From assembly GCF_964213995.1 (NCBI RefSeq), contig NW_027590109.1, forward strand, positions 434,001-498,000: a DNA stretch of 64,000 bases, in the 5' to 3' direction. Both the position numbers and the translations under genes were made by a program. The notes under the pieces were generated by a model. The model did not search any database. It was not told where the DNA came from and worked only from the letters and a program-made list of their open reading frames with translations. The stretch comes from Mustelus asterias (taxonomy: Eukaryota). Of the stretch, positions 1 through 64,000 are shown in pieces. Position 1 is the stretch's first letter. Each line of letters begins with the position of its first letter.

Positions 1-1980
1 GAGAGCAGGAATGGAGTGAGGTGGAGGATGAATGCGTGGCTGAGGGACTGGAGCAGGGGGAAGGGATTCAGGATCGTGGATCACTGGGACCGCTTGAGGG
101 CAGGTGTGACCTGTACAAAAAAGACGGGTGGCACTTGAATCCCAGGGGTACCAATATCCTGGCAGGAAGGCTGGCTAAGGCTCCTGGGGAGAATTTAAAC
201 TAGAAAGGTTGGGGGGAGGGAATCGAGATGAGGTGACTGGGAGCGAGGAGGGTAGCCCGCAAATAGAGAAGGATTGTAGACAGTGGAATAGAGATAATAG
301 ACGGGTGAAATAGAAGGGGAGAGCTCAGACCAAAGGTTTGAGATGTGTCTATTTTAACGCCAGGAGTGTAGTCAATAAAGTGGATGAGCTTAGAGTGTGG
401 ATCGATGCTTGGCAGTGTGATGTGGTGGCAATTGCAGAGACTTGGGGACAGGGACAGCGCTGGATACTTAATGTGCCGGGTTTCAGATGTTTCAGAAAGG
501 ACAGAGAGGCAAAAGAGGGGGTGGGTGGAGTGGCACTGCTGACCAGGGATAGTGTCACAGCTGTAGAGAAGGGGGATGCCGTGGAGGGATTGTCTACGCA
601 GTCTCTGTGGGTGGAAGTTCGGAGCGGGAAGGGGTCGATAACTTTGCTGGGTGTTTTCTACAGGCCACCCAATAGTAACAGGGATGTTGAGGAGCAGATA
701 GGGAAACAGATCCTGGAGAGATGTAGTAATAACAGGGTTGTCGTGATGGGAGACTTTTAATTCCCAAACATCGGTTGGAATATCCCTAGGGTAAGGGGTT
801 TGGATGGGGAGGTGTTTGTAAGGTGTGTTCAGGGGGGTTTCTTGACGCAGCACAAGAGGAGAGGCTGTTCTCGATCTGGTACTGGCTAATGAGCCTGGAC
901 AGGTGTCGGATCTCTCAGTGGGGGAGCATCTTGGGGATAGTGATCATAACACGATCTCCGTTATGCGAGCATTGGAAAGAGATAGGATCAGGCAAGCTAG
1001 GAAGGTGTTTATCTGGAGTAAGGGGAAACATGAATCCATCAGGCAGGAGACTCGAGGCGTAAATTGGAAGGAGGTATTCTCAAGGAAAAATACCGAAGTA
1101 AGGTGGCAGATTTTCAAGATATATTTGTCTAGAGTTCTACATGACAACGTTCTGATCAGACAGGGAGGTTTGGTAGGTTACGGGAACCGTGGTGCACGGA
1201 AGCTGTGCTGAACCGAGTCAAAAAGAAAAGAAAAGGGTACAAAAGGTTCAGAGAGCTAGGGGTAGATAGGGATCTACATGAGTATACGGCTTGTAGGAAT
1301 GGATCACGGCCATTCCCGGGTCTCGGTAAAGTGGACAACTGCGTGGATGCAGGTCGGATCGCGTTAGTGACCTCACACCCGACTTTACCACGTTTTCCCG
1401 TCCAAATTCGGGCGCGAAGAAATTGTAAAATTGGGCCCATAGTGTTCAATTCCAGTCGCCACACTACCAGAAGGATGTGGAGGCTTTGGCGAGCGTACAG
1501 AGGAGATGCCTGGCATGGAGGGCATTATCTATGAGGAGCGGTTGGATAAACTTGGTTTGTTCTCAATGGAACGACGGAGGGGCGGGGGGGGGGGGGGGGG
1601 GGGCGGGGTTGGAGTCAAGATTATGAGAAGCCTGGGCAGAGTGGATAGTCAGAAACTTTTTCCCAGGTTGGAAGAGTCAATTACGAGGGGGCATCTGATA
1701 AAGGTGCGAGGGGAAAGGTTTAAAGGAGGTGTACGGAGCAGGTTTTTTTACACAAAGGGTGGTGGGTACCTAGAACACGCTGCCTTGGGAAATAATGGAA
1801 GCAGATGCAACAGTGACTTTTGAGGGGCGTCTGGACAAATACATGAATAGGATGGGAATCGAGGGATATGGTCCCTGGAAGGGTAGGGAGTTTTAGTTCA
1901 GTCAGACAGCTTGGTCAATTCAGGCTTGGAGGGCCGAAGGGCGTGTTCCACTGCTGCAATTGTCCTTGTTCTTTGGTCTT
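1..1980 (+). mobile_element. Degraded CR1/HER1-type LINE: end of ORF1 (SGNH esterase-like), APE endonuclease, large internal deletion, 3' end
   Basis: ORF 21-203 has DGWHLNPRGTNILAGRL (CR1 ORF1 esterase end). ORF 338-760 has YFNARS..AIAETW..FYRPP..VMGDF (APE). The C-terminus resumes near 1440 and ends in gggccgaagggc..ttgttcttt. Confidence 0.93.
1297..1438. mobile_element. Non-LINE, CpG-rich insert at the LINE deletion junction; possible half of a MITE
   Basis: Unrelated to the flanking LINE frame. Contains an internal inverted match (ggtaaagt / actttacc) and ends in gtaaaattgggccc. Confidence 0.4.
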
Positions 1981-2579
1981 TCTTCAATTGTCATTTCTGA
2001 CGTTTATCCAGTATTTTTACCCCTATGCTCTGCCACATGAGTTCTTATTGCATCGGAAAGTTTTTTTTTTAAATCCTGCGCATAAATCACTTCTCTCAGA
2101 GTTTCATCCGTCTTGGCTATTTTCAAAGCCCTTATCCACTTGTCAAAATTATTCGGATGGATCCTTTCAATTTCTATGTACGTTTGACAACGTTCTTTCC
2201 TTAGATTTCGAATCCATTTTCTGTAGCCTTCTGGCATCAGCTCAGATGCACCCACGATGGCCTTTTGCATCATAATTCCCAGATACCCCTTCTGATAGTG
2301 ACGCAAACACCTCACTCGCTCTACTTCCAAACTTATTTTGCTTCTTTATCCTTCTAATCAAACCTTGACAACGCTTATACATATTTCAATTGATCCCCAC
2401 TTGGCCTTTGACTGAGGCGGCCTTACTCTTCCTCAACGCCTGCATGACTGGTCCCAAACTATATGTTTCCCCGTACCTCCGCCATTTTAATTGACGTTCA
2501 CTTTTTATTTCCGGTGCCCGAATTTCATAAGCTCTCACTTTTTCCGATTTTTTCTCCTTTCATTTGGCGCCGTGTTGAT

Positions 2580-2881
2580 GGCACGGTGGCGAAATGGTTA
2601 GCACTGATGCCTCACAGCATCAGGGACCCAAGTGTGATTCCCGATTTGGATCACTGTCTGTGTGTAGTTTGCACATTCTTCCTGCGTTGCGTGGGTTTCC
2701 TCCGGGTGCTCTGGTATCCTGCCACAGACCAAAGATGTGCAGGTTCGGTGAGTTGGCCATGCGGAAATATCCCTCATACCCAAACAGGCCCCACAGTGTG
2801 GATACGTGGGGATTTTCACAGTAACTTCATTGTGGTGTTCAATTAAGTCTGCTTGTGACTGATAAATAAACTTTACTTTAA
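2580..2881 (+). mobile_element. HE1-related tRNA-derived V-SINE with alternative 3' tail, inserted in Gypsy gag
   Basis: Head ggcacggtggc..tggttagcactg (A box), V domain gtttgcacattct..gggtttcctccgggtgctc, tail cttgtgactgataaataaacttt. Confidence 0.9.
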
Positions 2882-3262
2882 TTTTTAGGGCGATCCTTTC
2901 ATTTACTTTTTCCTCAACCTGCATTTTAAGCTGTCCTATCTCGTCTTCTATCTGGAATTCAAACTGTTTCAATTATTTTGCTTGTTGTTCTTCCATTTCT
3001 CTGTCTTTTCCTACTGCAATTGCATCCTTTTATTGGGCTTTGGTGATATCTCTCATTCCTTGCTTAGAATTCGAGCTGCTTCATTTCAAGTTGACTTCTA
3101 ACCATTACCAAAGATTCTGCCTGTGTTTCTGGCAATTTTCAATGCTGAGCTATTGCTAGAATTATCTACTACCCTGCCTTGCGCCGTCAGGTGATATCAA
3201 CTGCAACATTTTTGCCTATTCCGAAATCTTCGTTTTAGTCACCTCTTGCAAACCACCCTCCT

Positions 3263-3430
3263 TGATTTCTACCACCCCAGCCTCCGAATAAACCTTTATT
3301 TCACAAGTTATTCCTATTTCAACCTGAATAGGAGATCTGAAATGAAAATGATTTCTACCATCCTTTGCCTCCGAACAAACCTTTATTTCACAAGTTATTC
3401 CTATTTCAACCTGAATAGGAGATCTGAAAT
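3263..3430. repeat. Two-copy tandem duplication (about 87-bp period) next to the LINE 5' junction
   Basis: aaacctttatttcacaagttattcctatttcaacctgaataggagatctgaaat occurs twice, ending at 3343 and 3430. Confidence 0.95.
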
Positions 3431-6400
3431 TATTAGTTGGAGAGCATATTACAGCGGTGCAGAGGGAGGACAATTCAGAGGGTCGTGTAACGAGTCACTC
3501 TGGGTGAAGCTTAGAAACAGGAAAGGCGCAGTCACTATGTTGGGGGTGGATTACAGGCCCGCCAACAGCCCAAGGGAAGTGGAAGAATGGATATGTCAGG
3601 AGATACTGGATAGGTGCAGGAAATATAGGGTTGTTGTAGTGGGAGACTTCAATTTCCCTGGTATAGACTGGAAATCGCTGAGGGCAGGGTCTCTGGATGG
3701 GGAGGAATTTGTAAAATGTGTACAGGAGGGTTCGTTGGAACAATATGTAGACAGCCCGACTAGAGAGGGGGCTATACTGGACCTGGTACTGTGGAATGAG
3801 CTCGGTCAGGTCTTCAATGTTTTGGTAGGGGAACATGTGGCAAATAGTGACCACAATTCTGTTAGCTTTAGGATAGTGATGGAAAAGGATGAGTGGTGTC
3901 CCAAGGGTAAGGTGCTGAATTGGGGGAAGGCTAACTTTACTGGGATCAGGCAGAAATTGGCAGCTTTTGATTGGGAGAGGCTGTTTGAGGGTACATCCAC
4001 ATCTGGTATGTGGCACTCTTTTAAGGAACGGTTGTTAGGGCTACAGGACACGCATGTGCCGGTAAAAAAGAAGGATAGGAAGGGTAGGATTAGAGAACCG
4101 TGGATAACCAGGGAAATTGAGGGACTGGTCAAAAAGAAAAGAGAGGCGTATGTTAGGTCCAAGCAGCTAAAAACGGAGGGAGCTCTGGAGGAGTACAAAG
4201 AAAGTAGGAAAGTACTCAAACGGGGAATTAGAAGAGCAAAAAGGGGTCACGAAATGTTCTTGGCAGACAGGATTAAGGAGAATCCCAAGGCATTTTATTC
4301 ATACGTTAGGAACAAAAGGGTTGTTAGGGAAAAAATCGGACCTCTCAGGGACAAAAGTGGGGACTTATGCTTGGAGCCCAAAGAAGTAGGGGAGATCCTA
4401 AATGAATACTTTGCGTCAGTATTCACAAAGGAGAGGGATGTGTTGACTGGGAGTGTCTCGGAGGGGAGTGTTGAACCGTTGGAGAAAATCTCCATTACAA
4501 AGGAGGAAGTGTTAGGTTTGTTAGAGAATATAAAGACTGACAAATACCCAGGGCCTGATGGAATCTATCCAAGGCTGCTCAGGGAGACGAGAGGTGAAAT
4601 CGTTGGGCCTCTGACGCAAATCTTTGTCTCGTCACTGGACACAGGTGAGGTCCCAGAGGATTGGAGGATAGCCAATGTGGTCCCGTTATTTAAGAAGGGT
4701 AGGAAGGATAACCCGGGTAATTATAGGCCGGTGAGCTTGACGTCCGTGGTGGGGAAGTTGTTGGAGAAGATTCTTAGAGATAGGATATATGCGCATTTAG
4801 AAAGGAATAAACTCATTGACGATAGTCAGCATGGTTTTGTGAGAGGGAGGTCATGCCTCACTAACCTGGTGGTGTTTTTTGAAGAAGTGACCAAAATGGT
4901 TGACGAAGGAAGGGCCGTGGATGTTGTCTATATGGACTTTAGTAAAGCGTTTGACAAAGTCCCTCATGGTAGGCTAGTGAAAAAGGTTGGATCTCATGGG
5001 ATAAAGGGGGAGGTGGCTAGATGGGTGGAGAACTGGCTTGGTCATAGAAGACAGAGGGTGGTAGTGGAAGGGTCCTTTTCCGGCTGGAGGCCTGTGACTA
5101 GTGGTGTACCGCAGGGCTCTGTATTGGGACCTCTGCTGTTTGTGATTTATATAAATGATCTGGAAGAAGGAGTAACTGGGGTGATCAGTAAGTTTGCGGA
5201 CGACACAAAACTGGCAGGACTTGCAGATAGTGAGGAACATTGTCAGAGGCTACAGAAGGATATAGATAGGCTGGAAATTTGGGCAAGGAAATGGCAGATG
5301 GAGTTCAATCCTGATAAATGCGAAGTGATGCATTTTGGTGGGAATAATGTAGGGAGGAGCTACACGATAAATGGAAGAACCATTAAGGGTGTAGAGACGC
5401 AGAGGGACCTGGGTGTGCAAGTCCACAGATCTTTGAAGGTGACGTCACAGGTGGAGAAGGTGGTGAAGACGGCATATGGCATGCTTGCCTTTATAGGACG
5501 GGGCATAGAGTATAAAAGTTGGGTTCTGATGTTGCAGATGTATAGAACGTTGGTTCGGCCGCATTTGGAATACTGCGTCCAGTTCTGGTCGCCACACTAC
5601 CAGAAGGACGTGGAGGCTTTGGAGAGAGTACAGAGGAGGTTTACCAGGATGTTGCCTGGTATGGAGGGGCTTGGTTATGAGGAGAGATTGGGGAAACTGG
5701 GGTTGTTCTCCTTGGAAAGACGGAGGATGAGGGGAGACCTAATAGAGGTGCATAAAATTATGAAAGGCATAGATAGGGTGAACGGTGGGAAGCTTTTCCC
5801 CGGGTCGGTGGTGACGTTCACGAGGGGTCAAAGGTTCTAGGTGAAGGGGGGGAGGTTTAACACAGATATCAGAAGGACATATTTTACACAGAGGGTCGTG
5901 GGGACCTGGAATGTGTTGCCGGGCAAGCTGGTGGAGGCGGACACACTGGGAACGTTTAAGACTTATCTAGACAGCTATATGAACGGAGTGGGAATGGAGG
6001 GATACAAAAGAGTGGTCTAGTTTGGACCAGGGAGCGGCGCGGGCTAATTGTTCTTTGTTTCTCGTTTCAAGGCTTCATTCTATGATCATCTTGCTGGTGC
6101 CAGTACAGAGCGAGACTGCGGATAGTTGGGAACCTGTCTCGGGGGCAGGGAATTCAGATGGTGTTCGTAAATCAGAAGGGGAAACGAATAGGGTTGGGAA
6201 GCATTTTCTGATCTGGGCCAGTGTGATCTCCTGGACTCGTTTCGATCGCCTCAGGGGGTCGGAGAGGAATTGTCCAGATTTTTTTTCCCCATATTGGCCC
6301 TGGGGTTTTCACTCTGGGTTTTCGCCTCTCCCTGGAGATCACATGGTCTGGAATGGGGGGTGGGGGTGAGTTAATAGGTTGTGATGAACAAAGCATCGTA

Positions 6401-6560
6401 GCTGTGAGGGACAGCTCGGTGGATAGGATATTAGGTTGTAGACAGGCTGGAAAATTGGGCGGGGATCCTGGATTCAGGATTCAATCCTGGACTGGGGAGC
6501 GGCGCGGGCTCGGAGGGCCGAAGGGCCTGTTCCTGTGCTGTATTGTTCTTTGTTCTTTGT
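3431..6560 (+). mobile_element. Young 5'-truncated CR1/HER1-type LINE with extended 3' UTR
   Basis: Long open ORF2, 3' motif gggccgaagggcctgttcctgtgctgt and (ttctttg)n tail. It interrupts the Gypsy leader. Confidence 0.97.
3482..6020 (+). pseudogene. CR1 ORF2 (partial APE plus complete reverse transcriptase); one premature TAG at 5838-5840, natural stop at 6018-6020
   Basis: Motifs VGDFN, SDHN, GPDG, NYRPVSLTS, QHGF, MDFSKAFDKV, GVPQGSVLGP, FADD, RPHLEYC. The frame continues past TAG as VKGGRF..YFTQRVVGTWNVLP..FKTYLD. Confidence 0.95.
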
Positions 6561-6643
6561 CTTTGAAAAGAAAACACAAATATGCTCACCACTCACTGTC
6601 TTTGAATCCAAAAATCCTCAAGCAATCAAGGAAGATAAATTTT

Positions 6644-6661
6644 AATCCCGGATGTGCCCAC
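6644..6661 (-). promoter_or_regulatory. Degenerate tRNA-Pro primer-binding site of Gypsy copy 1
   Basis: Plus-strand atcccggatgtgccca resembles ATCCCGGACGAGCCCCCA (3' end of tRNA-Pro) and lies between the leader and the LTR-like region. Confidence 0.55.
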
Positions 6662-6662
6662 T

Positions 6663-7250
6663 ATTCTTATAATCTATGTCAGAAACTCCAATGCATTTTA
6701 TGATTTGAGCCTAGACCATCTGTTTTGCACTTTGAAATTTGCTAGAGAAAGCATGAGATGTTTCACTTCAGGCATGATTCAAGTGACCCTCTAAGGAGCT
6801 TTTAGAAAACACATTTTATTTGAGAATAGTCAACACATAGAAAGCAAATTAGCACGAACTTGTATCAATTACAAATAACGAAACACCAACCACGATTTGT
6901 GTAAACCTTAACAACGAAATGGACTCTTCCATTTAAACAAGCCCCATAAACAGAGACTCTCTTTGGGTTAGCACAGGAAGATCTTATTCTCACGTTTTGT
7001 TAATGGATTCTGCAGGTAATTTAAAGCACACCCAGGCATGCTTGAATTTAGAACAACTTCCCAAAATACCAGGGAGATGGATCCAGAACACTGCATCCAG
7101 CCCGAAATCCACACACCTTCTAACTAATCAGCAACCAAACTGACACTAAGCATAATGGGTGAAAGAAAAGAACTATCCCACCTCGTCTGTCAATCAATCT
7201 TCCCATCACACTTCAAACGGTCATAAACTCCGAGAAAGACATGTTTCTAA
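6663..7250 (-). mobile_element. Putative LTR of the Gmr1-like element
   Basis: Adjacent to the PBS. Its first bases (atctatgtcagaaactcca) recur beside the second copy's PBS-like site (atctaggtcagaaactcca, ~10931). The far boundary is uncertain. Confidence 0.5.
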
Positions 7251-7450
7251 AAAATAAAAGAATGATGGATATAGGGAACAGATGGTGAGGTGCATTTCCG
7301 ACCAGGGAGAGATCAGCCATGATGTGATTGAATAGCAGAGCAGGTTCGAAAGTCTGAATTTTCTTACTTTTGCTCCTAATTTCTCTGAAGTGGTACAAAC
7401 TATTTGGCTTCAGAAAGACTGAAATATCCTGTGCCCTTTCGGATAAAAGC

Positions 7451-8235
7451 ACATAAGAGCATAAGAACTAGGGGCAGGAGTAGGCCATCAGGCCCCTCGA
7501 GCCTGCTCCGCCATTCAATAAGATCGTAGCTGATCTTTTTGTGGACTCAACTCCACTTACCCGCCCGCTCACCATAACCATTAATTCCTTAACTGTTCAA
7601 AAATGTATCTATCCTTGCCTTATAAACATTAAATGAGGTAGCCTCAACTGCCTCACTGGGCAGGGAATTCCACAGATTCACAACCCTTTGTGTGAAGAAG
7701 GTCCTCCTCAACTCAGTCCTAGATCGGCTTCCCCTTATTTTGAGGCTATGCCACCTAGTTCTAGTTTAAGCCGCCAGTGGAAACAACTTATCTGCTTCTG
7801 TCTTATCTATTCCCTTCATAATCTTACATGTTTCTCTCAGATCTCCCCTCATTCTTCTGAATTCCAAAGAATTTCAGTCAACGCAGTCTCTCCTCATCAG
7901 CCAACCCTCTCAACTCCGGAATCAACCTGGTGAATCTCCTCTGCACCCCCTCCAGTGCCAGTGTATCCTTTCTCAAGTAAGGAGACCAAAACTGTACAGT
8001 ACTCCAGGTGTGGCCTCACCAGCACCTTGTACAGTTGCAACATAATCTCACTATTTTTAAACACCATCCCTCGAGCAATGAAGGACAAAATTGCATTTGC
8101 CTTCTAAATTACCTGCTGCACCTGCAAACCAATTCCTTGAGATTCCTGCACAAGGACACCCAGGTCTCTCTGCACAGCAGCATGCTGCAATTTTTTACCA
8201 TTTAAATAATAGTCAATTTTGCTGTTATTCCTACC
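7451..8235 (-). mobile_element. CR1 LINE 3' fragment
   Basis: Reverse tail cataagagcataagaa; ORF 7897-8088 LYKVLVRPHLEYC; ORF 8104-8310 VQRDLGVLV. Confidence 0.95.
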
Positions 8236-8239
8236 AGTC

Positions 8240-9770
8240 AACCAGTCGTGCCATTCAACTTTGAGTGAATCAAATCTTGAGAAAAAAACAAGATTGTCAC
8301 ACCTTCTCAATGCAGTCGGTCAACCGACGAATAGAATGAGCCTGATTTTGTAACAGCAGTAATTTCCCTGGAGTCCACACATAATTATTTGTACCATCTG
8401 CATTTGGTCCTATCACTATGGGTGAACTCCCCTCGCTGAAAGTCAATTTAATTATCTCATTTTGAGCATACTTTCAATCTTCTTTTGAAACTGCACTAAT
8501 TTTAGAGTGTTAAGTCTAGAAGGATGCTGTTTAATTGGAACAGCATTTCCCTCATCTCCATCAGGTATAACAATTCAAGCAAGTGCGACTTATTTCCATA
8601 TACCTGTCCATGTGATATCAATAAATCTTCCAGGTCATTTCAATTTTCAACTAGAAGGTAACTCAATCATTTATCCCAATTTCTGATGACATCCTCGTCA
8701 TCTGGTTCAATTTGCGAAATGGCAAATTCAGTGCCATGTTTACCCGGTTCTTCACTCTGAGCTACAACCACAAAAACATCCTACTTCTGGTTTCCTCACC
8801 TCGCCAAATACATTTTAAGCATTTACACGTGACACGGTCTGTGACCTTTCCTTCTATTTGGCGTTCTTATCAAATAATTCACCTCACTCAGTTTACTTTC
8901 AATTTCATGAAGCCAATAAACCTTGCTTTCAAAAGATTCACCTGACACTGGTGGCAATAGGAAGACGTTATCCCCACTAGCGTAACTACGGATTTTGGAT
9001 TCTTATCCTATTTCTCTTTCATCTCATGTTGTGCCAGTTTTAAATGTTATCTGTCCAATTCATCTGCAGTTTTCAATATTTCCCTCAAATTTGACACATC
9101 AAATCAGATCAGCCATGATCTTATTGAATGGTGGGGCAGGCTCGAGGGGCTAGATGGTCTACTCCTGCTCCTATTTCTTATGTTGTTATGTTCTTCTGTT
9201 CTTATCATCCAATAATGAATTCTCAGAAAACTGACTCACATTGACTAATTTAAGTGGCCCTCTTACCTCATGATCAAAAGTCAATTAAAATGTTCTGAAT
9301 TAGTTTGACTCATTAGGAGCATCCCTAATTGCAAAGAAAACAAAAAGAATTCCTTTATCCGAATCCTTTGGATAATCTTGACAAAAAGCCCTCAAAATTG
9401 GCTTTAAAGTTTCATGCCACCGATCTAACGCTCCCTGTGATTCTGGATGGCCCACAGTCGATTTACACTGTTTCACTCCCAAGCTATCCGTAACTTCCTT
9501 GAATAACTCTGGTGTAAAAAAATTACCTTTGACTTGATTATATTTATATGGGTAATCCATAACTCAGATATAAAAGTGAGCAATTCCTCTGCAATCCTTT
9601 TAGCGGTAATATTGCTTCATGAAATGGCCATTGGAATACAATGAGACATGTCCATTCAAATCAATAGACAGTGATTCCCGCTCCTCGTTTTTGTGAGGGG
9701 TCCTACATAAGTAGTAAAGGCCATGCAAAAGGGTCCTCAATTGCTGGAATGGTTATTAACGGTTTTAGCG
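8240..9770 (-). mobile_element. Gypsy pol relic with integrase upstream of RT (Gmr1-like order), copy 2
   Basis: Integrase core HPESQGALDRWHETLK..FAIRDAPNES (9300-9560). GPY/F-like region LKARF..KLSEVNYLIRTPNRR (~8850-8950). RT start PIKQHP..SPIVI.P..DGT..DCIEKV..FDSLKVEWH (~8240-8550). Confidence 0.85.
9103..9200 (+). mobile_element. Short CR1 3'-terminal insertion in Gypsy pol
   Basis: atcagccatgatcttattgaatgg..ggctcgagggg..cctgctcctatttcttatg. Confidence 0.85.
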
Positions 9771-9810
9771 GCACTGGAGGTTTCCCTCTTGTTGGTGGGG
9801 TGACCAGTAC

Positions 9811-10350
9811 TGTCAGGAAATCTCAACGGAAGATTCATGAAGCCAGTGCTTCTGAAGCAAAGCCATATCTTTATTTAACCGACAGCTACTTGGAGATGAC
9901 CTGAGAATCGAGTGAGCTCTCAAACGAACCAACCTCATCATTTTGATTAGGTCTGAAGTTTACAATTCAAAACGGATAAATTATAGTTTTTTTATCAATC
10001 ATTCCCATCTTAACTTAGTTTAAAATCAACCATCTTTAATAAGCACAGATCAATAATAGTCCTTGTCACTCACCTCAGCAAATTGCATTTTACCATTCCG
10101 CATAATGTTATCTCATTTGTCCATTAAATCCAGATACTAATTCCCATCGTGGGTGAAGTCACTTCCCCTTTGCCAGGTTACCCTAAACGCTCACTATAAG
10201 TGTCAAAGTGAACGTTCCCACCGGATAATTGCCAAACTGGATAGACACGTGATCCCGTATTAGGGCACATGTTCCTTCCAGAGCCCATTCATGAAGTTGC
10301 AACATTTGTTCCCGCACTAGAAACTTTATGACATGATTCTTGCTTACTAT
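9811..10350 (-). mobile_element. Possible unrelated solo LTR or other repeat interrupting Gypsy copy 2
   Basis: Non-coding, starts with tgt, has a reverse AATAAA near 9870 and separates the integrase and gag pieces. Confidence 0.3.
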
Positions 10351-10960
10351 CGGCTTCCCAAAGTTTTGGCTCTGAGTTGTTCTTGTTCCCCTTGGTCTAT
10401 GCGCTCACTTTCTTTTTTTCGTCTCTGAATTCAAACAGATTCACTTCATTTTCTTGCTAAAATTTGAACTCTTTCAATTATGCTGCTTGCTGTTCCTCAC
10501 TTTCTTTTATTTCGAATTCAAGCTGCTTCAATTATTCTTCATGTTCCAGCTCTTTCGTTTGTCGTTGAACTCCAGCCATTTCGAATGATTCTGAATGCAT
10601 TTTTGGCAATTTTAGATGCTGTATTATCGCCACAATTATCTCCCCTTTCCTTACACTGTTAGCTAATATCAACTGCAACTTTTTTGCCATTTCCAAAAGT
10701 TTTGTTTTAGTCACCTTTTGCAAAAGAATCTGCATGACTTCTTCCACTCCCAGGAATTTCTTAGCCTCTGAAAGTGCAATTTTTTCACAAGTCATCCCTA
10801 TTTAAACCTGAATACAGCATCTGAAATTAAAACACACATATGCTCACCACTCACTGCCTTGAAGTCCCCTAACCAAAAATAAATATAGGATTATAGATTT
10901 CAATCTTTCAAAGAGCAGCCAAATGTTCTGATCTAGGTCAGAAACTCCAGACTGCAACAA
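10350..10960 (-). mobile_element. Gypsy gag N-terminus, leader and PBS/LTR edge, copy 2
   Basis: ORF 10532-10795 ALSEAKKFLGVEEV..LQKVTKTKLLEMAKKLQL. Leader atatgctcaccactcactg is identical to the one at ~6580. Confidence 0.8.
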
Positions 10961-10994
10961 AAAACATAGAAAACATAGAAAACTGCAGCACAAA

Positions 10995-13220
10995 AGAAGA
11001 TTAATGATAGCACCAAGAAAAATAGGGTGGTAAAAGACGGAGACTTTAACTTTCCCAACATTGACTTGGCCAGCCATAGTATTAGGGGCTTGGATGGAGA
11101 ACGAATATGTGAGTGTATTCAGGATCAATTTTTCATTCAGGATGTGGAAGGCCCGACTGGAGAGGGGTCAAACTTGTCCTTTTCTTGAGAAATAAGGGAG
11201 GGCAGGTGAGAGAATTGTTAATGAGCAATCACTTTTGGACCAGTGACCACAATTCCAATATATTTAAGATAGTTATGGAGAATGATCGGGCGGACCCAAA
11301 AGTGGAAATTCTAAATTGGGGCAAGGCCAATTTTGATGATATTAGAAAGGAAATTTCAGAAGTTGCTTGGGGGAGCCTGTTGGCAGCCAAAGGGACATCT
11401 GGTAAAAGGAAGGCTTTCAAAAGTGTGTTAACATGGGTTCATGGTAAGCACACTACTTTTAGAGTGAAGGGCAAGGCTGGTAGAAGTAGGGAATCCTGGA
11501 TAACTCGTGATATTGCGGCCATGGTCAAGAAGAAGAAGGAGGCATTTGACTTGGATAAATTGGGATCCCTTGAAAGTATCGGCGGTGTTGGAGTAATGGT
11601 AGCAGAGAAATCAGGAGGGCAAAAAGGGGAGACGAGATTGCTTAAGCGTATCAAGAAAATGGGAACCCAAAGTGCTTCTACTAATACATAAAGGGCAAAA
11701 GAGTAACAAGCGGGAGAGTAGGGACTCATAAGTATCCACAAGAGATGGGTGAGATCCTAAATCAACATTTCCAATTCATGAAACATACTTATTCGTCACA
11801 AGTAAGGCTTACATAACACTGCCAATGAAGTTACTGTGAAATTTTCCTAGGCGCCACAGTCCGGCCCCCTTTCGGGTCAATGCACGTAGGCAGAGCGTCT
11901 TTTAGAATGTGGGAGGAAACCGGAGCACTTGGAGGAAACCCACGCAGACAAGGGGAGAACGGGCAAACTCCACACAGACAGTGACCTAAGCAGGGAATCA
12001 AAGCTGGATCCCTGGTACTGTGAAGCAGCGGTGATAATCACTGTGCTACCGTGCCGCCAGTATTTGCTGCTGAGATGGCAATGGATTCAGTAATCTTGAG
12101 GAAATAAATAGTGATGTCTTGAGAAGAGTGCATATTACAGAGAAGGAGGTGCTGGAATCTTAAAGCACATCAAGGTGGATAAATCCCCGGCACCTGATGA
12201 AGTGTATACCAGGAGGCAAGGGAGGAAATAACGGATTCCCGAGCAAATATGTTTGAAGCATCATCAGTCACAGGTGAGGTACCTGAAGATTGGAGCACAA
12301 CAAATGTTCTGACATTGGTTAAGAAGGTCTGCAAGGTAAAGCCTGGAAACTACAGGCTGGTGAGCCTAACGTCCGTCGTGGGCAAGTTGTTAGCAGGTAT
12401 TCTGAGAGATAGGATTACTGGCATATCGAGAGGCAAGGCCTGATTAGGGACAGTGGGCATGGCTTTGTGAGCGGAAAAATCATGTCTCACAAATTTGATT
12501 GTTTTTTTTCGAAATGGTAGCCAAAAACATTGATGAAGGCAGTGCAGTTAATGTTGTCCGCATGAACTTTATCAAATGCCTTTTACAAGTTACTGCACGT
12601 AAGTTGTTGCATTAGGGTAAATCTCACGGGATCGAGGCGAGGTAGCCAATTGGATATAAAATTGTCTTGATGACAGAACACAACAGGTAGTTGTATGGTT
12701 TCGTTTTACCAACTGGAGACAGGTGACCAGCATTGTGCCTGAGGGATCTGTGTCGGGTCTACTGTAATTTGTCATTTACATTTATGATTTGGAAGATAAC
12801 TTAAAAGGTATGATTAGTAAGTTTGAAGATGACACGATCTTGATGAATTCGGCTGATGAATGGCAGCTGGAGTTAGATTTTGATTAATGCAAGGCGATGC
12901 ATTTTGGAAGATCGAACCATGGCAGGATGGTAGTTTCTTGGGCAGAATTATAAAACAAAGAGATCTAGGGGTAGAAGTTCATAGTTCATTCAAATTGGAG
13001 TCACAGTTGAACAGGGTGATGAAGAAGGCATTCAGCATGCTTGGTTTCGTTGTACCGAAAATTGGAAACTAGCGTTGGGACGTCTTGTTGAAATTGTACA
13101 AGACATTGGTAAGGCTGCACTTCTAATTCCGTGTACACTTCCATTTACTCTATTATAGAAAGGATATTATGAAACAAGAAAAAGTGCAGAAAATAGTTAC
13201 CAGGATGTTACATGGACTTG
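10995..13220 (+). mobile_element. Old degraded CR1 LINE ORF2
   Basis: SDHN..NWGKANF (11113-11691), GEVPEDW..NYRLVSLTSVVGK (12249-12443), QRDLGV (12887-13072); many frameshifts. Confidence 0.9.
11785..12057 (-). mobile_element. HE1-related SINE (alternative tail) inserted in CR1
   Basis: gtcacaagtaaggcttaca..gggaggaaaccggagcac..ctgtgctaccgtgcc. Confidence 0.9.
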
Positions 13221-14380
13221 ATTTGGCGCAATTCTTTGAGAACGTTACCTGCGCAGTGGACAATGGGGAGCCTGTGGATGTGGTGTATCTGGATTTCCAG
13301 AAGGCATTTGACATGGTGCCGCACCAAAGACTGCTGCATGAGATAAAGGTGCATGGTATTACGGGTAATGTAATGGCATGAATAGATGATTGGTTAACTA
13401 ACAGAAAGCAAAGAGTGGGGGTAAGGTTTGGAGTTTTTTTCTGGTAGCCGATCAGTGCCTAGTGGTGTGCCTCAGGGATCAGTGTTGGGACCGCAATGGT
13501 TTACGATTTACATAGATGATTCTGAGTTGGGGACCAAGTGAAGTGATGACACTAAGATGTGTGGCAGAGCAAAGTGTGCAGAGGACGGTGAAAGTGAGGT
13601 CATCCATTCTGGTAGGAATAACAGCAAAATGGGCTATTATTTAAATGGTAAATAATTGCAGTATGCTGCTGTGCAGAGAGACCTGAGTGTCCTTGTGCAA
13701 GAATCACAAGGAGTTGGTTTGCAGATGCAGCAGGTAATTGAGAAGGCAAATGGAATTCTGTCCTTCATTGCCACAGGAATGGAGTTTAAAAACGGCGAGG
13801 GTATGTTTCAACTGTAAAAAGTGCCGGTGAAGCCACACCTGGAGTACTGTGTACAGTTTTGGTCTTTTTACTTGAGAAAGTATATACCGGCACTGGAGGG
13901 GTACAGAGGAGATTCACGAGGTTGATTCCGGAGTTGAGAGTTGAGGCTGAGTGGACCTGGGCTATATTCATTGGAATTCAGAAGAATGAGGGGAGATCTT
14001 AGAGAAATATGTAGGATTATGAAGGGAATAGATAAGAAAGAAGCAGTGAAGTTGTTTCCTCTGGCGGATTAAACTAGAATTAGGGGGCATGTCCTTAAAT
14101 AAGGGGGAGCAGATTTAGAACTGAGTTGAGGACGAACTTCTTTACACAATTTGTTGTGAATCTGTGGAATTCCCTGGCCAGTGAAGCAGTTGAGGCTACT
14201 TCACTGAGTGTTTTAAGACAAGGATAGATACATTTTTGAAGAGAAAAGGAATTAGGGTTATGTTGAGCGGGCGGGTAAGTGGAGCTGAGTTCACAAAAAG
14301 GTCAGCCATGATCTTACTGAATGGCCGAGCAGGCTCGAGGGATGAGATGGCCTACTCCTGCTCTTAGTTCTTATGTTCTT
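13221..14380 (+). mobile_element. CR1 LINE 3' half, nested in the older copy
   Basis: VDVVYLDFQKAFDMVPH; 3' end cctactcctgctcttagttcttatgttctt. The outer copy's tail follows at ~14430-14492. Confidence 0.9.
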
Positions 14381-14559
14381 CTCTTATGAATTCTGCAGTT
14401 TCTGACTGTAAGGGCATTACATTTCTAGAGCTCGACACAACGTTGTGGGCCGAAGGGCCTATTCTGTGCTGTACTGTTCTATCTATGTTCTATACATTTG
14501 TTTTTGTCAATCTTTATTGTCATTATATATCGACAGAAATTTTTACGGTCAGTTTTTTT

Positions 14560-14900
14560 TAATGTTCCCTGCAGGCTTGCTTTCATTCGACATGTTTCCC
14601 TTCTTAATGAATCCCTTGATCCTCCTTTGCTGAATTTTAAACAGCTTGCAAACCTCAGGCCTATTGCTTTTTCTTGCTAATTTGTATGCGTCTTCCTTCA
14701 ATCTGCTGTTTCCCGGACCGTCATGGAGAATTCATGCCTCATACCATCATAGCTTTCGTTACTGAGATTCAGGACCATGCTGTCAGATTCAAATACATCA
14801 TTATACACCTTGACAAGGAATTCTACCATATTATGTTCACTCGTCCCCTTGGATTTTCTCACAACTAGATTGTCAACTAAACATTTCACATTGCACAACA
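14560..14900 (-). mobile_element. CR1 ORF2 fragment (APE/linker region)
   Basis: ORF 14698-14901 LCN..LVDNLVVR..GTSEHNMVEF..VLNL...YDGMRHE. Confidence 0.75.
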
Positions 14901-15665
14901 TCCAGCCATGATTCTATTAAATGGGGGAGCAGGCTCGAGGCGCTGAAAGACCTATCACTGTCACTCGTTCCTGTGATTCCTATGATTAGGCTTTTAGTTG
15001 CAAATTGTGTGTTATTTATTGAATTCAAATCCCGTCAGTCGTTGTGGTAGGATTCAGGCCTGTGTCTCCTGTGAAAAATACATTTTCTCTGGATTACACA
15101 TTCGCGGGATGCAAGATAGAATTGAAAGACAGAAGCGTGTAATCGAAATGTGGTGCAGTGGGATTGTCAATGGACTAGTTATCCAGAGACTAAGGGCAAT
15201 ACTGTGGGACCGGGTTCGAATCGCACCATATCAGATTTGTCTGACAGTTGCATTCCCTCCAGCGCGGCGTAACAGGGCAAGTAGGAATGGGCAACACATA
15301 GTTGCCTAGCCAGTGTTACCCGTGAACGAATGAAAGAAAGGTTGGCCACAATTCCACAGTGATTGGGAACCACAGGTTGAGCTTAACAAACCCACAGCAT
15401 CCTCCCTCTTTACAGAGCTCCCCCTCTCTGCAGCCTGCGCTCCATTTTCTGGTCATGCCACACAGCCAGACACACTGTAAATGTAGTCCATTTACCTTGC
15501 CCAGAGTTCAGCCAGCAAATCCTCTTTCCTCCCTGAGTGTATGCAGCAGCTCACAACACAACCTCCAAAAACCTATCCACAACATCTCCATTAACTTTCC
15601 AACCACAAGAGTCAGTCAATAGCGCCTCAGCTGCAAGTTCGATTCATGGAATATTTAAATTTCAG

Positions 15666-15936
15666 TAAAGTTTATTTATTCGTCACAAGTAAGGCTGACA
15701 TCAACACTGCAATGAAGTTACTGTGAATTTCCCCGAGACCCCACAGTCCGGCGCTTGTTCGGGTCAATGCACCTAACCAGCAAGTCTTTCAGATTGTGGG
15801 AGGAAACCGGAGCACCCGGAGGAAACCCACGCAGGCACGGGGAGAACGTGCAAACTCCACACAGACTGTGGCCGAGAATCGAACCCGGGTCCCTGGCGCT
15901 GTGAAGCAGCAGTGCTAACCAGTGTGCTACCGTGCC
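15666..15936 (-). mobile_element. HE1-related SINE (alternative tail)
   Basis: aaagtttatttattcgtcacaagtaagg..gaatcgaaccc (B box)..agtgctaacca..ccgtgcc. Confidence 0.95.
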
Positions 15937-16991
15937 AGGTTCATCGTGTTGCGGAACACACGTTAAGCTGAGAGTGGCTGACACATACGTTCAGTGGACA
16001 GACCACGTCCAGGTTTCGCACACATATGTCAGAGCTGCTGAAACCCCCTGTTCAACATGGAACTCCACACGGGAGACAACAGGAACAAAACGCATAGGAT
16101 TTCCTTTTTCCAGAACTCTTTCACATTGTCACCAATGATTCTGCAGAGCAGAAATTACAAACCCGAGACACAGAGGGACATACATTTACTTTAATCAGGG
16201 AATTTCAAAAATACTTTAATGGAACTACTCCAGAGAACTGGAAAAAGGGGTTGCAACACACTCGAGTAGACATTCATACATAAGAATGGGAATAAGGAAT
16301 TCGGGTACTATTAGATTGATTGAACTGGCTTGTTGACGTCACATTTGGAGCTTGCCTTCCACTCCCAACCCAAGCTGCATACAGCCCTTACACGATACCT
16401 TCCCAGCATGGGGAGATATACTGGACACACTGGAGCAGACTAGCAGCGTGGCTGTTCTGTATGTGGATCTAGATGTCCACATCATGGGGGCAAGAGCGGC
16501 TGTAGCAGAGAACATTGCTGTCAGGGAGATATATGTTGTGGGACGAGGGAAGGGGAGATTGAGTGGAGTGTGTATTTTCAGGTACTGTATGGATGTGAAC
16601 AAACAGAGACATTTTGTGAAATTGATAGAGAATGGGGGAATCAGATGAACAAATCATGGAGAGATTTGATCAGGTGAGTGAGTAACCTGAGGCTTTTCCA
16701 GAGCAGCTAGTGACAGAAGTCAGTGAGCACACGAATGATGGGTAAATGGGGTTTGGTGAGAGTTGGTACATGGACAACAGATGTGCTTTGTTTCAGCAGC
16801 TTTGTAACTGGGAGGCTGGTCATCAGGGAATTGGTATAGTTGTGTCCGGTATTCGGAATGACAGCTGGGGGAGCCAGAGTATAATATTTCGGAGGCAACA
16901 GTAATAGGATTAATGATGGAGAGGATATGGAGTCAGATTTCAGCTCAGAGTAAAAGAGTTAACAGAGGTTGCAATCATTGTGAACTAACGT

Positions 16992-17215
16992 TAGGAAGAA
17001 TTTAAACAACACCAGGTTAAAGTCCAACAGGTTTATTTGTTCGCAAATACCATTACCTTTCGGACCGCAGATGGAGTGGAAATCTGCTCTTAAAAACAGG
17101 GCACAGAGACACAAAATCAAGTTACGGAATCCTGATTAGAATGCGGATATCGACAGCCAACCAGGTCTTAAAGATAAAGACAATGTGAGTGGAGGGAGCA
17201 TTAATGGAATAAAGT
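16992..17215 (-). mobile_element. Penelope-like element 3' pLTR fragment with deleted hammerhead
   Basis: aacaacaccaggttaaagtccaacaggtttattt and following sequence match the reverse complement of 45370-45600. Confidence 0.9.
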
Positions 17216-17257
17216 TAAATAGGGTTTACAGAAGTAAGTACTGGACTTGACACTTAC

Positions 17258-17492
17258 CAGGGACACCAATCAGAGCCAGGATGGGATAATAAAATCCTTG
17301 AACAAAGTAGAGTACAAGTAGAATCCGCGATTGTAATGATCGCCTATAGAACCCATCACTTGTCATGAAATAAAGTCCCTCAGCGAAAGTGCCACTTATA
17401 TCAAAATCAAAAGGCGGTGGGGGTGGTGGGGGTGGGATGTTCCGAAGCATTGTTCCCAGATTCTGATCCATTGCTGAAACGTTCCAGTCCAT
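17258..17492 (-). CDS. Coding exon 1 of a GPR139/GPR142-like class A GPCR (N-terminus and first half of TM1); phase-1 intron follows
   Basis: MDWNVSAMDQNLGTM..ILLVLYFVQGFYYPILALIGVP ends exactly at the donor CCTG|GTAAGT. N-glycosylation sequon NVS. The YYPILA.IGVP|(V)N junction is characteristic of this family (recognised from memory, not by search). Confidence 0.78.
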
Positions 17493-18084
17493 TGTTCTCA
17501 AATTCTGCTCTCCCCTCCCACTGTCCCTGCAACTGATAACCTCTACTAGTGCCGGGGTTGTCACTCCTGCTGAGTCTATCGAATAACACACTGAACGAAT
17601 CCATTATTAATAGAAGAAGGAAAACCTCCACTGACACTGCCCAGATCCATGGAGACTGATATTAATCACAGTCATTAGACAAACAGCTTCAGTTAACCCC
17701 ATTCAATCCAGCACTTTTTATGTCACATAATGCAACAGTAACCTGGTCTGCATGGGATGGCAAGGGTCAGGGAGGGATGGAAAGACGGAAATAACAGAGG
17801 GTCCGACCATAAACTTTCAATCTTCATTGGATATTAGAGTGGGCCCTGAGTTATCATGACGGTGGGTTTTAGATGAGGCAATCATTTGTCAGATTGATAG
17901 AGACTGCTGAAATCTACTCTGTTTTTAACACGTTCAGTCCAGCACCGAACTTTATTTTAAATAAGCAGAAATAAAACCAAAATGAATATTGCATGAGAGG
18001 AATGAAAAAAAGGACTTGGTGTGAACTTGGACACAAGCAAATGTCAACACTCAGTAGATGTAACCAGCCGTTTTTTTTTCTGAA

Positions 18085-18760
18085 TCCATTCAGTGATGAT
18101 TGGTTCTACAACATTCCATATTGCTTTCAGGGGAAACCCACTTATCTGTCTCTCAAAGGCGCTTACTGGATGTTTTTGGAAACAAGGAATATCCATAGCT
18201 ACCTATTGGATGGAAAGGATCGTTTTCCTTGGATATGTAGTCCCATATATGTATCATTCTTATCGGCTTTCGTTTGGGAGAGATCGACGTGTCCTTGTGA
18301 GAATTCACAAGTTTGTTGGTATAATGATGCCCCCGTTTGCATCTGAAAGAATGTTAACTGACATTGAAGCTGTTAAGTCGGTTTTGAAACAGGTTGCCAA
18401 TGACACTGCTGTAGCTCTCATTGAGTGGAGTGATGAGATGGTTGCAATGCGGACTGTTGTGCTATAGAATTGAACGACACTAGTCTTCATTTTGGTGGCT
18501 AAGCGTAGAGTGTGTGCTTTGATGGGAATGAAGTGTTGCACATACATACCTGACACTTCAGAGAAGAGAACGAATTTTGTCACACACAGGTCGAAAAACA
18601 TAAACGACAAACATAACTTTCCTTGTGGAAATGGGCAACTGGCTGGATGGGTGATTTGGGGTCAAACATAATGCAAGGGCTAGTGTTTTTCTTCATTGCT
18701 ATCTTAATATTCAGTGTGAGTTTAGAATTTTTAAATGCTGCTGTTATTTAGCAGCAAAAT
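18085..18760 (+). pseudogene. env: Endogenous retrovirus env relic (end of SU and TM subunit, gamma-type)
   Basis: GAYW..GYVVPY (SU end), furin site RDRR (18279-18290), fusion peptide FVGIMMPPFAS, heptad region, immunosuppressive domain L*N*TTLVFIL (from LQNR), CX6CC CALMGMKCCTYIPD (18513-18539), hydrophobic anchor GLVFFFIAILIF. Confidence 0.9.
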
Positions 18761-19304
18761 CCATAGCGGGTGCAGCAGCAGAGGCGTCGATCCAGGTGGA
18801 CAAGGAACTGTCCTTATCACGAAGCGCTCCTCCAGCATGTGCGACTACGTATTGCCAGACATCGATCTGAAGGACGACATAATATGAGATAATATTGTTT
18901 TTTCTTGGGATTTTAGTATGAGTGAGGATTATGATTTAAATGCGGTTAGAACAACTTATATAACATTACCAATGACTATCAAATCTAAGAAGGACGAAAT
19001 CATGAACCAATCACCTCTTACGTTTTAGGCTATTTTATTTGCTGGCCGAGTATTGGGCTCGCCAATGGTCAGATGGGAGGACGGAGGTGGTGTAAGTCTC
19101 ATAGGTTAACACGATTTTTAAACATTAGACATTAAGGCACTGACAGAACAAGCAGCCAAGCGTTAAATTCATCTAAAAAAATATGGGCTAACAAGAGAAA
19201 AGTTTACACAAACGCAAATGCAGCAAGAGCTTTAAACAAGTAATTATGATTTAAAACATTTATGCTGACATTTCAAATGTATTTGAAGTATTTAACAAAA
19301 AACA

Positions 19305-20590
19305 GAGAACAATGAACAGAGAAAATTACAGCACAGGAATGGGCCTTTAGGCCCTTCAAGCCTGCACCGACCATGTTGCCCGAGCGACCGAAAAACCCCG
19401 ACTCTTCTGGGGACCATATCCCTCTTTTCTCATCCTATTCATGTATTTGTTCAAACGTCCCTTAATAGTCACTTTCATATCTGTTTCCAATACCTCCCCT
19501 GGCAGCGAGTTCCAGATACCCACCACCCTCTGTGTGAAAAACGTGCCTCATACATCTCCTTTAAACCTTACCTTAAATCTTAATCGTATGCCCCGGAGGA
19601 ATTGACTCTTCCACCCTGGGAAAAAACATCTGACTATTCACTCTGCCCATGCTTCTCTTCATTTTGTAGACTTCTATCAGGTCGCTCCTCAATCTCCGTT
19701 GTTCCAGTGAGGACAAACCAAGTTTATCCAAACTCTCCTCATACCAGGCAACATCCTGGTAAACATTTTCTGTACCCTCTCCAAAGCCTCCACATCCTTC
19801 TGGTAGTGGGGCGACCAGAAATGAAGACTATATTCCAAGTGCGGCCTAATTAAGTTCATATAAAGCTGCAGCATGACTTGACAATTTTGAAACTCAGTGC
19901 CCCGGCCGCTGAAGGCAAGCATGCCGTATGCCTTCTTGACTAGCTTCTCCACCTGCGTTGCCACTTCCAGTGACCTGTGCACCTGCACAACCAGATCCCT
20001 CTGCTATCAATACTCTTGAGGGTTCTGCCATTTATTGACTATTTCCCATCTGTATTGGATCTTCCAAAATGCATTACCTTACATTTTTCCGGATTAATCT
20101 CCAACTGCCGTCTCTCCGCCAAAGTCTCCAACCGGTCTATATCATGCTGTATCCTCTGACGGTCCTCATCACTACCCGCAATTCCACCAACCTTTGTGAC
20201 GTCTGCAAACTTACTCATCAAACCAGTTGCATTTTCCTCCAAATCATTTATATATGTTTAAAACAGCAAAGGTCCCCGCACTGATCCCTGAGGACCGCCG
20301 CTTGTCACAGCCCTCCATTCGGAAATGCGCCCTTCCACTGTGACCCTCTGTCTTCTGTGACCGAGTCAGTTCTGTATCCATCTTGCCAACTCATCTGTGA
20401 TTCCTTGCGACTTTAACCGTCTGTACCAATGTTACATGACGGACCTTGTCAAAGGCCATACTGAAGTCCGTGTGTCAATATCTACTCCCTTACGCTCATC
20501 AATCATCTTCGTCACTTCCTTGAAAAACTCGATCAATTTAGTGAGACACAATCTCCCCTTCAGAAAACATGTTGCCTCTCGATAATGCGA
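19305..20590 (-). mobile_element. CR1 LINE 3' half
   Basis: SKFADVTK..INPEKC (20039-20242); RPHLEYSLHFWSPH (19689-19988); reverse tail at ~19305. Confidence 0.95.
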
Positions 20591-20599
20591 ACGTTTATT

Positions 20600-21080
20600 T
20601 CCGTGTTGGAGTAAATGCTGTCTCGAAGAAACCTGGGATGCAGGCCATCAGGCCCAGGGGATTCATTTGTCCTAAATCCCAATAGTTTGCTGCGTACCTC
20701 TTCCCTTTCGATGTTGATTGTTCTAAGTTACACCCTTTGTAAAATCTCTGGCTTGTCGTTCCTATAGGAATGGTACTATTGTAGTCCACCGTGAAAACTG
20801 AGGCAAAGTAGTTGATTTAGCATCTCTGCCATTTTAGTGTTCCCCAATATTAACTCTCCGGTTTCATCTTCCAATGGCCAACTTTCACCCTGGTGATTCT
20901 CTTCCTTTTTAATGTACGTTTTTGCTATACTCATGCTATTTTTCCCTAGTTTTCGTTTGTAATTTACCCAAGCTCTTTTTATTACTTTTTTAAAAATCCC
21001 TTCCTTGATGTTTGAACGTTTCCTAATCTTCTCGCCTGCCACTGGTCTTAGCAATAGCTTGGTTTTTGCCTTTATGGATT
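20600..21080 (-). mobile_element. CR1 ORF2 middle fragment
   Basis: PLEDETGELILGNTKMAEMLNQ (20776-21054), followed by a GPDG-like region. Confidence 0.8.
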
Positions 21081-21084
21081 ATGG

Positions 21085-22255
21085 ATAATGATACTCTGTG
21101 CACAACAAGCAATATTGTAGGTGATATTTAGTACCTGAACTGTATACATTGCTCCCAGTGTTGTCTGAATAATGAATATTGAGATCTAAAATGTGCTAAA
21201 AGCTCCTGGCAAGGCATAACAGAGATATGGGCAGCAAAGGATAGTGTTGTAGGATTTGTCCAATTGAGGGTGATCGATGGACGGCCTGTGCACAATGAAC
21301 TCAGGAGATTAAAAATGAGGGGTTTGGATATCAGAACTGTGTGCAGTATTCCAACTGTATTCAAGAAAAGAGATATGGGGGAAGCGAACAGCACTTAATA
21401 GTCCCAGTGCTGTCCAAAAGATGTTATAGAAACAGGAACTGCACACAATGCTCCCAGTGTTGTATAAAATAGGTACACTGATACAGTAACCGTGCACACA
21501 TATTTGAGTGATGCTTAAATTAGGGGGGGTTTCTGTTGGAACTGCACAGTCATCAAACTGCTGTGTACATGACGGGTTTGGAGACCAACAATTTGCAGAG
21601 TGATCCATGATTGGACTACCCGAAGTATGTGAAGAAGATAAAGTAAAGGTAAAGAGTATTTGTTCGGGAACACGAAAGGCTGACATTAACACTGCAATGT
21701 AGTTACTGTGACATTCCCCGACCCGCTACAGTCCGGCGCCTTTTCGGGCCAATGCACCTACCGAGCACATCTTTCAGACTGTGGAAGAAAACCGGAGCAT
21801 GCGGAGGAAACCCACGAAGACACGGGGAGGATGTGCAAACGCTACACAGACAGTGATCCAAGCTGGCAATCGAACCCGAGTCCCTGGTGCTGTGAGGGAG
21901 CAGTGCTAACCACTGTGCCGTTGTGCCGTTTATCTGTGCATATCGTCCCCTCTGCTGTCTAAATGTACGATATTGATATCAGAGCAGTGCACAATGATCT
22001 CAATCTTGTCTAAGTGCGTCGCATGAAAACGAGAACTGTGCACTGTGATCTTTTTGTAACCTAACTGAGAGATAGGGATCAGAAATGATATTGATATCGG
22101 TATCAGTGATGTTGTTTTTATGAACCAATAAATATGGACACCCATACTGTGCATAGTGAGCTAAGGGTGTTAACATTGTCATCCTATTGTGGCCCTTTGT
22201 GTAATACAACAATTTGTTACTTTCGAACTGTTTCCCCATCTGTTAATTATGTGCC
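21085..22255. repeat. Degenerate ~51-bp tandem array, block 1 (interrupted by a SINE)
   Basis: Recurring unit resembling cagaactgtgcacaatgctcccagtgttgtctaaatgagggatatgggaa, e.g. ~21137, ~21332, ~21436, ~22033. Confidence 0.8.
21640..21928 (-). mobile_element. HE1-related SINE (alternative tail) inserted in the tandem array
   Basis: cattaacactgcaatg..gaaaccggagca..aatcgaaccc..gtgctaaccactgtgccg. Confidence 0.9.
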
Positions 22256-22289
22256 TCCAACCTAGAAATGATCGGCTACCAGGTGCCAC

Positions 22290-22632
22290 CCTGTCTCACA
22301 AAAGTGACCATGGTTTAAGGACATGGAATTACTGATTCACTCCAAGATAGTATCCAGCAGCACACTAACGCCTCTGCGGAATATGCACAGGCTACCATTC
22401 AACAAGGTTGCGCACAGAATCCAGTTGTCCACCTTTGTGCGTCAACCTGAAGACCCTTGTGTAACATAAATGCATCAGATCTACTGTTAAACAAACACAT
22501 TGATCTGGAATTGATTGCTGTGCCCAGAGCAACTGAACGTTTTTACATCCATTGTGTGTAACAGCGTTTGATAAATTTTCTAATACAATACATGGTCAGT
22601 CCTCCTTGACTATTCAAGGAGGACTGACTAGG
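22290..22632 (+). mobile_element. Possible highly degraded RTE-clade LINE 3' end with terminal hairpin
   Basis: Weak resemblance to an RTE C-terminus; ends in the perfect inverted repeat gtcagtcctccttga-ctat-tcaaggaggactgac. Confidence 0.35.
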
Positions 22633-23042
22633 CGAATATATTTTCCCTTTTCACCCGTATCTGGTCCGTTATCACCTTGAATACTTTATTCTATTCAATA
22701 TTGAATACTGTCATTCCAGGGAACACAACAGGTGTTTCTCCAATTTCTACTTGTGAGTGTGGACTTGTAGTCCCAGGAGCATTTCTATTCAGAGCACATT
22801 GCATTCCAGTCATGTCCGACAACATGCATCCGTATAGCTCACCTATAATTGATGACCTTATATCTCTCTGACATAGCGGAGTGATATGAAATGTTTTCCA
22901 ATCAAAAATTATGGTCCACGAATCAAAAGTACTTTGGACGTTCCTTCCATCTTTGGGATAGATACAATCAGAAAGTTCCGGAGTTGGATGCCTTAAGTCC
23001 CATTATTGCCTCTGTGTCTGTAAATGTTCTTGTTCTATGTAT

Positions 23043-23330
23043 GGGTGGTGCGGTGGCACACTGATTACCAAGGCTGCCTCACTGCACCAGGGTCTCGAGT
23101 TGAATTCGGGCCTTGGCTGAATTTCTGTGTGGAGTTTGCACGTTCTCCCCGTGTCTGTGTGGGTTTCCTCCTGTTTCCTCCCTATGTCGAAGGACATGCA
23201 GGTTAGATGGATTGACAATACTAAATGTCCCCATTTTGGCCCAAATTTTAACCTGTATAAAGATTAGCCATGATTAATGTGTGGGGTTAAGGGATAGGTC
23301 AGAGGAAAGGCTGCTGAGTCTCAGGCCAGA
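23043..23330 (+). mobile_element. Degraded HE1-type SINE
   Basis: tgtgtggagtttgcacgttctccccgtgtctgtgtgggtttcctc. Confidence 0.85.
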
Positions 23331-23639
23331 AACTCCATGATGTTTTGTGATGTTAGCCTCGACATAAGTCTTACATTTCATACTGTCTCTGATGAGTTGA
23401 TTCACTCGGAAGCTTGCATCAAACAACCTTCATTTAAGAACACAGTTAGATGATAGCAAAGCGGATTAACATTTTATATTTACCAGTTACAAGACTTACA
23501 CATCACACAGTATAATTCTTAAAAACTAGCTATCTGTATTGTTCCAATTGTAGTTCAATCCCCGAGGCATACACGCACCTTCAGACCTAGGTAGCATTGA
23601 AACAACTATGTTCACGTGATACTTGATTTCCAGCTTTTT

Positions 23640-24510
23640 AACATCTATGGACAGAAATCCAAACAGCACTTTTCAGAGTACGATATGACGCTAAGATAGC
23701 GAGGGATATTAAGAACAGAACTGTGCATAATGCTCCCCAGTGTTGCCCAAATGGTGCATGCGGAGAACAGAGCTGAACACAATTCTCCAGGTTTTGTCTC
23801 AATTAAATATATGGACATTGGGAACTCTGTAGAATGCATTGGCTGGGAACGAAATTAGGGGCATGGACAGTATTTGCAATGTCAAAATTAATTGCTGACT
23901 AGATGAAGGAAGTAGGGAACAGAAGTGCGGCACCGTCCTCAAGTGCACTGAAAACTAGGGATATGCAGAAGCAAAATGTACGCAGGCCTTCAGTTTGTTG
24001 TGTAAATGAGGGATATGGATAACAAAACTGTACAATCTACACTAAATTTTTCCAAAGCGAGGAGAATAATTGTGCACAATGTTCCATGTGACCGAAATGA
24101 GAGACATGGAGAGGGCATCATATATAATATTCAAAGTGTCGTCTAAATGACGTAGATGAGGAACAGAACCATCGACCATGTTTCACGTTTGTTCCGCACT
24201 ATAAATAAGGCGACCAGAACTGCTCACAAAACTTCAGATGTAATCTGAAAAATTAATACAAACTCAACAACCTTGCAAGAGATCAATGTGCGGTCCAAGC
24301 ACCGCATACAAAACCAGAGTTTTCCATGGTATTTGATGTGATTTACAGCTAATTCCTAAGTAGGTCAGAAAAGTGCACGTTTCTGCAAGTGTTTTGTAAT
24401 CCAAGGGATTGGAGCCTATTTCTGTCACCAATGCTCGCAATGCTGTCAAAATTGGTGATATGGATTTCGGAAAACTTCACGCTTCTCGGATTGTTCTCTA
24501 AATGAGTGGG
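23640..24510. repeat. Degenerate ~51-bp tandem array, block 2
   Basis: aacagaactgtgcataatgctccccagtgttgcccaaatg.. is followed one unit later by aacagagctgaacacaattctccaggttttgtctcaatt.. Confidence 0.8.
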
Positions 24511-27039
24511 CCGTTTCGTTTTCTGTCTCTCCCTTTCTTAGGTTTGTCCATCTTTCTTAGCTATCCACTTCCTGCCTTTATCTCTCTCTGTCTCCTGTTA
24601 CAATTTTGAGTTTTACAGAATTGTTTGTTGTTAATTTATAAAATTGTGAGTTTTAGACTATAACCCTGACTTAAGATAAATAAAAGTGGGTGATGTCACT
24701 CCTACCATAGTCTGCCTATCTTAAAAATTAGAATTTTAGTTGCAAAAAGCAATCTTTAACACGCCTTAGTTGTTAGTTTGTGAAGAAGGAACATGTGTGT
24801 ACATTTGGCGACAATGGCATTCGTTCAACGTCCACAATGAACAGACACAAATTTCCATGAGACCCAGAAATATGCTGTCGATTTTAAATTTGTTAAAAGT
24901 TCTTCAGAAACCCATTTTTTCCATTCATTCATGGGATGTAAGGACCAGCATTTGCTGTCCATCCAAAGTTGCCCTTTTACTGAGTGACTTTCTGGCCCAG
25001 TTGACACGGCAATAGGTTCAACCACATTGCTGGGGATCTGGAGTGACATGCCAGCAGATTTCCTTCCCGAGAGGACACTGGTGAGCCAGATGAATTTCCT
25101 TTCGTAAATCTGTGATGTATTCATGGTCATCATCAGACTTTTAATTCAATTTCACCATCTGCAATGTAACCTGAAGCAGAGTCCTCAGAGAATGACTCTA
25201 GGTTTTGTATTCCAATGCAATCCCCCCATGCCACCACCTGTTGTATAAGACGCTTACATCGTTCGTCAGTACACAGAACATTGTTGAAGTTCCAATCTTG
25301 TATTATTAAACCACTCTCTGAAAAGTTTGACTGCTATCTTCTAACTAGAGAGTGTATGATTTTCTAAGTAAACAATCTTGCTGGTGAATTCTCCTGATGT
25401 TAGGTCCCTGAGATGAAGCATTTGACTGCATGTGACCTTTACTCCAATATAGCGACGATTAATCTGATCAGCCCTTTACTATTTCTATTCATTAACGCTT
25501 CCACTTACATAGAAATTTGTTGTGTTTCTGGTGCCAGAGATTGCTTTCTGTATAAGGCTTGCCATATTACAGCCAAGTTACTTTATTTTGTTTTCCTTTT
25601 CTCTGCTTTGCACTTCCTGCAACTGAGACCTCAGAAAGAGAGTCAGCTCTGCCTGCACCTTAAGCAAGGATATTGTTCCCCGGGATTTTCACCACAAGTA
25701 CACCACTTAGTTTTCAGAGCAAGTTTATAAGTTTAAAATGAGGCTGCAGGGCTCGCCGAGTTATATTTAGAGGACACATTCCCAAAAATACAATCTCCTC
25801 ACTGTGGGTGATAACATTTGGGAAGGAAAAGAGCAGGGTCCATGATGCTTTGGACAGTGGATCAGGTGTGGATGTCCCAGTTATAAAGTTTTTTTTTCCT
25901 GAAAATCCAGAATAACAACGTATGTTAATTTTGTGGCTGTCGGTCAGTATGACATACATGTCCAACAATTTCAAACGCTAGAAATTATTTTTTTTTGCAT
26001 TTGTCTCTTTACATTTACCAATAACTTTAACAGTGGTTGCGTGTCCTTCATCAATCTTGTAAATAGAACATCTAATAACTGTTGAGTAGGTATCAGACTC
26101 TTTGGATTTCGAGGCACTCTCACAACATTTCTCATTCTCTCTCAATCCTTCCTTTGTCTCTCACTTTCTGAAACTATTTCTCAATCACTCCCCCTCCATA
26201 TCCCAATGTAATCCGATTGCTCGTTGTGCGTGATTTCAGTACTTCACGCTGCTCCATCTCTCAATATGATTCTCTCTCTCTCTCTCCATCTCTTTTCTCC
26301 CAATCTCCCTCATCACACGTGCTTCGTCCTCATCATCAGCTCATAGATTAGCTACAATGGAGAAGTAGGCCATTTCCACACCCACATCACTGCTGTTTCT
26401 CTGCTGGACCAAATGCACTCTTTAACCCCGGCTCTGCGGATTTTCAGTCTTGAGATAATGACCAACTTCACTTTCAATGACACAATGGAACCTGCCTCCT
26501 CTGCGCTTTCAGACAAATAATTCCAGTCTCTTCCTCGAATAAACCATACATTTTCCTCGCTTTTGCTTCTTCCTATTTTGTCAATCTACTTAATTGAAGA
26601 TGCCTGCGCTTCTGCCCTCAATTCCAATCCATCTCCATCCTCCTATCATGATATCATATCCGTCTCCCTCGTTCTGTCGGATGCATCTGCTCAGGGTGAT
26701 AAACATTTCTCAGTTTAAGTTGCAGTTGCTTCTTTAATTATTTCATTTTGAAAGAGAGCTGCCCCTGAGCCCAGTCGCCATCCTGTCTGAAGGAGGTTGT
26801 GATTCAGCAGGCAGTGCTCCTGGGTCTTAGTTGGATCTTCCGGGTCCAAGCCCCACTCCAGGACAGATTATTCTTGAAATTCAGCTTAATCTTAAACACG
26901 GGTCAAACTGATTAATATTCAATTTGGTCATTCACTGCACTATCGGACACGATTCTCAAAAGTAGGTTGTGTGAATATTTGGGAAAGAAATGGAAACTTG
27001 ATGTGACTCCCCATGGCAAGGTATGAGCAATGCAATGTC

Positions 27040-27800
27040 CCTGAATGCGAAACATCATCACAGTGAATGTCCTTACGGACAATATCTGTCATCAGCACTA
27101 CTGCCTTCATGTTGTAACCAAGAGCTTCAAGCTTTTTCGAGATGCCATCCAGTAAGAACGGAATTGGTTAAAGATTGGCATATCTGAAGCTGTGGAGTCC
27201 AGGTTGAAGCTGAAATGGATACTCTACTTGGGAACTCCGTCGACAGACGAAACGAATGTTTCGGCCTTGAGTTCCACGCAGAGGAGGTGGGACCACGTCA
27301 TTGCTGATGGGGCTGAATGAGGAACCTTTCTCCCCTTTATTATTTGATTGGACACGACCACTAAAGTTGATCAGACTGCAGAACCTTGATCTGATCATTT
27401 TGCTGAGCTATCAGATCTCTGTCTGTGACTTGCTGTTGAACTTAAATGCATTTCTCTATTCCAGCTTCATTAGCTTATCACCTCATTTTTCCAGGCAACC
27501 CTGTGGCTGCTCCTGACACCTTCTACTGCACTCTTCACTGAACCGTTTTTTATCACTTGACTTGGGTGTAATAGTTAGGTTAATGATGTTTTCATGGTGG
27601 TGGTTCACTTTCAGACATGCTGGGCTGGAGGTTGCAGATACAAGTTGAACAGAATTTTGGTGCTGGTGTCCCACAGCATCATGAGAATGTTTTGAGCTGC
27701 TGGACCTGTTCTCAATTCATTACATTTTAAACAATATTATTACCAGAACACATGATTGAGTGCAGACACCTTGTGAAGATGGGTCCTTGTCAACACAATG
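27040..27800 (-). mobile_element. Old non-HER1 LINE ORF2 fragments (L2/CR1-group, pre-RT region)
   Basis: The reverse strand reads roughly KAETF....VEYP....PI.....KKLEAL, the region preceding GPD in these LINEs. Heavily mutated. Confidence 0.45.
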
Positions 27801-29369
27801 ACTGTGTGGTTATCACGTTTACGAACAATGAAATTGGAAGATGTTCAAGGGGAAAAATCACTGAGTACAGCAGACTTCTGCTGTGAACTGAATACAGCAG
27901 AGTTCCCCCGGAAACCAGCTGTGAAGCTTTTTTCCCCAGAAGATCCCACAGCTGCAGATGTGCTGCACAGACAATATGCACAAGATAAAAGAGAATGGAA
28001 AATTTGATAAACAAACTAGGACGTAGATAACATGGAGCTTTGAATCATATAGCCATGAAGATGTTTTTTTTTATAACTGCATATGACCTTTGGACAAACA
28101 TGTAGAGACTGTAACTGGTTAACTAAGCATTCGAATGTTGTAAAGGTGAGGAAATCAACACTATTAACTGGAACTATTTATCAATGATTTTGAACAATTG
28201 TTAACTGGTGATTGGTATGCGCAAATATATTGTATAATAACCAAAAGTATAATTCGTATTGCAATGTATCAATCAGGAAATCTTGATGTCAACACATCCC
28301 AAATCTCAACAGACTCCGGCACCTCCTGTCTTTCAGGAAACACGTCACTATTTCCTTCATCCAGCCCATACCGCTATCCATCCTGTCTTCCTGGCTGACC
28401 TGCTATTAATGTTCCCTCACTGCCCTCTAATTTATTGGACTGTTTGGGCCGATCTGGATTCCTGCGTTTCATTGAGACTGTGAATGTACATTTATTGGAA
28501 CTTCAATTGTATCTCAGTTTTGGCTTGGGCTAAACAACACACATATGTACAGGAGTGGAATCAGTGCTGCTGCTGTTCAGAATGAAATATGTGTGTGTAC
28601 GAAATTCCATCCTGATCATTTGAAGCATTTGGTCATTTTGATCTGTTTCTCAGTCCATTAAGTATTTGCCTGGGACATGGAACTGACTGAAGACCTGTTG
28701 CCATCCTGCCTGGCAGCCTTAAGGAAGGTGTCAGAATCGGTCAGTAACTAATCAGCCCCAGCATAGTATCCAGCATCTCACTGCCCGACTCAGCTGACAA
28801 TACACAGATACACCCAAATGTTGCTGGTTTCAATAAATAAATGCCGCTTTGTGGGTTTTGGAATGTGGGTGAAAGTGGAGGCGAAAGGACAGGTCCTATA
28901 TTTGAGCCTATTTGATGATGAGCATAATTTTAACCTAAATTGAGAGGTTAAAAGGGAAAGGGTTGTATATGTAACACTTACGAGCCGAATTGACGCAATT
29001 TCCTTCTGGCAGTACGCGTGGACTGTGCACATACATTTCAATTGAATGTGACCACTTGGCAGGCTGGCAAACAGCAGCAGAATATCAGATTGTTCTCCAC
29101 TATAGGGAGAGGGTAAACTAGCTGTCGGACAGGGCACAGGAGTTTCAGGTGGTAGACGTTCAGAGAATGAGGGGTGCCCCAAAATCACATGAGTGAAATA
29201 CCTCACCCTGTTGTTTGCCTCTTCCTCCCGAAAGGATGTTGCCCTTCATGGCCTCATGTCCCTTCCATTTCCACCCCAGAACAAAAGAAAATTGCGACCG
29301 ACTCCAATGACTAATGTCTCCCTTCTCCCTGGAATATGCTGTAAAGAGACCAATGTGTTCGAGCTTTTT

Positions 29370-29770
29370 TTGTAATTAGTATTATTCATTCGTGGTATGT
29401 GGCTGTCGCTAGAGAAGTCAACATTCATTATACATTGTCATGCTCTTGGGAAGCTGATGCTGAACAGCCTATTTGAACTACTGCAGGCCATGTGGTGTGC
29501 ATGTGCCTACAGTATTGATAGGCATTGAATTCCAGGAATTGACCGAACTTCAGTGAAGTGAATGGCTTGATATTTTGAAATTAGAAGGGTAATTCGCATG
29601 AAGGTGAATTGCACCTGGCATCGGCCCCGTGTATGTTATGATCTTTTCCTCGAAATCGCTTTGAAAAGTGCAGTGCAAAGAGGTTGGATGGCATCTTGCA
29701 GTTCATGTTGTAAACTTGATGTCACTGTGTTTCGGTCGTGGATGTTATGATTGCTTGTGGCTCGGTGTCA
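29370..29770 (-). mobile_element. Old LINE 3' fragment
   Basis: Reverse-oriented terminal region (cattcgtggtatgtggctgtcgct..ttgaactactgcaggccatgtggtg) resembling the fragment at ~24920. Confidence 0.45.
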
Positions 29771-30235
29771 CAGCACTCACACTTTTCAAAGCTACGACTT
29801 GAGTACATAGATTCAAACACTCTAATCGGCTACATATTGAAACATATAAAGGCTGAATGTACTGCTCGACATCCCGCCTAGGCCAAGGCAGAGAATCATT
29901 CTCTCCAGAACGCGTTGCCTGAATTTTAATCCAGTGTTATTGGTCGCAACTGGCTACAACTCATGGATTCACCGAATGATCTGCGGGAGCAGGCACGCTC
30001 AAGTTTTAAGCTCAGTGCTGTTGTTAGATTGTGAAATGCGTATAGCAGACCATATGTAATGAATAATATATACTTGAGTGCATTGATAACCAGAGGATCA
30101 GGTGGAAGATGTTCAGCCCCTCATGTATGTTTCACCATCTATTAAGCTTTAACGTATCCATGATCTGTCTCCGCATAACAATCTTTGTTCCATAATCTTC
30201 ATTAACATTGAGTAGCAGACGTCTAACTAATAACA

Positions 30236-30378
30236 TTAGAACATAAGAAATAGGAGCAGGAGTAGGCCATCTAGCACCTCGAGCCTGCCCCGCCATTCAA
30301 TAAGATCATGGCTGATCTGAAGTGGATCAGTTCCACTTACCCGCATGATCCCTATAATCCCTAATTCCCTTACCGATC
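30236..30378 (-). mobile_element. Short CR1 3'-end insertion
   Basis: aacataagaaataggagcaggagtaggccatc..cattcaataagatcatggctgatc. Confidence 0.9.
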
Positions 30379-30794
30379 TCAGCTTTCAAGTTTATCATAG
30401 ACCTATGTTCATTGACATCTGGGAAAGTTTAACACTTCTAAAACTCTTTCTCTGTTCATTTTGTTTCCAATATGGCACGACATCCCCGAGGCAGCAGAGC
30501 TCATTCTAACCAATCCAACTATTCTCTAATATTCCGGAATATTGGCGATGCTTAAACAATGGGAAGAGTGTGTTTGGATTCCCGACATAATATGATATTA
30601 GTTGGGCCCATTTTGCACAAATCTAACAACGAATGTCGAACTCTGCTCAATGCTAAGAGGTGGAGAGCTTATCTGCCGCACCTTCGCCCTTTGTTCCCTT
30701 CGTGTTATTGTTCTTTCTCCATAAATCCACGGTACATCACGTTTGTACTTAAAGAAGTGGAAATGAATATCTGGACGACATTTTGAGTATTACA

Positions 30795-31450
30795 TACATA
30801 GAAACATAGAACAATGGACAATAGGTGCAGGAGTTGGCTATTTGGCCCTTCAAGACTGCACCACTCTTCAATATGATCGTGGATAATCATATGCACTTTC
30901 AGTATCCCATTCCTGCACTCTCTCCATTCTCCATGATCCCTTTTAGCAACAAATTTAACGAAGTGGCCCCAACAGCTTTCTGTAGTGGAGAATTCCACAG
31001 GTTCGCAACTCTGAGGGCATTCAAAGCTAATAATCATTCAGATGAGCGCGTGTTGGCGTAATCTTGGACACGTTGAAGGGACAATCCATGAACTGAGTCA
31101 AATATTAATTGGAATCAAGTCTTTTTTAAATTACATTTGGAGAGACAGATCTTCGTTATGATTGATCTCGGGAAGGTTCACCAGCAGACTTTATTGCATT
31201 TCAAAGACGAATAAAACAAGGAAGGCACTGACCATTTTATCCATCTTCCTGCTTTCAAAATGTTATCAAGTTATCCTCACTTTCCTGGTCATGTAAAAAG
31301 ATCCTCCCCTCAAATAATAATCCAATTTATCCTTTGAGCTAACTAGTGGAGTTGCATAAAAACAAATCTTGCCATTTTCCATGAAGTTCTTTTGACAGTT
31401 TTGTATATCTACATCTACTGGTTCGGTAATCTCCTGCTTCGGAACATCTT
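30795..31450 (-). mobile_element. CR1 3' end plus older RT fragment
   Basis: Reverse tail catagaaacatagaac; gagaattccacaggttc encodes NLWNS on the reverse strand. Confidence 0.75.
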
Positions 31451-32349
31451 CAAGGGTCACTACTGCCGAAGAGAGCGGAAGCTGTCCCTAGTGTCCTTGG
31501 GCCAATAATGATCAATCTTCCAAGAAACCCTTCTTCTGCAGTTGAATCACATTGCTATTTGTGGCACCTGACTCTGAGCAAATTAGTTGTCACATTTCCT
31601 ATATTACAACACTGATATTCATTCGACACAATATCACTGGATCAAGTAACATTTTTAGGTTATGGTGAAATCTCGCTCTCATTCATATTTATTTCTCTCT
31701 CTCTCTTGCAAATTATATGTTTCTCAGTGTAAGAAGTAGAGACTCACGATGTTTTATGGTAAGTTGAAATGTGCCTTGTGATTTATATAGGGTCTGCCTA
31801 AAAGTAACACAGGGCGTTTTAACTGTAAACTGATCTAAGGATGAGTCCAGTAATATGAATGTGAGGAATGATGCAGATATTTGCAATTGGTGACGAGGAC
31901 ATCAGTCAGTTTCCAATTCCAAGAAGACATTGCACATTTTTAAGACCCAAACACAAATGTTGATTTCAAGTTATAAAGATGTGTACTAGAACCTGTCCCT
32001 TTCTTTGTGAAATTGAAGACTGTTGTGATGAGAGATAGCACACACACATTTTCAGTAATATATACATTATGACAGTTCGGTCTGCACTTAAAGCAGATGA
32101 ATATTTGACCGTTTTATTCATCACACAAGTTCAGCTGGGAGCTCGTCTTCATTTTGAACAGTGAACTCATTGCAGGATAGCATGTGGCTGCAGCATTCAC
32201 CTGGCGGACCTTGATGACGCAGGCCTGGGGAGGATCTCATTGTGGTTCATAAGATTGGGAAAATAGCAGTGCAGAGATTAAAGCACTTGGGAGATGCAGG
32301 TCACTTGCGTTTTGTTCTCAGGAGAAATCGATGTCCACTTAAGCTGCCG

Positions 32350-32670
32350 AATAGAATCATACAACCCTACAGTGCTGAGAGGGACCATTTGGCCCACCGA
32401 GTCTGCATTCACCACAATCCCACCAAGGCCCTTTCCCCACAACCCTATGCATTTACCCCAGGTGATCTCCCTGACACGTAGTGGGCATTTAGGGTGGCCA
32501 ATCTACCTACCTATCCCCACACATCTTTGGGCTGTGGGAAGAAACCGGAGCACCCGGAGGAAACCCACCCAAACACGAGGAGAATGTGCAAACTCCACAT
32601 AAACAGTGACCCAGCCGGGAATCGAACACGAGTCTCTTGCGCTGTGAGGCAGCAGAGCCATCTTGCCGCC
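32350..32670 (-). mobile_element. HE1 SINE with CR1-derived tail
   Basis: atagaatcata..ggcccaccgagtctgca..gaaaccggagcacccggaggaaaccca..gggaatcgaac. Confidence 0.92.
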
Positions 32671-33849
32671 TCGATGGACGCAGATTTTGGACATCTCGTT
32701 GTCAGTACATTTGGGAGGGGGCATATGCTGTTTGCTGATGTAAAATTGACTACTAATTGTAAGTACAGTTCTCTAATCGTTCTCTTTTTACATTTGTTGC
32801 TTTATAAGTTATTAAAGGTGCTACCACCTTCTACCAGTCTCTCTTTCACCATGTAAATGGAGCCTGTCATATTTCAAGAAAACGTAGCAGACTATACACA
32901 GATACTAACACTTGCTCGCTCTCCCACAATTCCATTCCTCCTGCCTGTCCCTTTTTGGTCCTTTACTCTGGAACACCTTTTATAACAACCCTCCACCAAC
33001 AATCTTATCCCTCCTCCCTTGTGCCTCTGTTCTTTTTCGTTGATCCAATTTGCAATGTTCCATGCACATTCTCAACCACGTTATCTCGACTTGGTCAGAG
33101 TATCACTGAATGGTTACAAAGAAGGAAGTGGCCACTTGTCCATTACTTTCGGTGCTGAATCTCCGCTGGAGAAAATCACCGAGATCCATTCCCCCACCCA
33201 TTAACCGTGGCACAGCAGAGCTTTTCCCTTCACATAATGTTCACATTCATATAAGAAACCACAATAGAAGTTGCCTCCACTGCTCTCACAGTCATGACAT
33301 TCTAGATTTTTAATGTTCCTTTTATGAAACAATGTGTTTCCACCTGATTTCCATTTTTTTTGCCAATCTTCCTAACTTTGAAGTTATTTCCTCTCTTATG
33401 CTTCCCTCTTCTCCACCCGGGCTTCACATGCTATTCATCCGTTTCACATTCAAACTATCTTATCCATCTGGCCATCGTATGCAATACTTCTCGGTTGATT
33501 CTGTTGTTTATTTTTGTTAAATATTTCCCTCTGAAGTGGAATTGCTCTGTTATTGTCGCTTTCCTGTCTGATGGAGGATTCGATTCAGTAGCTAATGTTC
33601 CTGTATCTGAGCCTGAAGGTCGGGGTTGAAGACCCACACCAGGATATGTTATACTTGGATTCTGTTTAAACTTGGACTTGCCAATCTGTCAACATTTCAA
33701 TCCTTGGAACAGTTGTACTTTATTTTTGAAAATGTTGAAAAGGAAAGTGTGTTTAACAAGATGGGGGCAAGGAAATGTCCCTGAGTGTGAAACAATGGTT
33801 ATTATTTTTCTCTAGGGAAATTATGCCTCTTCAGTAACACTGCCTGAAG

Positions 33850-35280
33850 GTTTTGTTGAAGTTTCCTTATGCTTTTTGATATGACATAGAGTTGTTCAAG
33901 TTAACACAAGACTGGCATCACTGATGCTGTGGAGTTCAGGAAGAGGTCAAGATGGATAATCCACTTGGGAATTGTGGGTGGAGGCGATGAAAATTGTTCG
34001 AATTGGATTTCACCTTGCCGAGCTCAATATCACATCATTCATGATGGAGATCAATCTGGAGCCAACTCTTCACATGCTTTTTTTCGTGGGATGCCACCAC
34101 TTAGGAGACCCAACTGCAGAGCTTTGGCGAATCTCTCCTGCACTGCTCATTGAGTCAATATTGACCTTTGTACGGGATGGTAATGGATTTAGACGGACAT
34201 AATGGGCCTGAGGTTCGTTTGTGCTGAACACAGTTTTGCTGCTGATGGTCCACAGAGCATCGTGCATGCTTTCAGCAGTTCAATCTGCCCTGAATCTATC
34301 TCATTCACACAATGTTAGTGCCATAATACACCCGGGAGTGCGTGCTGATTGTGCGGACGTCACTAATCTTCACAATGTCTTTGCTCATTTCACCATTACT
34401 ATGGCTCTCACGGAGAGCTGCCATTGCGAGAGGTATATTGTTGAGGACAAGGGCAAATATGTTTTACCCTGGTTTATTTTACTCACCACCCGACTCAGGC
34501 CTATTATGGCAGAGTTAGGTCATTAGTCCCTCAACCAACTCGGTCAGCACTGGTACTACAGAACCATTCTGGGTGACTGACCCACAATCTTATAACCTGA
34601 GCACTTTCCCCTGCTCCGCTGCGCCTTTGGCTTCCTTTGCATGGAGGAGCGACGATTCAACAGCTGAGGGAAATTGCTGACTGGGAATCATCTCCCCCAC
34701 CTTTGCCGTGAAACCATAAGTCATTCTAACGTCCTGATCCAACGTTGAGGTCATGAAACTAATCCTTCCCCACCGACTGTCTTCCACTCTGCTGACACCT
34801 GTGGCGGGACTGTCCGAGGATGATGTTGGGCGAGCCTTGGATGTTGTTTCTATTTTGATGACAACATTGGAGGAACGAAATGTACATGTCACTTTCTGAC
34901 CTCCCCACCATTCCTGTCAATATGGTGACACATCAATATGAATCGTAGTGGGGGCCAGTTTGCAATCAGGCGCCCTTATATGTCCTCAGTCATTCTATTT
35001 CAGATTAGGAAAGGGCAGCCGATTTCGTTTCCTGAGGGAGAGTAATGAACTAGGCTGGTCTCAAGGACAATTCAAAACTTCTATGGCGAACATTACAGAA
35101 ACGTATTGTTTTATTTTCGCAGAATTTCATGAACCCAACCCCCAGTAGTTATTTGATGTCAGGGGCCACGTCAATAACCTGGTCGGAATTGTCTTTGTAT
35201 GTGTCCAGCATCGCCAACTGCTTCCTTTGGAGGGTCAATGTATTAATCACTGCGTTCACTGATACCATTACCTTTCTGTG
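33850..35280 (-). mobile_element. Old degraded LINE RT fragments (same group as 27040-27800)
   Basis: Reverse-strand remnants of GVPQG..LGP, FADD-like and LGV.ID regions with many disruptions. Confidence 0.5.
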
Positions 35281-36049
35281 CTGTGCCTGATTTCACTTAG
35301 AAATACAGACTGCAACAACAAACCTCCAGTGGCCCCACTCAAAATGTCTAGAGTTCCCATCTTCTCATACTGCAGCTCACACCCTAATTGTATCGACGCT
35401 CGCTCATGCTCGACTTTCCCAACCCTCTCAATTTCCTGATTCGCCACAGTACTCTCCATCCCCTGATCCCAAGTGGTCAGGTCCCAATTAATCCCGAATT
35501 GATTTCAAGTTGCAAATTTGTGAAGGGCTTAATGAATTCATGTGCTGCACTGAATCTCTAATTCTTTCTGTATTTGCCATTACTTGAATGTTAGTGGTTG
35601 ACGTTATCTAGTGATGAAATTATACTCAACCCATATGGTTCACTAATGTCCATTATAGATGGGAAACTGCCATCTTTACCTGGCCTGGCCTACTTGTGAC
35701 TCGAGATCAACCGCAATGTGGCTGAATCAGAAATAGCATGGTAAGCCTCTCGTTTTGTGCACTCAGGGATTGATTATAAATGCTGACGCTGCCAGCACTT
35801 CCTGCATCCCAAAAATGAATATATGGAGATGTAATTTTGGTGCTGAGTAAAATGCAATTTGTGTTTAAAGAGTTCTATGTTGATCCTTTGAGTTGTTATT
35901 AAAACTTGTCTTCTTGAGCTCTTCTTCTGTGTATCAAGTATTTACCAGGAAACCAAGCTTACCACTCACTGGTTGCCATCCTGTCTGACAACCTTGAACA
36001 TGGTGACAGGATCTTACATGAAAGAATCAACCCGACAATTGGATCCAGC

Positions 36050-37702
36050 AGTTCACTCCAAATTCCTTTGAGTAATCCAAAGGCCACCCATTTGCCAGTG
36101 CACAAGTTATGCAATTTCAATGGTAAGAACTGCGGACAGTTCAGAGTGTGGATCAAAAACGGTGGGAAATGTGTGGTCATAATTTTGATCCAACGGTATC
36201 CATTTTGATAGAAAATATACAAAGGTAAATTATTATTTATATAGAGAAACATTTTAGCGTTATCACATGTATCGAGATCTGGCTGTCCTCGTGCATGAAT
36301 AATAGAAAATTCTATGCAGATACAATAGGGAACAAGGAAGATAGTTAAATCTTGACATCTATTGCTAAGGACAAGGATAAAAAACGTAGGGAAGTGTTGC
36401 TGCAACTTTATAAAAAAATAAAAGAAAAGTGTGTACCATTTTGCCCCCCCCCCCCCCCCCCCAGATCGAGGAGGTATGTAGGTGCACTGGAGGGGTGCAG
36501 AGTAGACAAGACTTTTTAACAGAGATGAGAAGTCTCTCTTATGAAGTAATATTGGACATTAAAGGCCTATATTCTCTGGAGATTGGAAGCACCAGGGGAG
36601 ATCTCATTGGGAAGTAAAAGGCCACAAAGGGGTTTGAGGAACTAAACATGCAGAGTGTATTTCCTGATGTCTTGGTGAACTCAACTCTTTACAAATGCGA
36701 AGAATTCCAATAGATTCGCCAGGCACGATTTCTCTTTTGAAAATCTTCTTCACTATTGGAATTTTTTGAGGAAGTCACCAGTAGAGTTGCCTGAGGAGGA
36801 CCGGTGGATTCGGTTTACTTAGTCTTTCAGAAGGCTTTTGCCAAGGTCTCACACAATATACTACTATGTAAAGTTAGAGCACATAGGATTACTTGTAATG
36901 TCTTGAGATTGATAGAAGCTGTTTGGCAGACAGGAAGCAAAGAGCTAAAATAAATCGATTTTTTTTCTGATTGGCAGTCAGAGACGAGTGGGGGTCCGCA
37001 GGTATCCTATGTGCTAGGACCCCAACTGTTCACATTACACATTAACGATTTGGAAGAGAGAACTGAATGCATTATCTCCAAATTTGCAGTTTGTATAAAG
37101 TTGGTGCGAGGCTGAGCTATGAGGAGGATGCTGAAATGATTCAACGTGATTTGGGTAGGCTACATATGTGGGCATATGCATGGCAGATGCAGTATAATGT
37201 GGAGAAATGTGAGATATCCACTTTGGTAGCAATAATCGAAAGACAGGTTATAATTTGAAATGGGTAAATTGAGAGAGGTGGACCCTCAGTGAAACCTTGG
37301 TGTCCTCGTGCATTGGTCGCTGAAAGGAAGCGCGCAGGTACAGCAGGCATTAAAAATGACAAATCATATGTTGGCCTTCATAGTGAGAGAATTTGAATAC
37401 AGGGATAGGGATGTTTTGCTGCAAATGTATACGGCGTTGGTGAGGCCACACCTGGAATATTGTGTGCATATCTTGTGTCCTTATCTGAGGAAAGAATTCC
37501 TTGCTATAGAGAGAGTACAGCGAATGTTTACCAGGCTGATTCATGGGATGGCAGGTCTGTCAAACGAGGAGAGGTTCAGTCGGTTCGCATTATATTCACT
37601 GGAGTTTGGAAGAGTGAGAGGGCACTTCATAGAAACGTATAAATTTCTAACAGGGTTAGAGAGGGCAGATTCAGATAGAATGTTCTTAATGGTGGCGGAG
37701 TG
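36050..37702 (+). mobile_element. Two joined degraded CR1 RT fragments
   Basis: ORF 37308-37739 YTALVRPHLEYCVH..ERVQRMFTR; 37067-37258 QMQYNVEKCE; junction between fragments near 36670-36740. Confidence 0.88.
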
Positions 37703-38755
37703 CAGAACCAAAATATGTTTTCCCCTTTATACTGCCTGATGTACTTGCTCGCTTACTTTCAGCGCCCAATGCACGAGGACGCCAAGGTTTCACTGAGAAC
37801 CCACTTCTCTGAATTTACACCATTTCAGATAATAATGTTTTTATATTATTCTACTAACCTGGATAACCTCACATTTGTCCACATTATACTGCATCTGTCA
37901 TGCATATGCCCACACATTTAGCCTTCCCAAATCACAGTGAATCATTTCCGCATCCTCCTCACAGCTCAGCCTTCCAAGAATTTGGAATAATCTGCTAATT
38001 TGGAGATAATGCATTCAGTTATCCCTTTTAAATCGTTAATGTATAATGTGAATAGTTGGGGCCCTAGCACATAGGATCCCTGCGCAACCCCCTAGTCTCT
38101 GAATGCCAGTCAGAAAAACACTCATTTATGTTAACTCTTTGCTTCCTGTCTGCTAACCAGCTTCTATCCATCTCAAGATATTACTAGCAGTCCTATATGA
38201 TCCAACTTTACATAATAGTATATTGTGTGAGGGCTTGGCAAAAGCCTTCTGAAAGTCTAAATAAACTTCACCCACTGGTTCTCCTCGGTCAACTCTATTA
38301 GTTACATCCTCAGAAATTCCAATAGTGAAGAAGATTTGCAAAGTAGTAATCGTGCCTGACGACTCTGTTGGAATTCTTTGCAGATGTAACTAGTTGAGTC
38401 GACCAAGGCATGATGAAATGCACTCTTCATGTTTTGTTCCTCAAACCCCCTTTATGGCACTAACCCTCAATGAGATCTCCTCTCGTTCTCCCAATCTCTA
38501 GAGAGTATAGGCCTGAAATGTCCAAGACTTTTTCATAAGAGGGACTTCTCATTTCTGGAACAAATCTACTGAAACTATTCTGCACCCCCTAAAATGCACG
38601 TACTTACCTCCTCGATTAAGGGGGCCAAAACAGCGCACACTATTCTCAGTACTGCCTCATTATTTTTTAATAAAGTCGCAGCAACACTTTCCTACGTTTT
38701 TATCCTCCTCCTGAGAAACAGACGTCAAGATTTCAATTGACTTCCTTATTCCCTT
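37703..38755 (-). repeat. Inverted duplicate of ~36326-37380
   Basis: Collinear reverse-complement match that includes the fragment junction (aaatcttcttcactattggaattt) and private variants (cctatgtgctagg). Confidence 0.9.
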
Positions 38756-38759
38756 TCTC

Positions 38760-39430
38760 TGGATGGCGAAAGGACATTCTGAAAGGGGAACAATGACGTA
38801 GGGGGAAAGCGGTATGAGTTCCTGCGGTAAGGATTAACGGAGCTCTCTTGCATATTGAACAGCAGGAGCACAAAGGCAGTAATCTCTGGATTATTCCAGA
38901 ATCACGTGTTTGTGAGTATCGGAATAGTAGGATGGAGCAGATTACTGTGTGGTTTAAGAAATGCTGCAGGGGGAGATATTTATATTCCTGCGCCATTGGG
39001 GAATTTTCTACAGAATTCTCGACCTGTATGAGTCACATGTGTTCCAAGTGATCGGGAGTGAGACTAGGAAAATTGCCAGGAGGTTTCCTTGTGTTGTGTG
39101 TGGCGGGCTGGGGTTTATTTTGGCATCGGGATGAGTCACAGTGTGGAGTTACATGGGGCGCGAATCGGGGAGCGGTGGTCGGGGGCAGGGGGGGGGGGGT
39201 CTTTCACAACAAATCTGTAAAAACACCAGCCAATCTGTCAGTGAGTGCTAAGAGAGACACAAAGGAATATGGACATGTTTTCTTCATCTTGTATAATTCA
39301 AGTTTTATTGGTAAGTATAGAATTGGGGGTTTGATTATTAACACGTGCCGTTATGATATAATTGCCAACACACTGACATGTTTGAGGACGGGGCAGGACA
39401 GATAGCTCAATTGGCCGGGGTGAAGAATCT
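38760..39430 (+). mobile_element. CR1 ORF1 (esterase) end and ORF2 start, degraded
   Basis: ISGL.PESRVCEYRNSRMEQITVWFKKCCRG (38848-39051), then YDIIA..TW-like APE start. Confidence 0.7.
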
Positions 39431-39794
39431 ACATGGGTTCTTCATGTGTGTTTGGCCTGGATTTTGGGGGTGGCATGATGTGGTGCAAAATCGGAGATGG
39501 CTTTGCTGCATTCATCAAGGGCTCAATTATTGCAGTGAGGAAGGATAATATTCAAAAGTATCCTCAATTGTAGTCACATAGGCTTCAAGGTCAAAAATGA
39601 GTTATTTGCATTTCTCAGGCGGGCGAGGTGGGGCGATGGCGTGGAAGAATCTGGGCGGGTTGGTGGTTCTCTCAGACCCCAAGCACTCAGCGATTGATAG
39701 AAGAGCATTTTTTTTAGATATTATTATTTAATTTCCATGTGAATCTCCAATATTATTTCAGGGAGCCAAGGTCGGGGTACGGTTGGGGTCTGAG

Positions 39795-39803
39795 TGTGTG
39801 TGC

Positions 39804-39845
<42 letters not shown>
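39795..39845. repeat. (GT)n microsatellite
   Basis: Read directly. Confidence 0.98.
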
Positions 39846-39846
<1 letters not shown>

Positions 39847-40644
39847 GTAGATGGACGTGGCTCTGAATTGTTGAAGTACAACCAGGAGAACTTCTTGAGA
39901 CAATGCATCGAAAGTGCCTCAAGATACGGCATTGGAATTATATCACCAAATGAAGCTGGCAGGTGATACATGTGCCAGATCGTGGATGTGAAACAGAACG
40001 TTGAAAAAAAATTACAATACTCCGAACCCAAAATAACGACTGGGTGATCCATATCGGCCTCCCCTGAAAGTCTGTAGCATTAGAGCTGAAGATCTACAGC
40101 CGAGATTCATTCTATGTGTTATAATGATATAGTGGAAGCTGGTGGAGACAGCCTGCAGGAAACAATAATGAAGAGGTAGATTGTCCCAACAGAGAGACAG
40201 TAAGATCTCTTTTCATATTCAGGGACAGCCCGTTCCTCATAGGTTATAAAAAATTCCGCACGAAGTTTGTTCTTTTCTTCACATTTGTACAGCCTTGTCC
40301 AACGTTTCAAACCAGTGTGCCACCTTTGGAAATGTTACTGAGTGGATTTTAAACATGTTTGGACGAAGGGCAATTTTAACCGGAATTCCAGGGCTAATAT
40401 GTCCTGGAGTGGATCTTGAACACGAAATGTTCAAGCTCTAATGCAGCAACGCTCCATACATAACCATGAACTCCGTTAGACGGAATGGCGACTGGTGACA
40501 GGGCAGTACTGCTTCTGAAGGAAATAGTTAACAAAATAAAAACGGAATAAATGATATTTATTTAATCCTCTGTTCAGGTGGATAAGGCAGGGTGTGACAG
40601 GCGGCGAAATATCGCAGGACAAGAGAATTGTGATGCTTAGGCTC

Positions 40645-41410
40645 ATAGAAACTAGGGGCAGGAGTACAGAAATCGGCCCTTCGAATGGCTGTGCCATTGA
40701 ATATCATCATGGCGGATCGTCTATCTCGATGCGATAATCCAGCATTCTCCCCATACCCTTTCATGTCATCAAACTCTTTAAAAATATATAGGTTTGAATG
40801 CATTCGGTGACCTGGCCCCGACATTCTGTTGAGATAGTAAATTTCATAGATTCGTGACAATTTGAGTGACGAAATATATTCTCATCAAATTTTAAATGAT
40901 CAATCAGATATCCGGAATATGTGTACACTCGTTTTAAATTCGACAGACAGAGAAAGCATCTGGCCTGCATCTCGTCTGGCTAACCATGTTAATGTTCTTT
41001 ACTATACTTTTCGATCAGGCCCCCTGACGCCAGTCTAAACTTTAGTGAATGCCTGTCCATTCGAAGAAATCTCTCTTGATAGAACAGTCTCAACAAACAC
41101 AAGTATCTGTCTTGTGAACTTCTGCTGCAGTCGACCTGTGGGAAATGGTTCATTTCTTAGGTAGAGTGACCAAATGTGGACGCAACACTCCAGCTGTGCT
41201 GTCGTCAATGATAACTGCAGTAAATCATCCGTAATTCTGAACTCAAATACTCTTGCAATGAAGGCCAACTAACCATTTACCCCATAATACCTTGTGTTGC
41301 ACATGCCTCTCGACGTTTATTGAATCAGTCACATGGATAACCATATTCCTTTGCACAGCCACAAACCACTCGACATCACCATTTAAATAATGCTCTTCAT
41401 TTCTGTTTTT
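40645..41410 (-). mobile_element. Degraded CR1 3' fragment
   Basis: ORF 41035-41268 AFIARVFEFR..QLECCVHIWS..QQKFTR; reverse tail at ~40645. Confidence 0.8.
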
Positions 41411-42079
41411 AAAACGGAAGTATAGGGGAAAGGATGGAGGGGCTGAGAGCTTCAATGTAAGGAGACTGGCACAAGCAGCAATTGCGATGGGCTCGGGGGG
41501 CGGGGTGGTTGCTGGGAGACTCTTTGCACATGGTATATATAAAATATGGAATGAGCTGTCTGAGGGACTGACAGCTGCTCTAGAAATATTACAATTTTCT
41601 TTACTCATTCGAAACAAAGGAACGGCAGCTCCTATTCCAATTTGTCTGATGAGCTATAGAGTCAAAACTTTATTTTCTGGATTGACTCAGCTTTCCATGT
41701 TCGTGAAAATGAGAATGTGCTATTTACGATCACAACAGTCTCTCATCTTGGGAGCAAAGATACAGTTTCGATAACAACTCTTTGTGACTTGATATTAACA
41801 ACGCCTTTATGGGTCTTAGAATACATAGGCTAATCTCAGTGTTTGCTTGGAAGCAAATGAACCTATTCCCAAGCATAACTACATTCCTCCCTAATCACAG
41901 GGAAAGAACATCAGTTGTTTTTACAATTATTGGCATTGAAACCCGCGTGAATTATACCAGAGTGAATTGTTCAAGAGTCTGGTATAATTGGCACGCCCCA
42001 ATTCCATTCACATGACATCTGAATTGCACTCCCAATCAATGACACTCGTTCAAACCAAGGGAGAGAGAATCCGGGGGAC

Positions 42080-42108
42080 CGACAGACAGACAGACAGACA
42101 GACAGACA
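42080..42108. repeat. (GACA)n microsatellite
   Basis: Read directly. Confidence 0.95.
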
Positions 42109-42239
42109 GGGGCAAAGGCAATAAGACAGATGGATAAAATAAGGAAAGGGAAAATGAACGAAATGTCTATGATAGAGAGAATTACATCAAACGAGGATTT
42201 ACATATCCTACAATCATTGCAAAATGATTCAGTGAAGTC

Positions 42240-44540
42240 AAAGGGTTGTTCGTGTAGAGATGTGGGTGCCGAGCGGGGAATACGGTGCAACAGCAATGGC
42301 AGGAGCTTTTGGCGGTTATTCGGGAGGCACAACAGAAACCCATCCCAAGGAGGAGGGAACATGCTAAGGGAAGGGCGAGGCATCCATTGCTGACGAGCTA
42401 AGACAAGGACAGCATGGAAGGAAAAGAAAAAGCATACAAAGTGGCGAGGATTCGTGGAAAGCCAAAGGATCGGGAAGTCTTTAAAGGCGAGCAGAGGACA
42501 ACTAAAAAGGCAATAAGGGGCGAAGATGAAATATGAGTGTATGCTCGCTAGTAATATGAAAGAAGAAAGGAATAGTTCTTTTTCAATATCCAAAAGTTAA
42601 GAGAGAGGCAAAAATGTACAGTGGACCACTAGAAAATGAGGCTGGAGAAGAAATAATAGGAAACAAGGAAATGGCAGAGCAACTGAATAGTTACTTTGCA
42701 AAAGTCTTCGCGGTGGAAGACACCAGTGTGATGCTAGAGCTCCAGGAGAATCAGGGGCCACAGGTGAGTGTCGTGGCCATCACTAAAGTGAACGTCCTGC
42801 GNNNNNNNNNNNNNNNNNNNNNNNNNNNNNNNNNNNNNNNNNNNNNNNNNNNNNNNNNNNNNNNNNNNNNNNNNNNNNNNNNNNNNNNNNNNNNNNNNNN
42901 NNNNNNNNNNNNNNNNNNNNNNNNNNNNNNNNNNNNNNNNNNNNNNNNNNNNNNNNNNNNNNNNNNNNNNNNACACCCCAGTTTTCTAAAAGTGTCAGCT
43001 GAGGAAATTGTGGAGGCATTGGTGGTGACCTTTCAGGAATCACTGTACTCAGGGTGGATCCCAGAGGACTGGACAGTAGCTAATTTAACTGTTGAACTAG
43101 GGAGGGAGGGAGCAGATGGGAAATTATGGATTGGTCAGCCTGACTTCGGTCATTGGCAAGATTTTAGATTTCATGATTAAAGATGAGATCGAAGAGTACA
43201 TGGAAGTGCATGACAAAATAGTACAGTGTCAGAACGGGTTCGTCAAGGGGAGGTCATGTCTGAGAAATTTGTTAGAGTTCCTTGAGCAGGTAACAAGAGA
43301 GTTAGATAAAGGAGAACCAGTTTACAAGATTTATTTAGATTTACAGAAGTCCTCTGATAAGGTGCCAATGGGAGACAGTTAAATAGGTTAAGAGCCCAGG
43401 GTGTTAAGGGTAAGATCCTGGCATCAACAGAGGATTCGCTGGCTTGCAAAAGGCAGAGAGCGGGGACAAAAGGGTCGTTTTCAGGATGGCAAACGGCGAA
43501 TAACCGGCCTCAGGCGTCGGTACTGGGACCACAGATTTTCACAATGAGCATTAAAAATTTGGAAGAAAGAACTGAAGGCACTGATGCTAAGTTTGCAGAT
43601 GATACAAAGATATGTAGAGGGACAGATAGTATTGTGGAAGCGGCGGGGGTGGGGGCTGGGGGGGGGTGGGGGTGGGGGGCGGTGGGGAAAGCTGTAGAAG
43701 GACTTGGACAGGCTAGGAGAATCGGCAAAGAACTGGCAGATGGAATACAATGTGGAAAAGTTATGCACATTTGAACAAGGAATGGAGGGATAGACTATTT
43801 TCTAAATGGGGACGTGCTTAGGAAATCAGAAACACGAAGGGACTTGGGAATACTTGTTCAAGATCCTCTTAAGGTTAATGTGCAGGTTCAGTTGGCAGTC
43901 AGGGAGGCAAGTACATTGTTAGCATTCATGTTGAGAGGGCGAGAATAAAAGAGCAGGGATGTGATTCTGAGGCTATGGAAGGCTCTGGTCGGACGCTATT
44001 TGAAGTATTTTCAACAGTTTTGAGCTCCGTATCTAAGGACGGATGTGCTGGCCTTAGAATGGGTCCAGAGGAGGTTCAGTAGAATGATCCCTGGAAGGAG
44101 GAGCTTGTCGTATGAGGAACGGTTGAGGACTCTGGTTCTGTACTCAATGGAGTTTAGAAAGATGAGGGGACCTTGCTGAAACTTATAGAATACTGCGAGG
44201 CCTGGAAAGAGTTGATGTGGAGAGGATGTTTCCACTAATAGGAAACAATTCGAACCAGAGGACAAAATGTCAGACGAAAGCGACGATCCTTTAAAAGAGA
44301 GATGAGGAGGAATTTCTTCAGCCAGACAGTGGCGAATGTGGAACTCTTTGCCGCAGAAGGCTGTGGAGGCCAATTCATTCAGTGTCTTTAAGGCAGAGAT
44401 AAATAGGTTCTTGATTAATAAAGGGGTCAGGGGTTATGGGGAAAAGGCAGGAGAACGGGGATGAGAAAAATATCAGCCATGATTGAACGGCGGAGCAGAC
44501 CTGATGGGCTGAATCGCCTAATTCTGCTCCAATGTCTTAG
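42240..44540 (+). mobile_element. CR1 LINE ORF2 and 3' end, degraded, spanning an assembly gap
   Basis: GPLENEAGE..MAEQLNSYF, NYGLVSLTSVIGK, KFADDTKIC; 3' end gatgggctgaatcgcctaattctgctcc. Confidence 0.93.
42802..42972. other. Assembly gap (171 N)
   Basis: Run of N. Confidence 1.
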
Positions 44541-45020
44541 GTAGGAAATTATACAGTCAGTCGGCGCACAGCAGGCTGCCACCAACATCAATGCGATTCA
44601 GCTTTGGAAATCTGTGTTGGTTATTTTGGAGAATGGATACACATGCCCCATGACGTTAGGGTAAGCTCCACAACTCTTCTCCCAATAATGGCCTTTGGAG
44701 CTTTTGGAAGGCGGGAGATTGGGGAACCAGTGGGCACAGATCGTTTTCATTTTCAAAAGCACTAAATTGAAGATAAGAATATTTTTTAACGAAAATATTT
44801 GCTTTTACTTCTGGGACTCCACTGCTGCAATGCCAATGAAAATAAAAATCACCAGCATCTTTCAAATGAAGAATATGATTATATACAGAGTGCAGATGTT
44901 GCCTGGCCAGGGACAACGGTCAAAGGGAATAGATGATAATTTGACAGCATTTTTAAAGAGTCACAATGGGCCCAATTACCTCTGATCTCTCATGCAGTAT
45001 TTATTTTTGAAATATAACTT

Positions 45021-45638
45021 GTCGTTGTCGTAGCGTCTGCGTTCATTCATCCGTTGTCGTAGCAGACACTACGACAACGGATAAATGTACACCGCTCGAC
45101 AATCACCAGGCAAGACTGTTTTCTTCCTGTGGGGGAGCACTTCAGCAGTGACGGGCATTCAGCCTCGGATCTTCAGGTAAGCGTTCTCCAAGGCGGCCTT
45201 CACGACACACGACAGTGCAGAGTCGCTGAGCAGAAACTGATAGCCAAGTTCCGCACACATAAGGACGGCCTAAACCGGGATGTTGGATTCATGTCACATT
45301 ATCAGTAACCCCCACAGCTTGCCTCCTGGACTTGCAGGCTGTCCTATCTGGAGACAATACACATCTCTTTAACATGTGCTTAATGCTCCCTCCACCCACA
45401 TTGTCTGTATCTTTAAGACCTGGCTGGCTGTAGGGATTGGCATTCTAATCAGTATTCTGTAACTTGATTTTGTGTCTATGTGCACTGTTTGAGAGCACAT
45501 TTCCACTCCATCTGACGAAGGAGCAGCGCTCCGAAAGCTTATGGTATTTGCTACCAAATAAACCTGTTGGACCTTAACCTGGTGTTGTTAAAACTCTTCC
45601 TGTGTTCACCACAGTCCAACGCCGGCATCTCCACATCA
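45021..45638 (+). mobile_element. Penelope-like element 3' end/pLTR with short inverted 5' pieces
   Basis: Encodes a GIY-YIG C-terminus TLRQR..H..TITRQDC.LPVGEHF..EQKLIAKF; 3' end ccaacgccggcatctccacatca. Confidence 0.95.
45508..45544 (+). ncRNA. Minimal type I hammerhead ribozyme motif (Penelope pLTR)
   Basis: ccat-CTGACGA-a-ggagc agc gctcc-GAAA-gctt-atgg: catalytic core, stem II, stem I and palindromic AAGCTT in place of stem III. Confidence 0.8.
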
Positions 45639-46689
45639 GACATCATTACTCAGACGTGTCCCACCGACTAATAAGTAACACAGTTGATTCCAGTTAATTT
45701 TCGACTCAGTTACTGAAATGCCCTCACAACATGTCCAAGGTGAAGGCAAGCGGCGCCCTGTATGTATCATTATTAACTGCACAACACTCCCTATGTTCAT
45801 AAAGAGAGCTCCGGTATTCCAGCTATCTCATTCTGATCCTGAGCTGATCATTGGAGAATAATGAAGGCACTGCTTCTTGTAATAGCCTTCCTGGTGCTCA
45901 TACTGCCCATCGCTACCGATGGAGGAGAGAGTGCATCACTTCGAAACGAAGGTTAGCATATCACTCAGTGCATAGTGTCTTTTCACATTCAGCTCGGCAC
46001 GAGATGGACATGCAGCTGAGCAGCCCCGAGCTGACATTCAATTGGTTCACAGCTGATAAGAATATGTGCGCTATCAGCTGACTCCTGTTATCAAGGAAGT
46101 CTGTCTTTTATTTCCCAGGGCGCGTTTTGACATGTTCAGAAGCTGGAGCGAGATGCAGATTAAATGGCTGCAAAAGAAACGAGGTTCGATTGGAGGAAAC
46201 ATGCTTAAAAATATTGAAGTGCTGCAAGGTTAAAGAGTGACCAAAAGGAACAAGTCCCGCACCGAGAGCCATCTGAGCCTCCGACTGACGCTAACTGTGA
46301 TGTCTGTAATTCAGACTCTGTTACCTAATATAATTCCCATGACCCACTGCTTTCTGAATCACGTGACTAGAACTAGTTTCATTGATCAAGGTCTCTTTTC
46401 CACGTCTCACTTCATACTCGAATCGAAGTTTCAGCATATTGCCCGGAAGAGAAGGAAAGTCTGAAAGTACCAAAGTCAATAAGCCAACTTGTACCCCCAA
46501 AGTAATCATCATATTTGTTACATAACTGAAAGTCAATGCCATTGCACAGTTACGCACATTGTCTGAGTGCGGGTCTCTCTCTCTCTCTCTCTTCCACTCC
46601 CTCGCTCCCTCCCGTCCCATCACCACTCCCCTCGGTCTCTCTCTATGTCTCCCTATCATCCTCTCCCTATCTCTATTTTATATGAAAGG

Positions 46690-47270
46690 AGTCTCATAAC
46701 ACCAGGTTCGAGTCCAAAAGGTGTATTTGGAATCACGAGCTTTCAGAGAGACAGAGAGCTCCTTCATCAGGTGAATGGAGATAAATTCATAAACACCGTA
46801 TATATCGGCAAATACACTATTTCAAGATAATCACAACTAGATTGTGAAGAGTGATTATAATCTGAGTCTTTACGGGCAATAAAATATTTACAGGTACAAA
46901 GAGTATGCGTGGAGAGAGGGAAAAACACAGGTTAAAGAGATGTGAATTGCCTCAAGCCAAGAGGGTTTGTAGGATTTTGCAAACCCAAGCAGTATGGTTG
47001 AGGTTACAAGGAGTTTAACAGGAATCCAAGATCCTGGTTGAGACCGTCCTCATGCGTGCGAAATTTGGCTATCAGTTTCTGCTAGGCGATTCTGCGTTGT
47101 CATGTGCCTTGAAGGCCATCTTGGAGAACGCTTACCAGAAGATCGGAGGCTGAATGCCCTTGACTACTGAAGTGCTGGAAGAGGACCCTGGAAGGGGACA
47201 CTCCTGTCATGTGCTTGCTTTGCAGCGTATGTTCGTTTGTTTAATGGTCTCGCCGATGTACTACCATCGG
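46690..47270 (-). mobile_element. Older Penelope-like element 3' fragment
   Basis: ttggctatcagtttctgct, cttggagaacgcttacc and gaggctgaatgccc match the other PLE copies; degenerate hammerhead (reverse cacctgatgaaggagc..gaaagctc) at ~46737-46773. Confidence 0.85.
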
Positions 47271-48145
47271 GACCTGCCCTCCATTCCCTGTCTTAGTCAC
47301 CCACAGTTTCTGTCTCCGACTTCAAGTTGCTCCCCATTTCCCTCCCATTTATTTTCTCTTCATGTGTGTCTCTCTGTCTCTCTATCTCATCTGAATATTG
47401 TTATTCCGCTATGCTCCCTAACAAAATAACTATTTTCCGCAACTCTCCCTTACAAAAACTCCCGTCTCTTCCTCCCTCTCTCCTCTGTCATACTTCCTTT
47501 CCAATCGTTATGCACCCAACACTCTTCCGAACGCTCGCACCCTCACCCGAATAAAGGCTCGTAATCACTCTTTTCCTTGTCCCTCGCATACCCTCCAGTA
47601 TCCCAATAATCCCTTTCATTCTGTCGAACACTCCCTCGCCTATCTGTAAGACTGCGTTTCCTCTGTCTTACGTTCCCTTTTCCCCGATCACTTTATTTCT
47701 ATCACTCCACCTCCTGCTTCTAACAGTCACTGGGATTTTTCTAACGCTCCATCCCATCGCTTCAAACAATTGGTCACCTCTCTCAAACCCACCCTCAATT
47801 CTGCCTAATGCCCTCTTACTAACACATCCTCCCTTCTTCCTGACACTCTCTACGCTGTCTGTAATATTGCCCCCTACCTCAGTAAAACTGACTCACATCT
47901 CATTAATGCACCTTCCCCTCTCGCTAACAGACCGACGCTTATCATTGTCTGTGCCACAATTGCCGTCATCCATTACTTTTGAATGGTACTATTTAACTGC
48001 AAGCATTTTCATTTTCTACATCGGCTCAACACCCCATGGAATCTCAAAATAAGATCAAATGTGACACAGATAAAACTCCTTCTGCTTCAGAGTAAGCACA
48101 TTCCTTACGTGCTGAAAAAGCTGCAATCTTCCAACTAGCACCGAC

Positions 48146-48987
48146 ATAATGTTGGGACATAGATAGGATGGAAGACTGGGCGGAGAAGTGGTAGATGGAC
48201 TTCAACCCAGATGAATGCGTAGTGGTCCATTTTGGCAGGTCAAATGGGATGAAGGAGTACAATATAAAGGGAAAGACTCTTGGTACTGTAGAGGATCAGA
48301 AGGACCTTGGGGTCCGAGTCCATAGGTCTCTAAAATCGGCCCTGCAGGTGGAGGAGGTGGTTAAGAAGGCGTATGGTGTGCTGGCCTTTATCAATCGATG
48401 GATTGAGTTTAGGAGTCATGCGATAATGATGCAGCTATATAAGACCCTCGTCAGACCCCACTTGAAGTACTGTGCTCAGTTCTGGTCGCCTCATTACAGG
48501 AAGGATGTGGAAAAGATTGAAAGGGTGCAGAGGCGATTTACAAGGATGTTGCCTGGATTGAGTGGCATGCCTATGAGGATAGGCTGAGGGAGCTCGGTCT
48601 TTTCTCCTTGGAGAAACGTTGGTGAGAGGAGACCTAATAGAGGTATATAAGATGTTGAGAGGCATAATTCGGGTGGACTGTCAGAGGCTTTTTCCCAGGG
48701 TGTAAATGGCTGCTACGAGAGGACACAGGTTTTAGGTGCTGGGGTGTAGGTACAGGGGAAATGTTCGGGGGAAGTTTTTCACACAGAGGGTTGTGGGCGA
48801 GTGGAATCGGCTGCCGTCAGTGGTGGTGGTGGGAAACTCAAAAGGGTCTTTTAAGAGACACCTGGATGAGTACATGGGACTTAATAGGATGTAGGGGTAT
48901 AGGTAGGCCTAAAAGGTAGAGATATGTTCGGCCCAACAAGTTGTGCCGAAGGACCTGTTTTGTGCTGTAGTTTTCTATGTTTCTATG
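48146..48987 (+). mobile_element. 5'-truncated CR1 LINE with 10-bp target-site duplication
   Basis: ORF 48195-48587 (FNPDEC..RPHLKYCAQFWSP); tail (tttctatg)2; tagcaccgac at 48136-48145 and 48988-48997. Confidence 0.96.
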
Positions 48988-50475
48988 TAGCACCGACTTG
49001 CTGATGAATTCAAGTGCAGCAATGCTTTTTTAGAATACTTTTCAGTAACTCGGGCACCGATTGCACTTCGTATGGGAGAACGTCAATGCCCAACTGTAAC
49101 ACTGGCTCGGAAACAACATTGATGACTGGCATGGCTCAGCTCTGAGAGAGAAAAAACAATATTAGACAGATTGGCCCAAGCGGCAGGCTGTGAGTAAATC
49201 CAAACGAGGAGGAAACCTTCCATTTATTGCATTTTCCTTTCAAATCTCGCTTTTGCATCAATAAAATGTCCATGACATTACTGCAAGTTGTGATTGGTTC
49301 GAAGTATGTTCGGAGCCAAAGTGTTGGCTGCACACTGAGGCACACTGAGGATATATTCTACCATATTGTGTGGTATTGCCATTGTGTCCAACAGAACAAA
49401 GGAGGCATCCAATTGAGACCGTGGGACACATGAAGGAGAAACATTCTTGCTTCCAAATGCAAACTGTAGTTTAGTGCTCAGGCGTATGGCAAGCGCTCCA
49501 AATCCGCTGCAGGTATATATGCTCCAAATCTGGAATACAGGAAGATAGGTCACCAACAATTTCTCGGGAACAGTTAGCAATGTTCAAAATGTCGGGCCTC
49601 AGAAGAGAGATGCACATTTCAGACAGGTATAAGGGTACGCTGTGGAAGTGAGCTGAATGTCTGCTGCTTGCACTGGGATTGAAAAACACGATTAAGATCT
49701 GTAAGTTGTGAAGGCTGCATGTGCAATATACGTGCACACACTGCCGAGTAGAACAATCAACTGCTAACGTGAGGGCACAGTGGGAACATTGTGGTAACTT
49801 GAGTATGTCAGAGTCACAAAGGATATTTAATGAAAGCGATTCTGACATTATGAAATTAGGAACGTCTGTAGATTTTTGTAGAGGTAAATATATTGGTTTC
49901 GAAACTTAAATCGCCTGAATGATACATCTCACGTACAACTTGTAACTTTATCGTGTTGCAAGCTGTCTGCAGGTGGCCACTTCTTATCAGTTCAATCAAA
50001 CCTTTCGCAGAGAGAGTCAAATGTATATGATAATGACACAAAAATAATTTTAGGGAAGGGTCATTTATTTTTCTCTCACACAGTTTGCCACATTTTTTGT
50101 TTTATATTCTGAACATTGTTTGATCGAGCCTAACGAGTGAAAGGTAATTAACATTTTAGCATGATAGGAAGCACATGAAGATGGCGGACGAGCCCCTGAA
50201 TTAACGATTAGATTTGACTGGTGGTGATCTGGCTACAAAAAGCTGGAGGTAAAACATGGTTCCCTGAAGATGAGAAATAGGGCATGTTAGAAAGCAACTG
50301 CAGGGATAGATTCTTGACTGAAAGTTAGGAACACGGAAGTATAGCATATAGACAAATAAGTTGTTGTGATTTTGGAGGGCGAAGTTTTTAACCAGCTACT
50401 CAGGTTTAAGCAGAATACAGTAAGAAGTTTAACAACACCAGGTTAAAGTCCAACAGGTTTATTTGGTAGCAAAAG

Positions 50476-50520
50476 CCACACAAGCTTTCGGAGCTTTTAG
50501 CCCCTTCTTCAGGTGAGTGG
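50476..50520 (-). ncRNA. Minimal hammerhead ribozyme motif, minus arm
   Basis: Reverse complement: ccactcac-CTGAAGA-a-ggggct aaa agctcc-GAAA-gctt-gtgtgg. Confidence 0.8.
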
Positions 50521-50724
50521 GAATTCTGTTCACAAACAGAGCTTATAAAGACACAGACTCAATTTACATGAATAATGGTTGGAATACAAATACTTACAAC
50601 TAATCAAGTCTTTAAGAGACGAAACAATGTGAGTGGAGAGAGCATCAAGACAGGCTAAAAAGATGTGTATTGTCTCCGGACAAGACAGCCAGTGAAACTC
50701 TGCAGGTCCACGCAACTGTGGGAG

Positions 50725-51258
50725 TTACAAATAGTGTGACATGAACCCAATATCCCGTTTGAGGCCATCCTCGTGTGTGGGGAACTTGGCTATCAGTTTC
50801 TGCTCAGTGACTCTGTGCTGTCGTGTGTCGCGAAGGCCGCCTTGGAGAACGCTTACCCGAATATCAGAGGCCGAATGCCCGTGACCGCTGAAGTGCTCCC
50901 CAACAGGAAGGGAACAGTCTTGCCTGGTGATTGTCGAGCGGTGTTCATTCATCCGTTGTCGCAGCGTCTGCATAGTTTCCCCAATGTACCATGCCTCGGG
51001 GCATCCTTTCTTGCAGCGTATCAGGTAGACAACGTTTGCCGAATTGCAAGAGTATGTACCGTGTACCTGGTGGATGGTGTTCTCACGTGAGATGATGGCA
51101 TCTGTGTCGATGATCCGGCACGTCTTGCAGAGGTTGCAGTGGCAGGGTTGTGTGGTGTCATGGTCACTGTTCTCCTGAAGGCTGGGTAGTTTGCTGCGGA
51201 CAATGGTCTGTTTGAGGTTGTGCGGTTGTTTGAAGGCAAGAAGTGGGGGTGTGGGGAC
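50725..51258 (-). CDS. Penelope ORF C-terminus: Cys-rich linker and GIY-YIG endonuclease (5'-truncated, no RT)
   Basis: PLLAFKQPHNLK..PCHCNLCKTC..NVVYLIRC..WYIGET..LRQRMNEH..EQKLIAKF, open to the stop codon. Confidence 0.92.
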   Translation of the reverse strand, partial: VPTPPLLAFKQPHNLKQTIVRSKLPSLQENSDHDTTQPCHCNLCKTCRIIDTDAIISRENTIHQVHGTYSCNSANVVYLIRCKKGCPEAWYIGETMQTLRQRMNEHRSTITRQDCSLPVGEHFSGHGHSASDIRVSVLQGGLRDTRQHRVTEQKLIAKFPTHEDGLKRDIGFMSHYL

Positions 51259-51620
51259 GCTGCGACAACGGATGAATGAACACCACTCGACAATCACCAG
51301 GCAAGACTGTTCTCTTCCTGTTGGGGAGCACTTCAGCGGTCACGGGTATTCGGCCTCTGATATTCGGGTAAGCGTTCTCCAAGGCAGCCTTCGCGACACA
51401 CGACAGCGCAGAGTCGCTGAGCAGAAACTGATAGCCAAGTTCCGCACACACGAGGACGGCCTCAACCGGGATATTGGGTTCATGTCACACTATTTGTAAC
51501 TCCCACAGTTGCGTGGACCTGCAGAGTTTCACTGGCTGTCTTGTCTGGAGACAATACACATCTTTTTATCCTGTCTTGATGCTCTCTCCACTCACATTGT
51601 TTCGTCTCTTAAAGACTTGA

Positions 51621-52865
51621 GTTCTTTGAAGAGATAACAAATAGGTTAGACCAAGGAGAGCCAATGGATGTTATCTATCTTGACTTCCAAAAGGCCTTTG
51701 ACTAGGTGCCTCACGGGAGACTGCTGAGTAAAATAAGGGCCCATGGTATTCGAGGCAAGGTACTAACATGGATTGACGATTGGCTGTCAGACAGAAGGCA
51801 GAGAGTTGGGATAAAAGGTTCTTTCTCAGAATGGCAACCGGTGACAAGTGGTGTCCCGCAGGGTTCAGTGTTGGGGCCACAGCTGTTCTCTTTATATATT
51901 AACGATCTAGATGACGGGACTGGGAGCATTCTGGCCAAGTTTGCCGATGATACAAAGATAGGTGGAGGGGCAGGTAGTATTGAGGAGGTGGGGAGGCTGC
52001 AGAAAGATTTAGACAGTTTAGGAGAGTGGTCCAAGAAGTGGCTGATGAAATTCAACGTGGGCAAGTGCGAGGTCGTACACTTTGGAAAAAAGAATAGAGG
52101 CATGGACTATTTTCTAAACGGTGACAAAATTCATAATGCTAAAGTGCAAAGGGACTTGGGAGTCCTAGTCCAGGATTCTCTAAAGGTAAACTTGCAGGTT
52201 GAGTCCGTAATTAAGAAAGCAAATGTAATGTTGTCATTTATCTCAAGGGGCTTGGAATACAAAAGCAGGGATGTACTTCTGAGGCTTTATAAAGCACTGG
52301 TTAGGCCCCATTTGGAGTACTGTGAGCAATTTTGGGCCCCACACCTCAGGAAGGACATACTGGCACTGGAGCGGGTCCAGCGGAGATTCACACGGATGAT
52401 CCCAGGAATGGTAGGCCTGACATACGATGAACGTCTGAGGATCGTGGGATTATATTCATTGGAGTTTAGGAGGTTGAGGGGAGATCTGATAGAAACTTAC
52501 AAGATAATGAACGGCTTAGATAGGATGGACGTAGGGAAGTTGTTTCCATTAACAGGGGAGACTAGGACGCGGGGGCACAGCCTTAGAATAAAAGGGAGTC
52601 ACTTTAGAACAGAGATGAGGAGAAATTTCTTCAGCCAGAGAGTGGTGGGTCTGTGGAATTCATTGCCACAGAGGGCTGTGGAGGCCGAGACGTTGAGCGT
52701 CTTTAAGACAGAAATTGATAAATTCTTGATTTCTCGAGGAATTAAGGGCTATGGGGAGAGAGCGGGTAAATGGAGTTGAAATCAACCATGATTGAATGGT
52801 GGAGTGGACTCGATGGGCCGAATGGCCTTACTTCCGCTCCTATGTCTTATGGTCTTATGGTCTTA
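51621..52865 (+). mobile_element. Young 5'-truncated CR1 LINE inserted in the Penelope plus arm
   Basis: ORF 51706-52779 (GVPQGSVLGP, FADD, RPHLEYC) is open to its natural stop; tail (tcttatgg)n. The host sequence aaagacttga|ttagttgtaag is intact in the other arm. Confidence 0.97.
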
Positions 52866-52948
52866 TTAGTTGTAAGTATTTGCATTCCAACCATTATTCA
52901 TGTAAATTGAGTCTGTGTCTTTATAAGCTCTGTTTGTGAACAGAATTC

Positions 52949-52993
52949 CCACTCACCTGAAGAAGGGGCTAAGAGCTCCGAAAGCTTGTGTGG
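52949..52993 (+). ncRNA. Minimal hammerhead ribozyme motif, plus arm
   Basis: ccactcac-CTGAAGA-a-ggggct aag agctcc-GAAA-gctt-gtgtgg. Confidence 0.8.
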
Positions 52994-53349
52994 CTTTTGC
53001 TGCCAAATAAACCTGTTGGACTTTAACCTGGTGTTGTTCAACTTCTTACTGTGTTTACCCCAGTCCAACGCCGGCATCTCCACATTAAGCAGAATACCCA
53101 AGGCACTGACAATACTAGCAGTAAAGAGTTAAATGATTCTTGAAGTGAAGTTAATAAGCTAATGAGATAAATGGTTTACACATGTATAAACGCAGTAAGA
53201 GAATCAAACAAGTAATTACTTGATTTATAATATTACTGAAATGCATTTTAAGTATTCTATGAGTCTTTGTTCATTTCAGCCAAGTGCAGGCTTCTGGCAA
53301 ATTTTAAGCAAAGGCCTGGTACCCGAGCCGTTAGCAGAATTCTTATAAG

Positions 53350-54062
53350 AAATTGCTGGTGAGGAAATATATTTTTGCAATTTTAGGAACAGGGCATTCA
53401 TTGCCTAGACATAGAATAGATACGTACTTGGAGCAGGAAAACATGTCAATTCAAATTGGCAGTGAGCGGTGGGAATTTTCACTTTTACCTCTAGTATGAG
53501 TGCATATAGTTACTTAGCAACAGGGAAGTGAGTTCAGTAAAGATAGGAGTTAGTTTCCGGGATGAATGGACAAATAAAATATCGTTGTGCTGAATGGTAA
53601 AATGCAATTGGCTGTGGGATATGCCAGTTAATATTATTGAACTGTTTAGGCCTGTACCCTCAGGAATTTAGAAGAACGAAGGGAGATCAATTTGAAGTAC
53701 ACAAGATGATGAAAGTTATAGATAAAGTAGATGTTGTGCGAATGCTTCCTCTTGTGGGCGTTCTGGGACAGGAGCTCATAGTCTCAGTATAAGGATAGCA
53801 CATTTAAATCGGAGTAGGAGAAAGTACTTCTGCCAAAGGCTTGTGAATGAGCCGAATTCGCTACCCCAACTTGCGGTGGATGCTGGGACAGTGAGTACAT
53901 TTAAGGAGAAGTCAGACATTTTATTAATTGGTAACGGGTTGAAGAGTTATTGGGAGAAGGCAGGGTAAAGGGAATGAGCAGCATATCACCCATTATCGAA
54001 TGGTGGAGCAGATTCGATGGCCCGAAGGGCCAAATGCTATTCCTATATCTGATGAACTTATG
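53350..54062 (+). mobile_element. Old CR1 fragments and 3' end
   Basis: gaatttagaagaacgaagggagatc..; 3' gatggcccgaagggccaaatgctattccta. Confidence 0.75.
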
Positions 54063-54196
54063 ATGTATGTATACTGAACATAATTGATTTAAAACTAATA
54101 TGAGGTGGGGATGATCGATAAGAAAATCTATATATTATCAGTTTTTGCTTGTATACGTTAGGTTCATCGGAGAGGTTTTGCTGTTCTAATCCAGAA

Positions 54197-55448
54197 CTTC
54201 TTAACCCTTTTGGTGATCTCTACACGCAGCTGTACATTATGTTTTCTTTTAAATAAATGTTACTTCTTCTTGCAGATATAGAAGCCTGGTGAGTTTTGCA
54301 TTGTTTACGTAATAACATAATTGGCCATCTCAAATTACCCCACAACAGACATAGAAAAATAACATTCCAAATATCATAGGTTCTTCAACATACATACAGC
54401 GTAGACAAAGTAGATTGGTAAAATGATAGCCTGGCATGTGAGCTATTTGAATGTATTTGGGATGATTTCATCGCGCAAAGCAACCTCGAGCCAAACAGGG
54501 AGTGGTAAATGAGCAATGAGACAGGAACACTCAATAACCAATTGGTAAAGAGTATTTAGTCGAAACCAAGGATAACATGATCGAATTTCATGTTCAGTTT
54601 GATGTGTGGCTTCTCTAACTCGTGTTGTAACCCTGAAAAAAGTGATAATGTTAAGAGTAGGAAGGAGATCAAACTAAAGTTAACCTTTCGATTAAAATAT
54701 AAACGATGGAGATACTATGGCAGACCTTAAGGACATGTCTAAATACGTTCATCAATCATTTCTCGTCTGTGTGAAAGAGATACTCATTGAGAAGCCTGCA
54801 TCAATCATGGCTGAACACCGAAGTTCAGGGCATTATAAAATTAAATAAAGTGCATATTCGGCAACTCTTAAAACGACGAAAGAATGAAGAGAGAAGCATG
54901 TGTGAGAAATGCAGCCGAGACTGTAAACAACACAGGGGTTAAAAAAATCCAGAAGCAATAAAATAGGAAAGGAGAAATGAAAGGTGTATTGGTCATCAAG
55001 AGAGTGAACCTGGGTAATTGGTATTGGAAAACAACCCATTGCCACGCTTCTGAAGTAGTATTGTTTCAAGTTTCACTTTAGTAGACGAAATAGAGTTTCC
55101 TAGTAAATCTGGAAGTGAGCAAGAGAGAGGAACTCAAAGTATCAGGATCATCATGGAAAGGTGTGAGGGAAACAATTAGATTTAAATTTTGACAATCCCT
55201 ATGAGCTGTCTATCCCTATTCCTGTCTCATTGCTCATTCACACGCTGTGTGTATGTTGAAGAACCTATGATAGTTGGAATGTTATTTTTGTATGTCTGTT
55301 GTGGGGTAATTTGAGATGGCCAATTACGTTATTACTTAAACAATGCAAAGCTCACCAGGCTTGTATATCTGCATGAAGAAGTTACATTTACTTTGTAAGA
55401 AAGCATAATGGACAGCTGTGTGTAGAAATCACCAAAAGGGTTAAGAAG
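54197..55448. repeat. Inverted repeat pair, arms about 205 bp (54197-54402 and 55242-55448)
   Basis: ggccatctcaaattaccccacaacagacat versus atgtctgttgtggggtaatttgagatggcc, collinear along the whole arm. Confidence 0.95.
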
Positions 55449-56703
55449 ATCTAGATATCTAAGTCTGATTAAGGCTGCAAAAAACAATACATGCATTTGT
55501 TGTGTCATCAATATTCTCTTATATTCGATAACTCCACTGGATTTGCAATCGATGCTACAACATGTTATTAAACACAGATGGGAGACAGGCCAACTAGATT
55601 AACATCTGCCACAGGAAATTTCCTGGAATCCATTCTTGAGCACGTTCAAGCAGCAAAGGTGGAAATTATAATTTAGACTGGCAGACTTAACATGGAAAAT
55701 GAAAATGGGAATAGATTTTAACCAATATATTGGTGCTTTTTGAGTGAAGCAACTGGCCGTTTGGATAATTGATTACTAATAGTCGATTTATAGAAGGTAT
55801 TTGATAAAGTGTCACCTCAAAGATGTGATGACAAAATATTACATAGACTACGGGTGACATGTTAGCAAGTACATGTTACTGTTCATCTCGCTAGAATCAA
55901 AGTGGAAATTAAATATTTATTCGAGATAGCGAGCAACAGGGATTAGGGCTGGGACATCAACTATTTGCAACCGCCACCGATGACAAAAGGAAGCAGCCAA
56001 ATGTGCAGAAGGCAAATGTGTGGGGCATTAATTAATACACTTGTGCAGAAGTGGACGAAAAACAGCGAAGTACATTGAACTGTTGCATAAGTGAGCAAAC
56101 ATTTGATCGAGAGAGTTTATTGCGGGACAATATGAACGTGTCCCGTTTTCCTGGAAGAATAGTCATGTTGGGTCCTCCTAAAATATGCAGAGATTACAGG
56201 ACTCTGTCGTACACATCTGTCCTGGCACACCAATCACAAGGCTGTTGTGCGCAGCTACCGCAAATTATTACCTAAAAATGGAATGTTGAGATGGGTATAA
56301 CGGGAGTACGTTGATATCTGCAACTCACAATATATCCAGCCAATAACGGAATGCAAAAATCGTTCCTATCTTCAAAGTGCCCTAGCTGCTAAGCAACACA
56401 TTCTATATCTCCACATCATGTACTTACTTTTAACGCCATAATCGCGTGAAGGAAAATATAAGCCCTGTTTGAATTGAAACCAACCGTCCCTCAACGAACC
56501 CACATATCCCCCCTCCCCCCCAGCCCCATACACACACACACATACGTGCGCGCGCGCTTACGAACATATCTGTCCAGCATGAAGCCAGCTATTGGTTTAC
56601 CCTTTCTCATAACCAAACACTCAATTAACCCGGTTTAAAGCTATAAGTTATGTCTAATATTGAACTGCGTAAGCATAATTCCCTTCAAACTATATATTTC
56701 CAT

Positions 56704-57039
56704 GGCACGGTAGCACAGTGGTTAGCACTGCTGCTTCACAGCTCCAGGGCCCCGGGTTCGATTCCCGGCTCGGGTCACTGTCTGTGTGGAGTTTGCACAT
56801 TCTCCTCGTGTCTGCGTGGGTTTACTCCGGGTGCTCCGGTTTCCTCCCACAGTCCAAAGATATGCAGGTTAGGTTGATTGGCCAGGTTAAAAATTGTCCC
56901 TTAGAGTCCTGAGATGCGTAGGTTAGAGAGATTAGCGGGTAAAATATGTGGGGGTAGGGCCTGGGTGGGATTGTGGTCGGTGCAGACTCGATGGGCTGAA
57001 TGGCCTCCTTCTGCACTGTAGGGTTTCTATGTTTCTATG
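56704..57039 (+). mobile_element. Full-length HE1 SINE with CR1-derived tail
   Basis: A box tagcacagtgg, B box ggttcgattcc, V domain, tail gatgggctgaatggcctccttctgcactgt plus (tttctatg)n. Confidence 0.96.
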
Positions 57040-57342
57040 ACAGCGCTATTCCTGTTCTCATTGCGTAATTGGAATTAGTTTTTTGTTTGTTTTGTTAATG
57101 TCAAAGGTGGCTGAATACTTACGACTCTCATCTCTGAAACAGAGGATTCTGAGTTCAGTTACCAAGTCAACACTTTGAGCCCAAGACACTTGTGTGACCT
57201 GGAAACAGGAGTGACAGAGAGGGACAGATCTGAAAGAGTGAATGTTTCCCCGATGGTCCGTAACAAGAACTAACTTAACTGACAAAACAATAACAACGGT
57301 AGTGAGGTAATACTTTACTACCAGAGGTATGAACTGAGGCAG

Positions 57343-57660
57343 TGGCACGGTCGTGCATTGGTTCGCACAATGCTGCTTCACAGCCCCAGGATCCAGGTTC
57401 AATTCCAGCCTTGGGTAACGGTGTGTGTGGAGCTTGTACATTCGCCCCTGTCTGCATGGGTTTGCTCCGGGTGTTCCGTTTTCCTCCCACCGACCAAAAA
57501 TGTGCATATTAGCATGAATGTCCATGTTAAATTGCCCCTAGTGTCAGCGGGATTAGCAGGGTAAATGAGGGTTGCGGGAATGGGGCCTGGGTGGGATTGC
57601 AGTCGGTACAGAGTCTGTGTTGCCGAATGGCCTCCGACTGCACTGCAGGGATGCTGTGAA
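57343..57660 (+). mobile_element. HE1 SINE, diverged
   Basis: ggcacgg..ggttcaattcc..ccgaatggcctccgactgcactg. Confidence 0.9.
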
Positions 57661-58357
57661 TTGAGGCACTGTCAGATGCACAGTAATGAGCAAACTGTGT
57701 TCCCTTTCAGGTTTCGTACTGGGGGAGAGCTGCTTTCCCATAAGAGTACTGTGGATTAATTGGTGACCTCACAGTGGGTCACTACAGAGGGAGAATGGAA
57801 TCGTCGAAACATCGGTATCTTCAGAGCTCTGCGCATGCAATGCATGAAAACTGAGATTGTAGTTCACAATCAGAGTGTTGGCACTGAGGAAGAACCACAT
57901 TGCGAGAGTGTCAGTTCTGAGGGAGCGGCACATTACTATAGGGTTAAGATTGAGACAGCACAATGTCAGGAAAAAAAACGCAGGCAAATGCTCTGAGTAT
58001 CTATTTGCATGCATCACAGTGCTAATCATAAATAGTGAGAAGCTGATGTAATCCAATACCGAGATGAACAATATGAATGCAAGTTGTATTTGAATTAGCA
58101 AACATTATGTTATAATGCAATACATTTTGATCAGAAATTCTGTCTGACTCTCCCACCTGCTAATTACATATTGTATTCCTAAAGTTCAGATGAGCAGATT
58201 TGTATTGAATTCATAATTTTCCATGCTAAACTTTTGTGTCTGTATTTATAACTAGGGCAATAGTCAGTCAAATAAAACCATAATAAAACTGCAGTTGGTG
58301 TTGGACACGGAGTTACTATGAAAATGCTCCAAACATCCTATGATCCAGAAAGATAAA

Positions 58358-58710
58358 ATAGAACCGTAGAATCCTACAGTGCAGAAGGAGGCTATTCATC
58401 CCATCAAGTCTGCACCGAACACTAACCCACCAGGCTCTAAACCCATAACCCCATGCATTTATCCCTGACACTAAGGGGCAATTTAGCATGGTCAATCCAC
58501 CTTACCTCCACGTCTTTGGACACTAAGGGGCAATTTAGCATGGCCAATGGACCTAACCCACAGATCTTTGGTTTGTGGGGGGAAACGGAGCACCCAGAGG
58601 AAACCCACGCAGAGACGGGGAGAATGAGCAAACTCCACACAGACAGTGACCCGAGCCGGGAATTGAACTGTGAGGCAGCAGTGCGAACTACTGTGCCACA
58701 GCGCCGCCCC
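58358..58710 (-). mobile_element. HE1 SINE with internal tandem duplication
   Basis: gacactaaggggcaatttagcatgg occurs twice (~58467 and ~58520). Confidence 0.92.
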
Positions 58711-58829
58711 AGGCAGGCAGACACAGTGGTTGGCTTCGAGTGCAAAAAAAGAAAAAAGCATGAATGTTTCCATCCATGTGACTCCTTCAACAGAGATAAA
58801 GAGAGGCATTTCACATATTAAAATTTATG

Positions 58830-59500
58830 TCGATGACTTCCGTTCAGAACAGCATTTTTCCATATGGCCCAACGTGTCTTGAAGATTCTTCTAATTCTAT
58901 TGATAGAGTCACATTCAGAGGCAAAAAGCACATCTTGCAGTTTATCACATTGTTTATACGGGGTCAATATTGGTCCAACAATACAGAAGATGTTTGACAG
59001 CATCCAGTATCAAAACATCGCTTAAAAGGCACTGCCACAGTCCCTCCTCCGACATCAACCCACCTCCATCATCATCCCCTCCCGCCCCCTTTTCCTGACA
59101 CTGTCAATATTTACTCCCTCCCTCACTGGAACACAGTGACAGCAATGTGTGCAATATATAAGATGCACCTCGTAAATCCCCAAAACCCAGTCGACAACAT
59201 TTTCCGCACACACGAATTAGAAAGAAAAGGGCAGGCAATAAATTGGAAAACGAACGACTGCGGATTATGCTCTAAGTCACACATATTACTGTACTGGAAC
59301 TGTGTCACCATTCTCTCACTTTTGCTTCCTCAAAATCCTGGAAATCTCTATGTAGATCAAACTGCATTTATCTACACTACTGCTGCAACAGCACTTCAAT
59401 CTGTTGGCTCACAGCCGCATTCAGAAGGACCGTAAAGTGTTAGTAATAAGTTCTGACCTTACCAAATACGCTCACACACATGAATGGAAACTGTTCCAAA
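58830..59500 (+). mobile_element. Old L2/CR1-group LINE 3' fragment
   Basis: cactgtcaatatt..cagtgacagcaatgtgtgcaatatataagatgcac..tatattactg..tcaaaatcctggaa, resembling shark LINE ends from memory. Confidence 0.45.
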
Positions 59501-59784
59501 CCTCGGAATCCTCTCCTGACATTCCAATCCAATCTCGGCTGAAAGTGAACCAAAGTGTCCCCAGCCTCATCACCTACACACTGACAGATACAAAAATGTC
59601 ACCCTGTGCTTCAGTGAGATTAATGTCCACATTTCCAGCCTGAATACATTCGCTTCTCAGGGAATTCACCTGGGACAGCGTAATGCCGCCAGGGAGCCCC
59701 AATGCCTATCATTCACAGGCTTCAGAAAATGGCAAATAACCTGATGGTGATGGATGAATGATCACAGAAAATTTACCGATGCAG

Positions 59785-60330
59785 GTCTTCCCCTCTCCCT
59801 CCCTCTGCCTCTCTCTCTCTTCTCTCCCTTGCTCTCTCGCTCTGTCTCTCTCACGCACACTCTCCCTCATTCTGTTCATCCCTTTCTCTCTCACCCGCCT
59901 TCCGCCTCTCTGTGACTGCTTCCCGCTGCCACTGCTTCGCCCTGTCACCAACTCTTTTCTTCATCTCCCTGTTACCTCATTTCCCTGCCTCACGCTCTCG
60001 CTATTTATCCCTTTAGCTGTCTATCTCGTGTCTCTCGATTTCCAGACTCCCACCCACCTTGTCTCAGCAATCTTTCCCCTCTCGCTCCCTCCCCACTCTT
60101 CGACTTCCCCTCTCATAGTCTCCCCCTCTTGCTATACCTCTCTCTCTCACCGGGGCTTTTATCCCTCTCACTGTCTCACCCGTGTCTCACTGCCTCACCC
60201 TCTCTCTCCTTGTATCTCTCACCTTCCAGACAAGGGACTTCTCGCACTCCTTGCGAAAATGTCAGAGGCTCTCAATGTTTTTCTCTCTCCAGTTCTCTCT
60301 CCCTTTGACAAATTTTCGCTCTCTCTATCT
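59785..60330. repeat. Pyrimidine-rich (CT) low-complexity tract
   Basis: Read directly; explains spurious ORF 59758-60357. Confidence 0.9.
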
Positions 60331-60499
60331 GCGGAGATGTTTGGGATGAAGTGGTAAGGTTTGGGAGATTTGTGAGGGTGCAATGGTTTATGAAATGTTG
60401 AGGCTGATATTTCCACCACCTTGTCTCAGTTCATTGTTATCCTGGTAGCGGATAAAATGCGTTACCACAGTGAGAGATAATTCTTAACTCTGTCACCAT

Positions 60500-61345
60500 G
60501 ACGACTGCCTCCACACTAAAACAAAATGTCATGGTATATGGGGTAACATATTGGCACGGATTGAAGATTGGCTAGCTCACAGGAAACGGAGAATTGTTTA
60601 AAAGGATGTGACGAGTGGTGTACCAACAGGATCTGAGCTGCGTCCACATCGTTTTACAATTTATATGGAAAAATGACTTGGATGAAGGCGTTTCGTGCAC
60701 GGTTGCTAAATTTTCCGATGGCACAGATATCGGTTGGAAATTGTGATGAGGGAAGCTATAAAGTGACATAGAGTGTTTTCGTGAGTGCGCAAAAAGCTGA
60801 CAAATGGACTGCAACGTGTGATAATGGGGAATACACCATGCTAATATGAATAATACAAAAGACGCTTATTATCTCAATGATGAGAGAGAGCAGGGCCCTG
60901 AAGTGCAGAGGGATCTGGGTGTCCCGGTGCAGGAATCACAAAAAGCTCGGAGGCAGCTGCATCAAAAGGTTAATATTCACTGTGACGGGAAATTAATACA
61001 ACACTTGGGAGGTTGTGCTTCCCTTGGACAGGGTATTGATGAGACTACATCTGACGTTTTGTGAACAGTAATTGTCTCCTTGTTGAAATAAAGTTGCAGA
61101 TCTGTTAGAAGCAGTTCAGAAAGATAGGTTCACGAAACCAATCCCTTATTAGACTCCTTGTCTTATGAGGGAAGTTTGGATGGATCAGGTTTGCATTCAC
61201 TGGAGTCTCGGATGGTAAGTGGCGACTTGATCAAAACATCTAAGATCGTGAGGAGCATTGATCGGGTAGATGTGGAAAATATGTTCCCTCTGATTGGAGA
61301 ATCTGGAGCCAGGTGTCATTTTTTGCAAATAATGTGTCGCCCATT
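60500..61345 (+). mobile_element. Old degraded CR1 RT fragment
   Basis: AKFSDGT-like motif, VQRDLGVPVQES, LHSLESRMVSGDLIKT. Confidence 0.85.
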
Positions 61346-61552
61346 TTTCTGCAAATCATAATTCTTTATTGTTTTACTTTAAGCGATTTTTAAATGAATT
61401 ACTAATTGTAAACTGCTCCTGCTAGCTCAATTTTCTACTTCCATGTATGTTTACACCCAAAATGCATTATTTCTGAACTCTTATATTAATAACTTCACAA
61501 TGCCCCACATTGAAACTCGAGGGTAACTGTTATCATTTTCCCTATGTCATAT

Positions 61553-61888
61553 CTCCTCTCACCGCTGGTGTCGCTGTCTATCCGCATCGCGCTCTATCAC
61601 TCTCTCTTCCCACTGCTGGTTTCGCGGTCTCTCCCCTCTCGTTCTGTCGCTCTCTCCTCCCAGGGATGATGTCGCTCTGTCACTCTGTCCTCGTACAGCT
61701 TGGATCGCTGTCTCTCCCCTTATTGCTCTGTCACTCTCTCCTCCCACCGCTGGTGCTGGTTCTCTCTTCCTCTCTCTCTGTCACTCTCTCCTCTTACCGC
61801 TTGGAGAGCTGTCTCTCCCCCCGCCCTGCCGCTCATTCACTCTGCCCTCCCACCGCTGGTGTCGCTAGTTCTCCCCCTGTCTCTCTGC
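61553..61888. repeat. Degenerate ~50-55-bp minisatellite
   Basis: Repeated ctcccaccgctggtgtcgctgtctctcccc..gctctgtcactct. Confidence 0.85.
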
Positions 61889-62162
61889 TACAAACTGAAA
61901 TCCCTGGCAATATTGTTCAAGGCTCTTACATCAGCAGTTATTTCCCAGATGCGGACATGGTTATTACTGAACTTGACTAATAAAGAGCAGGACCTGCAGT
62001 AACTGTGATCATATGGTGGCATTGTATGACAGACGCTGATTTGTCATTGTTCAATGGAACAGTTATACAGAGCAAAATTCTGAGCAAAAGACAGGGACTG
62101 TTCTGCCTCCTCTCCAAATGGTCTGCAGTTATTCGCCTGGTTGTTTGGGTTTCTTTCTGGTT

Positions 62163-62419
62163 ATAGAATCATATAATCATAGAATACCTACAGTGCAGAA
62201 GGATGCCATTCGGCCCATCGAGTCTGCACCGACCACAATCCCACCGAGACCTTCTCCCCATAACCTCATGCATTCACCCAACTAGACGCCCTGACAATGT
62301 GGGGGCAATTTAGCAGGGCCAACTCACCTAACACGCACATCTTTGGACTGTGGGGGGAAACCGGGGCACCCGGAGGAAACGGACGCAGACACGGGGAGAA
62401 TGTGGAAACTCCACACAGA
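62163..62419 (-). mobile_element. HE1 SINE lacking its 5' head
   Basis: atagaatcat..ggcccatcgagtctgcaccgacc..gaaactccacacaga. Confidence 0.9.
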
Positions 62420-63194
62420 GATGGGGAGTTTTGAGGCGCTTTGAGCAGGCCACAGACGACGGGAGAATTTTGAGCAGAAAATGTGTTAACAGAGATAAGG
62501 AGGGTTTTAGAAGCTGAGCGAGTCTACAGAGTGGTGTCTACTGGGGAAGTTTGAAGATGTAGTGAGCATCCCAGGGCTTGTTAAAACGTAATAATGAAGC
62601 AAATAACAATGAAAGCAATGGTGTGAATTTCAACAGGGAAGCTTTGCTGATTGTAACCCTGCACAGATCAGTAAGTGCATCTCTGATCATTATTGGACTG
62701 AGTGTGACTCCGGGTGTCAGAACTGCAAAGGTTTTCACAAAACCCTCTCTCTCCGAGGGAAGAACTCTCAAAAACAGTTTAGCTGAGACAGAGGGATTGG
62801 CTGCGGTAAGAAAAGTGGAAAGAGAAAATCTCTTTGATGGTGCGAAGATAAGATTTGAAACATATGTTTGGTGAAGGTATTTGAGACGCGGGGATGTAGC
62901 TGTTTTGTAGAAACAGGACAGGGACTTTTTCATCCTGGGCACCCTCTCATTTGCCCTGCTCCTCAGCTGGACTTCTAGGCAAAATTTCAATTGAAACATT
63001 CGTCTGCATATATAATTGAATCGACCCAACGTGCATTGTTGCAGGGAAAAGTCGATGGAATGGCTCTCAGTCATGATGTTCATTCGGAGAGCCAGTGCAG
63101 AAACGATGGGCCGAATGGCCGCCTTCTGCGCCGTATTAATCGGTGATTATGTCATTTCTATCAACAGTGCCGTACATGCGCCCACTATCACACA

Positions 63195-63700
63195 GATACA
63201 GGGAGAGAGAGATAGGCACCCAGAGAGAAAAAGAGAGACAGAGCGAGAGAGAGTGATAAGTTAGGGAGGAACGGAAAGGGAAAGATAGAGAGAGGGGCAC
63301 GAGAGAGACACAGAGAGAGAGATGAATAAGAGAGAAAGAGAAAGAGAGAGAGAGAGTTGCAGAGAGAGAGAAAGTGAGAGAATGAGTGATAGGTGAAGCG
63401 AAAAAGTGAGAATAGCAAAGGAGTGAGAGCGAGAGAGAGCAAAGCACAGAGGGAGAGAAAGAGAAAACGAGAGAGAAAGTGAGAGAGAGGCATATATAAA
63501 TAGTGACAGAGAGACAGAGTAAGAGCGAGTGAGAAAGGGCGACAAAGAGATAGTGGGAGAGAGGCATAGGGAGACGGAGAGAGAGGTACTCAAAGAGAGA
63601 GTGCGAGAGTGAGACAGCAGGCACAGCGAGAGATAGAAAATGAAAGTGGGAGACAACGGGAGTGAGAGAGAAAGAAGGGGAGAGACAGAGAGAAAGACAG
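63195..63700. repeat. Purine-rich (GA) low-complexity tract
   Basis: Read directly; explains the Ser/Leu-rich minus-strand ORFs. Confidence 0.92.
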
Positions 63701-63711
63701 TTAGATGTCAG

Positions 63712-63987
63712 AAGTTTACTTATTAGCCACAAGTAGGCTTACGTTAACACTGCAATGAAGTTATTGCAAAAATCAGCCAGTCGCCACACTCCGGCACCTG
63801 TTTGAGTTCACTGAGGGAGAATTAAGCATGGCAATGCGCCTAATCAGCACATCTTTTAGACTTGGGAGGAAACCCACGCAGACACGGGTAGAACGTGCAG
63901 ACTCTGCACAGATAGCGACCCAAGCCGGGAATCGAACCCGGGTCACTGGAGCTGTGAGTCAGCAATGCTTACAAATGTGCCACCGTT
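63712..63987 (-). mobile_element. HE1-related SINE (alternative tail)
   Basis: aagtttacttattagccacaagtaggcttac..gggaatcgaacccgg..gtgccaccgt. Confidence 0.92.
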
Positions 63988-64000
63988 CCATCCGTGTCAT

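Follow-up and report, generated by a model that had tools for sequence, protein, structure and literature searches.

A decayed copy of a 51-bp CR1-derived minisatellite in the genome of Mustelus asterias

Introduction

A degenerate tandem repeat of about 51 bp occupies positions 21085–24510 of a 64,000-nucleotide stretch of the Mustelus asterias genome (hereafter, the window) and lies upstream of an exon resembling those of GPCR genes. The locus raises the question of where such an array comes from, whether it belongs to its present neighbourhood, and whether it has any function there. An earlier note, made from the letters of the window alone, had read the array as an old satellite amplified from one piece of a CR1 reverse-transcriptase gene and had speculated that its transcripts could act against CR1. 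Transposon-derived minisatellites, including multilocus ones, are a class described in the parts of the literature on which we draw (Ahmed and Liang 2012, PMC3389668; PMC6947457; PMC9659126), and CR1-derived tandem repeats, namely, HinfI (SCR1) and the CR1-C-derived centromeric repeats, are listed for chicken in the relevant sections of two of these papers (PMC9659126, PMC6947457).

Results

The array and its place in a duplicated block

The claimed period of about 51 bp was borne out in both blocks of the earlier note and exceeded all shuffled controls. The number of 4-mer matches at a lag of 48–54 was 76 in the block 21085–22255 (mean 37 and maximum 56 in 200 dinucleotide shuffles) and 57 in the block 23640–24510 (mean 29 and maximum 47, likewise in 200 dinucleotide shuffles); the best base-identity lag was 51 in both, and the stretch between them gave 45 matches against 42 expected, that is, no periodicity. 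Tandem Repeats Finder at a score of 30, a check suggested in the earlier note, did not detect the array, and this blindness indicates that the array is very decayed.

A search of the species' own genome with positions 23700–24230 resulted in 35 matches among 35 scored candidates, four of them at 98–100% identity, 23 at 87–91%, and eight more distant. The homology of these duplicates spans kilobases on both sides of the array, and the close group also has the GPCR-like exon of the window (17257–17492, minus strand), the first exon of a rhodopsin-family GPCR gene, which lies in the duplicated block as a neighbour outside the array. The distance to this exon, previously given as about 4–7 kb, was measured as 3.6–7 kb, and the closeness of the array to the GPCR gene follows from the location of both in one duplicated block. 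Pfam returned no hit for the window exon 17257–17492 alone; in the old paralog L110 (C73), the array is again located upstream of such an exon, the exon end matches, and the second exon matches 7tm_1 with an E value of 1e-19. As for the label of the receptor, the mu-opioid receptor (1.4e-7) and GPR139 (4.1e-7) scored alike. Frameshifts in the second exons near the window, L102 (C60:424234–425000, minus strand) and L105, give these members of the cluster the look of pseudogenes, and the second exon of L110 is open. In addition, a 5.6-kb tandem duplication (L037–L038, C92) copies the whole array region inside one paralog, and broken frames at 18084–18870 (plus strand) of the window resemble, by eye, the transmembrane part of a retroviral envelope, with Pfam support absent.

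Comparison with the old paralogs, together with tiling against the unit of the wider family described below, refined the layout. The two blocks of the earlier note both contain array, but there are in fact three blocks, and its first block includes a SINE. In total, about 33 decayed 51-bp units are present, interrupted by this SINE and an older insert, and gap-free tiling gave 62–66% identity between the family unit and the window units (66% in block A1, 62% in block B). Block A1 (21085–21640, minus strand, which is the CR1 sense here), with about 11 decayed units, and block B (23645–24510, minus strand), with about 17, were defined by periodicity and tiling against the family unit; block A2 (21931–22200, minus strand), with about five units, runs on from A1 in the old paralogs. 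The intervening element (21640–21930, minus strand), which we take, by eye, to be a tRNA-type SINE, was inserted after the oldest duplications: it is missing from the old paralogs, one of which (L029, 5274/5279) joins window position 21634 directly to 21931. The insert 22200–23640 itself contains a SINE, predates the duplications, is common to the old paralogs, and aligns in them, with neither periodicity nor unit signal; when used as a control in one tiling, this middle segment scored 90 against 33–70 for five shuffled units, a signal absent in the periodicity and in the later tiling. At the left end of the array, a younger CR1 fragment (19300–21080, minus strand) lies where the old paralogs have about 10 further units; their left block amounts to about 25 units by tiling, and the figure of 31–37 units was rejected as an over-extension. 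This comparison supports the view that the array is old and has taken in a SINE and other insertions. A separate observation concerns the old insert, in which an inverted repeat at about 22590–22630 is self-complementary at 32 of 34 bases and gives a weak microRNA match in Rfam; both matches returned by Rfam fell far short of the gathering scores.

Young arrays of the same unit

A young array of this unit was found on contig C264 via a motif pair at 51-bp spacing. Genome-wide, the core motif gave 2,705 matches, and a pattern of two adjacent units gave 1,490, against 0 for the reversed control. The young arrays measure 0.2–6 kb, the longest exceeding 100 units, and are located in the first 5 Mb of C20, in C24, and in small contigs, mostly at 47–59% GC. 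This distribution is consistent with the part used here of a report in which higher GC and tandem-repeat contents are described for the short chromosomes of sharks (PMC10620051). At the same time, C1–C19, which account for 66% of the bases, contain no young tandem pair; their 45 core motifs lie at 44 loci, all of which were examined, with 43 single motifs and one decaying interior array of about nine units. A subtelomeric satellite was rejected, since eight of C1–C19 start with telomere repeats yet lack young tandem pairs, the one decaying array being interior.

Among the 31 arrays profiled, homogeneity within an array was 0.88–0.99, and unit subtypes clustered by contig; unit lengths in young arrays are a mixture of 50, 51, and 52. 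Both the window array and the young arrays consist of head-to-tail units in the range of 10–100 bp, repeated above chance, as in transposon-derived minisatellites. Unit GC rises with flank GC (rho 0.43, p 0.016; 31 non-independent arrays), which is only a hint of biased conversion. The palindrome variant and the AT-to-GC changes were dropped as array-specific characters, because single CR1 copies have the same variant.

Several neighbouring features were also recorded. Array pairs 1–2.5 kb apart are present at L114 and L224 (C230), one pair being oppositely oriented. Introns of ordinary genes contain an array or a seed at L072 (near 8100) and L180 (near 1000–1210), whose neighbours are presumably, by eye, one PP2A-scaffold-like exon and one BMP-receptor-like kinase exon. 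A separate repeat, very common and about 33 bp long (LSTDPLTVRHS in one frame), makes up arrays of kilobase length at L078, L081, L163, L164, and L176, with ORFs of more than 1,000 codons, in the same GC-rich loci as the 51-bp arrays.

The CR1 parent of the unit

The proposal that the array is LINE-born from a single 17-codon piece was supported by a CR1 match beyond shuffles and by the codon-exact unit. The 51-bp unit corresponds exactly to 17 codons of CR1 ORF2, in the TLVRPHLEYCAQFWSPY region, and ends in the parent frame, running from a Thr codon to the first Tyr codon. The window majority unit, which was taken from an alignment to the young unit and is thus biased towards it, scored 62 against window 48400–48540 (mean 26 and maximum 49 in 2,000 shuffles) and 76 against one copy of the old parent subfamily, and none of 2,000 shuffles reached the score for each of three CR1 segments. 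The match to the CR1 copy at 48451 reported in the earlier note therefore beats all 2,000 shuffles, but the parent is a different, older subfamily: the nearest CR1 copies come from an old subfamily that reads ...WSPYYKKDIEALEKVQ, and the 48451 copy, part of a CR1 3' fragment (48150–48900, plus strand) of a related but different subfamily, is the same at 39 of 51 positions as the commonest unit and at 41 of 51 as the parent majority. This parent majority, derived from 13 single-motif copies, shares 41–48 of 51 positions with the array majorities and differs at 3–10. The reading noted for the ORF at 21128–21394 (minus strand) was confirmed, with ...LFRQHWEQCIQF preceding RY and a stop, and the window majority unit, compared by eye, is 48/51 like one young-array subtype. 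Elsewhere in the window, a CR1 ORF2 at 3195–5840 (plus strand) is open for 881 codons and has endonuclease and reverse-transcriptase domains.

The genome also contains a natural series in which the unit ends on parent codons and the ancestral junction exists. A 5'-truncated parent copy (L180), flanked by CR1 on either side, has about 1.6 units and retains the ancestral junction; about five units, again with CR1 on both sides, are present at a locus on C968; and about nine decaying units are present on a large chromosome (L282). A short direct repeat at the unit junction was not evident in the parent by eye. Another minisatellite, of about 33 bp, adjoins the 51-bp arrays at L117 (C1156), L120 (C3885), and L121 (C20 near 921 kb) and matches the same parent CR1 at a point about 275–335 bases downstream from the motif (the search profile included one of the three flanks), which gives this CR1 subfamily two repeat-forming spots.

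Likeness of arrays and of their flanks

Parent-CR1 flanks were searched for at 31 distinct array loci, with locus duplicates counted once; they were firm downstream at seven loci, found upstream at two more, weak at two, and not seen at 20, two of which were assessable upstream only. Five flanks were in the profile used for the search, and all five had earlier passed against other references. The array is thus embedded in the parent element, in register, at nine of the 31 young loci, as well as at L180; the flank searches revealed no parent-CR1 flank at the window array and its old paralogs. Three weak matches (C20e, C1815, and C20f at its first cut) were not counted, nor was the match at C821, which was to a younger CR1; C20f was retained on a later match alone.

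The parent-CR1 flanks of six array loci are 65–81% alike (15 pairs), with 67.5% over 268 columns for C20a and C1156, whereas the majorities of the long arrays of C20a, C1156, and C3428 are 0–2 bases apart. Arrays evolving independently should diverge to the extent that their flanks do; these arrays must therefore be linked in some way, and a unit that recurs at many separate loci with less divergence than the flanks is the pattern of concerted evolution. The CR1 flanks of array loci are as old as single-motif copies; their pairwise values (0.60 array–array, 0.54 array–single, and 0.55 single–single) come from poor alignments, in which one origin and several are indistinguishable. Shared young flanks, termini, or target-site duplications (the last judged by eye) were not found around the arrays. 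A mobile element with an internal tandem repeat was rejected as well: the flanks are unique or old CR1, and the arrays start and stop at any phase.

Decay of the window copy

Identity to five old paralog groups was 0.72–0.82 for the array and 0.77–0.82 for the right flank; the window array is no better conserved than its flanks across the segmental duplicates. In block B, only one of 42 distinct indels keeps the frame, and the other 41 shift it. The majority sequence of the paralogs is itself still only 69–70% like the family unit. The array was therefore already dead, having decayed by about 30%, when its GPCR-containing block was duplicated.

The unit in other organisms

Fifty-eight sampled 31-letter words of a young array were looked up in 24 sequencing runs, and 14 of these runs, from five organisms (A–E), contain 0.48–0.60 of the words: 0.55–0.60 for organism A, which is the window's species, and 0.48–0.57 for organisms B–E. 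Four runs were also mapped to window 20900–23100 at 80% likeness. Organism A gave a 380-base contig without any difference; organism D has the SINE family in common with the window, but not the locus; and hardly any mapping was obtained for organisms B and C, even to the SINE and CR1 that are abundant in the window (40–50 contigs against >30,000, with half of each run read). The presence of the words, though B and C barely map to the SINE, indicates that the unit is common to distant relatives. Long-lived satellites are known in slowly evolving lineages, as described in the part of PMC10900743 concerned with them.

Discussion

The array in the window is a real CR1-derived feature; it is a neutral fossil and belongs to a known class of repeats. 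It did not arise for this locus but is one dead member of a genome-wide family. The reading preferred here, to which a probability of about 0.78 is given, is that the array in the window is a 51-bp CR1 minisatellite in a dead, non-coding copy, that the young loci of this minisatellite are likely homogenised by exchange, and that the window copy likely dropped out of this exchange and decays like its flanks. The family would have been founded by an ancient duplication, or by a few of them, within a CR1 copy and then likely spread with or into CR1 copies, as suggested by the location of arrays inside dead parent copies at nine of 31 loci, either by retrotransposition of a duplication-bearing copy or by conversion into resident copies. 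For the long arrays, conversion may be slightly the likelier of the two routes. Slippage or unequal exchange would expand the arrays, ectopic gene conversion would homogenise them in the GC-rich compartment, and decay would proceed outside this exchanging compartment, as at L282 and in the window copy.

From the sequences compared, we infer that exchange between loci would be the simplest account of the likeness of arrays; selection is its rival and would give the same likeness. On the latter account, the unit is kept constant as a protein-binding site (in chromatin, recombination, or pairing), and the window copy is a lapsed site. It would fit the fraction of words held by organisms B–E (0.48–0.57, against 0.55–0.60 in A), while B and C barely map to the SINE or CR1, as well as the perfect 12-bp palindrome in each unit. 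However, a variant of the palindrome is also found in single, array-free CR1 copies, so the palindrome is insufficient for expansion, and fold z-scores are modest (−0.6 to −2.7), unit lengths are mixed (50, 51, and 52), and satellites can be long-lived in slowly evolving lineages anyway, judging from the portion of PMC10900743 considered. No observation made here supports a function of the window copy, and selection is regarded as improbable. The near identity across species exceeds simple neutral drift, provided that the species are as distant as they look, and counts against the preferred reading. A still lower probability is assigned to repeated, independent origin of arrays from a duplication-prone spot in resident CR1 copies, followed by mere convergence. 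Such an origin agrees with the occurrence of arrays in separate old CR1 copies with differing adjacent deletions and with the hot spots reported for human elements in the passages of PMC3389668 bearing on them, but 31 of 31 arrays have one period and one junction, a derived first base is found in 27 of 31 and a derived fifth base in 26 of 31 (majorities aligned to one unit), and flanks 25–35% apart would predict approximately 13–18 differing bases rather than 0–2.

The proposals that give the array an activity of its own are less probable again. One of them is transcription into antisense or small RNAs silencing CR1, as the earlier note imagined. At 15 of 51 phases, 26-mers of the young unit do lie within 2–3 mismatches of a CR1 segment, and 0.22–0.28 of the young-array words are contained in three runs guessed to be RNA. 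For the window copy, the sequence fit to CR1 is poor: none of 113 CR1 segments matches it exactly over more than 15 nt, two of its 1,667 26-mers come within 3 mismatches of 40 sampled CR1 segments, and it decays like its flanks. Furthermore, three RNA-guessed runs of organism C contain next to no young-array words, and at least one young array is intronic (by eye), which would explain its words in RNA-guessed runs. A small-RNA role of the window copy thus appears unlikely, and the idea as a whole is given very low odds. Lower odds still attach to the unit as a cryptic RAG signal joint, with RAG nicking driving array turnover: the young unit has two head-to-head heptamer-like sites, which agree with a V(D)J signal joint at 13 of 14 bases, but the best nonamer-like match at a spacing of 12 or 23(+1) is 5 of 9 without an A tract (by eye), so that only the heptamer of a recombination signal sequence, which combines heptamer and nonamer at a spacing of 12 or 23, is present, and single CR1 copies that never expanded have the same letters. 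Finally, a coding exon of 17-residue repeats, perhaps a GPCR extension, would account for a 51-bp unit open in several frames and for the ORFs of more than 500 codons in pure-51 young arrays; with 41 of 42 indels frameshifting, stops in all frames of both long blocks, and the 88-codon ORF of the earlier note not kept in paralogs, this possibility is refuted for the window copy and is negligible overall. Protein relatives were not found, either: the protein Atlas gave only hits under 0.9, and in a homologue search, none of the 3,179 candidates of 93–298 residues matched at E 1e-5.

Returning to the dead CR1 minisatellite, several systems already described resemble it in part. Human transposon-derived minisatellites, as presented in the relevant sections of PMC3389668, likewise consist of a short internal retroelement slice repeated head to tail, often still inside the element and in some cases multilocus; here, unlike there, the source is CR1 ORF2, the slice is a whole number of codons, and >100 units are possible. 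Moreover, the arrays are near-identical between loci with flanks 25–35% apart, while the same sections describe local expansion and not inter-locus exchange. The chicken HinfI (SCR1) and CR1-C repeats and hamster PROsat (L1 ORF2) are also tandem repeats built from LINEs, including ORF2, but according to the entries used from PMC9659126 and PMC6947457, they contain longer CR1 parts (3' UTR and partial ORF2) or are centromeric, whereas the 51-bp unit is dispersed and ORF-internal. Crocodilian and sturgeon satellites resemble the present family in having a unit common to species of slowly evolving lineages, yet form large centromeric blocks in the account taken from PMC10900743, in contrast to arrays of 0.2–6 kb among genes on GC-rich contigs. 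The Haber–Louis model of minisatellite birth, as outlined in the pertinent part of PMC6947457, similarly starts from a duplication, on which slippage, conversion, or unequal crossing-over then acts, although the parent unit ends here without an evident 5–10 bp direct repeat (by eye). The 51-bp unit itself is undescribed in the portions of the literature covered by the search, including PMC13100897 and PMC11406177 with its two supplements; Repbase, Dfam, subscription journals, and most supplements were outside this scope.

The window copy itself is decaying filler, and a specialist might be surprised only by how alike the units are at different loci and in different species. The family offers a clean series from a single CR1 motif through 1.6, 5, 9, and >100 units to a fossil, in which one could study how a LINE slice becomes a minisatellite and how the genome compartment decides its survival. 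In practical terms, the arrays yield long false ORFs in introns, and masking is advisable. If inter-locus exchange or homing is true, ectopic gene conversion in the GC-rich chromosomes of sharks would be measurable. The homing version, doubtful but the boldest, would make the family a selfish minisatellite of cartilaginous fishes: a 17-codon CR1 slice that uses homology to convert dead CR1 copies to its own sequence, that is renewed by exchange among loci of the GC-rich compartment alone, and that has thereby kept nearly the same sequence in distant lineages over a longer time than the CR1 family from which it came. Should this reading hold, dead copies such as that in the window would mark DNA that left the exchanging compartment and would serve as a dated tracer of shark recombination domains.
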